A stretch of 64,000 nucleotides of DNA from positions 1 to 64,000 of IMG/VR virus record IMGVR_UViG_3300030328_002400; one strand, given 5' to 3'. This document shows positions 1-64,000 of this stretch, piece by piece. Position numbers and translations under genes: made by a program. This stretch comes from a virus. The notes below the pieces were generated by a model that made no database searches, was not told the origin of the DNA, and was given only the letters and a program-made list of their open reading frames with translations. Position 1 is the stretch's first letter, and each line of letters opens with the position of its first letter.

Positions 1-995
1 ATATCGAACGTTTTAGTCCAGTCGTCAGTAAATCTGTTCTCATGTCTGTTAGGTAAATCAAGATATAAATCCTTGAGATTACCTATCTTCTCACCATAAT
101 GAATAGGAACTTGATAGCTCTCTTCATATGGTTCGCATTCTACATAGCACTCTTCATAATCATCCCACTCTTCTTCAATCAACTCTGTCTTGGTTTCATA
201 CAGACCGTTCTCATGAACAATCTTGTACTCATTCTTTTCCATAAACACAGTATAATCTTGTGGATCATTACCCCATACAGCCTTTACCTTATTGTATGTA
301 TTAGATACAAAGTGCACAAGCTCTGGTGACCCGTGAAGTGTAACAACATTACGCAATGCTACAAAGAACCCTTGCTTAGTTATTCTGAAGCTGTTCTCAG
401 TCAAGAACCTGTATAGCTCGTTGGCTACCTCAGCTCTTGGATTCAAACAACACCACATAAAGAAGTTCTTTAGAGATTGATATTCATCATCTTTATCACA
501 CAGTTCCTGTAGTGTATTGTACTCACTACGACCCTGCTTGATTCTGTATACAACCTCTATAAACCTCTCTACTAGTAAACTAGGCATGGTTCTATTTGTG
601 CCTACTAGATAGCAACTACTACCTTCACTTCTGAAATCATCAAGTTCAGACAATACATCAATACCTACCTGTAGAGCCTTAGCCCTTTCAATATCTCTGC
701 GTTGTTGTTCTTTCTGATCAGCGACTTCTTGGTCCATCATAATGCATTCCAGTTCTTTTTCTGTCTTTGCATCCTGTGCACACTCATAGTCATCTTCAGT
801 AGCATTGGTTTTAGTATACATCTTACCATCACTTAAGACTACAGTTAGGTGATCATTCACCAACTTAATCTTAGAGATGTCAATGGATGAAGATGTATCC
901 TCACCCATGGCACTCTCTAGCCTTTTGGCTATTACTCTATCAATAGAGTTTTCTACTTTACTCTTGAACCAGTCAAGAGACATAAATTTGCTCAT
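1..995 (-). CDS. rIIB: rIIB-like protein (3'-truncated by window edge)
   Basis: Not in the ORF track because it runs off the window. Manual translation from ATG 995: MSKFMSLDWFKSK...ELYRFLTENSFRITKQGFFVALRNV...RFTDDWTKTFDI, matching rIIB-type motifs; directly downstream of the rIIA-like gene. Confidence 0.75.
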   Translation of the reverse strand, partial: MSKFMSLDWFKSKVENSIDRVIAKRLESAMGEDTSSSIDISKIKLVNDHLTVVLSDGKMYTKTNATEDDYECAQDAKTEKELECIMMDQEVADQKEQQRRDIERAKALQVGIDVLSELDDFRSEGSSCYLVGTNRTMPSLLVERFIEVVYRIKQGRSEYNTLQELCDKDDEYQSLKNFFMWCCLNPRAEVANELYRFLTENSFRITKQGFFVALRNVVTLHGSPELVHFVSNTYNKVKAVWGNDPQDYTVFMEKNEYKIVHENGLYETKTELIEEEWDDYEECYVECEPYEESYQVPIHYGEKIGNLKDLYLDLPNRHENRFTDDWTKTFD

Positions 996-1014
996 ATTTA
1001 TTACTTAATTAATT

Positions 1015-3360
1015 TTAAAATACGGATTCTTCCACTGTTTCCTCGTTAACAGGTTCCAAATCCTCTATCTCTTCTGTTATTTTAACGTAGTGATCGAGGT
1101 TCACTCTTCGCTTATAGTACTTCAACATGTCAACAAATATAGTTACTTGCATTGCCATGTTTTCTTTAGTACCAGCTGTATGAAATCTTTCCATCATTAA
1201 AGGTAGCCACGGTAGAGTATCAGATATCAACTCTTTCATAGCCAGGAATTCTGGATAGATTTTCATATCATAGAGATTATAGTTATCAGCAACTGCGAAC
1301 ATAGCTTCGTAAAGCTTTGTCTCACGACTACCATAGCTATTATTTCTATAATATTTGTTTCTGTACTTCCACAAAACATCTAGCTTCTCACTAAGATCTG
1401 CAGAAGACTTCTTAATTAGGTCATTCCTATGCTTAAATATAGGTTCATACTGCTTAATAAAGGTATGAATTTTAGCTGAGGTAACGATCCTTTTAAATGG
1501 TTTATTCTTGCCTTTCATGAATTCTTCGTATGATATTAAGTTATGGATTTCTAGTTTCTCAATGAGAGTCTTCTCTCTATTAGATAGTGTAATAAGCTTG
1601 ATGAAGTTATGATCTATATGTCTGTATAGTGGATCAAGTTTCATGAACTCGTCATGCACTGTATAAATAAAATATTTACCACTCTTCATCAACTCTTTCA
1701 AGTCATAGATGTTTGAAGAGAACTTACAGTTTCTCCCATCATTATATCTCTCAAGATCAACCGCTTCTTTACAAGTCATCTCACCTTTCACTTTTCTTCT
1801 ACCACCACTAAGACTAGGCTTCTTAGCCTTCTTAGCTGCTTTGTTCTGCTTCCTAGCATCTAGAAAGGCTTGTGGTACAACAAGTGCATCCAAGTCTATC
1901 CAGTCTTTAGTTAGAAGTGAAAGAACATGCTTCATATCAGCTATCCTATCATCATGTAGATGGTTAGGAACAGTTCCAAGATTCAACACTTTATGCCAAG
2001 AACTATACTTACTTAGTTGGCCCACATCATTTCGTGGTACTTCGTCCGTATGTATTTTAGCAAGAAAAACATTTCTACTATGTAGAGATCTTATATACTC
2101 CTTCTTAACACCACCTACTCTATCAGTATAATAATATACTGTTGGTGGCTTGTCATTTCTACCATATACATTTAGAAGACCACTTAGGCTCCATCCACCC
2201 ACATAAGTCTTGTCTGCATTGTAAAGCTTACCACTCTTCATAAGAAACTTACATTCAAGAGACTGCATCCACAGCTCTTTACATGTCCATAGATCACTAA
2301 ACTTACCCTTCAGACCTTTAAGTTCTGGTGTGGCAAGATCATCAGTGGCATATTTGAGAAGTTTAGTAATGTCCATATTACTACCTAGATGGTTAATAAA
2401 CCTGTCACTACTATTGTAGTAACTATAAAGAGATGTCAAGTCATCACCTGTTTCAACTTGATCATTGTACTTCTTTACAAAGTGATTGGCAAGTTGAGTG
2501 ATCTTAGCCTTGATTATATCTTTAGCTTCAGCTGTATATCGTAGTGCCTCTCTGTTTGGTGTTGGATACAGTCCATCAGTTAGACTAAATCTTACACCTA
2601 GTGGCATTCTAACTCTATCCATGTCTAGCTTCTTCCAATCAATAGGATAGTAGACATCATCTAGACACACATGCATCTCATCAACTTCACACATCTCAGA
2701 GAACTGATAGTACTCGCTTCTATGTATAGTGAAGTTATTGTCTATACCTTCTACATCAAAATACACATTCTCAAAGTAACACAGCTGTTCCTTAATCTTA
2801 GTCTGGAAGTCATACTTGTCCCAAGATTTAACCGGAATGATTACCTTGACACCATTACGCTCATCAGTAGGCTTACTATGTATAAGGTCAATAGTGTTAA
2901 CATCTTCACCTTCATACATCATATACTTACGCTCCATTCCATGCTTTCTAGCTATGAAATAGAAACTAGAACAATAAGCTAGTGGTGCTTTGAATCCTAG
3001 ACCCATCATACCAAGCTCGTTTTCACTATCACGCTTGGTTGACTTACCATACTTACTAATGATGTTCTCAACATCTTGATGGTTCAGACCTATACCAAAA
3101 TCCTCAACGCTAAACTCCCATCCTGTATCTACTACACGTAGAGACACTACAATAGGATCTGTTACACCAGCTCTTCTGTGGCTGTCTAGTGCGTTACTTG
3201 CACACTCTCGAACAGCAGAACCAACCTCATCAGAATATAGATTCTTACTCAACATCTGCATTAAGATCTGAGCTGATTCCATGTCTAATGACATCTTGGT
3301 GCTGCTTTGTGTTTCTCCACTTTGGAGAACTCTTGCTTCTTTCTGTTTTTTAATTATCAT
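1015..3360 (-). CDS. rIIA: rIIA-like protein with N-terminal GHKL/HSP90-like ATPase
   Basis: NLYSD..AVRECASNALDSH, EDFGIGL, YGKSTK, GMMGLGFKAP GHKL motifs; 781 aa; paired with rIIB-like gene. Confidence 0.85.
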   Translation of the reverse strand: MIIKKQKEARVLQSGETQSSTKMSLDMESAQILMQMLSKNLYSDEVGSAVRECASNALDSHRRAGVTDPIVVSLRVVDTGWEFSVEDFGIGLNHQDVENIISKYGKSTKRDSENELGMMGLGFKAPLAYCSSFYFIARKHGMERKYMMYEGEDVNTIDLIHSKPTDERNGVKVIIPVKSWDKYDFQTKIKEQLCYFENVYFDVEGIDNNFTIHRSEYYQFSEMCEVDEMHVCLDDVYYPIDWKKLDMDRVRMPLGVRFSLTDGLYPTPNREALRYTAEAKDIIKAKITQLANHFVKKYNDQVETGDDLTSLYSYYNSSDRFINHLGSNMDITKLLKYATDDLATPELKGLKGKFSDLWTCKELWMQSLECKFLMKSGKLYNADKTYVGGWSLSGLLNVYGRNDKPPTVYYYTDRVGGVKKEYIRSLHSRNVFLAKIHTDEVPRNDVGQLSKYSSWHKVLNLGTVPNHLHDDRIADMKHVLSLLTKDWIDLDALVVPQAFLDARKQNKAAKKAKKPSLSGGRRKVKGEMTCKEAVDLERYNDGRNCKFSSNIYDLKELMKSGKYFIYTVHDEFMKLDPLYRHIDHNFIKLITLSNREKTLIEKLEIHNLISYEEFMKGKNKPFKRIVTSAKIHTFIKQYEPIFKHRNDLIKKSSADLSEKLDVLWKYRNKYYRNNSYGSRETKLYEAMFAVADNYNLYDMKIYPEFLAMKELISDTLPWLPLMMERFHTAGTKENMAMQVTIFVDMLKYYKRRVNLDHYVKITEEIEDLEPVNEETVEESVF

Positions 3361-3377
3361 ATTTATTAATTTAATTG

Positions 3378-3764
3378 TTATTCAAAATCGAAATTGTCAT
3401 CACTTACAGTAGTATCTACCGTAGCTACTTCTTTGACTCGGAAGATATTCTTGAAATTGAAGTCCATCTTTTCTGTTGGATCATCATCCTTAGGTAATCT
3501 AAACTCATATGTTTTTGATGTATAAGGTTTAGCACCAGGATAATTTGGTGTTACGGTTCTCATAGATACAGGTACTCTGCATTTAACTGCAATGTATCTA
3601 GTTCTATTCCCAGCCCAATGATTGCTCCACTGGTGCCTCTGTGCACTAGGGCGTGGGTCTTCTACCAGTTGAAATATATGCTGGTCTGCTCCTTTGTTTG
3701 TAATTACAACATCACCCTTCTTGAGGAGTCCAATATCGGTGATGAGGTTCTGTTCTATATTCAT
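3378..3764 (-). CDS. hypothetical protein
   Basis: Co-oriented ORF; likely start ATG 3764 (MNIEQNL) after the UDG stop rather than 3821. Confidence 0.6.
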   Translation of the reverse strand: MNIEQNLITDIGLLKKGDVVITNKGADQHIFQLVEDPRPSAQRHQWSNHWAGNRTRYIAVKCRVPVSMRTVTPNYPGAKPYTSKTYEFRLPKDDDPTEKMDFNFKNIFRVKEVATVDTTVSDDNFDFE

Positions 3765-3774
3765 AATTGTAGTT

Positions 3775-4515
3775 TTAAAAGGGAGCTTCTGCATCTTTAA
3801 GCCATTCGATACTAACTCCATTGTTTTGCATTAATAATTGATCTATTTTGGTAAACACTCCTTCTGAGTCCCAGTCTATCCCTTTGTATGATGCACTGGC
3901 TGGGTGCGACACAACAAAAGAATGAGAGAATATTCCCATATATCTCTGATACTTACCTGCATCTTTACCTAGAAAGACTACTGGTATACCTAGTGGTACA
4001 AGTACATTCTCAAACAAGTATTTAATAAATGGTTCCCATATCTCAAGGTGAGAACCGGCCTTGTTCTTTTCAACTGTAAGAGAAGCATTAAGTAAGAGCA
4101 CACCTTGTGTAGCCAGATAAGCTAAGTCAGGTGTAGCATCGTAACTTAAATTAAGACCTCTATGAAACTCAGTCTCAAAGGCTTTGTACAGCTGCTTCAA
4201 TGATGGTTGAATATATCCTGTAACAGAACAGCTCATCATAAGACCGTCCGCTACAGGTAGATTGTTCTTAAATGTATGATAAGGACACATGCCCATCATC
4301 ACAAACTTAAGTTCATCCATAGGTGTGAGCTTAAATGCTCTCCACACGTCACTAGAGAGAGGAGCAATAAGCTTCCCTCTCTTACTTTCTTTCTTCAGGT
4401 ATGCATAAATAGTTGCACATTCATCACTCTCGACAAATGGTTTCATCTTTGCATGCCACGAAGGGTGAAAGTTCTCTTTAAATTTATCCCAATTCATAAT
4501 TTTGATTTTATCCAA
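3775..4515 (-). CDS. ung: family-1 uracil-DNA glycosylase-like protein with altered catalytic motif
   Basis: VWRAFKLTP, GMCPYH (canonical GQDPYH), QPSL, QGVLLLNASLTV..AGSH, HPAS motifs. Confidence 0.8.
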   Translation of the reverse strand: MDKIKIMNWDKFKENFHPSWHAKMKPFVESDECATIYAYLKKESKRGKLIAPLSSDVWRAFKLTPMDELKFVMMGMCPYHTFKNNLPVADGLMMSCSVTGYIQPSLKQLYKAFETEFHRGLNLSYDATPDLAYLATQGVLLLNASLTVEKNKAGSHLEIWEPFIKYLFENVLVPLGIPVVFLGKDAGKYQRYMGIFSHSFVVSHPASASYKGIDWDSEGVFTKIDQLLMQNNGVSIEWLKDAEAPF

Positions 4516-5357
4516 TTTCCTAGTTTAGTTTCTGGTTTCCAATTAAGCCAAAAGCCAATAGACTCTATGTCTGCTAGCGATCTCTTAGCTTCTTTTCTAG
4601 CTTTGATAAACTTTATGTCATCGCTCATAGCTTTAGCAATATTGATTATCTTAACTTCTCTTCCTGATCCTACATTCCATGTACCACTACTACCAATAGC
4701 TGAAGATACAGCCTTGGCTACATCTTTTACATAAATGAAGTCTCTACTCTGTTCACCATCTCCAGTAACCGTAAGAGGTTTTTGTTTGTTATATTGATTC
4801 ATAAATATAGGAATGCATGATAGATAACCACCATCATTCCTTTGTCTTTCTCCATATACATTGAAGAATCTAAGTATAGCTACACTAGCAGACGGCCTGT
4901 ATGCTGAAGCTATATCTTCCATCAGCATCTTAGCGGCTGCATAAGGTGACTTAGGGTAAAGACTACACTGTTCACTAGTTGGGAAGTCTTCTGTATCACC
5001 ATAGACAGCAGCTGTAGATGCAAGAACAAAGTTCCTACACCCACAACTTATAGCCCAATTCATTAGCTTATCTGTACCGTATGCTATTTGTTGATAATAC
5101 TTCGTAGCATCAGTAAGACTCTCTTCAACAGATATAGGAGCAGCTAAATGAACCATGCTGTCAAACTTAAGATCTTCTGGTAACGGATCATCACTACCTA
5201 TAGTATGTATTATAACTGGCTCTATGCCTTGAGCTAGGTTATCTACTGTACCGGTGGTGAAGTTATCCATCACCAGTACATGATTTATCTCACTTAATAG
5301 ATATTCTACTACGTGGGAGCCTATAAAACCTGCTCCACCGGTTACTAGAACTCTCAT
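4494..5357 (-). CDS. NAD-dependent nucleotide-sugar epimerase/dehydratase (extended SDR)
   Basis: VLVTGGAGFIGSH Rossmann motif, HLAA, ASTAAVYG, YAAAK (YxxxK), LRFFNVYG, GDGEQSRDFIYVKDVA. Confidence 0.9.
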   Translation of the reverse strand: MRVLVTGGAGFIGSHVVEYLLSEINHVLVMDNFTTGTVDNLAQGIEPVIIHTIGSDDPLPEDLKFDSMVHLAAPISVEESLTDATKYYQQIAYGTDKLMNWAISCGCRNFVLASTAAVYGDTEDFPTSEQCSLYPKSPYAAAKMLMEDIASAYRPSASVAILRFFNVYGERQRNDGGYLSCIPIFMNQYNKQKPLTVTGDGEQSRDFIYVKDVAKAVSSAIGSSGTWNVGSGREVKIINIAKAMSDDIKFIKARKEAKRSLADIESIGFWLNWKPETKLGNWIKSKL

Positions 5358-5581
5358 TAGTTAATACATACTACATCCCCGTCTTCTGCTTTGGGAGTAG
5401 AGGATTCAATAACTATATAGTTGTTATCAAGTCCTTTACTCAGCATCACACAGGGTGTAAAGTTTACCTTCTGAAAGGTATTACCCTCATCATCAGAAGA
5501 ATAGATTACCTCATAGTGTTCTATCTCTGGATTCTTCTTTAGCATCTCTACTAAAGTGTTTACATAATTTCTGACTGTCAT
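5357..5581 (-). CDS. hypothetical protein
   Basis: 74 aa, overlapping stop/start with both neighbours; SSDDEGN motif common in small phage proteins. Confidence 0.65.
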   Translation of the reverse strand: MTVRNYVNTLVEMLKKNPEIEHYEVIYSSDDEGNTFQKVNFTPCVMLSKGLDNNYIVIESSTPKAEDGDVVCIN

Positions 5582-6369
5582 ACTTCTAGTTTTAATTGAT
5601 TTGCTGCTTGTACCTCTAGTACAATCTTTTCATGTTCTAACTTAGCTTGATTTGAGAAGAATTCATGGCACTTGATGTGATCTTTCATCCATCTATCTGG
5701 ATGTATCTCCTTCATTGCAAAAGTTGTATAGTTATACAGCTCCCATAATGTATCAGGTGCACCGTAGTCATGAGTAGGATTATTAAACTCTCGTTGAATC
5801 ATATTCAATTGAGTAGATTGTAAGAACTTTTCATGTGCAAACATGCGTCCTATCAATTCAGCCCTACGTTCTTCAGTAATCTTGTGGGCTTTAAAAGTTT
5901 CCTTGTCATGTACCATCTTATCAAATGCACTGCCTGCTCTCTTAATATACTCAGTGATAGCATTAGGTGCAAACTCCTGTATCCCTCCAACATGTTTCTC
6001 TGCAAAGGATCCATGATCTCCTGAGACCATACCATTTTGACATACAAATATTTGTACACCGATTGCAAACTTCAAAGTTGTAGTCTTATCATAACTATTC
6101 TGCCATACAATTTGTAGCTGCATGTCATTATCTTTGACATTGTTTATGGTATATCTACCAGTAGCTACATCACCATCTCTTGCTGTAGTGTAACTCTCTT
6201 TACCAAGTTGAAATCCTGATTGGTATATACTCTCTGTCGTTATCTCTATGAGCTCCCTATGACTAACCGGTTTATAGGTTCTAGTCTCTTTAGGAACTGG
6301 ACAGGTCAACATTATATCTTTAGCTGACCTAGTGGCTGGTGTTACCAGCGTTGCTTGATGTTTATTCAT
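5578..6369 (-). CDS. DUF932-like protein
   Basis: YKPVSH, QNSYD, FVCQNGMV, H..G, TLWELYN..T motifs. Confidence 0.7.
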   Translation of the reverse strand: MNKHQATLVTPATRSAKDIMLTCPVPKETRTYKPVSHRELIEITTESIYQSGFQLGKESYTTARDGDVATGRYTINNVKDNDMQLQIVWQNSYDKTTTLKFAIGVQIFVCQNGMVSGDHGSFAEKHVGGIQEFAPNAITEYIKRAGSAFDKMVHDKETFKAHKITEERRAELIGRMFAHEKFLQSTQLNMIQREFNNPTHDYGAPDTLWELYNYTTFAMKEIHPDRWMKDHIKCHEFFSNQAKLEHEKIVLEVQAANQLKLEV

Positions 6370-6371
6370 AT

Positions 6372-7379
6372 TTATTGTATTATTGATTTATTTATTAAGT
6401 AATCCTCTATTACTTTTAACCCGTAATGTTTAGCCAAGTCTGCCCAGTCATTTATTCCTTCTGCTAGGTATTTCTTTGGAACATTACAATAGTCAAATCC
6501 AAACTTCTCTGTAATTGCTTTTGAATTCTCCACACCTGTAGAGTCTGAATCAAAAGATAAGATCTGTCTTTCTGAGTTAGCTCTGATGTATTCTACATTA
6601 TCTTCATCAAAGCAGCCTATACCCTCGTTCTGCACTGCACAACATGTAGGGAAAACTTTCTTCATTACCATATAGTCCTTCTTACTTTTAGTTATGAATG
6701 CTGTCTGACAATCTTTGATGTCATCTCTACCATCCATAGCTGTAATAGGAACATTATTAGGCACCCATTTAAACTTCTTCTCTGCAAACGGTTTGTATAT
6801 CTTCCAGTGACCATCATATAGATAACCAAAGGTCAACACTTTAGGATCCACTACCCATCTCTTCTTGTTAAGAAACAGTTCCTGAATCGAATATATATTG
6901 TTTGCTCTGAGATCCTCCTCGTCTTGATAGTATTGATTCCAATAAGCTAACTCTTCATGTGTGAAAGGTTTAGTCTTCACTTGTATGAAAGAGTATTGCT
7001 TTACAATCTTCTTAGGTTGCTTGTATTGGGCTACCACTCTCTTGTAGTCTTTAACTTTACTACCGGATATACCCAGTCCGAAATCATTATCTATCTTCTT
7101 AAGCACCTCATCGTAGTTACTGCACATATATAACATCTTAACAAATGCAAAGCAGTCACCTTTCTTACTAGTATCACCAAAGTCATAGAATGTTACTCCA
7201 TGATGACCCTGACTAATAATAAATGATGGTGTGCGTTCTTCTCTAAATGGTGAATAGGTTTTGACATTCAGTTTCCAATTACTGTCTGGCATGTAATACC
7301 TGAATATATCATACTCAGATATCTTGTCTAATATTGCTTGTTTATTAAGCGTTTCCTTTTTTATTCCTCCTATTGCCAT
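6372..7379 (-). CDS. dnaG: DnaG-type primase (crAss-like)
   Basis: SPFREERTPSF/DFG..GDCF N-terminal region, TOPRIM ITKSKKD and FDSD, NDWAD; likely start ATG 7379, since the track start at 7403 lies inside a terminator hairpin. Confidence 0.75.
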   Translation of the reverse strand: MAIGGIKKETLNKQAILDKISEYDIFRYYMPDSNWKLNVKTYSPFREERTPSFIISQGHHGVTFYDFGDTSKKGDCFAFVKMLYMCSNYDEVLKKIDNDFGLGISGSKVKDYKRVVAQYKQPKKIVKQYSFIQVKTKPFTHEELAYWNQYYQDEEDLRANNIYSIQELFLNKKRWVVDPKVLTFGYLYDGHWKIYKPFAEKKFKWVPNNVPITAMDGRDDIKDCQTAFITKSKKDYMVMKKVFPTCCAVQNEGIGCFDEDNVEYIRANSERQILSFDSDSTGVENSKAITEKFGFDYCNVPKKYLAEGINDWADLAKHYGLKVIEDYLINKSIIQ

Positions 7380-7391
7380 ATTTATTAAATT

Positions 7392-7420
7392 AAAAAGCCC
7401 CACATTTCTGCAGGGCTTGT
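7392..7420 (-). terminator. intrinsic terminator
   Basis: Minus strand AAGCCCTG-CAGAAATG-TGGGGCTT followed by T run, downstream of the 7441-8316 gene. Confidence 0.7.
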
Positions 7421-7440
7421 ATCAAAAATTAAACACTAAT

Positions 7441-8316
7441 CTAGTAATCCCCTCCGTCCTCAGATATATAACTATCTGAAGCTACAAGGTTATCATCCGG
7501 ATTATAGTCTTCTATTTCTTTGAGAGTGTAATAGTCTTTACACCCGTACTCACCAGAGACTTTAACTACAAATCTTTCGTGCGGTCTTAGTTCTCTTGGT
7601 TTACGTGACTTCAACTGATTAACTATCTTAGGATCTGTATAGTCTACTAGTCTAAACTGACGCATAGTATATCCAGATAGGAATGCTTTGTTGTAAACAC
7701 CCTGATACTCAACAGTTTCACCATCACGTTCTTTAGTAACAACAGTAGCTAGTGCTACGATGCTATTGCACCACTCACCATCTACCTGGTCCTTAAGATC
7801 TTTTACATTACCACGCATAAGCTTTGTCCAGTCTAGTGTGAGTGTAGTTTCTGCACTCCTGTAGTCTAGTTGGCCTAACCATGTACGTAAGAAATCATAT
7901 AAGTCTTCCTCACCAATAAATGCTACTCTATAGTCACGGTTCTCTTTGAACCAATCAAATAGATTATTCTCATCATCAGCCCAGGATGTCATACCTACAC
8001 TGTTAAGGTATTGTTTCTTAGTCTGATCTCTGTTCTCACGCTCTCTATCTTCTAGAAAGAATGAAACTTTGAAGTTCTCTTTGTTCTTAACTTCCTGCAT
8101 CCAAACATCTACACGCAAGTATGTGTTACCATCTCTTGTCTCGCCTAGATAATTAGTTGCTTTACTATCCTCACCTAGTTCTATTCCAAGCACATCTTTG
8201 TACTCTTCATTTGTAGGGTTAATAGCAATAACATTGGCCTCAAATAGACCAACTTTCTTATTAAATTTACTTTCTGTGTTTGTAGATTCTCTTTTTACTC
8301 CACCTATTGTACTCAT
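7441..8316 (-). CDS. conserved replication protein, probable ssDNA-binding protein
   Basis: Located between AAA ATPase and primase; VIAINPT motif; acidic C-terminal tail (YISEDGGDY). Confidence 0.5.
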   Translation of the reverse strand: MSTIGGVKRESTNTESKFNKKVGLFEANVIAINPTNEEYKDVLGIELGEDSKATNYLGETRDGNTYLRVDVWMQEVKNKENFKVSFFLEDRERENRDQTKKQYLNSVGMTSWADDENNLFDWFKENRDYRVAFIGEEDLYDFLRTWLGQLDYRSAETTLTLDWTKLMRGNVKDLKDQVDGEWCNSIVALATVVTKERDGETVEYQGVYNKAFLSGYTMRQFRLVDYTDPKIVNQLKSRKPRELRPHERFVVKVSGEYGCKDYYTLKEIEDYNPDDNLVASDSYISEDGGDY

Positions 8317-8330
8317 ATTTATTTATTTAT

Positions 8331-8999
8331 TTAGTTATAATATTCAATTACTTGTTCTTTGATCAGCTTTAAGTTGTTAGGGATCTTTGTTGTTGCAAAC
8401 ATACCATCAGGGCTCTTGGCCGGTCTTTTTCTGTAGCGATTGGTCAAGAAGCTATACTCCACACCATCCTTTGTCTCCTCTACAATTGTATACAAACATA
8501 CGGTTAATAATCCTTCCAGCAAAACTTGATTGTCAATTAATTTACCGGCTGTCTTAATTTTGTATCCTACTATCTCACCTGCGTCTTCTATAGTCTCAGG
8601 GTGAGAGAAGTAAAAGATAACTAGGTCATCACGTAAGCCTCTTGCTGTTCTAAACATGTCAACCATGTCTTTAGCCATAACACTAAACTTTGTGAATCCT
8701 GTTTCCGTAGCTTTCTCTACCATTCTGAATCCCATAAGATAATTACTATCTTCAATAACGATAGTGTTTATATGTGGGGCCTTTTCAGAGATAACCTTAA
8801 GTAACCTAGTGACCTCAACTGGGTCATCTACCTCTTTGTAGTTTTTGTTTTCTGTGTTGTAAAGTTTACCACTACCTTTAAATGGCAGCTCTTTCTTCGC
8901 AACGTTAATTATATATGTTTCTTTGGGATCTAAGTACTTTATTGCTGTTGATTTTCCTGTCCCTGTTTCACCAACAACTCCTATTAATTTTGAACTCAT
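8331..8999 (-). CDS. AAA/P-loop ATPase (Sak4/AAA_24-like)
   Basis: Walker A GETGTGKS, Walker B IVIED, FSH, AKSPDGMF C-terminal motif. Confidence 0.75.
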   Translation of the reverse strand: MSSKLIGVVGETGTGKSTAIKYLDPKETYIINVAKKELPFKGSGKLYNTENKNYKEVDDPVEVTRLLKVISEKAPHINTIVIEDSNYLMGFRMVEKATETGFTKFSVMAKDMVDMFRTARGLRDDLVIFYFSHPETIEDAGEIVGYKIKTAGKLIDNQVLLEGLLTVCLYTIVEETKDGVEYSFLTNRYRKRPAKSPDGMFATTKIPNNLKLIKEQVIEYYN

Positions 9000-9022
9000 T
9001 TTATTATATTTATTATTATTAT

Positions 9023-10126
9023 TTAGTTATTACAAATATACGAATTTTTAGCGTATTTTATCTTGCTTTTGTCAAAGAACTCTAGTGCTTTATTAAGCCA
9101 TTTCTGCTCTGTAGATTCGTCAGATGTGATGATATAAATGTGTGATTTCTTATCAGGAGTATTGTACTCCATAGCCATACATCTATTTATCTTTTGAGCT
9201 AAGTTCTCTGCGTTACTATCGAAATAGTTTATAATCACTTTGTTTAGTGGCTTATATGTTACACCCGTATTACCGATCTTAACAACAGCCATGTGATTAC
9301 CTTCACCCTCAGCAAAACGCTGAAGTGCTCCTTTGTCCTTAGACTTACTATGATAGGAAGGTATACCTAGCTCATCAGCCACTTTAGTTGTACCACAGAA
9401 CACTAAGATACGCTCGTCTGGATTGTTTCTTAGTATTGATTTAGTTCTTCTAAGTTTGGCCACACTGTTCTGTATGATTCTCATACGGGCTAGCCTATCA
9501 AACATAGTGTTACCACCGCTGTACATCATCTTGTTAATCCTACCTGATAAGTATTTGAACTGTTGAAACTCAGTCTTCATAATCTTCTTCTTTGTGTAAG
9601 GCAGTTTGACTGTGTTGTCTAGTGGTACCTGAATGACATTGATCTCATAGTCTGCTATAACTCCCTCTTCAATAGCCTTGTGTATAGGATACTCTGCTAT
9701 AACATTGATACCTAATTCCATTCTTAGATCTCTTCTAGTCCACTTAGATAGTGTTCCTGTAAGACCTAGTACATATATGTTACGGTCAAATAGGTCCTTA
9801 CATACTTTTCTCTGAGCCTCTGATAGCAAGTGTATCTCATCAATAACAACTATATCCCACACCTCAACATGTTTACTTAAGGATCTGTGTGTTGTATATG
9901 TTACATTACCATCTCCCCATTGCATCAACTCAAACTCGTCCTGCCAAGACTGTTTAATCTTATTGTCAGGATAGGCTATAAGTATGTGTGGATTATCAAA
10001 CTGATTAAATATATTTATAGCAGTTCTAATCTTTCCAAACCTAGGACACAGGTTCAGTATACCAAACCTACCGTGGTTCATCCATACATCTGCGAACTCT
10101 TTCTGTCTTTTATCTCTTAGTGTCAT
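9023..10126 (-). CDS. superfamily 2 helicase-like protein
   Basis: Q motif (RQKE), PRFGK Walker A variant, DEIH box, LTGT motif III, QKINR motif VI-like. Confidence 0.75.
   Translation of the reverse strand: MTLRDKRQKEFADVWMNHGRFGILNLCPRFGKIRTAINIFNQFDNPHILIAYPDNKIKQSWQDEFELMQWGDGNVTYTTHRSLSKHVEVWDIVVIDEIHLLSEAQRKVCKDLFDRNIYVLGLTGTLSKWTRRDLRMELGINVIAEYPIHKAIEEGVIADYEINVIQVPLDNTVKLPYTKKKIMKTEFQQFKYLSGRINKMMYSGGNTMFDRLARMRIIQNSVAKLRRTKSILRNNPDERILVFCGTTKVADELGIPSYHSKSKDKGALQRFAEGEGNHMAVVKIGNTGVTYKPLNKVIINYFDSNAENLAQKINRCMAMEYNTPDKKSHIYIITSDESTEQKWLNKALEFFDKSKIKYAKNSYICNN
9033..9040 (-). promoter_or_regulatory. Bacteroidota-type -7 promoter element
   Basis: TATATTTG (TAnnTTTG) about 35 nt upstream of the AAA ATPase start. 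Confidence 0.5.
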
Positions 10127-10553
10127 TCTGTTTATTTGTTTGTTCTGTTATTAAATCCTTTATCTTCGTAGTAGACCAGTCATGTGATCTAGTTGTGTAT
10201 ATAACCTTGATATCTAGGTCATCTCCTGTAAACCTCTTAGGCTTACCATTCTTTCCTTCCCACACATAGTCTTCCCCTAGTATTCTTACATCGGGCTCAA
10301 GCCATTGTATAAGATGATAGAGTTCGTCTTCTGTTTGGTATGTATACACCTCATCAATGTAACGTATAGCCATTAAGGCTTTGTAACGCTCATGTAATGA
10401 CAGCACAGGTTTATACTTTGATTTCCTATGCAATGATGGATCACGCTGTAGTAGCACTACGAATCTATCGCAATGCTTCTTAGCCTCCTCAAATGTATAT
10501 ATGTATCCTGGGTGTAGCAAGTCAAAGTTACCTGCTGTGAATCCTGTTATCAT
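10110..10553 (-). CDS. TagD-like cytidylyltransferase (HIGH-superfamily nucleotidyltransferase)
   Basis: GNFDLLHPGY, KPV...ER..L..IRYIDEV, LGEDY, RSHDWSTT. Confidence 0.8.
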   Translation of the reverse strand: MITGFTAGNFDLLHPGYIYTFEEAKKHCDRFVVLLQRDPSLHRKSKYKPVLSLHERYKALMAIRYIDEVYTYQTEDELYHLIQWLEPDVRILGEDYVWEGKNGKPKRFTGDDLDIKVIYTTRSHDWSTTKIKDLITEQTNKQNDTKR

Positions 10554-11614
10554 GATAGAAAGAATGATTTGTTTACAACTGACTGATAGTGAGCATCTGT
10601 AATCTCTCTACGTCTAGGTAGCTCCTTGAACATACCAATCTGGCCTAAGAAACCTAGACCTATTCGTATGTCATCCTCACCATAGCTGTTCTTAATAACT
10701 CTTAGACTTCTAAAGTACTTACTACCAAAGTCATCCTTAAGTTTGTTAAGGTCATAGCCTGATGGATCTTCCACCTTATATCTCATAGGGTCAAACAAGG
10801 CCATACATATGTCTGAATCGTTCTGTGTAGTAGAACTATCAGCAAAGTCTTCCATCTGTGGCTCAACATCACCATTCTTTATCCTAATAGGATTAGATAT
10901 GGACCGGTTGAACTGACTAACAACAACTGGTGAATAACCATAGAAGTCTCGTGCGTACCTAAGCTCATCACTCATCTTATCAATAGCCTGCTTCTTAGTG
11001 GGCTGTGCACTGGTAGTCTTCAATAGACCTATGTGATCCAACACAACTAGTGTTATCTCGTTAGGATCATTAGGTACATATCTCTTGTTATACTGGTCCA
11101 GCTGCTGTATCTCACCACGCTTAAGTGCATAGGCTTTTAGATCTTTAGCAATACCTACAGGGTTCTCGGGCCCATCAATGATAGTAACTATCTCCATGAG
11201 CTCATTCATATAGTCCTCGTACATAAGAAACATATCATGTTCGTCCTTAGTCATAGTAGAAGTCCATCCTAGTAGTTTATTAACAGGAATGATTACTCCT
11301 TGGTCCATAAAGATCTTCCTGCATGTCCACTTAGCTAGCTTGTAAGTCTGACTACGCTCCATAGATCTATACCACACCTTGATTCTTATCCCAGACTCAC
11401 GACCTTCCTTAGATAGGGCCCAGTCTACGGGGTTAAGAACAAATGCATCATCAATAAAGCTAGTCTTACCTGAACCGGTTAGTCCACCAATCAAGTAATA
11501 CATAGACCTACGTATACCAATATATCTGTTGAGTCTGTCGAATCCCATAGGTATCCCACCGTTCCTACCAGCTAGACCTTTGTCTACCTCCTCTTTTAAT
11601 AGTTTAAACCCCAT
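10550..11614 (-). CDS. dnaB: DnaB-like replicative helicase
   Basis: GFDRLNRYI, GLTGSGKT, SME, VLDHIGL, VVSQFNR, IKN.YG motifs. Confidence 0.85.
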   Translation of the reverse strand: MGFKLLKEEVDKGLAGRNGGIPMGFDRLNRYIGIRRSMYYLIGGLTGSGKTSFIDDAFVLNPVDWALSKEGRESGIRIKVWYRSMERSQTYKLAKWTCRKIFMDQGVIIPVNKLLGWTSTMTKDEHDMFLMYEDYMNELMEIVTIIDGPENPVGIAKDLKAYALKRGEIQQLDQYNKRYVPNDPNEITLVVLDHIGLLKTTSAQPTKKQAIDKMSDELRYARDFYGYSPVVVSQFNRSISNPIRIKNGDVEPQMEDFADSSTTQNDSDICMALFDPMRYKVEDPSGYDLNKLKDDFGSKYFRSLRVIKNSYGEDDIRIGLGFLGQIGMFKELPRRREITDAHYQSVVNKSFFLS

Positions 11615-11747
11615 CTCTTTTCTTATTTAGCTCTTTCTTTAATTCCAATTTATGGTATGCTTTCTTCCAGTATATATGTCTTACTGCTTCCCCCAACTGA
11701 TAATTGTTAGGGTACTTCTTTACTAGTTTCTTTAATTTTATTTTCAT
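11604..11747 (-). CDS. small hypothetical protein
   Basis: MKIKLKKLVKKYPNNYQLGEAVR; start ATG 11747 immediately after the upstream stop. Confidence 0.55.
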   Translation of the reverse strand: MKIKLKKLVKKYPNNYQLGEAVRHIYWKKAYHKLELKKELNKKRDGV

Positions 11748-11748
11748 A

Positions 11749-12378
11749 TTATATATCTGTTGACCCACTTGGTGCTGTAGTACCATGATCATCACCTTGT
11801 TCATCAATAAGCTCTACGAATGCTTCATAGGTTCTTTGATTAAGATATGTCAGACTGTTCTGCATATATGTGAGTCTGTTTTGTTTGGTTTTCATAGACA
11901 TCAGTACTTTCTGTTCAATCTCGTACTTCAATGCCTTTATTAGTTGTTCTGCTGTGTAATCTCCTTCAAGTATTATTGCATCAAATTTGATCTTACACGC
12001 TTGTTTGTCTTTACGTAGAGCCCTAGTACCTCTGAACTTTCTACCTTCATATGTAAAGGTATCTGTACCTGGGTATGTCTTCCACCATTCTTCGAATGCA
12101 GTGGCTTGTGGCTTTCTCTTAACAAACTTTCTTTTAGTCTGATCCGGTTGTACAAACTTAAGTAGGTCCTGACCTATAGTTGTCAGCTTGTTCTCATCTT
12201 CAGCTATTAATCCTTTTCTTCTAAGTGATTGATAGATAGCAGAGATACGCATACTATCCTCATACAAGGGTTGTATATCATACTCTGCCTCAATCAACGT
12301 CAGTAAATAAATTATATCTAAACTATAGCTTTTCTTGATGAGCTCCTCGAACTGTTCTGGTGTTATGTGTAGCTTCAT
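11749..12378 (-). CDS. putative replication initiator/helicase loader
   Basis: N-terminal wHTH-like region, FEEWWKTYP motif, YMQNSLTYLNQ; upstream of DnaB. Confidence 0.55.
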   Translation of the reverse strand: MKLHITPEQFEELIKKSYSLDIIYLLTLIEAEYDIQPLYEDSMRISAIYQSLRRKGLIAEDENKLTTIGQDLLKFVQPDQTKRKFVKRKPQATAFEEWWKTYPGTDTFTYEGRKFRGTRALRKDKQACKIKFDAIILEGDYTAEQLIKALKYEIEQKVLMSMKTKQNRLTYMQNSLTYLNQRTYEAFVELIDEQGDDHGTTAPSGSTDI

Positions 12379-12535
12379 CTTTAATTGTTTTTGATAGTTT
12401 AATTATAGCAGGCTTCTGTTTCTGTTCATCTTCCCACTCTTGCCACTCTTTTTCCATTAAGTGTTGTCTCTCGGCAGCATAGAGCTGGTCATTCCCCAGC
12501 TCATGTATCTCCCAGTCCCTCTTAGTAAACCCCAT
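12323..12535 (-). CDS. hypothetical protein
   Basis: 70 aa, TAATG-coupled to the upstream gene. Confidence 0.5.
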   Translation of the reverse strand: MGFTKRDWEIHELGNDQLYAAERQHLMEKEWQEWEDEQKQKPAIIKLSKTIKDEATHNTRTVRGAHQEKL

Positions 12536-12780
12536 TATTTCTTAGGCTTATTCTTGGAACCTTTTGGTCTACCTCTTCTACGTTTAGGTGCTTTACCACC
12601 AACCCATGCTTCATTTACATTAGGTGTAGACTTATCATCAGCTTTGAGTTGCCCCTTTTTATTACGTGCTCTCTTAGGTGCTACGATCTTTTTAGGTTTT
12701 CTGTTACTCCAAAAAGTGTATGTAGCAAACGCAATAATTGCTACTGATGCTAATATAAGTATTATATGTATTGTTTCCAT
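12535..12780 (-). CDS. membrane-anchored basic protein with AT-hook-like C-terminus
   Basis: N-terminal hydrophobic helix; RARNKKGQLKADDKSTPNVNEAW; KRRRGRPKGSKNK. Confidence 0.65.
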   Translation of the reverse strand: METIHIILILASVAIIAFATYTFWSNRKPKKIVAPKRARNKKGQLKADDKSTPNVNEAWVGGKAPKRRRGRPKGSKNKPKK

Positions 12781-12805
12781 ATTTATTGATTTTAAATGTT
12801 AATAA

Positions 12806-13069
12806 TTAATCTTTGATTCTTAATCCAAATTGTGCATTGAACCATTCCAGACAATCTTTGGCCTTGTTAGTGTTAAACTTGAAGACTTTCTTCATTGTCC
12901 TGATAGCATACCTGTTAAACTCAGTACGCTGTTCAGTTGTCATAGTCCAATTGAAATACCACTTGTCATCATCAAGTGTATCAACCAATCGTTTACCAAC
13001 TATATCTAGTTGATACTCAATAAGATGCCTAGTGATATTACTTCTATTTACTTTAGCTCTCTTCTTCAT
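12806..13069 (-). CDS. hypothetical protein
   Basis: 87 aa, ATGA-coupled to the polymerase gene. Confidence 0.6.
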   Translation of the reverse strand: MKKRAKVNRSNITRHLIEYQLDIVGKRLVDTLDDDKWYFNWTMTTEQRTEFNRYAIRTMKKVFKFNTNKAKDCLEWFNAQFGLRIKD

Positions 13070-15030
13070 GCAAATAAATTTAATTGATTAGGTGAGACTT
13101 TTGTTTTAACTCTTTTCCCTCCGCTTCTTATTTTATTTATTATCTTCTCTGCTCTATGTATATAGTATGTATAGTTTATATTATCTAGTTGACTTGCGTC
13201 TGGTAGATAGTTACAAACCGTACACACCCAATCACCTGCTTCTGCCTGTGATCTCTTAACAGCCTTACTTGTTGACTCTTCTTTCCTAACCTTGAATATC
13301 TTCTCACCGGTTTTAGATACATAGTATCTAATAAGTTTATTATATTGAGTTGTTTCAGATGTAGTTCTGTGTATGCCTTCAAAGAAGAAGTCTTTAGAAG
13401 CTTTCTTCCTGATGCAAAAGTCAAACAAGTTAGTGTGCTTTGTTATTGTTTCCCTTACTGGGATACCATTTACATAGTATTGCTCAAGAGCCAGAGGAAC
13501 TATCCTTGCAGATTTGTTCTTATGCAGTTCAAAGTCTGTTAGGAAGTCCCCCTTTTTCTTGATATAGCCATCAGGTGTGACAGCTATGTAATCATTAACC
13601 GTGGAGAATATGATCTTTTCATAATCTGTACGCTCCAGGATGTATTGTGTTGTTTCCTCCCATTGCTTATTAATCTCATGCATCTTAGGTATCAAATCCT
13701 TCTTGATTCTTATTGTAACACCGTCTGTATTTGCAGAGATCACCTTAATGCCATTCATCTCATATTGTTCAATAAGCATCATTAAGCTAAGCTCACCTGT
13801 TATGCAGGTGAACATAGTTAACTGCCTATCATAGATCCATGAAAGCATGTCCGATGATTTCCCATAGACAGAGTTTACCGCAAGCTTCAGTGCACCGATA
13901 ATACCCATAGTCTTAGCATCCTTCACCCCACTTTGTTTTAGCTTTAATCTTTTCTCGTACATCTCTCGATATCCGTGTAAGAATTGCCTCCCCAAGTGTG
14001 CAGGATACTTTGCATTATTAATAATAATAGCAGGATAGTAACTAGCTACATCCCAGTCAATGATTTCGAACTCTTCGTTAGCCTCAAAGACAGATGGTTT
14101 ATTCTCGGTATGCAAGCCACCTCTCATAAAAGAGTAGACTTGTCCGTAGAAATCTATGTGTTCTTTAAAGTCATCTTGGAGTCCAAGTGTTAGTCCTTTG
14201 ATATTCTTGAGGAACTGTTGCAGTTGTTCAGTTTCAAACTTAACATAGTGTGCAATACAGTTCTTGAGAGCTATACTCTTCCTGAAGAAACCTTTACGAG
14301 GTAGTTCTTTAATGTCAATATTCTTTTCATGACAATAATACTTCTTAATGATCTCATCACCTATCTTACTATCTGAATAGTTCAAACACGGTAAGCCAAA
14401 CTCTTCTTGTATGTCAAGTCTCAGCTGTATTTGGTTATTCCCTTTGTATAATGGGTGTTCAGTATCTCCTATAGTGACCTTGTAGAACTCATAGGTTGCA
14501 TCAACATCATTAAAACAGTACTGTAAGGTCTGAAATACTTCATCCTTAGTCATACCAGTCTTTGTGTGATGTATAGGCATCTCTTCGATGTTCTCAAGAT
14601 CCATCTCAAACTCTAGTCTCTTCAAACTAACACGCCTGTTCTTGTTATCATAATGATGTACTTTAAACAGGTCTAGCTGCTGTAATGACAGTTCCCACTC
14701 ACGATACTCCGGAAACACATCATAGTTTGCATCATGTATTACATCAGCAGCTTTTAGTGCAATCTTAGCACAGATCTCTAGTCCAGTTAAGTCATGCCAG
14801 TGTTCGTAGTTTCTGAGTATCCATTCTACTACCTGAGCATCGAAACGTAAGTTATTATAGCCTACCCAATGAGCATCCTTATGCATATCTGTGTACTTCA
14901 CGAAAGCATCTAATTGATTCTGCCATTTACTGACAGTAAAGCTCTTAGGTGTCTTCCCTGGTTCCATGCACACAACTATGAAACACTCCTGCATAGTTTC
15001 TATATCATATATAATTACGTTCTCAATCAT
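13066..15030 (-). CDS. DNA polymerase family B
   Basis: Exo I YDIET, Exo II GYNNLRFD, Exo III YCFNDV; polymerase motifs DWDVASYYP, KLAVNSVYGK, SANTDG; QLNLF clamp-binding-like C-terminus. Confidence 0.9.
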   Translation of the reverse strand: MIENVIIYDIETMQECFIVVCMEPGKTPKSFTVSKWQNQLDAFVKYTDMHKDAHWVGYNNLRFDAQVVEWILRNYEHWHDLTGLEICAKIALKAADVIHDANYDVFPEYREWELSLQQLDLFKVHHYDNKNRRVSLKRLEFEMDLENIEEMPIHHTKTGMTKDEVFQTLQYCFNDVDATYEFYKVTIGDTEHPLYKGNNQIQLRLDIQEEFGLPCLNYSDSKIGDEIIKKYYCHEKNIDIKELPRKGFFRKSIALKNCIAHYVKFETEQLQQFLKNIKGLTLGLQDDFKEHIDFYGQVYSFMRGGLHTENKPSVFEANEEFEIIDWDVASYYPAIIINNAKYPAHLGRQFLHGYREMYEKRLKLKQSGVKDAKTMGIIGALKLAVNSVYGKSSDMLSWIYDRQLTMFTCITGELSLMMLIEQYEMNGIKVISANTDGVTIRIKKDLIPKMHEINKQWEETTQYILERTDYEKIIFSTVNDYIAVTPDGYIKKKGDFLTDFELHKNKSARIVPLALEQYYVNGIPVRETITKHTNLFDFCIRKKASKDFFFEGIHRTTSETTQYNKLIRYYVSKTGEKIFKVRKEESTSKAVKRSQAEAGDWVCTVCNYLPDASQLDNINYTYYIHRAEKIINKIRSGGKRVKTKVSPNQLNLFA

Positions 15031-15220
15031 CTTTAACTTTTTTATAATCTAAATAATCTAAATAAAATCCAATACCAACCACAACATGTAGACCTACACT
15101 AGTTAATATCTCGTATAGGTCATGCCATGTGTGTATAGATAAATGTATGTGGCCCACTATCCAAAAAGGTATAGCAAGCTGTTGACTAATCCATCTAATT
15201 AGAAAGGTTATGAATTTCAT
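15023..15220 (-). CDS. small membrane protein
   Basis: 65 aa with two hydrophobic segments (WISQQLAIPFWIVGHIHLS). Confidence 0.55.
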   Translation of the reverse strand: MKFITFLIRWISQQLAIPFWIVGHIHLSIHTWHDLYEILTSVGLHVVVGIGFYLDYLDYKKVKDD

Positions 15221-15241
15221 TATGTGTCCTTGATTGTACTA

Positions 15242-15258
15242 CAAATTTAACAAATTTA
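15242..15258 (-). promoter_or_regulatory. tandem Bacteroidota-type -7 elements
   Basis: TAAATTTG twice on the minus strand, upstream of the polymerase operon. Confidence 0.45.
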
Positions 15259-15264
15259 GTTATT

Positions 15265-15912
15265 CTACCAAATTTTAAACCCACCACATTCACGTAGAAA
15301 AGAAATAAATCTATCTATGTGTGCCTTACCACAGCTGTGTGATGGATAATATATCTTTGGCTCCTTCTTTTTAGTCTTAGTTTCAATAGGAGCACTAAAT
15401 AAATGGGCTTTGAAGTGGTCATCTTCTAGTTCTATGTCAGTACTAATCATTATCCCGGTGAAGGTAACTTTACCATACGGTAGTTCTTTGTCTAAGATAT
15501 CTTGGATGGATTCAGGTACTAACATACCACTACCATCTCTCCAGGATCCCATGTTAACATAGAGCTCATCAGTTTCGTCTTCAAAACTACCATCAGCTTC
15601 CATTAACTGTTCTAAAGCTTCTACTAATGCATTACACTCTTCTTGCGTCTCTAGTCCTTTACCATCATTAGAGCCCCAGTATTTGAAGTCTATGTCTAGG
15701 TCTGAATTCTGTGCTGCTATTTCGCATAGCATTACTATTGGTCTCCATCCCCACCAATTACTCCTGAAATAGTAACCAGGATTATTGTCTTCAAACTCCT
15801 CTACAAGTTTAAAGAATTCATCTTTAGCTTGCTCTGAGTGTTCTTTTGACCAGTCTATCTCGGGTTTTATACCAACCCATTCTTGTTTTCTACCGTATAT
15901 ATCTACTCCCAT
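15265..15912 (-). CDS. conserved phage hypothetical protein
   Basis: MGVDIY..YFRSNWWGWRP..FISFLRECGGFKIW architecture. Confidence 0.65.
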   Translation of the reverse strand: MGVDIYGRKQEWVGIKPEIDWSKEHSEQAKDEFFKLVEEFEDNNPGYYFRSNWWGWRPIVMLCEIAAQNSDLDIDFKYWGSNDGKGLETQEECNALVEALEQLMEADGSFEDETDELYVNMGSWRDGSGMLVPESIQDILDKELPYGKVTFTGIMISTDIELEDDHFKAHLFSAPIETKTKKKEPKIYYPSHSCGKAHIDRFISFLRECGGFKIW

Positions 15913-15914
15913 AA

Positions 15915-16034
15915 TTATTTGATTTTTTTATATGCTAATTGCATTCGTTTTTCATCGTATATGTATTTATTATTGATTTTAAGCATCCATTTCTGAAAGG
16001 CTTGTCTTCTTTTTACTCTTTCTGATAATCCCAT
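15915..16034 (-). CDS. small basic protein (39 aa)
   Basis: MGLSERVKRRQAFQKWMLKINN...; exactly fills the gap between neighbours; below track cutoff. Confidence 0.5.
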   Translation of the reverse strand: MGLSERVKRRQAFQKWMLKINNKYIYDEKRMQLAYKKIK

Positions 16035-16036
16035 AT

Positions 16037-16273
16037 CTATCTTTTTAAATCCACATCGTTCATCCACTCAAAGTCAGGCTCTGCAAGGTTATCATGAGCT
16101 TGTTTTAGTCGCTCTTCTGATGTTATCTTGCGTGCTCTTACCACTTTAGGTCTTTGAACTTGTATTGTTAATGTTTGCTTGTTGCAGTAGAAGCATGTAT
16201 CTTCCACTTCGTTACTAGTGTAATTAGCCTCACAGCTAGAACAATAGTAATCGTAAAATAATTCTTCACTCAT
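16037..16273 (-). CDS. Zn-ribbon protein
   Basis: CSSC...CFYC; likely start ATG 16273. Confidence 0.55.
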   Translation of the reverse strand: MSEELFYDYYCSSCEANYTSNEVEDTCFYCNKQTLTIQVQRPKVVRARKITSEERLKQAHDNLAEPDFEWMNDVDLKR

Positions 16274-16283
16274 AATTGTTTGT

Positions 16284-16754
16284 TTACTCAGCTTCACCAT
16301 CATCTTCATCAGGTGATAAGCCTCTCAATACAACCAAATCGTCCACATATATGGGTTGTATGAAATTATTGTTTAGTTCTTCCTCGTCTACCAGGATCTC
16401 ACATAGACCATCAAAGTCTTTCATGATAATGTTCATCTCTTTGTAAGTGAACTTCTGGTATTCATCTTCATGACGTGGGTGATCAAAATAGCCTATCTCT
16501 GTAGGACCAGCTATTTGTCTTCCATCATCATCAAGTATGTAAGGGTGGACTGGATATCCAAAGGATTCAGGTATCATAACCCCTCTTTCGAATAGGTCAA
16601 CTGATGTAGAACCAAGTGGAAATACATCCACCTGTTCTTTGTCTGTTCCTGGAAAATGCACATTCATAAATAGTGTGCTTGCTTTTAGTTCTTCTGCTTC
16701 ATAGTGATGGAAAGCTAGTTCTACTGCTATCCACACTGGTATTTGTTCTGCCAT
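16284..16754 (-). CDS. acidic hypothetical protein
   Basis: 156-aa co-oriented ORF. Confidence 0.6.
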   Translation of the reverse strand: MAEQIPVWIAVELAFHHYEAEELKASTLFMNVHFPGTDKEQVDVFPLGSTSVDLFERGVMIPESFGYPVHPYILDDDGRQIAGPTEIGYFDHPRHEDEYQKFTYKEMNIIMKDFDGLCEILVDEEELNNNFIQPIYVDDLVVLRGLSPDEDDGEAE

Positions 16755-16755
16755 G

Positions 16756-16917
16756 TTATTTGTATTTTAAGGTTAAGCCATTTAGATTAAACTCTGTCCC
16801 ACAATAATTACACTCACCTTCTTTGCGTGAGTAATTCATTACAACTCTGCCTTTGAAACATTCGGGACAAAGAATCATGGGCTCTTTGTTGCTTGTCATT
16901 TCATCTGGGTAATTCAT
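16756..16917 (-). CDS. small Zn-ribbon protein (53 aa)
   Basis: MNYPDEM...CPEC...CNYCG; manual translation. Confidence 0.6.
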   Translation of the reverse strand: MNYPDEMTSNKEPMILCPECFKGRVVMNYSRKEGECNYCGTEFNLNGLTLKYK

Positions 16918-16941
16918 TTTGCCTGTTTTAGTTGTTAAACA

Positions 16942-17217
16942 CTATAATAACACGGGCTTCAAACCGTATGGTCTAACATAAGAGTGTCAATAATGGGCTT
17001 ACCGATTAGTGCCATTATCATCCACTCAAATGGTTTTAAGTTATTATAGATTAAAGTTAATATTTAAGCAGTTTGTCTACTTGCTCAGGTATACGCTGTT
17101 GCCAATGTTACTTGACTATATATACAGCCTTTCTAGTATTGTTTAGATTAAGAGTAAGTGGAGGTTGGGACTCGGTAACCCTGCACGCTTCTTTTCCACG
17201 CTTGACCTCCACCACTC
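16942..17217 (-). ncRNA. candidate structured RNA elements
   Basis: ORF-free gap with three foldable units: 10-bp closing stem 16942-16951/17040-17049 with inner stems, a small pseudoknot at 17066-17092, and a 13-bp stem at 17152-17217 with G-U pairing favouring the minus strand. Confidence 0.4.
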
Positions 17218-17234
17218 ATTGATTAAACTACCAA

Positions 17235-17462
17235 TCAATTATCCTCAAGTACTTCTACTGCCTGTTGTTCTATTTCTTCTATTTGTTGGTAGTCTAATAG
17301 ATCTGTGATGTCTGTATCTTCCACAAGTATCTTGTGTGATTCAAACTCAGCTGGTGAACCTGGATAATCATATGTCTGTGCTTCACGTGGTGTGAAGTAT
17401 CCTTCTAGTTCTAAGTATATGCCTCGGTATTTAACTGATACAACTGTGTCATTCTTTCTCAT
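17235..17462 (-). CDS. hypothetical protein
   Basis: 75 aa, TYDYPGSPAE motif common in Bacteroidota phage small proteins. Confidence 0.6.
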   Translation of the reverse strand: MRKNDTVVSVKYRGIYLELEGYFTPREAQTYDYPGSPAEFESHKILVEDTDITDLLDYQQIEEIEQQAVEVLEDN

Positions 17463-17814
17463 TTTCTATGTATATTATTACGTTATCCCACTTGCCACCA
17501 CGCATAGATTCATTCACTAAGAAATCTATTCTATGCTTCCATCGCTTGTTCATTCTGTCTTGTACTGTCCAATAGCCATTCATTGGGCCTGCATTCTCCA
17601 CACATACTCTTGTCCCGAATGTATAACCCAAAGCTTCAAGATCTCTAGACACTGCTATCCATCTATGTCCACCAGGATTATCTTTATCAATAACTCTGTT
17701 GGATGCTGTAATGAATGGTGTGCTATCTGTCTGTGCTGGTACTGCATGATATATCGTTGCTGTCACTGACACTTTTGACGCTATTATTATTAGTAGTAGT
17801 TTTATTGTATTCAT
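17449..17814 (-). CDS. 3D-domain (MltA/RlpA-like) protein
   Basis: ATIYHA..QTDSTPFITAS, WIAVSRDL, VQDRMN, RIDFL; hydrophobic N-terminus. Confidence 0.75.
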   Translation of the reverse strand: MNTIKLLLIIIASKVSVTATIYHAVPAQTDSTPFITASNRVIDKDNPGGHRWIAVSRDLEALGYTFGTRVCVENAGPMNGYWTVQDRMNKRWKHRIDFLVNESMRGGKWDNVIIYIENEKE

Positions 17815-17890
17815 TTCTCGATTTTTTTAGTAGCTTGAGTATCTCCAAGCCTTCGTTTAACCAATGTTTCATAATGTTATGTATTAAAAA

Positions 17891-18069
17891 ATTGACACTC
17901 GTTGGTTATCTTACAGCCTGATGTCCATTTAGTTTAAAGGCAAACTGTGTCAATATGTTATATAAAAGGGCCTTCCACCTGCTCTCCTGCAGCGTTGAGG
18001 TAAGGATCGTAGCAACTTATTGCCTATCCTTCTTGTTATCTAGAATCCACGATTGTTAGTCCAGCCCTT
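17891..18069 (-). ncRNA. candidate structured RNA elements
   Basis: ATTGACAC/GTGTCAAT stem (17891-17954) and AAGGGC/GCCCTT-closed multibranch unit (17966-18069) with AAGGAT/ATCCTT and GCAA/TTGC inner stems. Confidence 0.35.
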
Positions 18070-18083
18070 ATTGTCATTCTATA

Positions 18084-18236
18084 TCAGCATGGTAAATCAA
18101 TTTCACCTTGTGGCCATCCAATATCATCTTCATCATCATAATAGTCATCATCATCGTCATCATTCTTATCTTTAGGAAGAAAGTAATATACTATACATAC
18201 GATAACTATGGTTGCTATGATTCGTTCTATATTCAT
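18084..18236 (-). CDS. small membrane protein with acidic tail (50 aa)
   Basis: MNIERIIATIVIVCIVYYFLPKDKNDDDDDDYYDDEDD... Confidence 0.55.
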   Translation of the reverse strand: MNIERIIATIVIVCIVYYFLPKDKNDDDDDDYYDDEDDIGWPQGEIDLPC

Positions 18237-18238
18237 AA

Positions 18239-18388
18239 TCAATAGCCTAATGTTTCTAATTCATCAGAGTCTGCTTCAACCGTGTACTCTGAGTTCTGTA
18301 TACTGCACATAAAGAACATACCAACAGCCAATGCTGCTAGTCTGAACTTATAAAATGCTGTAGGTAGTAGTTTAATCTTGCGTTTCAT
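18239..18388 (-). CDS. small hypothetical protein (49 aa)
   Basis: MKRKIKLLPTAFYKFRLAALAVG...; tightly packed with neighbours. Confidence 0.5.
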   Translation of the reverse strand: MKRKIKLLPTAFYKFRLAALAVGMFFMCSIQNSEYTVEADSDELETLGY

Positions 18389-18399
18389 AATATTATTAT

Positions 18400-18525
18400 T
18401 TATCTTATTAGTATAAAGAGGAAAGTTACTATCAAACCTATAATAGAGATAGTAACACAGATCATACTAGATGCATACTGTGCTTCTGACCTTCCTTGTC
18501 TGTATTTGTAGTCTTGCTCTGTCAT
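18400..18525 (-). CDS. small membrane protein (41 aa)
   Basis: MTEQDYKYRQGRSEAQYASS followed by a C-terminal hydrophobic helix. Confidence 0.55.
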   Translation of the reverse strand: MTEQDYKYRQGRSEAQYASSMICVTISIIGLIVTFLFILIR

Positions 18526-18710
18526 AATGCTATATATATTTATTTAGGTGTACTAAAATATAAAGTGGGAAAAAGTGGTAAATAGTGCATACTGTCTACA
18601 CTACTGTTTTCGTTTACACGTAAAACATGTAGTAAAACAGCTTATTTGTAGGTATTTGCTTGTTATAGTCCTTTTATAAGGCCCAACCCTATCTTTCCCA
18701 CCCTATATAT

Positions 18711-18749
18711 AGTAAGATGAGAGCGGGATTGCTCCCACTCAAACTTACT
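18711..18749 (-). terminator. GNRA-capped hairpin downstream of 18762-19160
   Basis: Minus strand GAGTGGGA-GCAA-TCCCGCTC (one G-U) extended by AGTAAG/CTTACT; no strong U-tract. Confidence 0.45.
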
Positions 18750-18761
18750 TAACTAACACTA

Positions 18762-19160
18762 TTAGAATGCTACTAACTCATCAACCTTAAATTCAGGTGC
18801 TTCGTAAGTGGTAGCTTCTTCGGGTGCTTTGAACTCCATTAGCTCAGCACCACTTGGCATTCCTACTAAAGGATATTCTTCTCCCGTAGTTGGATTGATT
18901 TGGTTGTAGACTTGGAAACCAAAGAGATTACTGATTGTAATGTCCTTCTTTCTTAAGCCTTGTGATACTCTTGAAGAACAGGTGATGCCTGTTGATTGAC
19001 CGTCTTCTCTCTTCAAGATGATTACTACTCTCTTGGAAGTATCGTTGAAGTTAGTAGGGATGAGGGATAGTGTCCCGTTCTCTCCACAAAGTTCTCCGAC
19101 CATTCCAATTTCTTCTCTGTCTGCAGGAACAAAAGTGTTCCAATTAAGTTTACTATTCAT
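18762..19160 (-). CDS. hypothetical protein, first gene of the leftward arm
   Basis: 132 aa with clean start and stop and an acidic C-terminus. Confidence 0.6.
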   Translation of the reverse strand: MNSKLNWNTFVPADREEIGMVGELCGENGTLSLIPTNFNDTSKRVVIILKREDGQSTGITCSSRVSQGLRKKDITISNLFGFQVYNQINPTTGEEYPLVGMPSGAELMEFKAPEEATTYEAPEFKVDELVAF

Positions 19161-19546
19161 TATAATGTGATGCTCCTAACACCTTTTTTTAATTAAATTT
19201 ATGCTATTACAGGTTAGCACTTATACCTACAAAGCACGGGGGTATCCCAGACAATGCTTTTTTTTTGTGGGGTTTCAAATGGTAGGGGTCTCCTTCAGTA
19301 CACACACGATGGGGGGGGTGGTTTTGAAAAAAGGGTAGTTAAAAATTTGGAACTTTGGGGTAGAATGTTATACCTTTGGTGGGTGGGTGGGATATTAAAT
19401 CATAAGTATATAACTTATTTAGGTTCCTTGTAACCAGTAAAACAATGAATGTTCAGACATAATATAGCTTTTCTAAAAAGATTATTTGGTAATGTCAGAT
19501 AATTTTTTTATATATTTGCATATAGTAAAGCCAATATAACTAAATA
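19161..19546. promoter_or_regulatory. divergent control region with G-tracts and two Bacteroidota-type promoters
   Basis: Strand switch; TTTG(19346)-N21-TACCTTTG(19371) and TTTG(19485)-N22-TATATTTG(19511) on the + strand; G5, G8, T9 and GGGTGGGTGGG tracts. Confidence 0.6.
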
Positions 19547-19972
19547 ATGGAAGCACAGAAAACCAAATTAGTACAGAAACTAGCTAAAAGCTACAAGGAC
19601 AAGTATGAACTTGCTCAACAGTACTATTCAATACTGTCTGCACTAAACAATCTAAAGCTCACTGAAAGAGAGATACAGTTGGTGGCATACACGTCAATCA
19701 AAGGTACCATCACTTATGCTAACGCTAGAGCAGAGTTTTGTGAGAAGTATAACACTACAACAGCTACGATCAATAACATCGTTAGCAAGCTTAAAAAGGT
19801 GGGTATATTTATCAAAGAAGATAGTAAGGTGAAGGTTAATCCGGTGATAGTATTGGACTTTGAGAAACATATTAATCTGTTTATACAACTGCAGCATGAA
19901 GAAGATAGACAAATCAGTGACAACCTTGAGGGAACACATAGTGAAGAAAATGTCGGTGGGGATGGTAGTTAG
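19547..19972 (+). CDS. winged-HTH DNA-binding protein
   Basis: LTEREIQLV..AEFCEKYNTTTATINNIVSKLKKVGIF..VNP pattern. Confidence 0.6.
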   Translation: MEAQKTKLVQKLAKSYKDKYELAQQYYSILSALNNLKLTEREIQLVAYTSIKGTITYANARAEFCEKYNTTTATINNIVSKLKKVGIFIKEDSKVKVNPVIVLDFEKHINLFIQLQHEEDRQISDNLEGTHSEENVGGDGS

Positions 19973-20255
19973 TGAGAGAGTGATTGATCAAGTGATAACA
20001 CACCAGTTCAATTCTGCTGAAGATGCTACTAAAACCCAAAACAGTATAGAAATTTCCGGGTTTGGAAAATTTGTTTTTAACACAAACAAAGCCGTCAAGA
20101 AGATAAACAAACTGGAAAAAATAAAAAAAGCTTACGAGAAGCAACTAGCCGAGAATACGTTACCAACCAAGAAGTTGGATGTAATCAAGAGCAAGCTGAG
20201 TAATCTCAACCTAACTTTAAACTCTATAAAACCAAAAGTAAATGTCGCAGAATAG
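19896..20255 (+). CDS. IHF/HU-like DNA-binding protein
   Basis: SIEISGFGKF signature; likely ATG 19896. Confidence 0.55.
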   Translation: MKKIDKSVTTLREHIVKKMSVGMVVSERVIDQVITHQFNSAEDATKTQNSIEISGFGKFVFNTNKAVKKINKLEKIKKAYEKQLAENTLPTKKLDVIKSKLSNLNLTLNSIKPKVNVAE

Positions 20256-20364
20256 TCCAAAGCAAAACATAGAACAAGTTAAAGCTTGGATGAAGACATT
20301 AAAGAGTCATGTACAAAAACCTAAAAATAAACGTAGGCCAAATATACGAAGGATGGAAAAATAA
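20242..20364 (+). CDS. small basic protein (40 aa)
   Basis: MSQNSPKQNIEQVKAWMKTLK...; overlaps both neighbours. Confidence 0.3.
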   Translation: MSQNSPKQNIEQVKAWMKTLKSHVQKPKNKRRPNIRRMEK

Positions 20365-20614
20365 GTTACTACCTGATGCCGATATGAAGGATCAGATCAA
20401 CCTAGTAGCTAATCAACGAATGAGTATATGTGATGCATGTCCTAATCATTCTAAGAATCATGAAACTGTAAGGCCAGATAAACATTGTGTTAGTTGCGGA
20501 TGTACTTTGTCAGCTAAAACAAAATGCTTATCTTGCAGTTGTCCTATAAACAAATGGACTGCAGTACTGAATGATGAACAACAAGACAAACTAGAAGAAG
20601 AGTTTTATGAGTAA
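20309..20614 (+). CDS. Cys-rich metal-binding protein
   Basis: RMSICDACP...CVSCGCTLSAKTKCLSCSCPINKW. Confidence 0.65.
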   Translation: MYKNLKINVGQIYEGWKNKLLPDADMKDQINLVANQRMSICDACPNHSKNHETVRPDKHCVSCGCTLSAKTKCLSCSCPINKWTAVLNDEQQDKLEEEFYE

Positions 20615-20876
20615 GAAAGTCAGATTAAGAAAAGTAAATATTGTTTCATTGATAGATATGCTTAAAAAGATCTATGATGATGGAGCAGATTACATAGATA
20701 TAGAGGGAGTACCTACTGATGGTGACGAGGATCTGATAAAAATTGATGTAAAACCAGAGTACTATACAACATTAGAAGAAGAAGAGGGGGCACCAGAATA
20801 CATGATCACTGAACAAGACTATGAGGAAGAGTTTCCTCCTATCGATGATGATGATATAAACGATTTAATTAAATAA
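20607..20876 (+). CDS. acidic hypothetical protein
   Basis: 89-aa co-oriented ORF. Confidence 0.6.
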   Translation: MSKKVRLRKVNIVSLIDMLKKIYDDGADYIDIEGVPTDGDEDLIKIDVKPEYYTTLEEEEGAPEYMITEQDYEEEFPPIDDDDINDLIK

Positions 20877-20880
20877 ACCA

Positions 20881-21117
20881 ATGTATAAAAAGAAAATCAT
20901 AGCCACCCTTGACCTACTTAGGAAGAATCATCCGAAGGTGAACATAGGCAAACATATTGCCAATGCATTAGATGGTCATGATGTATGGTCTATTTCAGAC
21001 AAGAAGTTCTATGAACTTATTAGTAATTACCAAACTCTCTTAGATGCTGTAGAAATTACTGATGATAACTTTGATGTAGACAAGATAATTAAGGATGGAT
21101 TAACAATAGGAAAATAA
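20881..21117 (+). CDS. hypothetical protein
   Basis: 78-aa co-oriented ORF. Confidence 0.6.
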   Translation: MYKKKIIATLDLLRKNHPKVNIGKHIANALDGHDVWSISDKKFYELISNYQTLLDAVEITDDNFDVDKIIKDGLTIGK

Positions 21118-21123
21118 AACTGC

Positions 21124-21453
21124 ATGGCAGTAAAGAAAACTACATATATAAATGCAGAGTTAGAATGGGCTGAACAACAGTTAGTCCAATGGAAAGCTTA
21201 TGTAGATGCTAATCCTCTTCCATCTTTGAAAGATAGAATAGAGTATAAGCAAACAGCAAATGGTGGATCTATACCAATGGTGGTAGCTTCTATTGAATCA
21301 CAAGGTAAATTTATACAAGATACAATGAAGAACTACTTAGCTTTATTAGGTCAAGTAGATAACTTACGTGAGAAAGAAATAAAGAAAGTAGAAACCAGAG
21401 GTGGAGCAGCACTCGGTAGCATGGCTGAAGACTTTTTAAAAAGTAGAGGCTAA
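21124..21453 (+). CDS. probable terminase small subunit
   Basis: Helical 109-aa protein TAATG-coupled to TerL; positional inference. Confidence 0.45.
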   Translation: MAVKKTTYINAELEWAEQQLVQWKAYVDANPLPSLKDRIEYKQTANGGSIPMVVASIESQGKFIQDTMKNYLALLGQVDNLREKEIKKVETRGGAALGSMAEDFLKSRG

Positions 21454-23474
21454 TGGATTATCACAACCTTCAATACTCTGAATGGTTTATAAATCAGAAA
21501 CGTATTCCAGATGCAGACTCTGCAGAGCACAAGGAGTTCTTTGATTTCCATAAAGAAGTATGTATGAACGGATGTACACTAGATGGTGTATATATAAATC
21601 CATTTCTATACTGGCACTTAAACTTCTGGCACACAGAAGTAGATACCATAGATGAATATGGTAGAATCAATCAAAAATATGCTAACCCACTTCTCCGTGA
21701 TAATGAATGGTTAGTGACCAACGAGATAGACAGAGCACACAAAGAAAAGAAAGGCCTAGTTATACTAGGTATTAGACGTTTTGCTAAGTCAGTTATAGAA
21801 GCTAGTTATATTGGTCATGGTGCTACATTTGATGAGAACTCTCAAAATATTATTGCAGGTCTGAATGCACCAGATATAAAACTGATTACAGATAAGATTG
21901 ATAAGGGACTAAACTTTTTACCTAAAGAGTGGAGATGGCAGAGGGTAGAAGATAACTGGAAGAACCAAGTAACATTAGGTATCAAAACTAAATCAGGTAC
22001 AAGAATACCATTCTCACAGATCCTTATTCGTAATTTAGATGGAGGTAACAATGAAGAAGCTATTGCAGGTACGAAACCTCGTAGATTGATCATTGATGAG
22101 ATAGGTAAAGGTAACTTTCTACGTGGACTACAAGCTGCAATACCAGGATTCACTACACCTTTTGGGTGGGGTTGTAGTCCTATATTGACAGGTACAGGTG
22201 GTGATATGAAAATGTTTATGGACGCAAAGTCTTTAATGTTCGATGTAGATAATTTTAATTTTCTAACATATAACAATGCTAAAGACGAAAAAAGAGTCCA
22301 CGGGTTATTCATTTCTCATAAGTATAGAATGGAAGCAAAAGAAGAATCCACATTGGGTGGTTTTCTACACAAGAAAAAAACTTCCGTGCTTCACGAGATA
22401 CCTATGCTAGTATCAAATGAAGAAAAAGCAACCGAGATTACTAATGATATCTTGGAGCGATTAAAAAAAGCTGGCGATAGAGTTGCATATCTCAAAGAAA
22501 AAATGTATTATCCACAAGATGTAGATGATATATTCTTAAATGAGGATACAAATATATTTGATATAGAAGCAGCTAAACGTCAGAAGTATAGAATCTCAGA
22601 ACAAGAAAAGACTGGTGTACCAGTGATATTGTACGATGATGGAGAAGGTGTTAAGCATGATTTTACAGATAAAGTGCCTATCACTAATTTTCCACTAAAA
22701 CAAACTGATTTAAAAGATGCACCGGTGGTTATATACGAGTTTCCTGTAGAAAACCCACCATATGGCCTATATGTTGCAGGTATTGACCCTTATAGACAAG
22801 GTAAATCAGCATATAGTTCTTCATTAGGGTCTGTATACATATATAAACGTATGCACGCTATAGCAGGAGAAAAGTATCAGGATATGTTTGTAGCAAGCTA
22901 CTGTGCACGTCCAGATAAGAAAGAAACATGGGAAGAACAAGCTAGATACCTCATCAAGTACTATAATGCTAGAGCATTATGCGAGAATGACGAGATATCA
23001 TTTATAGATCACATGATTAACAAAGGAGATGCCCATTATCTCGAGAAACAACCTCAATGGTTGAAAGAGATTGTACCAAATACTACAGTAAGACGTGATT
23101 ATGGTATACACAGATCTTCAGAAAAGATAAGAGACTTCTTACACAGTTGTTTAAAGAAGTATACTGAAGAAGTAGTACATACAGAAAGAGATGACGAAGG
23201 AGAGATAGTATCTGAAATAAAAGGTATGTCTAAAATATTAGATCCTGTATTATTAGAGGAAATGATACAGTACAATGAGTCAGGTAACTTTGACCGTATT
23301 ATTGCAGCTGAGTTAGCTATTGGATTAGCAATGAAACTAGATCCAATGATAGGTAAAGTTGGTGATAAGGAAGATGAAAGATTTTCATCATTTCGAAAAC
23401 AAAATAAGAAAAACATTCTATTCACAGAGTCGAGGGGACTTTTTGGTAGAAAAAGAAATAAACTTTTTTCATAA
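21453..23474 (+). CDS. terL: terminase large subunit
   Basis: GIRRFAKS Walker A variant, LIIDEIG Walker B, GTGG coupling motif, AGIDPY nuclease Asp, CEND, NFDRIIA; crAss-type organisation. Confidence 0.9.
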   Translation: MDYHNLQYSEWFINQKRIPDADSAEHKEFFDFHKEVCMNGCTLDGVYINPFLYWHLNFWHTEVDTIDEYGRINQKYANPLLRDNEWLVTNEIDRAHKEKKGLVILGIRRFAKSVIEASYIGHGATFDENSQNIIAGLNAPDIKLITDKIDKGLNFLPKEWRWQRVEDNWKNQVTLGIKTKSGTRIPFSQILIRNLDGGNNEEAIAGTKPRRLIIDEIGKGNFLRGLQAAIPGFTTPFGWGCSPILTGTGGDMKMFMDAKSLMFDVDNFNFLTYNNAKDEKRVHGLFISHKYRMEAKEESTLGGFLHKKKTSVLHEIPMLVSNEEKATEITNDILERLKKAGDRVAYLKEKMYYPQDVDDIFLNEDTNIFDIEAAKRQKYRISEQEKTGVPVILYDDGEGVKHDFTDKVPITNFPLKQTDLKDAPVVIYEFPVENPPYGLYVAGIDPYRQGKSAYSSSLGSVYIYKRMHAIAGEKYQDMFVASYCARPDKKETWEEQARYLIKYYNARALCENDEISFIDHMINKGDAHYLEKQPQWLKEIVPNTTVRRDYGIHRSSEKIRDFLHSCLKKYTEEVVHTERDDEGEIVSEIKGMSKILDPVLLEEMIQYNESGNFDRIIAAELAIGLAMKLDPMIGKVGDKEDERFSSFRKQNKKNILFTESRGLFGRKRNKLFS

Positions 23475-26053
23475 TGGCAATTATAAGATATTCAGACGAT
23501 TCAACAGTTAAGTACGCATACTTAAACATCTTCCCTGATCAGTTTAAAACTGAGAAGCAAAAGCAAGATGATAATTGGGTCAAAAACACAATGGACTACT
23601 TTGCAAATCAAGCATATGCAATGTACATAAGAAACAGGGAAACCTTTACAAAAAACTATGACTTGATGAAAGGGATTCTCCGTAGAGAAGATTTCTATCA
23701 AGAGCCTGAAGTTAGAAGTTTTACTGATCAATTAGTATCAGATGCAGACCTACCTGCATATGTAAAAATGTATTCTATTGTAACCACTCCAGTTAATGAG
23801 TTGGTAGGAGAGATTTCCAAGCGTCCAGATAGTTTTAGAGTAAAAGCTTTTGATGATGATAGTCAGGCTCAAGAGTTACAATTTAAAACAGACACACTGC
23901 AGAACTATGTAGTTGGAAAAGTAAAACAACAAATAGTAGCAAAAGCAGCACTAGGAGGAAAAGAATTAAGTCAAGAAGACTTAGAGAAACTTACATTTGA
24001 TCAAGTAAAAGATCAACTAGATAGTTATACATCTGTAGCAGAGAAATGGGCTAACCATGTTCTTACAGCACAGAAAGCAGACTTTAATCTAAAAGAAAAA
24101 GGAGAAGAAGCATTTAGAGATTTACTTATATCTGCAAGACAGTTTTATCACATATACGAAGATAACTCTAAACTAGGATACAATGTAGAGGTGTGTAATC
24201 CGAGAAATACATGGTATTTAACTACACCAAATAAAAAGTATATATCTGATCCTACAGGTAGAAAACAAGGATCTTATGCTGCAGGTACAGTAGAAGTAAT
24301 GGAACTATCAGAAATCATTGAGGCAGTTCCTGAACTAACAAAAGAAGAGATAGATCATTTACGATCGTCTCTAGAAAACTATGGATTACTGAATGTTTCA
24401 GAATCTAATCTTACCAATCCAGATGTTACACCTGGTATTGATTCTATAACTTATGACACATATGATCCTCTAGTCTTACAAACACGTATGATTATTGAAT
24501 CTGAGATGAAGGAGAATGATGACGGACTAAGAGATTTCTTAGGATTAACTAATAACGTATCTGCATTTGGTTACAAGTATGTAGTTGTAAGATCTTATTG
24601 GATTTCTAAAAAGAAGATAGGTAGACTTATATACTTGGATGAAATGGGTAACGAACAATCTACTCTTGTAGATGAAAACTATAAAAATGGTATGATGCCT
24701 ACACAAATCTCACTAGAGTGGGGATGGGTAAACCAATGGTATCAAGGTATAAAGATAGGAGCAGATATCTATCATGTTAAACCTTATAAACTATTAGACT
24801 ACTGTCCTATTATAGGTACAGTTTATGAGCAAAAGAATACAGAGGCTAAATCTTTAGTAGACTTAATGAAACCTTTCCAGGTTATCTATAACGTTTGTAT
24901 GAATCAGTTATATAAGTTGCTAGAGAAAGAAATGGGTAAGGTACAACTTATGTCTTTACGTCATATTCCTGTTCCTAAAGATGGAGATGCACAAGATGCA
25001 TTAGAGATGTGGGAGATGGAAGCAAGAAATCGAGGTGTAGTGTTTGTAGATGATAGTCCAGAGAATTTGAAGGCTCCAAGCTCATTTAACCAATTCACAT
25101 CCCTAGATCTTACACGTACACAGGAAATACAGTCTAGATATACCCTTGCACAGCAAATGAAGATAGAATGTTGGGAACTCATCGGTATGTCTAAACAACG
25201 TATGGGGTCTGTAGCTGCATCAGAAACAGCAACAGGTACAAGAACAGCAATGCAACAGAGTTACTCTCAGACAGAGCCTCTATTTGTTGCTCATGAGTAT
25301 GTAACAGGGCAGTTATATCAAGCAATTGTAGATGCAGCCTTGTATACAGAGAGTACAAAACCACAATCCACTTTATCATATATAACTAATGAAGGTGAGT
25401 CTGCATTTGTACAAGTAAATGGTACCGATCTAAGCTTACGTGATATTCAAGTGTTCTTAACTAACAGACCTGAAGATACTCAGATGTTCAACGAACTGAG
25501 ACAATTATCTCAAGCGGTTATACAAAATGGTGGTACACTTTATGATGTAATCGAGTTATATAGCACCAAGTCAATGAGAGCAATGAAGAAAACCTTCAAA
25601 GAACTTAGAGATAAGCTAGATGCTCAACAACAGAAACAAGTACAACTGCAAGAACAAGCTCAACAACAGCAAGCTCAACAAGCTCAAGCAGCTTTACAAC
25701 AAGCTAGAGAGATGAAGATGCAAGAAGAGGCTAATCAAAATAGACAGAATGATCTTGATAGAGTTAATAAGAAAGAGATCGCTTTGATTAATGCTATGGC
25801 TAAAGGTCCTTCAATTGTAGGAGCAGATGATGATGGTTCTGGTTCTCCTGATATAGTAGAAATGTCAAAGTTACAAGCTGAGACAAATAAAGCTGATAAA
25901 GAATATCAGGGTAAGATGGCAGAGATCCAAGGTAGAAATACTGTAGCAGCTCAAAAGTTGCAACTTGAACGAGATAAAATTAAATTAGCTCGTGAAAATA
26001 TGGACAATGATTTAGCAGTAGCTAAAGAGAATGCAAAAGGAAGAAATAAGTAG
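23474..26053 (+). CDS. portal protein
   Basis: 859 aa immediately after TerL; LVGE..KRP, SLVDLMKPFQVIYN, Q-rich coiled-coil C-terminus with DDDGSGSPD. Confidence 0.85.
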   Translation: MAIIRYSDDSTVKYAYLNIFPDQFKTEKQKQDDNWVKNTMDYFANQAYAMYIRNRETFTKNYDLMKGILRREDFYQEPEVRSFTDQLVSDADLPAYVKMYSIVTTPVNELVGEISKRPDSFRVKAFDDDSQAQELQFKTDTLQNYVVGKVKQQIVAKAALGGKELSQEDLEKLTFDQVKDQLDSYTSVAEKWANHVLTAQKADFNLKEKGEEAFRDLLISARQFYHIYEDNSKLGYNVEVCNPRNTWYLTTPNKKYISDPTGRKQGSYAAGTVEVMELSEIIEAVPELTKEEIDHLRSSLENYGLLNVSESNLTNPDVTPGIDSITYDTYDPLVLQTRMIIESEMKENDDGLRDFLGLTNNVSAFGYKYVVVRSYWISKKKIGRLIYLDEMGNEQSTLVDENYKNGMMPTQISLEWGWVNQWYQGIKIGADIYHVKPYKLLDYCPIIGTVYEQKNTEAKSLVDLMKPFQVIYNVCMNQLYKLLEKEMGKVQLMSLRHIPVPKDGDAQDALEMWEMEARNRGVVFVDDSPENLKAPSSFNQFTSLDLTRTQEIQSRYTLAQQMKIECWELIGMSKQRMGSVAASETATGTRTAMQQSYSQTEPLFVAHEYVTGQLYQAIVDAALYTESTKPQSTLSYITNEGESAFVQVNGTDLSLRDIQVFLTNRPEDTQMFNELRQLSQAVIQNGGTLYDVIELYSTKSMRAMKKTFKELRDKLDAQQQKQVQLQEQAQQQQAQQAQAALQQAREMKMQEEANQNRQNDLDRVNKKEIALINAMAKGPSIVGADDDGSGSPDIVEMSKLQAETNKADKEYQGKMAEIQGRNTVAAQKLQLERDKIKLARENMDNDLAVAKENAKGRNK

Positions 26054-26212
26054 TAAATAATAATCTTCATTATAGAGAAGAAAATATTAATGCTATATTA
26101 TCTCAACAATTTACAAAAATATATAAATAAAGTTTTGTAAATCAAAATGACTGAATTAAATTTACAGTCATAATGGTAATAAAAACCAATTTTTAATAAA
26201 AAATAACTACAT

Positions 26213-27505
26213 ATGTCTGATAATTTACAGCCACAAGGTAACTTTGGCATACAGAACACCATGGATGTTGGTGGTTCTGGAGATGCACAGTTACTTAACG
26301 ATTTAATGGCTCCAGAAACTGCACAAGCAGATCCTGAAGCTGTAGAACCTATAATCTCGGAAGTAGAGGATACAATTCCTGAAAAGACAACTGCTCCTCC
26401 TAAAGGAAAAGAAATTAAAGGAGAACTAGATGGACAATCCGAAAAAGAAAAGCCAACTGGAGAAGCTTTAATCGCTGACTTTTTAAGTAATGATCCGGAT
26501 GCAGAAACTGAAACTGAAGAGGATGAGGTGGTAGAAGAAAAAGCTGCTGAACCAGAGTCTAAAGATGTTTTAGATGAGGTGGTAGAAGAAGAAGAAACTG
26601 AAACAGGTACTCCTAACTTCGAAGCTTTAGCCAATGATCTATTCAATCTAGGTGTATTTAATAAGGAAGGTGAAGAGGAAGTATCCATTTCAACTCCTGA
26701 AGACTTCTTAGCAAGATTTGAATCTGAAAAGAAGAAAGGTGCACAAGAGCTAGTACAACAATTCATAGGTCAATTTGGTGAAGATTATCAAAAAGCATTT
26801 GAATCCATCTTTGTTAAGGGTGTTGACCCAAAACAATACTTCGGAGCTTACAATACTATTGTTAACTTTTCTGAAATGGATTTATCTAAAGAAGCTAATC
26901 AGAAATCTGTGATGGAACAAGCACTTACTGATCAAGGCTTTGAAGCTGAAGACATATCAAAAGAGATCGAAAGATTACAAAATTACGGTGATTTAGAAGC
27001 AGTATCTACTAGACACCACAAGGTTTTAGTAAAAAAAGAAGCTAAGAAGCTTCAACAACTAGAAGCCCAGTCTCAACAGGAGCAACAACAAAAGCAAGCT
27101 ATCAAGCAGCAATACGTTACAAATGTTCAGACTATACTTTCAGATAAAGTAAAAGAAAAAGAGTTCGATGGTATTCCTGTCAACTCTAATTTAGCAAACG
27201 AACTACAAGACTTCTTACTAGTGGATAAGTGGAAAACACCTAGTGGAGAAACCCTAACCGATTTTGATCGTTCTATCTTAGATTTGAAAAGACCAGAGAA
27301 TCATGAATTAAAAGTAAAAGTGGGATTGCTCCTTAAGATGTTAGAAAAAGATCCATCGTTATCTACGATACAAAGAGCAGGTGTGACTAAAAAATCTAAT
27401 CAGCTATTTGGAGAAGTTGCAAGACAGGTTACGAAAGCTAAAACAGTTGCTGCTAAGAAAACTCCTAGCAGTAGCAATAAGAAACCTAATTCATGGTTCT
27501 TGTAA
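26213..27505 (+). CDS. probable capsid scaffolding protein
   Basis: Highly acidic N-terminus with coiled coils, between portal and MCP. Confidence 0.6.
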   Translation: MSDNLQPQGNFGIQNTMDVGGSGDAQLLNDLMAPETAQADPEAVEPIISEVEDTIPEKTTAPPKGKEIKGELDGQSEKEKPTGEALIADFLSNDPDAETETEEDEVVEEKAAEPESKDVLDEVVEEEETETGTPNFEALANDLFNLGVFNKEGEEEVSISTPEDFLARFESEKKKGAQELVQQFIGQFGEDYQKAFESIFVKGVDPKQYFGAYNTIVNFSEMDLSKEANQKSVMEQALTDQGFEAEDISKEIERLQNYGDLEAVSTRHHKVLVKKEAKKLQQLEAQSQQEQQQKQAIKQQYVTNVQTILSDKVKEKEFDGIPVNSNLANELQDFLLVDKWKTPSGETLTDFDRSILDLKRPENHELKVKVGLLLKMLEKDPSLSTIQRAGVTKKSNQLFGEVARQVTKAKTVAAKKTPSSSNKKPNSWFL

Positions 27506-27534
27506 ATTTTAATTAATAATAAAAAACAAATAAA

Positions 27535-29100
27535 ATGGCAATTCAAACAATCCCAGGTTTAACTGGCTTTACTTATGCCCGTGTAGCGTCTATGGATGCA
27601 CGTGCTGTAGGTAAACTTACAGATGCAAACCACCTAGAGTCTTTTCACTCTACTGAGCCTGCAGACTATGATAAGAAAATTATCAGTCTGTATACTCAAT
27701 CTTCGCTGTATAGCAATGACTTCCTAGACATGATTAACAAGAGTACTCCTTATTTTATTGACACAAACAGTGATGCGTGGAAATGGAATATTGCCGTACC
27801 TTACAAATTCCCTAAAATTATTGACGTTCCAAAATCTACTCAGGATGTATTAGATGCTGGTGGAAAAGTTGGTATTGATGGTCAAGAGTTTGAGCTTATC
27901 TTAAGTTCTAATGAATTCTCTAAAAATGCTATCATTTCAGTTGGAACACGTCAGTATGGACCACGTTTCTACGTAATTAAAGATCCACAACCATGGAACA
28001 TGGGATGGATTTACAAATTTACGTTAGTAAGTGATAACCCAATGGTAGATCACGTTAACCCTATATTCTTAGCACAAGGTAATGAATTAGAGTTGATCGA
28101 TGCTGCAATTGGTGAATTTGATCAAGACTTATTAGGTCTTCCTAAATTAGGTGAAGAGATCACTATGTTCGAATCATTAGGTTCTGCATATGGATACGAG
28201 CACAAAATTACGGAATGGGCTGATGACAAAATGTTACGTGATGCTTCTGGTAAGCCTCTAGATATCTTAGTATATGCTCCACAAAGACGTAATCAACTTC
28301 CTTTAAGGAGAGAAGACGTTAAGTGGGAACCATTTATTGAGTTCTGGATGCGTAAGTCAATGTTAGAGCTAAAAGTTAAAAGAATGATCTGGGCTTCTCC
28401 AGGTACTGTTAAGACTAATGGTTCACAACAAAATTTAAAAAGAACTTCTGCTGGTGTATACCACAGAATGAGAAATAACGGAAACTTAGTACAGTATAAC
28501 AGAGGTGAATTCTCTGCTAACTTAATACGTGCGGTTTTCGGTGATCTATTCTATCGTAGAGTGGATGTTAAAGATCGTAGAGTTAAGATGTATACTAATG
28601 AGGCTGGATTCGATGTATTCCAACAAGCTCTTAAAGATGATGCACTTAATTCAGGTCTTACTTTCGTTGCAGATTCTGGAAACAGATATCTACAAGGTGA
28701 AGGACAAAACATCACTTATAACTTTGCTTTCGATGCAATGGTTACGAGAGAAACAGGTCGTGTTGAATTAATTCACTTAAAAGAACTTGATTTACCACAA
28801 ACTAATTTAGAATTTGGACAAAACATAAAGTCTACACCTGTATTTATGGTGTTTGATGTTTCTCCATTATCTGATGGTGCAATGGTAAACAACATCCGTG
28901 AAGTTCGTATGAAGGGTGCTCCTTCTATGACTTGGGGTTATATTGATGGAACTCGTTCTCACTTAGGCTTTGCTAAGTCTCAAGGAATGCAGTCTGCTAA
29001 TAAATTCCCAGGATACGAAATCTGGATGAAAGATCGTTGTGATGTATTCATCGAAGATTTATCAAGAACTGTACTTATTGAGGAAATACCACAGTTCTAA
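27535..29100 (+). CDS. major capsid protein
   Basis: 521 aa, position after portal and scaffold, strongly biased codon usage, structured 3' UTR. Confidence 0.8.
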   Translation: MAIQTIPGLTGFTYARVASMDARAVGKLTDANHLESFHSTEPADYDKKIISLYTQSSLYSNDFLDMINKSTPYFIDTNSDAWKWNIAVPYKFPKIIDVPKSTQDVLDAGGKVGIDGQEFELILSSNEFSKNAIISVGTRQYGPRFYVIKDPQPWNMGWIYKFTLVSDNPMVDHVNPIFLAQGNELELIDAAIGEFDQDLLGLPKLGEEITMFESLGSAYGYEHKITEWADDKMLRDASGKPLDILVYAPQRRNQLPLRREDVKWEPFIEFWMRKSMLELKVKRMIWASPGTVKTNGSQQNLKRTSAGVYHRMRNNGNLVQYNRGEFSANLIRAVFGDLFYRRVDVKDRRVKMYTNEAGFDVFQQALKDDALNSGLTFVADSGNRYLQGEGQNITYNFAFDAMVTRETGRVELIHLKELDLPQTNLEFGQNIKSTPVFMVFDVSPLSDGAMVNNIREVRMKGAPSMTWGYIDGTRSHLGFAKSQGMQSANKFPGYEIWMKDRCDVFIEDLSRTVLIEEIPQF

Positions 29101-29106
29101 TAAAGA

Positions 29107-29234
29107 AGAATAAGGTGATTTAATTCACCCTTCTCAGAGAAGTAGTCCCCTCACCCACACTGTCCCTCCTCAGAGGGGACAACCTTCTCACTCAGAGTGA
29201 TGATTAAGTTCTACCCATTCAATTGGATCACTCT
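29107..29234 (+). other. triple stem-loop 3' of MCP
   Basis: GGTGA/TCACC; GAGAAG..GTCCCCTC/GAGGGGAC..CTTCTC; AGAGTGAT/ATCACTCT. Confidence 0.55.
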
Positions 29235-29275
29235 ACTAAGATTATAAACCAAAGAATAATTAATTAAACTACATT

Positions 29276-30244
29276 ATGGGTAAATTAGGAAAAATCTCTA
29301 CGATTAAAAAAGAGTATAATAGCAGTCAGATACAGACCCTTCAGAGTGGTCTATCTAAAGCAGGTATGACAAGAATTCCTGGTACAGGGGTTTTTAAGTA
29401 TCCTTATAAAGAGTTAGATGGTAAATACCGAACAGGTCTAGATCCTGATGCTGGTTACATTAAAAGAATTCAAGATCCACTTGAAAAAGAACTGGAGATT
29501 GAAAGAGTAACTGCACTTAGAGACAAGCTTCAAGCTGCTCTTGGTGATGTAGACTTAGGACCAAGATCAAAGTTTTGGAACTATGGATTATCAACAGGAA
29601 CTCAAGATAACTTACATGTTAAAGCTGTAAAACTTTTAGATGGTGATAACATGTATGACTTAAATCTTCCTATTCAAGAGCTTTCTTTTGCCTGGTTAAG
29701 AGTGCATCCAACAATTGCATCTTCATACCAAGCTTGGGAAAGAGGTGAATTTCCAGCAGATACACAGTTTTATGTTGTAAATGATGAGATTGAAAGTCAA
29801 ATAGTTTACAAGAAGAAGCAATCTATAAACAAAGCTATCATTAAATTTGATGCAATGAGTATGGAGAAGAAGAGAAAAGTTGCAAGACTACTTGGATTAC
29901 CAGTATCGACAGACTCAAAAGAAGAAGTTGTTTATAACTTAGTTGATAACATGTTAAAACAATCTGAAGTTAAGAGTGGAACCTTCAAAGGATTAAATCC
30001 TGTAGAAGTTTTCAGTAGATTTGCTGATATGAAAGACAATTTACTCCATATAAAAGATTTAATTAAACAAGCTATCCAACATTCTATCTATAGAGTTAAG
30101 CCAAGTGGCAAGATATATGAAGGAGATTATGAGGTAGCAATGGATGAAGACGAGTTAGTTAAATATCTAGTTGATGAAGATCACCAAGATGATTTAATAG
30201 TGCTTGAAAAGAAATTAAAATCTAAAAAACTAGCTGCGGTATAA
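29276..30244 (+). CDS. conserved crAss-like protein downstream of MCP
   Basis: 322 aa in the conserved capsid-module position. Confidence 0.6.
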   Translation: MGKLGKISTIKKEYNSSQIQTLQSGLSKAGMTRIPGTGVFKYPYKELDGKYRTGLDPDAGYIKRIQDPLEKELEIERVTALRDKLQAALGDVDLGPRSKFWNYGLSTGTQDNLHVKAVKLLDGDNMYDLNLPIQELSFAWLRVHPTIASSYQAWERGEFPADTQFYVVNDEIESQIVYKKKQSINKAIIKFDAMSMEKKRKVARLLGLPVSTDSKEEVVYNLVDNMLKQSEVKSGTFKGLNPVEVFSRFADMKDNLLHIKDLIKQAIQHSIYRVKPSGKIYEGDYEVAMDEDELVKYLVDEDHQDDLIVLEKKLKSKKLAAV

Positions 30245-30273
30245 GTGGCTAGTTTTTATAAAACTAGTTAAAT

Positions 30274-31005
30274 ATGATACCAGTCGATAGTTTATTATAC
30301 AAGATTGACCAAAAACTAAATAAACTATCAACTAATGAGCATCAACAAATTGCACTAGAAGACAAAATCTTGAGTTTGAATGAGGCTCAGATTAAGTTGA
30401 TAAAACAAAAAGTTGATGGTTTTCCAGTCCCTAACAAGTTAGGGTTTGATGCCTTTAAAAAAAGGTATGAAGATTTACAGAATCTAGTTGTAGATTTTAC
30501 CAACCAACCACTAGCATTAGTGGAATCAAACAAAGAATTACATCAGTGGGATGCTGACCTTACACAGCTTAAACCTAAATACATGTTTTATGTAGATAGT
30601 TATGTGTTAGCTGATAAAGGAAGATGCAAAGACCGTAAGATTTGGATTAATAAAGATCTAAGTAAGCATGGAGATATCTCTCTACTACTTAACAATGATC
30701 ATTACAAGCCAAGCTTTGAGTATCAGGAGACATTAAATGCATTGTCTTCTAACAATATAAGTATCTATACGGACGGTACATTTACCCCCACAATGATATA
30801 CATAATGTATATGAGATATCCTGTATATATAAACAAAGCAGGGTATATCATGCTGGATGGGACACCATCCACGGATGTAAATTGTGAACTAGAAGAATAT
30901 CTAGAAGATGAAATTGTAGATTTAACAGTTCAGAATCTAGCTATGTACACAGAGAACGCTGCTGCTGTACAAAGTGCACAATTTAGAATCCAAACAAATG
31001 AATAA
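30274..31005 (+). CDS. putative head-tail ring/adaptor protein
   Basis: LNEAQ, YMRYP, CELEEYLEDEIVDLTV pattern typical of crAss ring proteins. Confidence 0.55.
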   Translation: MIPVDSLLYKIDQKLNKLSTNEHQQIALEDKILSLNEAQIKLIKQKVDGFPVPNKLGFDAFKKRYEDLQNLVVDFTNQPLALVESNKELHQWDADLTQLKPKYMFYVDSYVLADKGRCKDRKIWINKDLSKHGDISLLLNNDHYKPSFEYQETLNALSSNNISIYTDGTFTPTMIYIMYMRYPVYINKAGYIMLDGTPSTDVNCELEEYLEDEIVDLTVQNLAMYTENAAAVQSAQFRIQTNE

Positions 31006-31033
31006 TAACTATAACCCTTAAATACAATAAATT

Positions 31034-32182
31034 ATGAGTACATTCGCGTTAACCACGTTATTCGTGGTGCCAGTAGGAGAATCTTTGCCTAGCTCTGGTA
31101 CGAAATCTACCCAAGACTTAGCTGCAGGGGAACTTGGATTTTTCAGTAGTACTTACACTGCTGTTGATGCAACAGACATTGCTGCTTCGCCATATTTCTA
31201 TGTGGCACAAGGTAGAGCAAATACTTATTTGCAAGGTTCTAAAAGATCCGACAAAATTAAAGGATGCCCAGGTGAGGGATCCGCAGTGAAAACCTGTAAT
31301 TCTAATGTAACAGAATGGTATAAAGTTTCTGGTTGTGCAACAGCTGCTAATCAGATTACTGACATCACAGACTTCAAAGTACAATGTGGTGAGATCGTTA
31401 CTGTAACACTTAGAGCATTTTCAAACTATATTAATACATTATACTTTAACGGATTTACACGTTCGGTAACTGTACAAGCACCTTGCTGTGATTGTGGTGG
31501 TGATCCATGTGTTGATGTTGATGTAAATGCATTAATCGATTCACTTATCGTTGCTTTCAATAAGAAAGCTCCAGGTAATAACCCAGACAACGTTTCTTTC
31601 GATAGTTTCTTTACTTTCGAAAATGTTGGTGGAACAATCTTAAGAATTCATGGTAAGCCATTAACTAAATATGGTCAACCTTGTGATGTTGCTGCATTCC
31701 CATTTGAATATGACAGAATGTACTTTAATTCTTTTGTATATGAAGGACCTGCTACAACTGCTGACTTCATCGTTGCTGATGCTTGTAACATTGTTGCAAC
31801 ATCTTCTGTAGTCCAAACTGCTAGTTACCCTTCAGGATTATCTGCTGAATGGAAACAAGCTGAGATCAATTACTATAGCTACCAAGCTGGGTACTTGAAG
31901 TCTCTATATAGAATGGGCGGTTACAATGAAAACTTTGAGTCTTATGTAGCAGACAACATTGTGTATGATAGCTATTATATCCGATTCAACGAATATGATA
32001 AAGCTGCTTACCAATGGGGAGATTATATCCACATGGACAATATTGTTATAATTGCTGTACCTAATAATGATGCTTCTGCAGGACAATCTGCGGCAATATC
32101 AACTGTATTAGTTGCTGCTTTAGGAGCTGTAGTAGATAACAATGAGTGTATCACTACAACTACAACAACAACTGCTCCGTAA
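31034..32182 (+). CDS. putative auxiliary capsid/structural protein, Cys-rich, with Thr tail
   Basis: MCP-like codon bias, followed by a terminator; ends CITTTTTTTAP. Confidence 0.55.
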   Translation: MSTFALTTLFVVPVGESLPSSGTKSTQDLAAGELGFFSSTYTAVDATDIAASPYFYVAQGRANTYLQGSKRSDKIKGCPGEGSAVKTCNSNVTEWYKVSGCATAANQITDITDFKVQCGEIVTVTLRAFSNYINTLYFNGFTRSVTVQAPCCDCGGDPCVDVDVNALIDSLIVAFNKKAPGNNPDNVSFDSFFTFENVGGTILRIHGKPLTKYGQPCDVAAFPFEYDRMYFNSFVYEGPATTADFIVADACNIVATSSVVQTASYPSGLSAEWKQAEINYYSYQAGYLKSLYRMGGYNENFESYVADNIVYDSYYIRFNEYDKAAYQWGDYIHMDNIVIIAVPNNDASAGQSAAISTVLVAALGAVVDNNECITTTTTTTAP

Positions 32183-32214
32183 GAAGAGAGTTACATAAAA
32201 CAATACTAACCTAT

Positions 32215-32265
32215 AATACCAGAGGTGAGAGGATTAAACGCTCAATCCTCTGGTATTTTTTTTTT
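32215..32265 (+). terminator. intrinsic terminator
   Basis: AATACCAGAGG/CCTCTGGTATT stem followed by a T10 run. Confidence 0.8.
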
Positions 32266-32276
32266 AATCAATCCTT

Positions 32277-32843
32277 ATGGCAGCCAATTTACAGTTAGAT
32301 CTTATTGTACCTCCTAGTTATAGTGTAAAGTTACTTGCAGTTACTGATGCGTCTGTATATCCAGATGACCCACCATTAGTTTCATCTCCTACAATTGAAA
32401 TAGAGATACCTAACTTTGGGACACAAATCTTACCTTTTAAACCTTTAGAGACAAACATTTTTGCATCCGATACTTTAGGAATAACTGAAGCTGGATGTAA
32501 ACAAGATATTCCAGACGGTATATACTATCTGAAATACTCTATTGCACCTGCATATAAGAATTATGTAGAGAAAACAATAATGCGTGTTGATAAGCTTCAA
32601 GAGAAGTTTGACAATGCGTTTTTAAAGTTAAATATGATGGAATGTGATAGTGCTCTAAGAGAACAATCAAACGTTACATTAAATACCATTAACTTCTTTA
32701 TTCAAGGATCATTAGCAGCTGCTAATAATTGTGCTGAAAAAGAAGCAATGAAACTATACCATCAAGCTAGTAATATGCTTGATACATTTATAAAATCAAA
32801 TTGTGGTTGTACAGGAAACAATTACAAAATAAACTTTAGATAA
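32277..32843 (+). CDS. putative tail structural protein
   Basis: 188 aa; IPDGIYYLKYS motif seen in crAss-like tail hub proteins. Confidence 0.5.
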   Translation: MAANLQLDLIVPPSYSVKLLAVTDASVYPDDPPLVSSPTIEIEIPNFGTQILPFKPLETNIFASDTLGITEAGCKQDIPDGIYYLKYSIAPAYKNYVEKTIMRVDKLQEKFDNAFLKLNMMECDSALREQSNVTLNTINFFIQGSLAAANNCAEKEAMKLYHQASNMLDTFIKSNCGCTGNNYKINFR

Positions 32844-32844
32844 T

Positions 32845-32955
32845 ATGGCACAGTGTGCATCGTGTGGTGTTAAGGTGGGATGTGGTTGTAGACTAAAAGA
32901 TGGTCTATGTGCTGCCTGTAAAGCTAAATTAGAGAGAGACAAAGGTAAAAAGTAA
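32845..32955 (+). CDS. 36-aa Cys-rich peptide
   Basis: MAQCASCGVKVGCGCRLKDGLCAACKAKLERDKGKK; exactly fills the gap. Confidence 0.55.
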   Translation: MAQCASCGVKVGCGCRLKDGLCAACKAKLERDKGKK

Positions 32956-32960
32956 GATAT

Positions 32961-35900
32961 ATGATATCCCCAAGACTAACGAATTGTAAGGAGTGTGCAA
33001 ACATTCCTGATTTACTTAGAAAGATAGACTGCAAACTTGCAGAGCTTGGCAACAATTTATACAACAATGTTGTATTTGCGTTGAACCGAGACATTGCTGT
33101 TAGTCAGATATCTGAACTGTTAGTCTACAAACGTGTATTACAACACAGATTTTGTGATACTCATTATGCTGAAAGTTGTCCTAATGTAAGTACCGAGGAT
33201 ATTGCTAGCAAGGTTATTCGTCTTACAGTTGGTTGTGTACCATTCTGTAATGAACCAACAGTATGTGAAATTACTACATGTGCTATCACTCCTTGTCCTA
33301 ATCCTACAACTACTACTACTAGTACATCTAGTACAAGTACAACTACTACAACTTCAACAAGTAGTACAACAACAACTACAACAACTCTTAACTGTAACTT
33401 TAGTGGTGTGATTGATTGTAATATTACAACAACAACTACCACCACTCCAGCACCTACAACAACTACCACAACAACTTACTTCCCAGATCCATTTGGTATA
33501 CCATGTCTATGGTCTACTAATGGAGGTGATCCAGGATTAATTGGTGTGTATGACTTTGATACAAACACAGCTACGGATGTATTAGTTCCTAATGACTTTA
33601 ATCAGACAGTAGGTATTGAGAGACCTATCTGTGCTACAGAAGACAAAGTATGGTTAGCTAGTATAGTTGATCAAGGATCTAATCTAGATAATGATAATGA
33701 TGACAAAGTATATATTAGAGAGTGGGATATAGATGCAACTGGTACAGTTCCTACATTAACTTATGTAAGAGAGATAACCGTACGTACAGGACAGTACAGT
33801 GGAGCTAATCTCGGAGGAAGTTCTGTATGGGCTATGACTGCGATAGACAATGATACCCTTATCATTGGAACAGGTTATGAATTAACAACAGTACTTCCAG
33901 GTACTGGTGGAACTGGTAGTATGTATATTCATGAATTTAGTATTGCAGCTGCAGGAGATATTACAGTAAATAATAATGATCTTTCATCTGCGTGGGCAGC
34001 TTCTGCAGGTGTAAATACATCTAAAATAAGTAACCTTACCTATACAAACTCAGGACAACTTGTATTAGGATATAGAACAGATTTGTTCCCTGATGGATCT
34101 GGACAGTCAATTTACGTAGGTAACTACATAAGAGTGTTCCCTGTAACTCCAAGTAATCCTGAATTTCTTATAAGCAATCAAGCTATTCAAGAACAACACC
34201 TACAGAATAATGGATATCCACAGTTTACAAATACTTATACAGGAGTAAAAGACGCACCTTTCTGGGGTGTTAATGGATTAGCACAAGTGTTACATCCAGA
34301 AACTTTAGAGGTTTACACAATGGATCAATCAGCTCCTTACAACTTAACACTTACTACTCAGGTAATTAGTTCTAATGAGTGGTTGAGTTCAGCTACACAT
34401 TGTTCTAATATTGAATTTGTAACTTCTGAAGTTGATCCTGATTGTGGTCTTACATGGTTCCCTGCTTTCTTGGATGATGATGGTATTTATCTAGGACAAC
34501 AAACATTCCAATATCAAGGAATGACATGTACAGCAAGTCTATCAGGTAATATAAACGCATGGTCATTCCAAGGAGCTAGTTCTGGTGGATTCTTAGGATG
34601 TAGTGGACTTACAAGACCATCCTCTGAAGGACAAGTTGTGAGTCGTATGGTACAAGGTAATAACTTTGGTATTACAATTACCTTCCCTATAGCGATGAAT
34701 AATCTTCCAATTAGAGCTGGAGTTCTAAATAGTAATGCAGAGGGTACTTCTGGTGATGTATACTATGTAGAAACTAACGGTGGAACTCCAACACTTTCCA
34801 TAAATCAAGGATGTTATGTTCAAGTTGATGGTAATAGACTATTCGGTGGAGTACCAAATCCTCCATTAGAAACTGCATATGGTAATGAAGGAGATGGAGA
34901 GTTTTTAGTTACTGCTCCTTCTAACTTCACAACTATGACTATAACTGGTAACGCACCAACAGGTGGACCATTATTCTTAGGATGTGCAACTCCTCCTTCA
35001 AATTGTGTATTAGTTTATTCTACAGATGCAGCTGGTTCAAACAATTGTAATAATCCAAGTAATGCAGGAAGATGTTACCCTGGAGTAATAGCATTTAAAA
35101 AATACTTTGCTTGGGATGTAAATGCAAATACTGAACAAGAAATATTATTACCACCAGGCACTGCAACAGGTTCACCTAACTTTGGAATAAGTGAAAACTA
35201 CCTTATAGTAGATAAACCCCTTATAGGAGGCATACCAAAAATAACAAGGTATGGATACACAAATGTAAATGGAATTCCTTCGAATCTTACATGGAATGAA
35301 GAATTTATTGATTATCCAAATGACGATGTGAGATTCTATGGTGCTGTAATGACAGCAGTAAATGACAACAAATTCTTAGGAAATTGGCAACAAGGAGCTA
35401 ATTCTCCAAACGCTGTAAGTAAAATATTAGAGTGGGATCTTGTAGGAGGAGTATTATCTTACAATGTTAAAATAGATTTATCAGCAACTACAGGTTACTT
35501 TGCATCAGGAGATCTATTAGTACTGTTTAATCAAGATGGCACTCCAAGTAAGATTATTATTGGGGCTTTTATTCCACCATTAGACGAAAGTGGTCAAGCA
35601 AGCTGGATACTGCAGTTTGATTATGAAACAAATACATTGGATGGAGTTGTAGCCGTACCATCAGGTATAAGAACTTCTGCAGCAATAGGTTTTTATGATG
35701 GAGGTATTTATATTGGACCTTCTACTATATCGGCATCCCAACCAGACCTTACAGGAGTTTGGAGATTAGATGTAGAAACTCAAGAATGGACAAAACTAGA
35801 TAATCCACCTTCTAATATGGGCTTCCCAACTAATGGACCTGGTGACTTTGCTTCTACTCCTGAATGTAGAATTAGTGATGGACTGGTATTTGGTGGTACA

Positions 35901-36008
35901 ACTACTACAACTACAACAGATCCTAATACAACAACCACTACAACCACTGCAGTTCCAGGAGTAAGAACAATATTTACTAAATTTAACCTTTTTAACCAAT
36001 CAGTATAA
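32961..36008 (+). CDS. modular virion appendage/adhesin with Thr linkers
   Basis: Cys-rich N-terminal anchor, Thr runs, two related beta-rich repeats. Confidence 0.6.
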   Translation: MISPRLTNCKECANIPDLLRKIDCKLAELGNNLYNNVVFALNRDIAVSQISELLVYKRVLQHRFCDTHYAESCPNVSTEDIASKVIRLTVGCVPFCNEPTVCEITTCAITPCPNPTTTTTSTSSTSTTTTTSTSSTTTTTTTLNCNFSGVIDCNITTTTTTTPAPTTTTTTTYFPDPFGIPCLWSTNGGDPGLIGVYDFDTNTATDVLVPNDFNQTVGIERPICATEDKVWLASIVDQGSNLDNDNDDKVYIREWDIDATGTVPTLTYVREITVRTGQYSGANLGGSSVWAMTAIDNDTLIIGTGYELTTVLPGTGGTGSMYIHEFSIAAAGDITVNNNDLSSAWAASAGVNTSKISNLTYTNSGQLVLGYRTDLFPDGSGQSIYVGNYIRVFPVTPSNPEFLISNQAIQEQHLQNNGYPQFTNTYTGVKDAPFWGVNGLAQVLHPETLEVYTMDQSAPYNLTLTTQVISSNEWLSSATHCSNIEFVTSEVDPDCGLTWFPAFLDDDGIYLGQQTFQYQGMTCTASLSGNINAWSFQGASSGGFLGCSGLTRPSSEGQVVSRMVQGNNFGITITFPIAMNNLPIRAGVLNSNAEGTSGDVYYVETNGGTPTLSINQGCYVQVDGNRLFGGVPNPPLETAYGNEGDGEFLVTAPSNFTTMTITGNAPTGGPLFLGCATPPSNCVLVYSTDAAGSNNCNNPSNAGRCYPGVIAFKKYFAWDVNANTEQEILLPPGTATGSPNFGISENYLIVDKPLIGGIPKITRYGYTNVNGIPSNLTWNEEFIDYPNDDVRFYGAVMTAVNDNKFLGNWQQGANSPNAVSKILEWDLVGGVLSYNVKIDLSATTGYFASGDLLVLFNQDGTPSKIIIGAFIPPLDESGQASWILQFDYETNTLDGVVAVPSGIRTSAAIGFYDGGIYIGPSTISASQPDLTGVWRLDVETQEWTKLDNPPSNMGFPTNGPGDFASTPECRISDGLVFGGTTTTTTTDPNTTTTTTTAVPGVRTIFTKFNLFNQSV

Positions 36009-36009
36009 G

Positions 36010-39000
36010 ATGGAAGTAACACAAGCAGTACATGATAAGATTTTAGAGCTACACAAACTGTATCCTAAAGCTACTGGTATTGGGCTAGGGAAGAAGATAG
36101 TTAATGGAGTGGACACTGGAGAGTTTGCTATTCAAATAGCAGTTCCAGAAAAGAAACCAATTTCTCAAATACCAGCAGGTGAGTTAGTGAGTGCTGAAGT
36201 GGATGTAGATGGTTTAAAAATAAAAACTGATGTCGTAGAAATATCTTATAATATACGTATGACATGTGACGGTGATTGTGGTAATATAAATCCTAATCCA
36301 CATAATGCAGCCAATAGAGCTACCCAAAGACCTTTAAAAAGTGGAATAGCTGTATCAAGTAGAAACAATGATTCAACTGTAGGAACTCTAGGAGGTTTTG
36401 TAATACACAGTGCAACTAGTGGTGTGGTGGGTTTAACAAACAATCACGTTTCAATTAATGATGCTTTCTTTACATCTGATAGAGACATTAATGGCTTTTT
36501 ATTAAATGACGCATTTCCTGTAAATAGAGTTTATAATAATGTACAAGGTCCTAGTACACCTACATCTAATAACTTCGGAGTAAGTTTAAGATATGTTCCT
36601 ATACATTCTATTGCTTCAGGACAAGTAAATCAAGTGGATGCTGCTATATGTTCAGTAGCACAGGAAGATTTTTCATCAACTGCATCTTGGTTACAAGTAG
36701 GACTGGAATCTATAATGGGACCAGACGCTCCACCTTTTGCAAGCACTCAAGAGTTAGATAATATATTAGCTACAAATCCTCCTTTATATACAGCTGGTTA
36801 CAGAACTGGTGCTAAAGGATTGGAACCTGAGTGTCCTCTAAGAGTAAGTTCTTCTCCTCAGCTAGTAAGTCCAATATGCTATCAAATGCAAAATCCTACA
36901 CAAGCTGATTTAGATCTTCTATGTGTTGATAGTGATTATGCTGTACCATGTACATTTACAAGATCTATACAGTTTGTAAAACCTACACAAGAAGATCCTA
37001 ATTCTCAAACTCCAGGATGTTATAACCCTATATATAGTGGTGATTCCGGATCTATGTTATTAGCAGATTTTAACGGAGTAATTAAAATAGTAGGACTAGT
37101 TTATGCTGGTTCAGGTAATGCTACTGGTACTATATATGGTCTCGCATGTAGAATAGATGATATAGTAGATCAATTAGGAATAGAACAATATGTAACCACT
37201 GGAGGAGTAGGATCATCATTAATGATAGACCCTGATAGTGTTGAATACATAACTATTGATGGTGCAAGTGATGAGAAAATTATATATTGTGAGAATGAAG
37301 AATACTGGCAAGTAGGATTTACAGGTTCACTAGAAGCTAACTGTGGGGGTAATACCACTACAACAACAAGTAGTTCTACAAGTACTAGCACGTCCACTAG
37401 TACATCAACTAGTACCTCTACGAGCACTTCTACGAGCACTTCTAGTACAACTACTAGTACAACTACCCCTGTACCTACAACTACAACTACAACAACTGTA
37501 GCACCATTAGTTGGATGTCTAGAGTTTGACTATACAACTCTTATAGTTAATGACACTTGGTATACATCACCTACAGTCCCAGCAACTAATCCCTCTCTAT
37601 ATGCTCGAGCTAATTTTAATACAGGACCAACTACAAACACAACAAGTTATACAAACTGGCTTGCAGTTCCAAATGTCAACTATGATGTAGTATTTAATAT
37701 AGGAGGAGTAGAATATAATGCAGTGTATCAATATACTAATGTTGGAGTTGGAGCAGTTACTGTTCCTCATGGTAACTTTAGTACTAACGCTAATATATTT
37801 TCAGCTATGTCTGCATTCCAATTTTCAAATATAGATATAAATGGTCAAGACTTAACATCAGTGCTTTCTACCTTTGATTACACAACTGGAGATGGTTATA
37901 AAGTTACTGCATATGGAGATTGTACACCAACCACTACAACAACAACTACTCCTGTGCCTACAACCACTACTACTACAAGTAGTTCTACATCTAGTACGTC
38001 CACTACAACAACTACTGCAGTTCCAACTGTTAAATTAAATTGGTATCTTGAGACTGATACTCCTGCGGATATAGATACTGTGAGTATGGAGATATCTAGA
38101 AATGGTGTATCTGAAGCCACCTCATCTATTACAACAGCAACAACCCCAACTACTGGATTCGTAGACTGTAATACAGGTGATACTATAGCTGTAACAATAA
38201 CCAACACTAAGGCTGGTACAAATAATCTTAATAATAGAGGAATTCTTGATGGTGTTGTTCTATTAAACGACACATCACTAGAAACTGGATCAAAAGTTTC
38301 TACATTCTCCTTTACAAAAACAGGAGCTACAGAGGATTTAGAAATGAAGGGAAATGTTGAACCTACAACCACTACTACTTCTACTACTACATCTTTTGTA
38401 ATGACTTGGGAGTTTGAAGGTGTAGAGCCTAGTACTACTAAGTCTTGGAGAGATACAACACTTGAAATATTTAATAACGGAGTTACAGTAGTAGGTCCTC
38501 TAACATTTGATTCAGGTACTCCTACAGGTAGTGGAACATTCACAGTGAGTCCAGGAGACAAGATAACTCAAAGTCTTACTACAGATAACAACCCTTCATC
38601 CTACCCACAATATGCAGAACATGAACAGTATAAAGGAAGTGTATCAGGAGGTGTAACTTTACTGGATACGGATTCAGGTTTTATAGCAGCTAATGGTTCT
38701 AAGACAGATACCTTAACTTTATTAACAATAGGTGCTACACCAACAGATCCAAAGATAAAATATAAAGTTATTGTAACTGCTGCTTCAACATCGAGTATTA
38801 CTGTAGATATGGAAGATATAGGAAGTACGGCTCAGTTTTTAAGTATTACTGATACAACAGATTCTAATATAGGAAAGTTCTTTGAGAAGACATCTACTAC
38901 AGCAAGTGATGGAACCTACACTACTGAGTTCTTCCAAGAAGGTCACGTATATGAATTAGAAATGTCTTATCAGAAATCAGCTCCTGGAGATGATGATACA

Positions 39001-39156
39001 ATATTACAAACAGCAATAGGGGCAGGTGCTTCATTAGTTTCAGATAGTGATACGGGTGTAGCTCAAAGTATAATAGGACCTATTACTACTACATTTAGTC
39101 CAACTAATGTAACTGGTGGAACTATAACAATCGGATTTAGTCAAACATCACCATAA
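36010..39156 (+). CDS. trypsin-like serine protease fused to Thr linkers and Ig-like domains
   Basis: GTLGG, TNNHV (His), VDAA (Asp), GDSGS (Ser); Thr/Ser linkers; beta-sandwich-like repeats. Confidence 0.75.
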   Translation: MEVTQAVHDKILELHKLYPKATGIGLGKKIVNGVDTGEFAIQIAVPEKKPISQIPAGELVSAEVDVDGLKIKTDVVEISYNIRMTCDGDCGNINPNPHNAANRATQRPLKSGIAVSSRNNDSTVGTLGGFVIHSATSGVVGLTNNHVSINDAFFTSDRDINGFLLNDAFPVNRVYNNVQGPSTPTSNNFGVSLRYVPIHSIASGQVNQVDAAICSVAQEDFSSTASWLQVGLESIMGPDAPPFASTQELDNILATNPPLYTAGYRTGAKGLEPECPLRVSSSPQLVSPICYQMQNPTQADLDLLCVDSDYAVPCTFTRSIQFVKPTQEDPNSQTPGCYNPIYSGDSGSMLLADFNGVIKIVGLVYAGSGNATGTIYGLACRIDDIVDQLGIEQYVTTGGVGSSLMIDPDSVEYITIDGASDEKIIYCENEEYWQVGFTGSLEANCGGNTTTTTSSSTSTSTSTSTSTSTSTSTSTSTSSTTTSTTTPVPTTTTTTTVAPLVGCLEFDYTTLIVNDTWYTSPTVPATNPSLYARANFNTGPTTNTTSYTNWLAVPNVNYDVVFNIGGVEYNAVYQYTNVGVGAVTVPHGNFSTNANIFSAMSAFQFSNIDINGQDLTSVLSTFDYTTGDGYKVTAYGDCTPTTTTTTTPVPTTTTTTSSSTSSTSTTTTTAVPTVKLNWYLETDTPADIDTVSMEISRNGVSEATSSITTATTPTTGFVDCNTGDTIAVTITNTKAGTNNLNNRGILDGVVLLNDTSLETGSKVSTFSFTKTGATEDLEMKGNVEPTTTTTSTTTSFVMTWEFEGVEPSTTKSWRDTTLEIFNNGVTVVGPLTFDSGTPTGSGTFTVSPGDKITQSLTTDNNPSSYPQYAEHEQYKGSVSGGVTLLDTDSGFIAANGSKTDTLTLLTIGATPTDPKIKYKVIVTAASTSSITVDMEDIGSTAQFLSITDTTDSNIGKFFEKTSTTASDGTYTTEFFQEGHVYELEMSYQKSAPGDDDTILQTAIGAGASLVSDSDTGVAQSIIGPITTTFSPTNVTGGTITIGFSQTSP

Positions 39157-39181
39157 GGTGAACAAATAAAATAATAAAATT

Positions 39182-40315
39182 ATGTCAACACAAAATTGCT
39201 CAAACTGTTATAACGGCTGTACTGAAATTACTTCAGACAAGTGCGTTAAATATACAGGTGTAGACGTTCCTATAATGGGAATACAAAATGGTGATTCTCT
39301 ATCTTATGTAGAGCAAGCACTTATTACCTTTTTAGGTTCTGCACTTGATGGCACAGGAATACATCCTGTTGTCCAACCGTCAGATATATGTCCTGTAGTA
39401 CAGGCTCATCTAGATGATTGTCAACCTTTATCTTTAAATGATTATTTAACTGCTATAATAAGAACTATATGTGAGTTAAATGAAGAAATAGCTAATTCAG
39501 GAAATCAAAAATCAGCAACTGCCTATAATTTAGAATGTATAGGAGCAGTTACAGATGATACTAGTACAGTAGAGGTATTACAACAAACCATAGTAAAGTT
39601 ATGTGAAGTTGAGCAATCACTGAATACTTTTATTACTGATGTTACTACTAACTATGTACAAATTGTTGACATAAATACATACATAGAGAATTATCTAAAT
39701 ACTAATCCTCAACAACAATTGATAAGTAATAGGATGGTTCCATATTCTGCTCAACCATATTTTGGACCTTTAACTCCATTTGATTCAAATGGTGCAGGTA
39801 TAGGTGACTGGGATAGAATTTTTCTATGTAATGGACAAAATGGAACACCAGATCTAAGAGGAAGAGTTGTAGTTGCTTCAACTGATATGGTTGGAAGTTC
39901 TTTATCTAATGTAGTTGATCCTGCGGTTGCTGGTAATCCTGCATACGATTTTGGAACAGTTCATGGATCTAATCAAGTTACTTTAACTACTGCTCAGATC
40001 CCTTCACATAATCATAACAATGTGGCTACTTCAATAATAACTCCTGCAGCTCACACACACCACTGTGTATCTTTAGGAAATCTTGATGAGACTAATCCTG
40101 TTGCAACTAACAACTTTGTTCAGGAAGGGAAATCAACAGGAGGTAACTTAGGATATGCTCTGAGAGGAACATCAGTTTCAGCTACTGTAGGATTAACTGA
40201 CAGTGTTAGTTTATCTTGTGCTACTGATGTAGATATTCAACCTTTTGGTGGAGGACTATCACACGATAACTACCAACCTAGTTATGCATCATACTATATA
40301 ATTTACATACCTTAA
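39182..40315 (+). CDS. tail fibre protein with collar domain
   Basis: FLCNGQNGTPDLRGR, GSNQVTLTTAQIPSHNH, HDNYQPSY..YII. Confidence 0.8.
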   Translation: MSTQNCSNCYNGCTEITSDKCVKYTGVDVPIMGIQNGDSLSYVEQALITFLGSALDGTGIHPVVQPSDICPVVQAHLDDCQPLSLNDYLTAIIRTICELNEEIANSGNQKSATAYNLECIGAVTDDTSTVEVLQQTIVKLCEVEQSLNTFITDVTTNYVQIVDINTYIENYLNTNPQQQLISNRMVPYSAQPYFGPLTPFDSNGAGIGDWDRIFLCNGQNGTPDLRGRVVVASTDMVGSSLSNVVDPAVAGNPAYDFGTVHGSNQVTLTTAQIPSHNHNNVATSIITPAAHTHHCVSLGNLDETNPVATNNFVQEGKSTGGNLGYALRGTSVSATVGLTDSVSLSCATDVDIQPFGGGLSHDNYQPSYASYYIIYIP

Positions 40316-40326
40316 TACTAAAAACA

Positions 40327-40635
40327 ATGGCATACTTACCTACTAATCCTTGTTGTACTGATGTAGTTGTGAACACTCCTTGTGGATGTTCCAGCACGGT
40401 AACTTGTGATCCATGTAAAACTGGAGTACATTTTTCTAAATCTATTACATACAATGGACCGATATTACCTTGTTCTAACGTTCAGCCTTGCGATGATTTA
40501 AACGTTGCTTTATCTAAAATCGATGAACTTCTTTGTACATTGAAGAATCAACAAGCAACAAACACACAAGAAATTGCATTAATGAAAGAGAACATTATAA
40601 ATATAAATGAAACTTTAAATAACTGTTGCCCATAA
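40327..40635 (+). CDS. small Cys-rich coiled-coil fibre-associated protein
   Basis: ITYNGPILPC..DDLNVALSKID resembles the N-terminus of the collar fibre (VKYTGVDVP..DSLSYVEQAL). Confidence 0.55.
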   Translation: MAYLPTNPCCTDVVVNTPCGCSSTVTCDPCKTGVHFSKSITYNGPILPCSNVQPCDDLNVALSKIDELLCTLKNQQATNTQEIALMKENIININETLNNCCP

Positions 40636-40636
40636 T

Positions 40637-40885
40637 ATGGAAGCATTTATACAACTAACCACTGCAGGAAATAACACTGGACCCTTCAATCTATTCTCAG
40701 ATGTAGATGGGTTCACTGCTGCTTTTGAAACTAGCATAAGTAAAGCTAGTTTATTGGCAGGATACACTAGTACTGTAGTTCCTGATTTTACTACTACAAT
40801 CAAAGTAGCATCAGATTCACTATGTGAGAATAGTTTTGATATTATATTACAACAACCAACAACAACAACAACCACAACAGTATAA
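40637..40885 (+). CDS. GPFD-module protein 1
   Basis: GPFNLFSDVDGF module followed by a Thr tail. Confidence 0.6.
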   Translation: MEAFIQLTTAGNNTGPFNLFSDVDGFTAAFETSISKASLLAGYTSTVVPDFTTTIKVASDSLCENSFDIILQQPTTTTTTTV

Positions 40886-40887
40886 TT

Positions 40888-42024
40888 ATGGCTTTAATAG
40901 AAATAACATTAACAGTAGACGGACAAGCAGGACCATTTGATTTATTTTCAAATGTAGATAACTTTGTACAGGCTTTTGCTACACAAGTTCCTGCTGCAAG
41001 TTTAATTGCTGGATACATAGTAACAGCTCCTCCAGGAACTTCCACTGTTAAAGTTTGTTCTACAGGCGTATGTACTAATTGTATAGAGATCCCTACTAAT
41101 TGTCCTACAACAACTACTACAACTAGTTCTAGTACATCAACTACTACAAGTACTTCAACATCCACTTCAACTACTACAACAGAACAACCCCCTAATAAAC
41201 TTAACTGGGAGCTGATAACGAACACTCCAGGTTCTCTACTTGCAGCAGATCCACAAAGTAGTAACTTAAAAATAGATGTTAATGGAGTTAATGTAGTAGA
41301 TGCAACTATTACAGGTAATGCTTCTACACAAAGTGGAACTATACAAATCTTACCAGGAGATGTAGTTTCTGCTACGATAGATAGTGATAGAACAGGTATA
41401 TACAACTTTATTAATACTATTCAAAAAGATGGTTTATTATATCAGGCACAAGATGTATGTAATTTGTGTAGTAATACTTTTGTAACTCTTATGAGTCCGG
41501 ATTATACTGGAGCAGGAGTTGATGTAGACTTTAGTTTTGTTGCTGATACATATAAAGAAATTACAACAACAACAACTACAAGTTCTAGTTCTAGTACAAG
41601 TACTACAACAACCAGTACTTCTTCTTCAACAACTACAACTACTACAACATGTGATTGTTCATTAAACGGTGCAAGTGCTGTTATATCAGGGACTACAACT
41701 ACTAAACAACCACCACCAACTACTACTACTACTACTTTAAATAACTTATGGCCAGCATTGAGATCCTTACAATCTACACCTAGCAGTGCTGCTGGTGCAG
41801 CTTGTGACTATGATTTAATTAGTTTTGTATGGAAAGATGGACTCGGACCTCTGCCTGATGTAGGAGATATGTTATATAATAACTCACAAGGTACTGCTGC
41901 ATTTAACGGACAAAACGAGTATTGGCACTATGAGCCTTCAATAGCAGGTCCAACAACTAGTAGTTATAACATCAAAGTATCAAATCTAGGTGAAATACTT
42001 TCTAAATTCCCTTGTACGGCTTAA
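40888..42024 (+). CDS. GPFD-module protein 2 with Thr linkers and passenger domains
   Basis: GPFDLFSNVDNF module, Thr runs, Ig-like and Cys-bounded C-terminal domains. Confidence 0.6.
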   Translation: MALIEITLTVDGQAGPFDLFSNVDNFVQAFATQVPAASLIAGYIVTAPPGTSTVKVCSTGVCTNCIEIPTNCPTTTTTTSSSTSTTTSTSTSTSTTTTEQPPNKLNWELITNTPGSLLAADPQSSNLKIDVNGVNVVDATITGNASTQSGTIQILPGDVVSATIDSDRTGIYNFINTIQKDGLLYQAQDVCNLCSNTFVTLMSPDYTGAGVDVDFSFVADTYKEITTTTTTSSSSSTSTTTTSTSSSTTTTTTTCDCSLNGASAVISGTTTTKQPPPTTTTTTLNNLWPALRSLQSTPSSAAGAACDYDLISFVWKDGLGPLPDVGDMLYNNSQGTAAFNGQNEYWHYEPSIAGPTTSSYNIKVSNLGEILSKFPCTA

Positions 42025-42036
42025 AATAAATTAGAT

Positions 42037-42270
42037 ATGGTTTTAACAAATATAAAATTAACATCAGCAGGAGCATGTTCAGGTCCCTGTGATCTTTACT
42101 CGGATGCAGATAATTATACTGTTCCTTTTGACACTGGTATATCTATCACTGTATTAACAGGTACACTTGGGTATAGTACATTTAATGTACCGGCTGGAAG
42201 TACAATCGTTAGAATACAAAATAATAATGCGGACTGTAGTAATTTTGTAGATACCCCTATAACCACATAA
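42037..42270 (+). CDS. GPFD-module protein 3
   Basis: GPCDLYSDADNY stand-alone module. Confidence 0.6.
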   Translation: MVLTNIKLTSAGACSGPCDLYSDADNYTVPFDTGISITVLTGTLGYSTFNVPAGSTIVRIQNNNADCSNFVDTPITT

Positions 42271-42271
42271 G

Positions 42272-42940
42272 ATGGCAATATTAATACAGGCTAATAGTAT
42301 AGGAAGTGATGCAGGACCTTTTGACTTGTTTTCTCAGGTCAATGGTTTTACTGAAGCATTTGAAACGAATATAACAGCAGTACAATTGTTGGTAGGATTT
42401 GTATCATATAATGCTCCGGTGGGTACCTCTATTGTTAGAATAGTCTCCACTAATCCAGACTGTGCAGGAACATATGAAGATATTGATATATCAACTAAAC
42501 CTAATTGTCCAGCACAAACAATAGTAATTAGTATATGTAATAACTCTGCCACTATACAAGACAACTTTGATATAGTATTAAATGGAGTGACTATAGGATC
42601 AGTAGATCTAAGTGCAGCATCTCAAGATGGATCAGTAATGGTGGCTAGTAATGTTCCTCAAATTATAACCCAACCTAACTTTGCATGTCCCCTAGGTAAT
42701 ATGACTTTATCCTTTTTTGATCCCTCTCTTATTAGTTATAGAAATACCATAGAGATGGTAAATACTCAGAACAATGGAAACGGTAATATAGGAGTACTTG
42801 ATATAAGTAACTACAATGTAGTAGGAAATCAATTAGAAACTCCTTGTGAAGTAGCAGAATTTACTTTTAGCGGAGCTTCAGGAGATGATTTTGAATTTAC
42901 ATGGTATCATCAATACTGTTGTGATGATGGACCGTTTTAA
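42272..42940 (+). CDS. GPFD-module protein 4 with C-terminal beta domain
   Basis: GPFDLFSQVNGF module plus about 145-aa passenger. Confidence 0.6.
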   Translation: MAILIQANSIGSDAGPFDLFSQVNGFTEAFETNITAVQLLVGFVSYNAPVGTSIVRIVSTNPDCAGTYEDIDISTKPNCPAQTIVISICNNSATIQDNFDIVLNGVTIGSVDLSAASQDGSVMVASNVPQIITQPNFACPLGNMTLSFFDPSLISYRNTIEMVNTQNNGNGNIGVLDISNYNVVGNQLETPCEVAEFTFSGASGDDFEFTWYHQYCCDDGPF

Positions 42941-42957
42941 TTCTTAGAAAATATAAA

Positions 42958-43020
42958 AAGTTCTCTTTTGTTGGTTTTAGAGAACTTCTCCTAGGGGCTA
43001 TAATGCCCTTGGGAGTTTTT
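42958..43020 (+). terminator. double hairpin ending in an intrinsic terminator
   Basis: AAGTTCTCT/AGAGAACTT stem with TTTGTTGGTTTT loop, then CTCCTAGGG../..CCCTTGGGAG stem plus T5. Confidence 0.7.
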
Positions 43021-43092
43021 ATTTATAACCAAACTAATTATAAAGAATAACCCTGATGGTTAATTTTTTTATGTAAAATGAAATAATTTATC

Positions 43093-43100
43093 TATCTTTG
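43093..43100 (+). promoter_or_regulatory. Bacteroidota-type -7 promoter element
   Basis: TATCTTTG after the terminator, 29 nt before ATG 43129. Confidence 0.55.
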
Positions 43101-43128
43101 AGATATTTTCTAATTAAATACGATATAT

Positions 43129-44373
43129 ATGTCTGAGAATCAGAGTCTTCTTGATCAGCTGAAAGAGCTGTTGAGAAGAAAAAGAAGTAAACAGTGGTAT
43201 GCTGATAAATTAAATATCACAGTTGAAGAAGTAAATGAATTAATAAAAGAACTAAAGGGTAAGAAATATGAGGAAGGAGATAAGTTCTTAGATAGTGCAA
43301 CCAACAGTAAACAATTTGAAGAAGCAGTAAGAAAGGTTAGCAATGAACAAGGGACAATAGAAAGCACAATAACTCTAGACTTTGAACCAAAAAGTGATAT
43401 AGAGTTAGCTAAATTACACAAGATAGACCTAGAAAGGTATGTTATTACAAACTATTGGTCTAAAGTTCTTCCCAGTGGGAAGTTCACATCTTCAGTCTTT
43501 TCTAGAAGAAAAGGTGCGAAAGATTATACAGCTGAAGATTTCAGCAAGTTCTTAAAGAACTATAAATCAAACTACATTCCAATCCCTTCCCCTAAACGCA
43601 ATGAGTCTAAACTAAAAGCAGATATAGAGTTATCTATTTCTGATTACCATTTAGCTAAGAGACATGTGGATGGGGATAATGATCCGGAGGTTAGAGTTAT
43701 GAGATTCTTTGATGTTGCAGAGAACCTCACAGAGAAGGTTAGATCAGTTTATGATATAAATAAAGTGGTGTTTCCTATATCTAATGATTTCTTTCATACA
43801 GATAATTATCAGAAGTCTACTACTAATGGCACTCCTCAAGATATAATGATGGATTATGCTACAGAGTATGAACAAGGATTTAATGTTCTTGTAGATACTA
43901 TAAAGATGTTAAAGGCTAATAGTGAACATGTAGAAGTAATACTTGTACAAGGTAATCACGATCGAACTAAATCTTATTATTTGGCTCATGCTTTGGATAT
44001 ATATTTTAAAGCTGATGACAATATAACTTTTGTAAGAGAAGAAGGTCTTATAAAGGCTACGGTAGTTGGTAATACATTTATTGGTTTTCATCATGGAAAC
44101 TGTAAACTTGATGCTCTCCCTCTGTTATTTGCAACACATCCAACATATAGTAAATGGTTTGGAGATGCTACATATAGAGAAGTACATACAGGTGATAAAC
44201 ATCACTACATGGCTAAAGAGATAAAGGGAGTGAGAATACAACAAATGCCTAGTTTATCTGGAGCAGATAGATGGCATAAAGATAATAACTTCGTGCATAG
44301 TGTACGAGCTGCTTTAGCCTTAGTGTATGATAATAAGGTAGGAAAGGTAGCTGAATTTGAAGAAAGAATATAA
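43129..44373 (+). CDS. HTH plus calcineurin-like metallophosphoesterase
   Basis: N-terminal HTH (ADKLNITVEEV); SDYH, NDFFH, GNHD, HHG, GDKHH metal motifs. Confidence 0.8.
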   Translation: MSENQSLLDQLKELLRRKRSKQWYADKLNITVEEVNELIKELKGKKYEEGDKFLDSATNSKQFEEAVRKVSNEQGTIESTITLDFEPKSDIELAKLHKIDLERYVITNYWSKVLPSGKFTSSVFSRRKGAKDYTAEDFSKFLKNYKSNYIPIPSPKRNESKLKADIELSISDYHLAKRHVDGDNDPEVRVMRFFDVAENLTEKVRSVYDINKVVFPISNDFFHTDNYQKSTTNGTPQDIMMDYATEYEQGFNVLVDTIKMLKANSEHVEVILVQGNHDRTKSYYLAHALDIYFKADDNITFVREEGLIKATVVGNTFIGFHHGNCKLDALPLLFATHPTYSKWFGDATYREVHTGDKHHYMAKEIKGVRIQQMPSLSGADRWHKDNNFVHSVRAALALVYDNKVGKVAEFEERI

Positions 44374-44375
44374 TT

Positions 44376-44516
44376 ATGGCAACAAAATATGGAAAACCTA
44401 CACCAGGTAAAAATGTAAAAGCTCCTAAGGTTCGTCCTTATAATATGAAAAAGAATTATATGAGAGAGGCTGACCAAGAGGGAGGAATAAAAGGATTCGG
44501 TAATTATAAAAAATAA
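44376..44516 (+). CDS. small basic protein (46 aa)
   Basis: MATKYGKPTPGKNVKAPKVRPYNM...DQEGG...; exactly fills the gap. Confidence 0.5.
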   Translation: MATKYGKPTPGKNVKAPKVRPYNMKKNYMREADQEGGIKGFGNYKK

Positions 44517-44517
44517 T

Positions 44518-44721
44518 ATGGCACCAAAATTAAAACCAAGCACAAAAGAATACTTAAGAGATTCAAGAGGTAGGATGTTACAGAAGTGGGAATGGAAACA
44601 TTACACAGTTGCAAGTACTTCTACTGCTGAACTCGAAAAACTATTAGTTAGTCCTTCTATGACAAGAAAAAAGAATGTTATTCAGAGGGAGCTTGTAAAA
44701 CGAAAATTATGGCAACATTAA
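44518..44721 (+). CDS. small basic protein
   Basis: 67-aa co-oriented ORF. Confidence 0.55.
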   Translation: MAPKLKPSTKEYLRDSRGRMLQKWEWKHYTVASTSTAELEKLLVSPSMTRKKNVIQRELVKRKLWQH

Positions 44722-45437
44722 GAAAATTAGTTTCAGACGTTCGTGGAACGCATAAGATTTTATCAACAGATGCTCTTATTACAGACCGAGTTATTGCGTC
44801 TGAAATAAAGAATGCATCTCAATTGTTGATAAAGAGAGAAACTAATTTGAGAAAACTCTGGGCTAGTGATACATTATACACTACTATTCCATGTTTAGAG
44901 ATGAAGGAAGTTCCTATCTCAGAGTGTTGTGAGTATGCAGATGAATGTAATGTGTCTAGAACTGTACATAAGTTACCGAGAATATCAGAAGGTAACTATC
45001 AGTATGTAATACAAGGTGTATATTCTATAGATGCTATGGGAGGAAGAGGCAGTAAACTAAAAGAAATAACAATAAATAGGTATTTAAACTTACTTAAATT
45101 ACCTATAGTAAAGAATGATTATTACTTCTGGATATCTAATGGATATCTATATGTAAATAATCCTTTATTAAAAGCAATTAGAATGGCTGCATTCTTTGAA
45201 GAGGATGTACCAAGTGAAATACTATATTCTGATTGTGCATGTGGAGGTGTAGAGGTGACGGATGAAGAGTATTGCATGAATCCTTTAGATAAGGAATATG
45301 CTCTTCCTGGTTACTTAGAGTCTTCAGCTTTAGGACTAGTATCTCAGAAACTTCTAGCTACATATTTCCAAATTAAAACCGATATGAGTAATGAAGGCAT
45401 AGATGGACAAGCTCCCAATGCCCAACCAACTCAGTAA
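44709..45437 (+). CDS. putative tail ring/tubular protein
   Basis: TIPCLEM..VP..ECC, YFWISNGYLYV, EYALP; crAss tail-module position. Confidence 0.55.
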   Translation: MATLRKLVSDVRGTHKILSTDALITDRVIASEIKNASQLLIKRETNLRKLWASDTLYTTIPCLEMKEVPISECCEYADECNVSRTVHKLPRISEGNYQYVIQGVYSIDAMGGRGSKLKEITINRYLNLLKLPIVKNDYYFWISNGYLYVNNPLLKAIRMAAFFEEDVPSEILYSDCACGGVEVTDEEYCMNPLDKEYALPGYLESSALGLVSQKLLATYFQIKTDMSNEGIDGQAPNAQPTQ

Positions 45438-45448
45438 AAAAACTATAT

Positions 45449-45928
45449 ATGTCAAGAGTAGCAGTTGACTGGAGAAGTGCAAGTAAAAAGAATTACGAGG
45501 ACTTCTGTAAGAAGCATCCCTTAATATCTCTAACTTTCGATGAGTGGAGAAATATTCTTTATGGTTTTAATGAATCATTCAAACACTACATCTTAGAGAC
45601 AGGAGAAAAAGAAAAACTTCCAACTGGATTTGGAGAGTTTTCAATTAATAAAAAGAAGAGAAGAAGAACTAAAGGTATTGATGGAAAGGAATTTATAAAC
45701 CTTCCCATCGATTGGAAAAAAACAAGAGAGAAAGGTAAAGTAGTTTACAACTTTAACTATCATACGGAAGGATACTTTTTTGGATGGATGTGGTTTAAGT
45801 CAACTGCTAGATTTAGAAACTCAGATCTATGGTACTTTAAACCTTCTAGAAGAACTTCAAGAGATCTTTCTCACTATATAAAAACAGATCCTAAATACCA
45901 ACATACCTATCATGAATGGAAAAAATAA
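45449..45928 (+). CDS. IHF-like protein (crAss tail module)
   Basis: KLPTGFGEFSI, IDWKKT, YNFNYHTEGY. Confidence 0.65.
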   Translation: MSRVAVDWRSASKKNYEDFCKKHPLISLTFDEWRNILYGFNESFKHYILETGEKEKLPTGFGEFSINKKKRRRTKGIDGKEFINLPIDWKKTREKGKVVYNFNYHTEGYFFGWMWFKSTARFRNSDLWYFKPSRRTSRDLSHYIKTDPKYQHTYHEWKK

Positions 45929-45931
45929 GTT

Positions 45932-46948
45932 ATGTCATACTATTATAAATACGATTTTGTATCCCCAGAGCCTCTATATGCTACAGTAAAAGAAGAACTT
46001 AAAAGTTATTTTGATACTGGTGCTGTAGATGATTTATTATTTCCCACCTATCTAGACAAGTGTCTAAGAAAGATGGGTAGAACAACTTATAAAATTACTA
46101 CAGAAGTTTTATTTATAGAAGACTTTCAAGCAAGATTACCAGACAATTTTCATGCAGTGAGAGAAGCGTGGATGTGTGCTGTAGTTCCTGGGAATCCTTA
46201 CCCTGCAGCGTCTTCTTTCTATACACAAGCTGCAAATGCTACTACTATTCAAGTAGCTCCTTTAACTATCGGTGGTACACCATGTAACAATCCTGAATGT
46301 CAACATCCAAATTGTGATGGTACATGTATGCCTGAGGTAGTACAAGCTGTATACAAAACAAACAGTGAAATACCTAGAGCATACAGAAGAACTTATTTAT
46401 TAAAACCAGGTAACATATCAGCTAGAAAGAGCTGTAACGTAGACTACACTAGTTCGTGGGACCAATACAACCAATTAACTTTATCAGGACGTGAATTCAC
46501 TCCAGGATCTTCTTCTTACGATTCTTTTGATGTAAGAGATAATAAGTTTGTTACGAACTTTAGAAGGGGAGTTGTTCATTTAGTGTTCTACTCTACAGAT
46601 TATGATAAGATAGGTAATCAATTAATACCTGATAACTATCGTGTAAGGGAATACATAGAATCATTTATTAAATTCAAAGTATTTGAAACTCTAACTAATC
46701 AAACCAATGATGAAACATTTAATCAATTACAGACAAAATTAGCATATCATAAATCCATGATGGATGAAGCATGGGTTATGGCAGAAATAGAATTAAAGAA
46801 AGAGACAGTTTATCAAAAACAAAGAAGAGTTGTCACTGATCTTAATCGCAATAATATGTATGAATTACCTGATGCAAAGTCTCAAGTATCAGGAAGATAC
46901 TCAAATAGATATGGGTATGGATTATGGAGACGTAATGGTTGGAGTTAA
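45932..46948 (+). CDS. tail tubular protein-like
   Basis: Lies between IHF-like gene and tail stabilization gene; FVTNFRRG..LIPDN motif. Confidence 0.6.
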   Translation: MSYYYKYDFVSPEPLYATVKEELKSYFDTGAVDDLLFPTYLDKCLRKMGRTTYKITTEVLFIEDFQARLPDNFHAVREAWMCAVVPGNPYPAASSFYTQAANATTIQVAPLTIGGTPCNNPECQHPNCDGTCMPEVVQAVYKTNSEIPRAYRRTYLLKPGNISARKSCNVDYTSSWDQYNQLTLSGREFTPGSSSYDSFDVRDNKFVTNFRRGVVHLVFYSTDYDKIGNQLIPDNYRVREYIESFIKFKVFETLTNQTNDETFNQLQTKLAYHKSMMDEAWVMAEIELKKETVYQKQRRVVTDLNRNNMYELPDAKSQVSGRYSNRYGYGLWRRNGWS

Positions 46949-46957
46949 AAATAATAT

Positions 46958-49900
46958 ATGGCTACCAGAAAAGAAATAGAGGACGCAAAATCTCAGAAAG
47001 CTGCTGCTGCTAAAAAAGATGATAAAGCTCAGAAAGGGCAAGTCAGACTTGAATTCAATCAAGCTCAGACTGGTCTTAATATGGATAGCACTATCAATCA
47101 GGTAAAGACAGGTAGTCTTACTTATGCATTAAATGCTACTGTAGAGAATTTTGATTCTAGTTCTGTAAACTATCAAAACGAACCTGGTAATGAACCATGT
47201 CTCTCCTTTCCTAGTGGGTATGAACTTATAGGAAAACATACTATTCCTGAGAAAAAGAAAAACATATTCTTTCTAACTAATCCTTCTACTGGTGATAGTG
47301 AGATTGGCTTCATGTTTAACAATGATTGTCAATATCAAACACTAGTAAATGCTCCATGTCTAAGATTTACTATTGACAACCCTATTCATAAAGTGGTGCA
47401 TAGGATAACCAACTGTACTACAGAGATATACTGGACTGATGGAATAAATCCAAGAAGATATCTGGACATAGATAATATTCCTTACATTCTTGATCCTAAT
47501 TCCGATCCTGGATGTGATCCTGTATATACTGATAAGTTAGACTGTAATCAACTTAAGATACAGCCTAATTTTGACATTCCATTTGTAGAAATAAATAGCG
47601 TAACAAATGTAGGAAATCTAGTTGCTGGAACCTATCAGTTTGCTGTTCAGTATGCTGATGCAGCTGGTAGTGATTTAACCTCTTACTACTCGGTCACTAA
47701 CCCTACACCTATTGCTGATCCTTTAATAACCACTGTAAACTTCAATTACCCAGTGGGTAAATCTATAGAAGTAAGAGTATCTAATTTAGATCTAACAGGA
47801 CAATACAACTATTTTAACCTAGCTGTAATAAAAACTATAAATGATATTACATCAGTAGAACTAGTAGGAACTTATAATATTACTGAAGCGGATGAAATAA
47901 TTACATACACAGGAGCAGATCAAAGTCCTATTCAGTTATCTATTGCTGATATCTTTGAAAAATATCCATACTATGATGTAGCACAAGATTTAACATCAGC
48001 TCAAGACACTCTGATTTGGAGTAACTTAACTTCGATAGATAGAATAAACTATCAACAGATAGCTAATAATATTACTCTACAATGGGAGACTCATAGGATT
48101 CCTCCGGGAGAGGATTATTCTAATGAATTAAATGCAACCAACTATCGTGGATACATGCGTGATGAAGTGTATGCATTTGAAATAGTATTTCTTTTAAAAA
48201 ACGGAAAACAGACAGATTCATTTCATATACCTGGTCCTGCTAATCTTAATCCTCAACCAGATGTTCCTAATACTAACAACGATTTTATTGGAGAACCGGA
48301 GTACTATGTAGGAAATATAGGATATAGTCCTTACTGGAAGATATATAATAATGCTACAGTGGTTAGTGAATCTACACAAGATACACAAGATCCAAACTAT
48401 AAAGGACCATGGTACTATGGAAATTTTGCGTATTGGGAATCCACAGAGAAATATCCTTGTAATACAGATATATGGGGAGATCTTGCAGACACACCTATCA
48501 GACACCATAAGTTTCCAGATGTTAATGTAAGTCCTATTGTAGAGAATCCTACTATTACCTATGATGGAAATAACATAGTTCCTATTATGCAGGATTCTGA
48601 TGCTATATTCCCTATAGGAGTAAAGATTAATAATGATCAGATAACACAATTAATTACAGATTCTAATCTTACTCAAAACCAAAAAGATGATATAGTAGCT
48701 TTTAAGATAGTAAGAGGAGATCGTGGCACTAACAAATCAGTAATAGCAAAAGGTATACTTAGAAACATGAATAAGTATACTAGAGACGATCAAGACTATT
48801 TCTATCCTAACTATCCATACAACCAAGTTTCTGGAGAAGACGCATTCTTACAAGAAAATAACAATGCATGGAATGTAGACTCTAAATCTTACCTAGTGTA
48901 TTTTCCTGATAAGCGATATGGCTTAACAGGAAATTATATATTTCCTATTCCTATAGCAATAGATGTAGAGGAAGATGAAGGTGTGTATCAATATACAAGC
49001 ATAGTTAACGGAAGACCCACCCAAGCTAAAATCAAACAAAATTGTATTATAGAAGTATGTTCTTTAACAAGACCTATTTCTCTTCAAGGAAGAATGACAA
49101 TAGGACCAGGAGACTTTGATGTTTGGGCATGTGGACATGATTCAAATGGCATTCCTAGAAGTGGTTATCGAGTAGCTTGGGAAAATCCATTTAACGATAT
49201 AAATTTTGATGGCACCATTCCTCAAAGTCTATTTATAAAAGCTCCTGAAGGAATCGGAGCAGGGTTTAGAAGATGTACAATTATTACTCCTATTGATCCA
49301 GAGTTTGAGACTTATACACACGTCTATAGTGGATATGATCCAGGTGATGGTGATGGTGGTGATGCTGGTGGTGAAAGGTATGATCCTTCTCAATCAGGTA
49401 ATGGACATATGTATGACCCAGACATTGATGGGACAGGGATTAATCCACAACCTAAAGTAGAATTGAAAAACATAATGGGAGTGGATTGTGATCTTACTTC
49501 AGTATCATTTGTAAATGCAGGACTTGCAGGTACAGGAAGATATAGACCTGAAAGTTTTGATCCAAATAGCAATTGTCCTGAACCAGTAGAAGGTTTGAAT
49601 TCATATGGTTGTGATACATGTATAAAAACAGAGAATCCAGACAATCTAATTCCTTGGCCTCAGGCTGCATTTGGACAACCTACAAATCCACTTCCTCAGT
49701 TTGCTGTAAATGATAGTGTTTCTCCACAACTTGCATTTCCTATGCCTACAGATGAAACAGAGAACGCTGGTGGTGTGTGGGAACTAAATAACACATTGAC
49801 ACCTGCAGAAACTCATAGAGGGGGATATGATGGTTTTAATTCAAGATACAGCAGGAGATCTTGTTTAAAGTGTGACAGAGATATACCTATTAAACCATTA

Positions 49901-52900
49901 GATGGGGCAGATTATGAAGAAGCAAAAGATGTTTTAGATAAACAAATATTCAATTCACCAGACACATCTTTTGGACAACCATTCTTAGGAAGCGTACTTA
50001 AGTTAGAAAGTGTAATGTTTGGAGGAGGTAAAGCTCACTTTGTAGAAGTAAAAGATAATGCTAAATATAAACTACTATCTAAAGAAGCACAAATAGATGC
50101 TTTAAATAGTGCAGAGAATATAGCAGCAATGGGAGCTGGTAGTGGTTTCGATGCTGGTATAATGTTTACAGTATATCAATCATATCTTACTATATATATA
50201 AATGGTATTACAAGAAAGAACTATGGAATGCAGTTTAATTCTAGAGCTAACTATGATTATCATCTACCTGTTCCTAATAACTCACGTGGAGGAATAAAGC
50301 AAAGAGAAATAGACTTAGCAAGATACTTGATACCAGGAGTGCAGTCTTTCAATAATGGACAACCTCCAATAAATAACTGGAATAGAGAGTCGTCAGTATT
50401 CATCGATACTAAAACTAGTGATGATATTTTGGCACTTCCTCTACCACAAAATACTCCTGAACTTAGACCAAACTTAAATGAACCTTCTACCTTAGTTGAG
50501 TATTCAAGATTTAATATAGGGGAATCAGGAGCATGTGATAAACCAGGATTGGAGCAAGATATTCAAGTGGTTTCCTACTATGCTTCTATGAAAAATATTA
50601 TCCCTAATCAATGGGGTCAGATTAATTCATTCCAAAGAATAGACACAGGTTATCAGAAACTTGTTACAGCCACTGGAACAGATACAGTATTTGGTGGAGA
50701 TGTATTCATATCTAGATTTGCATTTAAAACTAAACTACCATTCTTTATAGATAACAGAGTTAATGGACCAGATGACTCAGATATATTCTTTGATGAAATA
50801 GGAAATGTTGCATATCCTAAATTCTGGCATTCATCTAGATCTATATTGTCTAACTATAGAGTAACTGAAGGTGATGATCAAAACATGTACAACCTTATAT
50901 CTGTTAAGGCACGCAATTTTGATTGTCCAACAGACCCTTCTTTATATCCACAAGGAGGAGGTCAAACTGAGAATCCTATAGCAGGAACTTATAGAACATT
51001 CTATGATGGGTATATGTATTTGTTTGCGTATGGTATTCCTAATTTCTATTGTGAGACAGTATATAATACAGATCTAAGACAAGCCTTTAATACCAATGAA
51101 GGAGACTTCTGGCCTCATGTAAGTGGTGGTATTCCTGATGATTGGTTACAGGAAACAAATGTACCTATTGCTCAAGATAATACATACTACTATAATGTTA
51201 CATTCTCAAAACAAAATAAAGAAAATGTATTTACTCAACTACCTCCAGACTGGATAGAAGATTTATGTTTTACATACTTCCCATTCAGAGCAATCTATTC
51301 AGATACACAGGGAGATAGTGCAGATAACAGAGTAAACAACTGGCTTGTATATAGAGCTCTTTCTTTCCATGACTTCCCACAGAACTATGGTAATCTTACA
51401 TCCTTAGATGGTATGATGGATAGAGCTGTGTTAGCACGTTTTGAAAACAAAGCTTTACTATATAACAAGCTATTAACAATTGATACTAGTAACCCACAAG
51501 CAGCCTACATTGGTAATCCTAGATTATTTGATGGAGCTCCTCCTGTAGATTTTGCAGAAACAGACCTAGGTTATGTAGGGTCTCAACACAAGTTCCTACT
51601 CAAATTACCTTACGGATCAGTTACTGCAGATGCTAAAAGAGGTCAGATATTCTTAATGGCTGGCAGCGAAGTTGTAGATATAACTAAGTTTGGTTCTGGT
51701 GTAAATAGATTTATAACAAATCATTTACCATTTGAGATTCTAGAATACTTCCCAGATGTATATATAGATAATCACTTTAAGGGTATAGGATTACATGGTG
51801 TATATGATAGTAAGTTTGATAGAATTATTGTTACAAAATTAGATTACATTCCACTTAGTGATAAGGTTAAATATAACTCTGAAAGTAAGAAGTTCTTTGT
51901 AGAAACAGTAATAGACGAAGAACTCATAGTACAAGAAGTATTTTTATTTGACAAAGAATATTTCTGTAGTAAATCTTGGACTATGTCGTTTGACTTTAGT
52001 ACAAAAACGTGGATATCTTTTCACTCCTATCTACCTAATTTTTACATAGGAGAAAACAACTTCTACTATTCAGGTATAAATACTTGCTGTACAGAGTTTA
52101 CTGCTATACTAGACACTCCAGATAGAAGTAGAATTGGAGAGGAAGATCCCCTATTAGATGTAATTGCAGGAGAACTTCAACCCCCTGTTCTTATTACAAC
52201 AAGTACAACTACTACTTCTAATCCTTTATTTACAACTACTACAACTACTGCATATGTTCCTGACTGTACAGTTAATATAGTGATATCTGAAGAACTAGAA
52301 TGTGAAATTGATGGAGTGGGATATATTACTGTTCCTAGTCCTACAACTACAACTATATGTGCTAGACCTAGTGGTTTATTAACTGATTCATTTACTGAAG
52401 GATATCAAACTAAAACAGCAGCAGGTCCAGTGGTAGGTACAAATAGTGCACAAGAAGCTTGTGCAATTGGATCTCTGTTAAAAAATGTCTCACCTGGCTC
52501 ACAAGAGATAGTGGGGATAAGCTTCGTATATCAAGCTACTCCAGTTATATCTCAAGATGGTTTAATAGGAAGCTCGGTATATTTTGGAGACAGTTCAGAC
52601 TGTACACGTGTTGCTGATGGATGGTATACTAGAGAAGCTGATGATTACACTAGAGCTATATATGTTGAAGATGGTGTAATAAGAGATGATATAGATTGTG
52701 ACTGTAATACACTTACAACTACTACTACTACGTACACTGGAGGAATAAACGAGTGTTGTGGATTCATTATTAACAATGATAATGCAGAGGCATATATATG
52801 GAATAACGCAAGTGTTATTAACTTTGGTAACTTAATAAACATTCCAGGTTATACAGGTGGTAAGTTAGCTTTAGGTCCAAATACATTATATGTATGGGAT

Positions 52901-53728
52901 GGTAGTTTAGCATTTAAGAAATGGACTATAAACACAACTAACTGGAGTGCAGTACAAGAGTTAGATATAACACCAGCTGGATTTAATACAACAGCTGGAG
53001 TGGTAGTTAAAGATGATAATACATTAATAGCACTAGACACAACTGCCGGTAATGTAGTGGAGATAGATACTACATCAGCAGCAGTAACAGTTAAGTTTGC
53101 TTTACCAGCTGGTTATACATGGACAACAAATCTACTATATACCACCGCAGGTAAACTAATAACAATAGGAAAAAACACTGCAGCAGCAGAACACCACTAT
53201 TTTGAGTGGGATTATGATAATGCAACAGTAACACCAGAGGTAGATATAACAATCACTGCTGCACAATGGGATCACACAAAACCAGTTTCAGCTATTTACG
53301 AGTGTGAGTGTAATACAACAATAATTGCAGGTTCAACTACATGTGACTATGCATATTTCCAAGTAACTCCATTAACTCCATTTGATGTAGTTTTCCTACA
53401 GGATGCATCTAGTAGTTGTTTACCTATACGTCCTACAGTTTGGGAAACTCGAGAAGTAAGTAACATCACTCAACAAGCTTCTTGTACTAGTCCAGCTGGT
53501 GGACCTACAACCACTACTACAACTACCACTGCATTTGTTACTACTACAACTACTACTAGTATATATCCATGCTATAAGTGGGAAGTAACAGGACCTATTG
53601 TAGTGTGGTATGATGACTGTAATGGAATACCTCAGAGTTTATCAGTAGCTAGTGGAGAAACAAAACAATATTGCACAAACGTTAATGTTGGTGCAGAAGG
53701 ATCATTAATAGGAGCATGTGATATATAG
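46958..53728 (+). CDS. tail stabilization (muzzle, P22 gp10-like) protein with C-terminal adhesin-like extension
   Basis: GLNMDS, IYWTDGINPRR, GYMRDEVYAFEIVF, RHHKFP, FGGDVFISRF, WISFHSYLP; last ~570 aa are Thr-linked modules. Confidence 0.75.
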   Translation: MATRKEIEDAKSQKAAAAKKDDKAQKGQVRLEFNQAQTGLNMDSTINQVKTGSLTYALNATVENFDSSSVNYQNEPGNEPCLSFPSGYELIGKHTIPEKKKNIFFLTNPSTGDSEIGFMFNNDCQYQTLVNAPCLRFTIDNPIHKVVHRITNCTTEIYWTDGINPRRYLDIDNIPYILDPNSDPGCDPVYTDKLDCNQLKIQPNFDIPFVEINSVTNVGNLVAGTYQFAVQYADAAGSDLTSYYSVTNPTPIADPLITTVNFNYPVGKSIEVRVSNLDLTGQYNYFNLAVIKTINDITSVELVGTYNITEADEIITYTGADQSPIQLSIADIFEKYPYYDVAQDLTSAQDTLIWSNLTSIDRINYQQIANNITLQWETHRIPPGEDYSNELNATNYRGYMRDEVYAFEIVFLLKNGKQTDSFHIPGPANLNPQPDVPNTNNDFIGEPEYYVGNIGYSPYWKIYNNATVVSESTQDTQDPNYKGPWYYGNFAYWESTEKYPCNTDIWGDLADTPIRHHKFPDVNVSPIVENPTITYDGNNIVPIMQDSDAIFPIGVKINNDQITQLITDSNLTQNQKDDIVAFKIVRGDRGTNKSVIAKGILRNMNKYTRDDQDYFYPNYPYNQVSGEDAFLQENNNAWNVDSKSYLVYFPDKRYGLTGNYIFPIPIAIDVEEDEGVYQYTSIVNGRPTQAKIKQNCIIEVCSLTRPISLQGRMTIGPGDFDVWACGHDSNGIPRSGYRVAWENPFNDINFDGTIPQSLFIKAPEGIGAGFRRCTIITPIDPEFETYTHVYSGYDPGDGDGGDAGGERYDPSQSGNGHMYDPDIDGTGINPQPKVELKNIMGVDCDLTSVSFVNAGLAGTGRYRPESFDPNSNCPEPVEGLNSYGCDTCIKTENPDNLIPWPQAAFGQPTNPLPQFAVNDSVSPQLAFPMPTDETENAGGVWELNNTLTPAETHRGGYDGFNSRYSRRSCLKCDRDIPIKPLDGADYEEAKDVLDKQIFNSPDTSFGQPFLGSVLKLESVMFGGGKAHFVEVKDNAKYKLLSKEAQIDALNSAENIAAMGAGSGFDAGIMFTVYQSYLTIYINGITRKNYGMQFNSRANYDYHLPVPNNSRGGIKQREIDLARYLIPGVQSFNNGQPPINNWNRESSVFIDTKTSDDILALPLPQNTPELRPNLNEPSTLVEYSRFNIGESGACDKPGLEQDIQVVSYYASMKNIIPNQWGQINSFQRIDTGYQKLVTATGTDTVFGGDVFISRFAFKTKLPFFIDNRVNGPDDSDIFFDEIGNVAYPKFWHSSRSILSNYRVTEGDDQNMYNLISVKARNFDCPTDPSLYPQGGGQTENPIAGTYRTFYDGYMYLFAYGIPNFYCETVYNTDLRQAFNTNEGDFWPHVSGGIPDDWLQETNVPIAQDNTYYYNVTFSKQNKENVFTQLPPDWIEDLCFTYFPFRAIYSDTQGDSADNRVNNWLVYRALSFHDFPQNYGNLTSLDGMMDRAVLARFENKALLYNKLLTIDTSNPQAAYIGNPRLFDGAPPVDFAETDLGYVGSQHKFLLKLPYGSVTADAKRGQIFLMAGSEVVDITKFGSGVNRFITNHLPFEILEYFPDVYIDNHFKGIGLHGVYDSKFDRIIVTKLDYIPLSDKVKYNSESKKFFVETVIDEELIVQEVFLFDKEYFCSKSWTMSFDFSTKTWISFHSYLPNFYIGENNFYYSGINTCCTEFTAILDTPDRSRIGEEDPLLDVIAGELQPPVLITTSTTTTSNPLFTTTTTTAYVPDCTVNIVISEELECEIDGVGYITVPSPTTTTICARPSGLLTDSFTEGYQTKTAAGPVVGTNSAQEACAIGSLLKNVSPGSQEIVGISFVYQATPVISQDGLIGSSVYFGDSSDCTRVADGWYTREADDYTRAIYVEDGVIRDDIDCDCNTLTTTTTTYTGGINECCGFIINNDNAEAYIWNNASVINFGNLINIPGYTGGKLALGPNTLYVWDGSLAFKKWTINTTNWSAVQELDITPAGFNTTAGVVVKDDNTLIALDTTAGNVVEIDTTSAAVTVKFALPAGYTWTTNLLYTTAGKLITIGKNTAAAEHHYFEWDYDNATVTPEVDITITAAQWDHTKPVSAIYECECNTTIIAGSTTCDYAYFQVTPLTPFDVVFLQDASSSCLPIRPTVWETREVSNITQQASCTSPAGGPTTTTTTTTAFVTTTTTTSIYPCYKWEVTGPIVVWYDDCNGIPQSLSVASGETKQYCTNVNVGAEGSLIGACDI

Positions 53729-53730
53729 AT

Positions 53731-54597
53731 ATGACTAAGATTATAAACATAAAAATACTAGCTGCAAGTCCTAACACAGGACCATTTGACATATTTGATG
53801 ATCAGAGCAATGTTATAGACACCTCTGTTTCGTTAAGTAAATTGGCACACGGGGTTTCTTATACAGTGGATCAAAGTGTATTAGTAATAGAACTTAAAGC
53901 TCATGGAGATTGTGAGTACAGTAAATTTATTACTCTTGAAGATATACCCGATGCAACATATTCGAATGCTGTATTTAAACCACTAAGAACAGGTTGTTTG
54001 TGGACTCATTTGAGAAACGATACTTTGTATAATTATTACTACGGAGATATTGCTCCTTATATAATTGAATATCCTTTTTCATATAAGTATCATGATCAGA
54101 TATTACAGAACATAAAAGACTATAGCAAGGTGTATACATATATACCATCCGTATTAGGAGAATTTGATGCTAATAGTAAAATACAAACAGACGATAAATA
54201 CTTTAATAAAGCTGTCCTGTATAATGGTCAGCAATCGACAGGTATACTGGAGCTTGTTCCTAAACCTATGAATAACTTAAGTGAATATCTCCAATACCCT
54301 ATATTAAATACTGATAGTAAAACTATTACTTTTGCAAAGACCGATAGTTTCTATCAGTATAATACTTTCTGGGCATTACAAAAAGATGACCAGGTACCTC
54401 TATTTAAAACATCCTGTGAATCCAAATCAATAGATAAGGTGGTGAATCAGGACAACATGAACTATGGTGACTTATCATTTAAGAAGTCACAACTAAGAGC
54501 TAAGAATGTAAAGGTGAGACATATATTAGACAACTCCTCTACTACACATATTGTGAGTCAGTTTATTGTAGCACCAGCACAAATATCATATAAATAA
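53731..54597 (+). CDS. GPFD module fused to probable C-terminal part of the tail stabilization protein
   Basis: GPFDIFDD N-terminus; LWTH..YYG..IIEYP..ILQN..FNKAVLYNGQQSTG. Confidence 0.6.
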   Translation: MTKIINIKILAASPNTGPFDIFDDQSNVIDTSVSLSKLAHGVSYTVDQSVLVIELKAHGDCEYSKFITLEDIPDATYSNAVFKPLRTGCLWTHLRNDTLYNYYYGDIAPYIIEYPFSYKYHDQILQNIKDYSKVYTYIPSVLGEFDANSKIQTDDKYFNKAVLYNGQQSTGILELVPKPMNNLSEYLQYPILNTDSKTITFAKTDSFYQYNTFWALQKDDQVPLFKTSCESKSIDKVVNQDNMNYGDLSFKKSQLRAKNVKVRHILDNSSTTHIVSQFIVAPAQISYK

Positions 54598-57500
54598 TGG
54601 CATTAACACCAGGCAAAGCAAAGAAAATGTTAGACGATGGAACTGTCCATGGGAGAGGTCTGACTGATAAGCAGAAGAGATACTTCGGTGCTATAGCTGG
54701 AGGTGCAACACCTATGAAAAAGATTAACGGTGGTTGGTTAGATAAGTATGCAATGGGAGGCACACTTCCTGGTGCATCCGGTATGATGTATGCACGTACA
54801 AATACCCCAGAACCTTTGTATACTCAATCAGAAATGAAAGCTCAGAAGGGTACCAGAGAATTTCCTAGAGAATTTCCTAGAGAGATAGCTATAGATAATA
54901 CAGCTGTTAGATCTATTAAAATTCCACCTCTAGAAAAGCCTGCAAAAAAACCACCGAAGCCTGATTACACACCTCTTCAGACATCCCCACCTAAGGTGTT
55001 ACCAATGTTTAGTCAGGATAACAGAACTTATGAACAGAGAAAAGCAGACGAACAAAGGTTTGCAGATGCTACATCAACAAACTTACCAAAAGGAGCAGCA
55101 GCTCTTACATATCTTGCTAATCCTTTTAGATTAATAGGTGATCTATATAATAAAACTGTACAACCAGCAGCAACGAGTCTGTTTTCTACTTCTACACTAC
55201 AACCTGCTACAGGAGATTTCTGGACTAGTGATGAGGTGGCAAAACAACTTAACTTAAGAAACGTTCAAAGACAAACAGGTCAGATATCCTATGGAGATCA
55301 ACTGTATGGAAACCTTATGCAAGGACTTCCTGAAACAGGATGGGCTGGACTAAATCTTTTAGGAGGTAGAATTATTCAAGGTGGTCTCCAGTATCTTCCT
55401 GGTAAATCTGTTATTCTCAATACGTTAAAAAGAATTCCAGGTTACAATTATGTGAGAAACACATACAATTATTTTAAACGACCTTTGGGTGATGCTGTTC
55501 CTATAGGTAGAGAGATATCTATTCCATCTTTGCTTACTAGAGGTAAAACTCCACCGAATAAACTTCTTACTAATCCTAAGGTGGATGCAGATAATTTTAT
55601 GCAACAATGGACCAATTCTCCAGGGTTTAATGAAAGATTTTATTCTCAGATTAAGCCATATAATCCTTTACCTAATGTTCGACCAGAGACCATTAAAAGA
55701 ACACTTGCAGCTAGACATAGAGAATTACAAGCCTTAGAATCGGAGTTACTTACATATTCAGAGGCAGGACTACATAAAGCTCTTCCTAGAGGTAAGTATC
55801 TTCAACAACAAGTTGATGATCTTACAATGGAAATAAATCAGATATATAATGTGTACTATCCAAAACTAGCAGCGGACAATATGAAATTAATACAGTCTGG
55901 TAAGTTTCCTACTGTGTATAGTAGTACAGGATTTACGCCTGGATCAGGTGGGACATATTATATACCCCATGCTGGTAAACCTTTAAATACTTTGGATAAT
56001 ATATTTGATACTACTAATCAAATAGGTAATAAGAGTGTTGTAAATACTGGTGGTGGTGCTTCAAGAAATAGCGAGATGTTAACAGGTATACATGAAACTC
56101 TTGGTCATGCTAGTAATGTAGGTGGAAGAGCTTTAGGCATTGAGACAAAATCGTTAATTAAAGGAGCACTTAAACCAAATCCAAGAATATCAAAGGGAAC
56201 CAGTGAGCAAATTAAATCGTTTCTTGGTCCAGATGCAACTTTTGATGACTGGGCAAAATATTTACAAGAGCCTACAGAAATGGTTGCGAGAGTGATGGAG
56301 TTGAGAAGGCAATACATTAACCCAAAATACTGGGGAACTTCTAAACAATATGATATACCAGATAAGTTAATTGACCAAATGTTTAGAGATGGACTTTCTG
56401 GTAAAAGTAAAATAACTCCAGACTTCTTTAGAGTAATAGATAAAAAAGGATTAAAGAAATTAATGCAATCATTATATGCTACAGTACCAATAGCTATAGG
56501 AGCTGATGGATTATTAGAGTATGAAACTCCTAGTTCAGAGATACAACTACCGAAATATAAAGATGGTGGATGGCTCGATAAGTATGAAGTGATAGAAGAT
56601 GACATGGGACAGTTAACCAACCCAGGAAAGATAACTAAAATAAACTCCCCCAATATAACTATGAAGGGAGTAGACTTTCCTGTGCTAGGAATATCTGACA
56701 CTGGTGATAAGAAGATGATGCAACCAGGTAAAGATTACAAGTTTGATGGTAACTCTGTTACAGAGTATCCTATGGCTCAAGGTGGTATGAATATACCTCT
56801 TAAAACGATTAATAAGTATGGCGAACTAGAAAGACTAACTTACCCAAGTAGTGTATGGAAAGACAAAGAAGGTAATCCTCAAGAAGTATCTCTTTTAGAT
56901 GAAGTAGTTGTTGATTATAAAGGTCCTATAGCATTAGCTAAAGAACAAATGGAAGAGCATGGAATAGCTGATTTTCTAAAAGCAGGTTATGTTAAAGGTA
57001 AGTCTGAAAGAGCATATAATAATATAGTCCCTGAAGGTTATGGAAACGTAGCAAAAAATCTTGATAGAGTCAGAAGATATAGAGGAGATCTAGGACGTGA
57101 TCCAGAAGCTTTGTGGCATTCCGGCCCAAAAGATAATAAGAGACACTACACTATACCTAACCGAGAAGATGCATTTAGACTATATCTAGGAATGCCACAA
57201 GTTAATAATAGTTTTTCTGTAAGTGATTACAGACCGGGTGACTCAAAAGATAAGAGTATGGTTTATTTAAAACCTACCTACTTTAATGATGAAAAGATTA
57301 GACAGGCATTAGTAGATCAGTATTATAGAGAAGTAGATGATGAAGATATTAAACTAGGTGATAAGGATATTGGTAATGAAAGAGGACTACCAAGAGGACA
57401 GTGGCAAGGAGATGGTACACCATGGCCTTCGCATGATAACTCTTTAGGAGATTTTACATTTCATATGGGAGAGGATGAAAAAGGAACTTACATATCTATA

Positions 57501-60500
57501 TATGATATATGGGACTTGAATCCATTCCAACCGGGAAAAGGATCATCTGTAAATAAAGCAGCTGATCAACTGTTGGAATATGTTACCTCATTAGGGAAAA
57601 AAGTTACTTCAAAATCAGAAGTATCTGACATATTTGAAGCAGGAAAACCCTTTGAAGTATATGAAAGAATATATATTGACCCAGAAACCAGGAAAATATT
57701 ACCTCAAGCACAATGGGGTGGAATAATCAAACAAGGAATGAAAAAACTTCCTAAATATTTAAAAAAATGGTTAGGTAAAACAGATGATGTAGTACCAGGA
57801 CCAACCTCAGAAGTAAATTTTATAGATAATGTGCATAAGCAGCAACTTGATGATGTAAATAGAATAGTTGATTATGAATTGTATAATGCTAAAAATCCAC
57901 CTACACTTCAAGATTTGGTCAATCATTATAATAAACAGAGTGGTGATGTTACTAGTATATATAGATATGGTTTTGATAGAGATAGGATAGGTGGTACTTG
58001 GTATTCTTCTGACTTAGGAGATCCATTAAGATATCAGCAATATGGAAGAGGTGATGGAGTTTTTAAAGCAGATGTACCTAATGATATTTTAAGAGAAAGT
58101 TATAGAGGTTTGGTAAATAATGCAGATGCAGCGGCAGGTAAGATACCAGGTCTTGATCCAAGATTTTTTCAAAATTCTTTAACAAACTTTAAAGAATTTA
58201 AACTAACTGAAGGAATAGCTTCAGTATTTGCAGATGAAAAATTTGGAAAAAAGACTATTGAAGAATATATAGATTATTTAAAATCACTTAAAAAACAAGG
58301 AGGATCTATAATGGCTCAAGATGGTTTAGATTTAAGTGGTCAACATCAAAAAGATTTTTTAAAGAATTGGTTACACTCTCCTATGGGTCAACAATTATTA
58401 AGTAATAGCTATGATGGAAATGAAAATAAGACAGATTTTTTAACATTCAGAAGAGGTGATGTTGCATTAGATAATGTTACAATTGAAACAGGTCTTGGTG
58501 ATTTTATGGGTAGATATAACAAAAGACCACATCTAATACAAATAAATGAAAATTACTTAGACAAGTTTGCATACTCACCTGGTAAAGAACCTAAAGATGT
58601 ATTACTACATGAACTATCACATGCTCAAGACTATGATGCAGGATTGGGTTTTGGTAAGTTGAATATGCCGTTATCAGATGTTAAGTTTATAGAAGGTCTA
58701 ACTAAGAATAAAATAAAAGAAGATAAAAAAAGTTATAATCTTAGTAGAGATGAAATTAAAGACTTAAGGTATTATGGAAGTCCTACAGAGGTAAGAGCAA
58801 GACTTAATGCTCTTAGATATTTTTATGAAACAGATTTAGGTGGTGGTAAGAATGATGAAGGGTTACCAAGTATTTTTAATTCAGAGGTAACACCTGAGAT
58901 GCAAGAAACTATGAAATCACATGGTCAGTATAGAGACTTAAAAAAAGTATATACTGATGATGAAATCTTACAACTTTTAAATACTATATCTTATCAAGAT
59001 TCTGATTTTAATCAGGAAGCAGATAAGTTTATATATGCAAGGTATGGTAAGGAACTACCTAAAGCTCAACAGGGTTTCTTCAGAAATCTTATAAAGAAGG
59101 GTGGTCCAAAAATTATGAAGTATCTTGATAATTTACTAGGCAAAACAGATGAGGTAGTAGAGGTTGCACCAGCAGCTGTTAAAAACTATGAAATGTTACC
59201 TATTAATAAAATAGATTACCCCACACACTATGGTACTACAGATACACCAGGTGATGAGGTAATAACAAATGCTTTAGATATACTCAAGGCACAAGGAAAG
59301 TATACTGATGACGTAGGGTTTCAGATAAAAGATTTAGTAGGTGAGAATATACAGTACTTAGGTAATCAAGGTGGTAGAACTATTGTTAATGTTCCATTAC
59401 CAAATGGGAAGAGTCAAATGTTCTATAAATCTACTGACTTAGCAGGTAAAGGTACAGAGGGTCTTTGGCAACCCTATGCAGGTCATGCAAATATATTAGA
59501 TTTTCCAGGACATGGAAAAGTTGAAAATTGGTTTATTAAAGATAGTGGATATAAAAATTGGTATGATAGTAAATCATTTAGAGACATAGCTGGTAACTTA
59601 GATAGAATAGCAGCAGAACAAGGATGGGATATGTCTGAACAAATACTAAAAAGTAAATTGAAACATGGTGGAGATTTACCAAAAGCTCAATGGGGTACAT
59701 TTTTTAAAACCTTTTTAAAAAAAGCTCCTAAGCACGCTCCTAAGTATATAGATAATGTAGTCAAACCACAAAACTTTGATGACTTATTAAAATTGCCAGA
59801 TGATGAGTTTGCAAAGTTTACTACTATGAGTAAAGATACATGGAAGCTGATAGGTAATCAAAAGCCTGATTATCAAAAAAGGCTGATGAATAACTATAAG
59901 AATATGTTTACTCCTAGTGATGATGCTGTCAATATAATTAAGAAAAGTAAAGAAGAATTAATAAGTTATTACAGAACACCAGAATATAGAACTAGATTAA
60001 CAGAAGGTTTAAAAATATCAGATACAGAAGCAACTAAGTATATAGATGATATGATAAAAGAAATGGATGAAGCTAATATTTTATTTAGTAATAAAAAATT
60101 ACCTATGGACGGCTTAGCTCAGGGTGCATCAGGAAGTCCTAGAAGCACCGTTACATTTACTGGTGCAATAAATGATATGAATGCTAATCAGTTAAGAACA
60201 TTAGCATTGCATGAGTTTGGTCATGTGTCTTCATATGGTAAAAATTCTAATTTATTTAAGACATTTAAAGCTCCAAAGATTAGACCACGTACTAGGGACA
60301 CATGGACTAAAGGAGGAAATAATGATCTGATACAATATTTTGATAATCCAGATGAGGTTAGACAAAGAGGTATAGTTGCCTTAGATTATATGAAAAAGAA
60401 TAATTTGTCTATTGATGATTTTATGAATATAAGTTATGATGATATAGTTAGAGGTACTTGGGATAAAAAAATACCAAAAGATATATTAGAACTTAGACAA

Positions 60501-61427
60501 TACTATGATCCTAAACAAATGAAAGAATATCTTAAAAAAATGTATACAATAGCAGTACCAGTAGGAGCATTTACTATGGGGGAGATGCAAGATGGAGGAG
60601 AACAAGTTCTTACTCAAGAAGACTGGGATAAGCTACCTATTATACAAATGGAAAAAGATAATACAAATGTAGAAATACCTACTCTTCCATCTAGATATGA
60701 GGTTATAGGAAAAGAAATAATGGAATCTAATAAAGTTACAGGAATTACTCCTGAATTATTATTTTCTCAAGCATGGGTAGAATCAAACTTAGACCCATCT
60801 ATAAAAAATGATAAAGGTTATATGGGATTAGGGCAGATTGGGCAAGGTGTTATAGAAGATTATAAAAAGGCTAATAAAGTTTCTGAATTAGATCCATTTA
60901 ATCCTCAAGATAATTACAATGTTCAGAACTGGTATATGAATAGGATATATAATTCTGAATGGGTTGATAAACCAAATCAATTAGATGACGTAAGATTGGC
61001 AAAAACTCTAGCAGGGTATAGCTTAGGGCCTAAGAAAGCTAGAGAATGGTTTACTAAATTTAAAAACGCAGGAAAAGATATCTATAATTCATTTGACTGG
61101 TTAGATGATTTACCTGATGAGACTAGTAAATATATTAAGATGATATTGCGGGGAGAAAATACTCAAAGAAGACCACGTGTCCAAGAGAATATCCAAGATG
61201 CTTTAATTAATGATGAGTATAAATCAATAAGAGATCTTTACTTTAAACGTAAAGGTGGTGAAAACAAAATAATTAAAATATATAGTGACTATATAAATGG
61301 AAAAGTAGTAGATGAACAAAGTGAAAAAATATATGATAAACTAAACCGGATATATTTAAAAGATGCAAGAAAGGAAGGGATGAGCGTTCCTAATTATATT
61401 ATGACTCATCTAGCAGATGATTCTTAA
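54597..61427 (+). CDS. giant polyvalent putative cargo protein (3 zincin-like HExxH domains, possible ART, SLT lytic transglycosylase)
   Basis: HETLGH/PTEMVAR, HELSH/PTEVRAR, HEFGH/PDEVRQR; ES..GYMGLGQ..AGYSLGP SLT motifs; repeated xxxGG linkers. Confidence 0.75.
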   Translation: MALTPGKAKKMLDDGTVHGRGLTDKQKRYFGAIAGGATPMKKINGGWLDKYAMGGTLPGASGMMYARTNTPEPLYTQSEMKAQKGTREFPREFPREIAIDNTAVRSIKIPPLEKPAKKPPKPDYTPLQTSPPKVLPMFSQDNRTYEQRKADEQRFADATSTNLPKGAAALTYLANPFRLIGDLYNKTVQPAATSLFSTSTLQPATGDFWTSDEVAKQLNLRNVQRQTGQISYGDQLYGNLMQGLPETGWAGLNLLGGRIIQGGLQYLPGKSVILNTLKRIPGYNYVRNTYNYFKRPLGDAVPIGREISIPSLLTRGKTPPNKLLTNPKVDADNFMQQWTNSPGFNERFYSQIKPYNPLPNVRPETIKRTLAARHRELQALESELLTYSEAGLHKALPRGKYLQQQVDDLTMEINQIYNVYYPKLAADNMKLIQSGKFPTVYSSTGFTPGSGGTYYIPHAGKPLNTLDNIFDTTNQIGNKSVVNTGGGASRNSEMLTGIHETLGHASNVGGRALGIETKSLIKGALKPNPRISKGTSEQIKSFLGPDATFDDWAKYLQEPTEMVARVMELRRQYINPKYWGTSKQYDIPDKLIDQMFRDGLSGKSKITPDFFRVIDKKGLKKLMQSLYATVPIAIGADGLLEYETPSSEIQLPKYKDGGWLDKYEVIEDDMGQLTNPGKITKINSPNITMKGVDFPVLGISDTGDKKMMQPGKDYKFDGNSVTEYPMAQGGMNIPLKTINKYGELERLTYPSSVWKDKEGNPQEVSLLDEVVVDYKGPIALAKEQMEEHGIADFLKAGYVKGKSERAYNNIVPEGYGNVAKNLDRVRRYRGDLGRDPEALWHSGPKDNKRHYTIPNREDAFRLYLGMPQVNNSFSVSDYRPGDSKDKSMVYLKPTYFNDEKIRQALVDQYYREVDDEDIKLGDKDIGNERGLPRGQWQGDGTPWPSHDNSLGDFTFHMGEDEKGTYISIYDIWDLNPFQPGKGSSVNKAADQLLEYVTSLGKKVTSKSEVSDIFEAGKPFEVYERIYIDPETRKILPQAQWGGIIKQGMKKLPKYLKKWLGKTDDVVPGPTSEVNFIDNVHKQQLDDVNRIVDYELYNAKNPPTLQDLVNHYNKQSGDVTSIYRYGFDRDRIGGTWYSSDLGDPLRYQQYGRGDGVFKADVPNDILRESYRGLVNNADAAAGKIPGLDPRFFQNSLTNFKEFKLTEGIASVFADEKFGKKTIEEYIDYLKSLKKQGGSIMAQDGLDLSGQHQKDFLKNWLHSPMGQQLLSNSYDGNENKTDFLTFRRGDVALDNVTIETGLGDFMGRYNKRPHLIQINENYLDKFAYSPGKEPKDVLLHELSHAQDYDAGLGFGKLNMPLSDVKFIEGLTKNKIKEDKKSYNLSRDEIKDLRYYGSPTEVRARLNALRYFYETDLGGGKNDEGLPSIFNSEVTPEMQETMKSHGQYRDLKKVYTDDEILQLLNTISYQDSDFNQEADKFIYARYGKELPKAQQGFFRNLIKKGGPKIMKYLDNLLGKTDEVVEVAPAAVKNYEMLPINKIDYPTHYGTTDTPGDEVITNALDILKAQGKYTDDVGFQIKDLVGENIQYLGNQGGRTIVNVPLPNGKSQMFYKSTDLAGKGTEGLWQPYAGHANILDFPGHGKVENWFIKDSGYKNWYDSKSFRDIAGNLDRIAAEQGWDMSEQILKSKLKHGGDLPKAQWGTFFKTFLKKAPKHAPKYIDNVVKPQNFDDLLKLPDDEFAKFTTMSKDTWKLIGNQKPDYQKRLMNNYKNMFTPSDDAVNIIKKSKEELISYYRTPEYRTRLTEGLKISDTEATKYIDDMIKEMDEANILFSNKKLPMDGLAQGASGSPRSTVTFTGAINDMNANQLRTLALHEFGHVSSYGKNSNLFKTFKAPKIRPRTRDTWTKGGNNDLIQYFDNPDEVRQRGIVALDYMKKNNLSIDDFMNISYDDIVRGTWDKKIPKDILELRQYYDPKQMKEYLKKMYTIAVPVGAFTMGEMQDGGEQVLTQEDWDKLPIIQMEKDNTNVEIPTLPSRYEVIGKEIMESNKVTGITPELLFSQAWVESNLDPSIKNDKGYMGLGQIGQGVIEDYKKANKVSELDPFNPQDNYNVQNWYMNRIYNSEWVDKPNQLDDVRLAKTLAGYSLGPKKAREWFTKFKNAGKDIYNSFDWLDDLPDETSKYIKMILRGENTQRRPRVQENIQDALINDEYKSIRDLYFKRKGGENKIIKIYSDYINGKVVDEQSEKIYDKLNRIYLKDARKEGMSVPNYIMTHLADDS
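54855..54884 (+). repeat. 12-bp in-frame tandem repeat
   Basis: AGAGAATTTCCT x2.5 encoding REFPREFPRE. Confidence 0.7.
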
Positions 61428-61478
61428 ACCTTAAATATTAGTGAATCTCCTTAATTATTTGTATATTAATATTATAAT

Positions 61479-63950
61479 ATGAGCAAAGTGAATTTAAACA
61501 AAATAAGTGTAAAACAACAAGGCGGACAGATGATTCCACAACAACCTGGAATGAGAAATCAAACACAACAAGTTGATCCTAGAGTACAACAAGTTAGTGA
61601 AATGATTTCTATGTCTATGAATGATGGAAAAGATATTGTTGATGTTATATTAGAATTGACTCAACAAGAAGTAGATCAGCAACTTATAGCTCAAGCACTT
61701 ATGATGGGGGGAATGCAACAAGAAGATGTTCAAACTGTATTTGAACAAGTGGCAGTAAAAGCTGAACCACCTGGTCCTTCCAGCCCATCTGAAGTAAATG
61801 CTAATCCACAATTATTAGCAAGAAATGAAGAACTAGAATCTCAACCAGTAGATGTATTAGAAGGTATAGAAACTGATCCTTTTGCAAAGTCAGGTATAGA
61901 AATTAAAAAAGAAAATAGAGGAAAGTTTACTAAATGGGCTAAAGCACGTGGTATGGGCGTACAGGAAGCTGCTAGAAAGGTTTTAGCTAATAAAGATAAG
62001 TATCCTCCATCTGTAGTAAAGATGGCTAATTTTGCACGTAATGCAGCTAAATGGAAAAAGGATGAAGGTGGTGAAATGGACTATACAGAACAAATGAGAT
62101 TAAAAGAAGGCTCATATAATAAAGGTAGAGAACATATTTTAGATCCTAGATTTAGACAAGATGGTGGTGGTGTTGATGATATTAAGGGGGTGCTTAATAA
62201 TCTAGCCGCTAGTACATATGCAGGTTATCAGGCGGTTGAACCTTATATAACTGTACAAGATGATGATGCCCAATGGCAAAAATATATAAAAAATCATCTG
62301 AATCCAGTATATTGGGCAGATAACCTTCTACAAATATCTAGTATACCTGCTAATTTGATTAGAGAAGGTATAGAAGGAATAGGTGGAAAGGGAGATGGAA
62401 AATTTAATGCGGGTGATATTTTACCAGATCTATATAATACTACCATTATGGATGAGAATGCAAACAATAAACTGGTTTCTGAAACATTAGGTATAGATAA
62501 TTTCGTGGGTGCTACATTAATAGATCTGGCATTAGATCCTACAAGTTATGTTGGTCTAGGAATACTTAAAAATCTAGGTACAAAAGGTTTAGCAAAACTT
62601 TCCAGAAAATTTCCACAACTGGTTAAACACATTCCTCAATTAGCAAAACAAGATGGTGGTGACATAAGAACTCCCAGCTTTTTAGAATGGTATGAAGATG
62701 GCGGAGATACAGATGTAAGTCAAAACTATATTAATAATGAAACAACTACTACTGGTGGTGGAATAAATTTAAGTGATTGGAATCAAAGAGCATTATTAGC
62801 TGGATCAACTAGTAATAATATATTATCAGATGCTATTTTTACTGCATCAGATATTTATAATGAATTATTTTCTGGAGAAAGAGGAATTAGTGGTTTACAG
62901 AAAGGAGCTTTGCGTGGATGGGATGAGAAAGCCAATTATAATAAAATGGTAGCACCTTTATATTATAATTGGGATCTTAATGTAGATACTTCTGATGAAA
63001 ATGTTAATGCTTTAGCAGCTTATTATAAAAAGGTTGGTGAAGATACAATAGCACAAACAGAAGCTAATCAAGCAGCAGCAGATGCTGAGATAGCAGCAAC
63101 ATATGAAGGAATGAATTTAGATGGAATAGACTTAGCTAGTATCCTTAGTGGAAAACCTGTTGTAACTGCTAAGACTAAGCAAGAATCTATAAACTCTATA
63201 GATAAAGATGGTGATGGTATTCCAGATATGATTGATATTGATGGAGGAGATGGTTCAGGTATAGCACCTAAACAATGGGGAGGTGACTTTAATCCATATG
63301 ATCCAGATTTTGATATAGCTGATTACTTACAACAGTTTACTCAAACAGATTATGTGAGAGATACTCAAAATGTAGCTGATGCACAATTACAAAAAAGATT
63401 TCCTGATTTAGGTCTTACACCTCAACAAGAACAAAATCAACAATTTGTAGATAATTTAGAAACTCAAGCTGTAAATCAAAATATTGACAATGAAGAAGAG
63501 GTGGTGGTTGAACCTACTGCTGAAGAGTTATGGGATGCAGTTAATAAACCAGAACTAGAAGCATCAAATAAACTAGAAGGAACATTGAATAGAGTTATGG
63601 ATAGTAATGTAATGAGAGGGTTTAGTAGTTTATCAGATTCTGCAGTTAAAGCAGCTGGATTTTTTAATAGATTATATGAACAAGAAGAGGCTGATAAAGC
63701 TTATGAGGATAGAGCAGACGCTCTTATGGCAGATAATCTCGTTGCTACTGTAACTAGTGATGCAGGTGATTTAGGTAATTGGAAAACAAATTGGGGATCA
63801 TTTCGTAGTACAAAAGATAGAGTTACTGGTTATGATGAATTTTTTGAACAACCAAATCTGAGAGTTGCTCAAAGAGGATTAGAAATAGAAGTAGATCAAA
63901 ATTTATTAACGGAATTGATAGCAGCAGGTGCTGATATAGAAATATTATAA
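61479..63950 (+). CDS. putative virion cargo/ejection protein
   Basis: Same xxxGG motifs; GIEIKKENRGKF..ANFARNA domain; DKDGDGIPDMIDID Ca-binding-type loop; hydrophobic/amphipathic segment. Confidence 0.6.
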   Translation: MSKVNLNKISVKQQGGQMIPQQPGMRNQTQQVDPRVQQVSEMISMSMNDGKDIVDVILELTQQEVDQQLIAQALMMGGMQQEDVQTVFEQVAVKAEPPGPSSPSEVNANPQLLARNEELESQPVDVLEGIETDPFAKSGIEIKKENRGKFTKWAKARGMGVQEAARKVLANKDKYPPSVVKMANFARNAAKWKKDEGGEMDYTEQMRLKEGSYNKGREHILDPRFRQDGGGVDDIKGVLNNLAASTYAGYQAVEPYITVQDDDAQWQKYIKNHLNPVYWADNLLQISSIPANLIREGIEGIGGKGDGKFNAGDILPDLYNTTIMDENANNKLVSETLGIDNFVGATLIDLALDPTSYVGLGILKNLGTKGLAKLSRKFPQLVKHIPQLAKQDGGDIRTPSFLEWYEDGGDTDVSQNYINNETTTTGGGINLSDWNQRALLAGSTSNNILSDAIFTASDIYNELFSGERGISGLQKGALRGWDEKANYNKMVAPLYYNWDLNVDTSDENVNALAAYYKKVGEDTIAQTEANQAAADAEIAATYEGMNLDGIDLASILSGKPVVTAKTKQESINSIDKDGDGIPDMIDIDGGDGSGIAPKQWGGDFNPYDPDFDIADYLQQFTQTDYVRDTQNVADAQLQKRFPDLGLTPQQEQNQQFVDNLETQAVNQNIDNEEEVVVEPTAEELWDAVNKPELEASNKLEGTLNRVMDSNVMRGFSSLSDSAVKAAGFFNRLYEQEEADKAYEDRADALMADNLVATVTSDAGDLGNWKTNWGSFRSTKDRVTGYDEFFEQPNLRVAQRGLEIEVDQNLLTELIAAGADIEIL

Positions 63951-63952
63951 TT

Positions 63953-64000
63953 ATGGCTAAAATTAAAATAAATAAATTACCTGAAGGTTTTGAATTAGTT
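63953..64000 (+). CDS. start of next gene (truncated)
   Basis: MAKIKINKLPEGFELV, two nt after the previous stop. Confidence 0.55.
   Translation, partial: MAKIKINKLPEGFELV

Follow-up and report, generated by a model that had tools for sequence, protein, structure and literature searches.

crAss-like phages are the most abundant phage order of the gut and the sea, and the internal protein that crassviruses load, arrange and eject amounts to about 5 MDa. Internal proteins of phage T4 carry a capsid-targeting sequence, a short peptide that is removed after loading, and the inner-body proteins of phiKZ and SPN3US are processed by a prohead protease; these systems need such a protease (S77 or similar), with cleavage at LxE or S/A/G-x-E sites. 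The cargo-loading peptides of encapsulins, which are short, Gly-flanked, disordered, terminal and portable, dock enzymes inside an HK97-fold shell. Processing at Gly-Gly is known for C39 double-glycine leaders (LSxxELxxIxGG) and for the clan CE enzymes, i.e., adenain, ASFV pS273R and Ulp1-like proteases ((M/I/L)xGG-x).

The polyvalent proteins of phages are distinguished by at least two domains of disparate activity, by one or more (often several) zincin-like MPTase hub domains and by ejection from the virion into the host cell together with the genome (Iyer, Burroughs, Anand, de Souza and Aravind, 2017; PMC5512222). The searched text of that study describes neither linkers nor glycine or cleavage-site motifs, and no member from crAss-like phages. 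The crAss001 atlas resolves the cargo protein C1 (gp45) as short docked segments only: residues 214-245 and 425-552 are ordered, the ordered segments lying on portal and tail rings, and the remainder is mostly unresolved (Bayfield et al., 2023; PMC10172136; PDB 7QOG and others).

Here we analyze a stretch of 64,000 nucleotides (the window; positions 1 to 64,000 of IMG/VR record IMGVR_UViG_3300030328_002400) from a 99.6-kb phage record that is ~88% complete. A sequence-only reading of the window had listed about 20 xxxGG/AQxG motifs in a 2276-aa protein and its 823-aa neighbor, with unrelated domains in between, and had interpreted them either as maturation cleavage sites or as a repeated packaging tag. 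The 2276-aa protein is a string of enzyme domains in which the peptides (GGWLDKY, PKAQxG and KxQxGG) mark exchangeable slots, and it belongs to a large undescribed family.

Layout of the 2276-aa protein and its neighbor

The gene of the 2276-aa protein (hereafter P0001; 54597-61427; all features described here are on the plus strand) is located directly behind the muzzle gene (46958-53728) and a 288-aa ORF (53731-54597), which together (46958-54597) were recognized through Pfam crAss_MUZ and PHROG 15100, and ahead of C1-like and RNA polymerase (RNAP)-block genes. The ORF and its translation, the Pfam matches to SLT (E 2e-10) and Peptidase_M91 (PF14891; 25.7 bits, cut-off 25) and the syntenic relatives define it as a modular first cargo protein of the WLDKY family and of the polyvalent type. 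Its PHROG match is ‘internal virion protein with endolysin domain’, which, together with the gene position, suggests that P0001 may be packaged and enter the host cell along with the phage genome.

On rechecking of translations and coordinates, all ~20 listed motifs are found where they had been placed. The first full junction motif after an N-terminal helical cap, KKINGGWLDKYAMGG (aa 41-55; 54717-54761; KINGG and KYAMGG), is conserved in relatives and is followed by MKAQKG (aa 80-85; 54834-54851; KAQKG at aa 81-85), the equivalent of ASAQNG in the family core. Inserted behind the latter is module 1 (aa 86-650; 54852-56546), which contains the zincin-like HExxxH motif HETLGH (56091-56108). The second full motif, LPKYKDGGWLDKY (aa 651-663; 56547-56585; KYKDGG at 56553), precedes aa 664-725 (56586-56771), a small and conserved beta domain that forms part of the family core and was delineated from the family alignment and the AlphaFold model of a 204-aa minimal member. 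Behind this domain, in slot 3, comes the junction YPMAQGG (aa 724-730; 56766-56786; MAQGG at 56772) and then module 2 (aa 731-1034; 56787-57698), which has no assigned function and in one relative (L001) is placed after the M91 module. Module 3 (aa 1043-1231; 57723-58289), also without an assigned function and covered by library stretches at aa 1030-1243, is bracketed by LPQAQWGG (aa 1035-1042; 57699-57722; QAQWGG at 57702) and KKQGGSIMAQDG (aa 1232-1243; 58290-58325; KKQGG and MAQDG, from 58290).

Module 4 (58326-59054; folded part aa 1244-1464, from Pfam and AlphaFold, pLDDT 80-96) is an M91-like zincin with HELSH at 58608-58622. The junction behind it, LPKAQQG ... IKKGG (aa 1487-1503; 59055-59105; KAQQG at 59055-59075), includes a basic amphipathic helix and lies within a low-confidence linker (aa 1465-1530). 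It is followed by module 5 (aa 1531-1689; 59187-59663), a folded alpha/beta domain without an assigned function that is supported by homology and AlphaFold, and by the junction KHGGDLPKAQWG (aa 1689-1700; 59661-59696; LKHGG and KAQWG at 59658-59696). Module 6 (aa 1701-1995; 59697-60581), with HEFGH at 60210-60224, is separated by EMQDGG (aa 1996-2001; 60582-60599; MQDGG at 60585) from module 7, a lytic transglycosylase (60600-61244; Pfam SLT at aa 2046-2162). The last junction, KRKGG (aa 2217-2221; 61245-61259), precedes a non-canonical C-tail (…VPNYIMTHLADDS), which stands in place of the NFTNYN..GGWLDKY end of the family. P0001 lacks a C-terminal GGWLDKY and, therefore, a terminal tag is not obligatory.

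In sum, the modules of P0001 (three zincins, an SLT lysozyme and others without an assigned function) are found elsewhere alone or reordered. As in polyvalent proteins, disparate enzyme domains are joined in a single polypeptide: SLT and Peptidase_M91 are accompanied by further modules, with two separate folds. There are three intact zincin motifs, namely HETLGH (HExxxH), HELSH (with D three residues on, i.e., the HExxH-xx-D variant) and HEFGH, along with M91/SprT-like Pfam matches and a weak fold match, next to the peptidoglycan-cleaving SLT domain. The likeness extends to location in a phage virion/ejection gene block and to shuffling of modules between relatives. Unlike in polyvalent proteins, every module is flanked by a specific conserved peptide, which in relatives also makes up the termini, and the modules are carried by a defined scaffold of ~200 aa whose locus behind the muzzle gene is fixed.

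The 823-aa neighbor (P0002; 61479-63950) shows local similarity to crAss001 C1, which may reflect a shared domain of ~60 aa: in a search of a small database, P0002 aa 130-192 aligned with gp45 aa 364-423 at E 2e-4. P0002 contains KQQGG (61512-61526), AKSG (61884-61895), KDEGG (62058-62072), RQDGG (62154-62168), KQDGG (62646-62660), WYEDGG (62688-62705), KQWGG (63270-63284) and AQRG (63867-63878).

In both proteins, motif frequency is far above that in shuffled sequences and in the rest of the proteome. In 2000 shuffles, with regexes drawn up after the data were seen, AQxG is found 6 times in P0001 against 0.42 expected (as many in 0/2000 shuffles), and [KRQ]x?[DEQNKWH]GG 8 times in P0001 against 1.9 (0/2000) and 5 times in P0002 against 0.63 (1/2000); a loose regex for the whole set gives 16 against 6.1 (3/2000) and 9 against 2.1 (1/2000), respectively. 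Per 1000 aa, [KRQ]x?[DEQNKWH]GG amounts to 3.5-6.1 in these proteins versus 0.18 in the remaining ~27,800 aa, a 20- to 30-fold higher density than elsewhere in the 99.6-kb phage. The genome has two copies of GGWLDKY, both in P0001. It is extremely improbable that the motifs reflect a Gly/Lys/Gln-rich composition combined with post hoc pattern picking. Although the regexes are indeed post hoc and the enrichment of plain GG in P0001 is slight (20 versus 14.8 expected; 157/2000 shuffles), this explanation is already contradicted by the AQxG and GGWLDKY counts, by the match between motif positions and AlphaFold domain edges, and by the presence of the same peptides, in several copies a protein, at >100 viral loci. 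The recurrence in relatives provides support that is independent of the post hoc regexes.

Confinement to cargo holds in part: P0001 and P0002 are strongly enriched but several other cargo ORFs lack the motif, namely the downstream ORFs of 1088, 4616 and 1973 aa, and an ORF of 935 aa has two weak copies. Because the motif is missing from the giant RNAP-block ORFs, a universal packaging tag for cargo is not supported. These RNAP-block giants are presumably packaged.

The WLDKY family and its exchangeable modules

The listed motifs are worn-down pieces of one composite peptide, KKxN-GGWLDKY-xxGG-xxPKAQxG. The WLDKY family that carries it consists of proteins of 198-2276 aa, with >500 database relatives, from environmental crAss-like phages, where the gene sits just after a split muzzle gene. 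Syntenic relatives of 683-1584 aa are encoded behind MUZ and the 288-aa gene, a homolog of which is found at 77/102 motif loci. Among 134 instances in 55 distinct proteins, the consensus is W100 L98 D91 K92 Y81/F18, with KKxNGG before and xxGG behind; 20 instances fall within 12 aa of the N-terminus and 53 within 9 aa of the C-terminus, so that 73 are terminal. The W, L, D, K and Y residues are near-invariant across proteins that otherwise are 35-60% identical, and the motif copies vary at synonymous sites; therefore, selection acts on the peptide and on its specific side chains.

The minimal scaffold (~200 aa) comprises [Met-x-x]WLDKY, a stretch of ~90 aa, a beta domain of ~65 aa and a terminal LDQLxNFTNYNxxxxGGWLDKY-stop, and has no Pfam or PHROG model. 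The ~90-aa stretch (NYSPAWGG, MGGSLPGAxGFTYART, KKTxASAQNG) is conserved yet predicted to be disordered. In the 204-aa minimal member, the beta domain alone folds (AlphaFold pLDDT 72-80), whereas pLDDT is <50 throughout the rest, which is highly conserved; this would be the behavior of segments that become ordered only on a partner.

In a tblastn search of 50,697 phage records, P0001 had no match, and the sole match of the minimal member was the beta domain of Leptolyngbya phage Lbo-JY46; hence no cultured model was found in this collection. In another crAss lineage, the post-muzzle protein opens with MAIKKKYQEGG and SLT and repeats GGKKKYQEGG. Matches to GGWLDKY in bacterial genomes are at about the chance level (roughly 270 expected); beyond chance, there is an unrelated conserved Chitinophagaceae protein of ~349 aa (…FEYAGAAGGWLDKYGYPFAKGR…), and a single phage-type context was detected (L151). 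Full-text searches for GGWLDKY, WLDKY and NFTNYN retrieved no relevant paper, and no published description of the motif or the family was found.

That unrelated domains lie between the motifs is borne out by AlphaFold and by the ends of homology stretches. In the model of P0001 aa 1200-1760, there are two confident domains (aa 1244-1464 and 1531-1689), and the motifs are located in disordered linkers at their edges, with pLDDT <50 at aa 1234-1243, 32-63 per 10-residue block over aa 1465-1530 and ~50 from aa 1690, where confidence falls. In a library of 1.8 billion proteins, stretch ends cluster at aa ~1030-1043, 1239-1251, 1492-1505, 1684-1728 and 1986-2003. The domain-edge assignment rests on these two lines because, in the case of BLAST endpoints, 52/74 are within 15 aa of a motif but randomization gave only P=0.087, with endpoints that depend on one another. 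Besides SLT and Peptidase_M91, P0001 includes at least five further independent homology modules, and in the same library its modules occur alone or in other contexts. For example, module 5 stands alone in proteins of 155-270 aa, the module order is permuted in L001, and a stand-alone SLT protein (P0244) begins with MGWLDKYQEGG. The modules bring their own C-terminal KxxGG or AQxG into different downstream contexts, and in the family alignment insertions are confined to a few fixed slots. A fold search with module 4 yielded weak minimal-zincin matches only (selecase, E 0.27), and one with module 5 gave no match. No compositional foreignness of the modules is apparent: their GC3 (0.10-0.19) is close to that of the neighboring cargo genes (0.11-0.16) and thus carries no signal of recent import.

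Docking, cleavage or passive linkers as possible roles of the junctions

The junction peptides bear a closer resemblance to hinges or docking pieces than to protease cut sites, and we tentatively favor, at a little under even chances, the explanation that they are uncut hinge or docking pieces of a plug-in polyvalent ejected protein. The plug-in cassette idea itself agrees with the data: the enzyme modules are bounded by the repeated motif, and the gene of the protein belongs to the cargo block that directly follows the muzzle gene. P0001 would be packaged in the virion and ejected as polyvalent cargo on the conserved scaffold, with enzyme modules inserted at fixed slots and each retaining at its edges a copy or remnant of the composite peptide. 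The junctions, presumably remaining uncut, would serve as flexible hinges that turn the 255-kDa chain into beads on a string, a form fit for storage and for passage through portal and tail. The conserved side chains of the junctions (W-L-D-K-Y and P-K-A-Q) may dock on a virion partner, e.g., the portal wing or the tail-barrel rings, and the junctions would also define the sites of module exchange between phages.

Such docking would parallel crAss001 C1, which, like P0001-type cargo, is encoded in the gene block behind the muzzle and has Gly-Gly punctuation of its own. In gp45, A[FY]GG occurs 4 times against 0.10 expected (0/5000 shuffles), and the copies bracket both ordered segments; AFGGWL (residues 425-430), the beginning of AFGGWLNTQGG, opens the portal-bound one. 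In contrast to P0001, gp45 has no enzyme modules, and the residues ahead of GG are A-F/Y rather than K-x-Q-x; apart from a short GGWL/NFxxN tail, P0001 does not resemble gp45 significantly in sequence or in fold. Homology of the family beta domain with the C1 portal-binding domain is not supported: Foldseek found nothing at E<=0.001, the best VIA-align hits (Z 5.0) were unrelated cupin-like chains, with 7qog absent from the list, and hhalign aligned the short tail only (family C-tail with gp45 372-432; E 0.025, probability 1.9%). Encapsulin peptides resemble the junctions by analogy only, without sequence similarity, and here the partner is more likely to be portal or tail than capsid. T4, phiKZ and SPN3US offer a conceptual precedent, an address followed by cleavage, with a short peptide on head-packed, ejected proteins. 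The P0001 motif differs in being internal, repeated and also C-terminal, and no protease family of that kind was found in the 99.6-kb record.

Alternatively, the junctions could be cut, in the capsid or after injection, by the in-cis zincins or a host protease, to free separate effectors; WLDKY could then be a targeting piece and AQxG or xxGG the scissile element. P0001 has its three zincin motifs and the M91 match, MPTase autoprocessing of polyvalent proteins has been predicted with reference to cleavage of P1 DdrB (Iyer et al., 2017; PMC5512222), and Drobysheva et al. consider fused crAss RNAP polyproteins ‘likely cleaved’. The motifs are accessible in their disordered linkers, the M-x-x-WLDKY starts of stand-alone proteins are the expected product of a GG|W cut, and the conservation of A-Q-x-G and K-x-Q-x-G-G suits a protease recognition site equally well. 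Against this, 33 of the 55 family members combine 3-14 motifs with no HExxH/HExxxH, a cut at the 53 copies that form the last 5-9 residues would free only a pentapeptide, and AFGGWL of gp45 lies, uncut, within one continuously modeled segment of the mature virion. In the 99.6-kb record (~88% complete), no match at E<=1 was obtained for C39 (PF03412; control genomes matched), for prohead proteases S77/S78 (PF03420 and PF04586) or for C48/Ulp1 (PF02902), although a divergent protease could escape these searches. Both C39 and clan CE sites share with the junctions a Gly-Gly that ends a short conserved peptide, but the consensus KKxNGGWLDKY / PKAQxG is unlike LSxxELxxIxGG or (M/I/L)xGG-x, and the motifs, instead of being confined to N-terminal leaders of 15-30 aa ending in GG, also occur internally and at C-termini. 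The evidence leans away from maturation cleavage at Gly-Gly, and we consider processing at the junctions somewhat unlikely. A split gene in one relative (L007; 715+538 aa) is broken inside a module, not at a motif, and hence is uninformative on cleavage. Published mass spectrometry of crAss virions used a single excised band.

Another explanation, quite unlikely in our assessment, is that the junctions are passive, domain-capping and helix-breaking linkers or recombination scars that travel with modules and have no specific role in binding or cleavage, their recurrence reflecting common descent and the insertion tolerance of the sites. The retention of module-specific C-terminal KxxGG/AQxG and the few fixed slots fit this well, as do the lower motif density of long members (7.5 per 1000 aa, against 17 in short ones) and the many degenerate copies in P0001. 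Nevertheless, the near-invariance of W, L, D, K and Y despite synonymous variation, the retention of the motif at extreme termini, where a linker is needless, and the ~90 conserved but disordered residues that argue for a partner all speak against it. A docking or hinge role limited to first cargo proteins remains the best fit.

Implications for cargo loading in crAss-like phages

In hundreds of relatives, payload modules are each flanked by a conserved short peptide, which is also found at the protein ends. Together with the minimal 200-aa scaffold and the A[FY]GG parallel in crAss001 C1, this peptide makes cargo loading and ejection testable. A large unannotated family is hereby defined, and its exchangeable effector modules, which are probably injected, are catalogued. 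It is possible, if doubtful, that WLDKY/PKAQxG(G) is a portable address-and-hinge code of crAss-like phages by which flanked domains are held on a portal/tail conveyor and co-ejected; in a variant, in-cis zincins would cut at AQxG after injection. If true, such a code would explain why one scaffold holds different enzymes in hundreds of phages, and it would provide a programmable cargo-loading tag for crAss-like phages.

Gene neighborhood in a crAss-like phage

The window is the initial 64 kb of a linear viral record (99,647 bp, ~88% complete) and derives from a crAss-like phage. The Pfam family crAss_MUZ is matched by the ORF at 46958-53728 (E 1.6e-36), which is directly followed by a 288-aa ORF (53731-54597), the 2276-aa protein P0001 (54597-61427) and the 823-aa protein P0002 (61479-63950); ORFs of 935, 1088, 4616 and 1973 aa lie past the window end. 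Because the 288-aa ORF covers only the C-terminal end (the last ~190 positions) of the muzzle-type PHROG 15100, the muzzle gene looks split. The split is kept in all 19 syntenic relatives from IMG/VR, where the muzzle is followed by a ~288-aa protein, a variable protein of 683-1584 aa and a ~1200-aa Gly-rich protein, and also at 77 of 102 motif loci, where a gene of the P0001 family adjoins the 288-aa and muzzle genes. This order mirrors that of crAss001, in which muzzle gp44 precedes C1 and C2, the cargo proteins, and the RNA-polymerase block (PMC10172136). At the position of that block, outside the window, the full record encodes a single 4616-aa ORF (70095-83945) and then the 1973-aa ORF. 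The former is possibly a fusion polyprotein like those that Drobysheva et al. call 'likely cleaved'; it shows no enrichment of GG/AQxG motifs.

The composite peptide and its scaffold

The sequence-only reading had listed about 20 xxxGG/AQxG motifs in P0001 and P0002, all of which are present at their positions and exceed the frequency in shuffled sequence. AQxG occurs six times in P0001 against 0.42 expected (reached in 0 of 2000 shuffles), and [KRQ]x?[DEQNKWH]GG eight times in P0001 (1.9 expected, 0/2000) and five times in P0002 (0.63 expected, 1/2000). The density of the latter pattern, 3.5-6.1 per 1000 aa, compares with 0.18 in the remaining proteome (~27,800 aa). The motif does not extend to cargo genes in general, not being found in the 1088-, 4616- and 1973-aa ORFs.

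The P0001 instances, for example KKINGGWLDKYAMGG, LPKYKDGGWLDKY, KHGG-DLPKAQWG and KKQGG-SIMAQDG, are pieces of a composite peptide of the relatives, in which the motifs are less degraded (GGWLDK[YF] and PKAQxG(G), frequently fused as PKAQDGGWLDKFxxGG). A back-translated GGWLDKY pattern matched more than 118 viral loci versus ~27 by chance, on our own estimate, with 2-4 copies within one ORF at many of these. The 134 WLDKY-type instances, distributed over 55 distinct proteins, yield the consensus KKxN-GG-W(100%)L(98)D(91)K(92)Y/F(99)-x-x-GG; 20 fall within the first 12 residues (MAKWLDKY…) and 53 within the last 9 (…NFTNYNKPTKGGWLDKYN-stop). The two GGWLDKY copies of P0001 differ at synonymous positions, indicating conservation at the level of the amino acids and not of the nucleotides. 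Hits to the pattern in bacterial genomes are about as frequent as chance predicts, apart from one unrelated protein, a conserved ~349-aa product of Chitinophagaceae MAGs (L152-L261) that carries the exact heptapeptide in invariant surroundings unlike those of the phage motif (FEYAGAAGGWLDKYGYPFAKGR); the match is coincidental and calls for caution in motif searches.

The shortest members (198-300 aa, alignment A1) define a scaffold that starts with an N-terminal WLDKY, with or without a helical or zinc-ribbon cap ahead of it, continues through the strongly conserved NYSPAWGG, MGGSLPGAxGFTYART and KKTxASAQNG and a beta domain of ~65 aa, and ends with a C-terminal LDQLxNFTNYN…GGWLDKY. A search restricted to similar lengths retrieved 502 relatives of the minimal 204-aa member, all unnamed and none with a Pfam domain. 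The two alternative caps (e.g., L073:5199-5918:-, L035:11408-13756:+, L030:1709-2611:-) are the helical one found in P0001, MAKKLTSxKAKEILHDKSVHGxPLTDKQRRFFGAIAGG, and a zinc-ribbon-like one with a CxC…CxxC pattern, CTCGHSWNKSDSSKKDxxVCHICGKDN; many members have no cap. The sole match among cultured phages is to the beta domain, in a hypothetical protein of the cyanophage Lbo-JY46 of Leptolyngbya (PP438436.1, 82614-82814; 51% identity over 65 aa).

Modular organization of P0001

P0001 consists of the cap and core of the scaffold (aa 1-85), module 1 inserted after AQKG, WLDKY with the beta domain (aa 651-730), and six further modules that follow YPMAQGG and take the place of the canonical C-tail. 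Three of the modules are zincin-like (HETLGH, HELSH, HEFGH), one is an SLT lytic transglycosylase and the others are of unknown function, the same architecture as in polyvalent proteins (Iyer et al., 2017); in the searched text of that paper, there is no mention of linker, glycine or crAss and no cleavage-site motif.

The motifs mark the predicted domain edges, as the sequence-only reading had surmised. In the AlphaFold model of aa 1200-1760, confident domains (aa 1244-1464, pLDDT 80-96; aa 1531-1689, 71-96) are flanked by low-confidence segments at the motif sites: pLDDT is below 50 at aa 1234-1243 (QGGSIMAQDG), 32-63 per 10-residue block at aa 1465-1530, which contain LPKAQQG and IKKGG, and drops to ~50 from aa 1690 onward (HGGDLPKAQWG). 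Independently of AlphaFold, matches of aa 1001-2200 to a library of 1.8 billion representatives have their starts and ends at aa ~1030-1043, 1239-1251, 1492-1505, 1684-1728 and 1986-2003. The modules are also found alone or elsewhere within other proteins, and in the relative L001 the M91 module precedes module 2, opposite to the order in P0001, in support of the proposed plug-in cassette.

Modules 3, 5 and 6 begin, immediately behind LPxAQxG, with basic amphipathic segments that resemble one another (IIKQGMKKLPKYLKKWLGKTDDVV, FFRNLIKKGGPKIMKYLDNLLGKTDEVV and TFFKTFLKKAPKHAPKYIDNVV; window 57723-57790, 59076-59140 and 59697-59765, respectively), predicted with low confidence to be helical in modules 5 and 6, which fall in the modelled region. 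The C-tail of P0001 (window 61260-61424, …YDKLNRIYLKDARKEGMSVPNYIMTHLADDS) is non-canonical and is shared with P0146, a metagenomic SLT-bearing protein; it has the appearance of an alternative C-terminus for the family.

Possible processing sites or docking junctions

A parallel is seen in the crAss001 cargo protein C1 (gp45; NC_049977, 41987-44515), in which A[FY]GG occurs four times (aa 207-210, 330-333, 425-428 and 560-563; 0.10 expected), along with AFAEGGG at 260-265. These copies bracket both segments that the cryo-EM study reports as ordered, one on the tail rings (214-245) and the other on the portal wing (425-552; PMC10172136). As AFGGWL starts the modelled portal-bound segment, the mature virion holds it in uncut form; the words 'cleav', 'proteoly' and 'truncat' do not occur in that paper's text as searched, and the crAss001 virion mass spectrometry used one excised band.

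Our tentative preference is that the motifs are uncut hinge or docking junctions. That they are processing sites is less likely, even though P0001 has three intact zincins, accessible linkers would suit cutting, and processing of crAss polyproteins and polyvalent proteins has been the subject of published speculation. The Gly-Gly protease (C39 or Ulp1-like C48) sought on the earlier proposal did not emerge, with no C39, C48, S78 or S77 family member found in the ~88%-complete record; moreover, 33 of the 55 family members carry 3-14 motifs but no HExxH, over half the WLDKY instances are terminal, and a stand-alone SLT protein starts with MGWLDKYQEGG. Passive linkers appear slightly less probable still. 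The beta domain alone folds in the predicted structure of the minimal member, while pLDDT is <50 over the most conserved ~130 residues; this, together with the bracketing of the ordered C1 segments by A[FY]GG, the uncut AFGGWL and the repeated KKKYQEGG, N-terminal and internal, in the post-muzzle protein of a third lineage, speaks for a partner-binding role of the junction peptides.

A literature search found no published description of the junction peptide. P0001 is best seen as a polyvalent, probably cargo-type protein; what is new is a junction and terminal peptide that recurs across its family.
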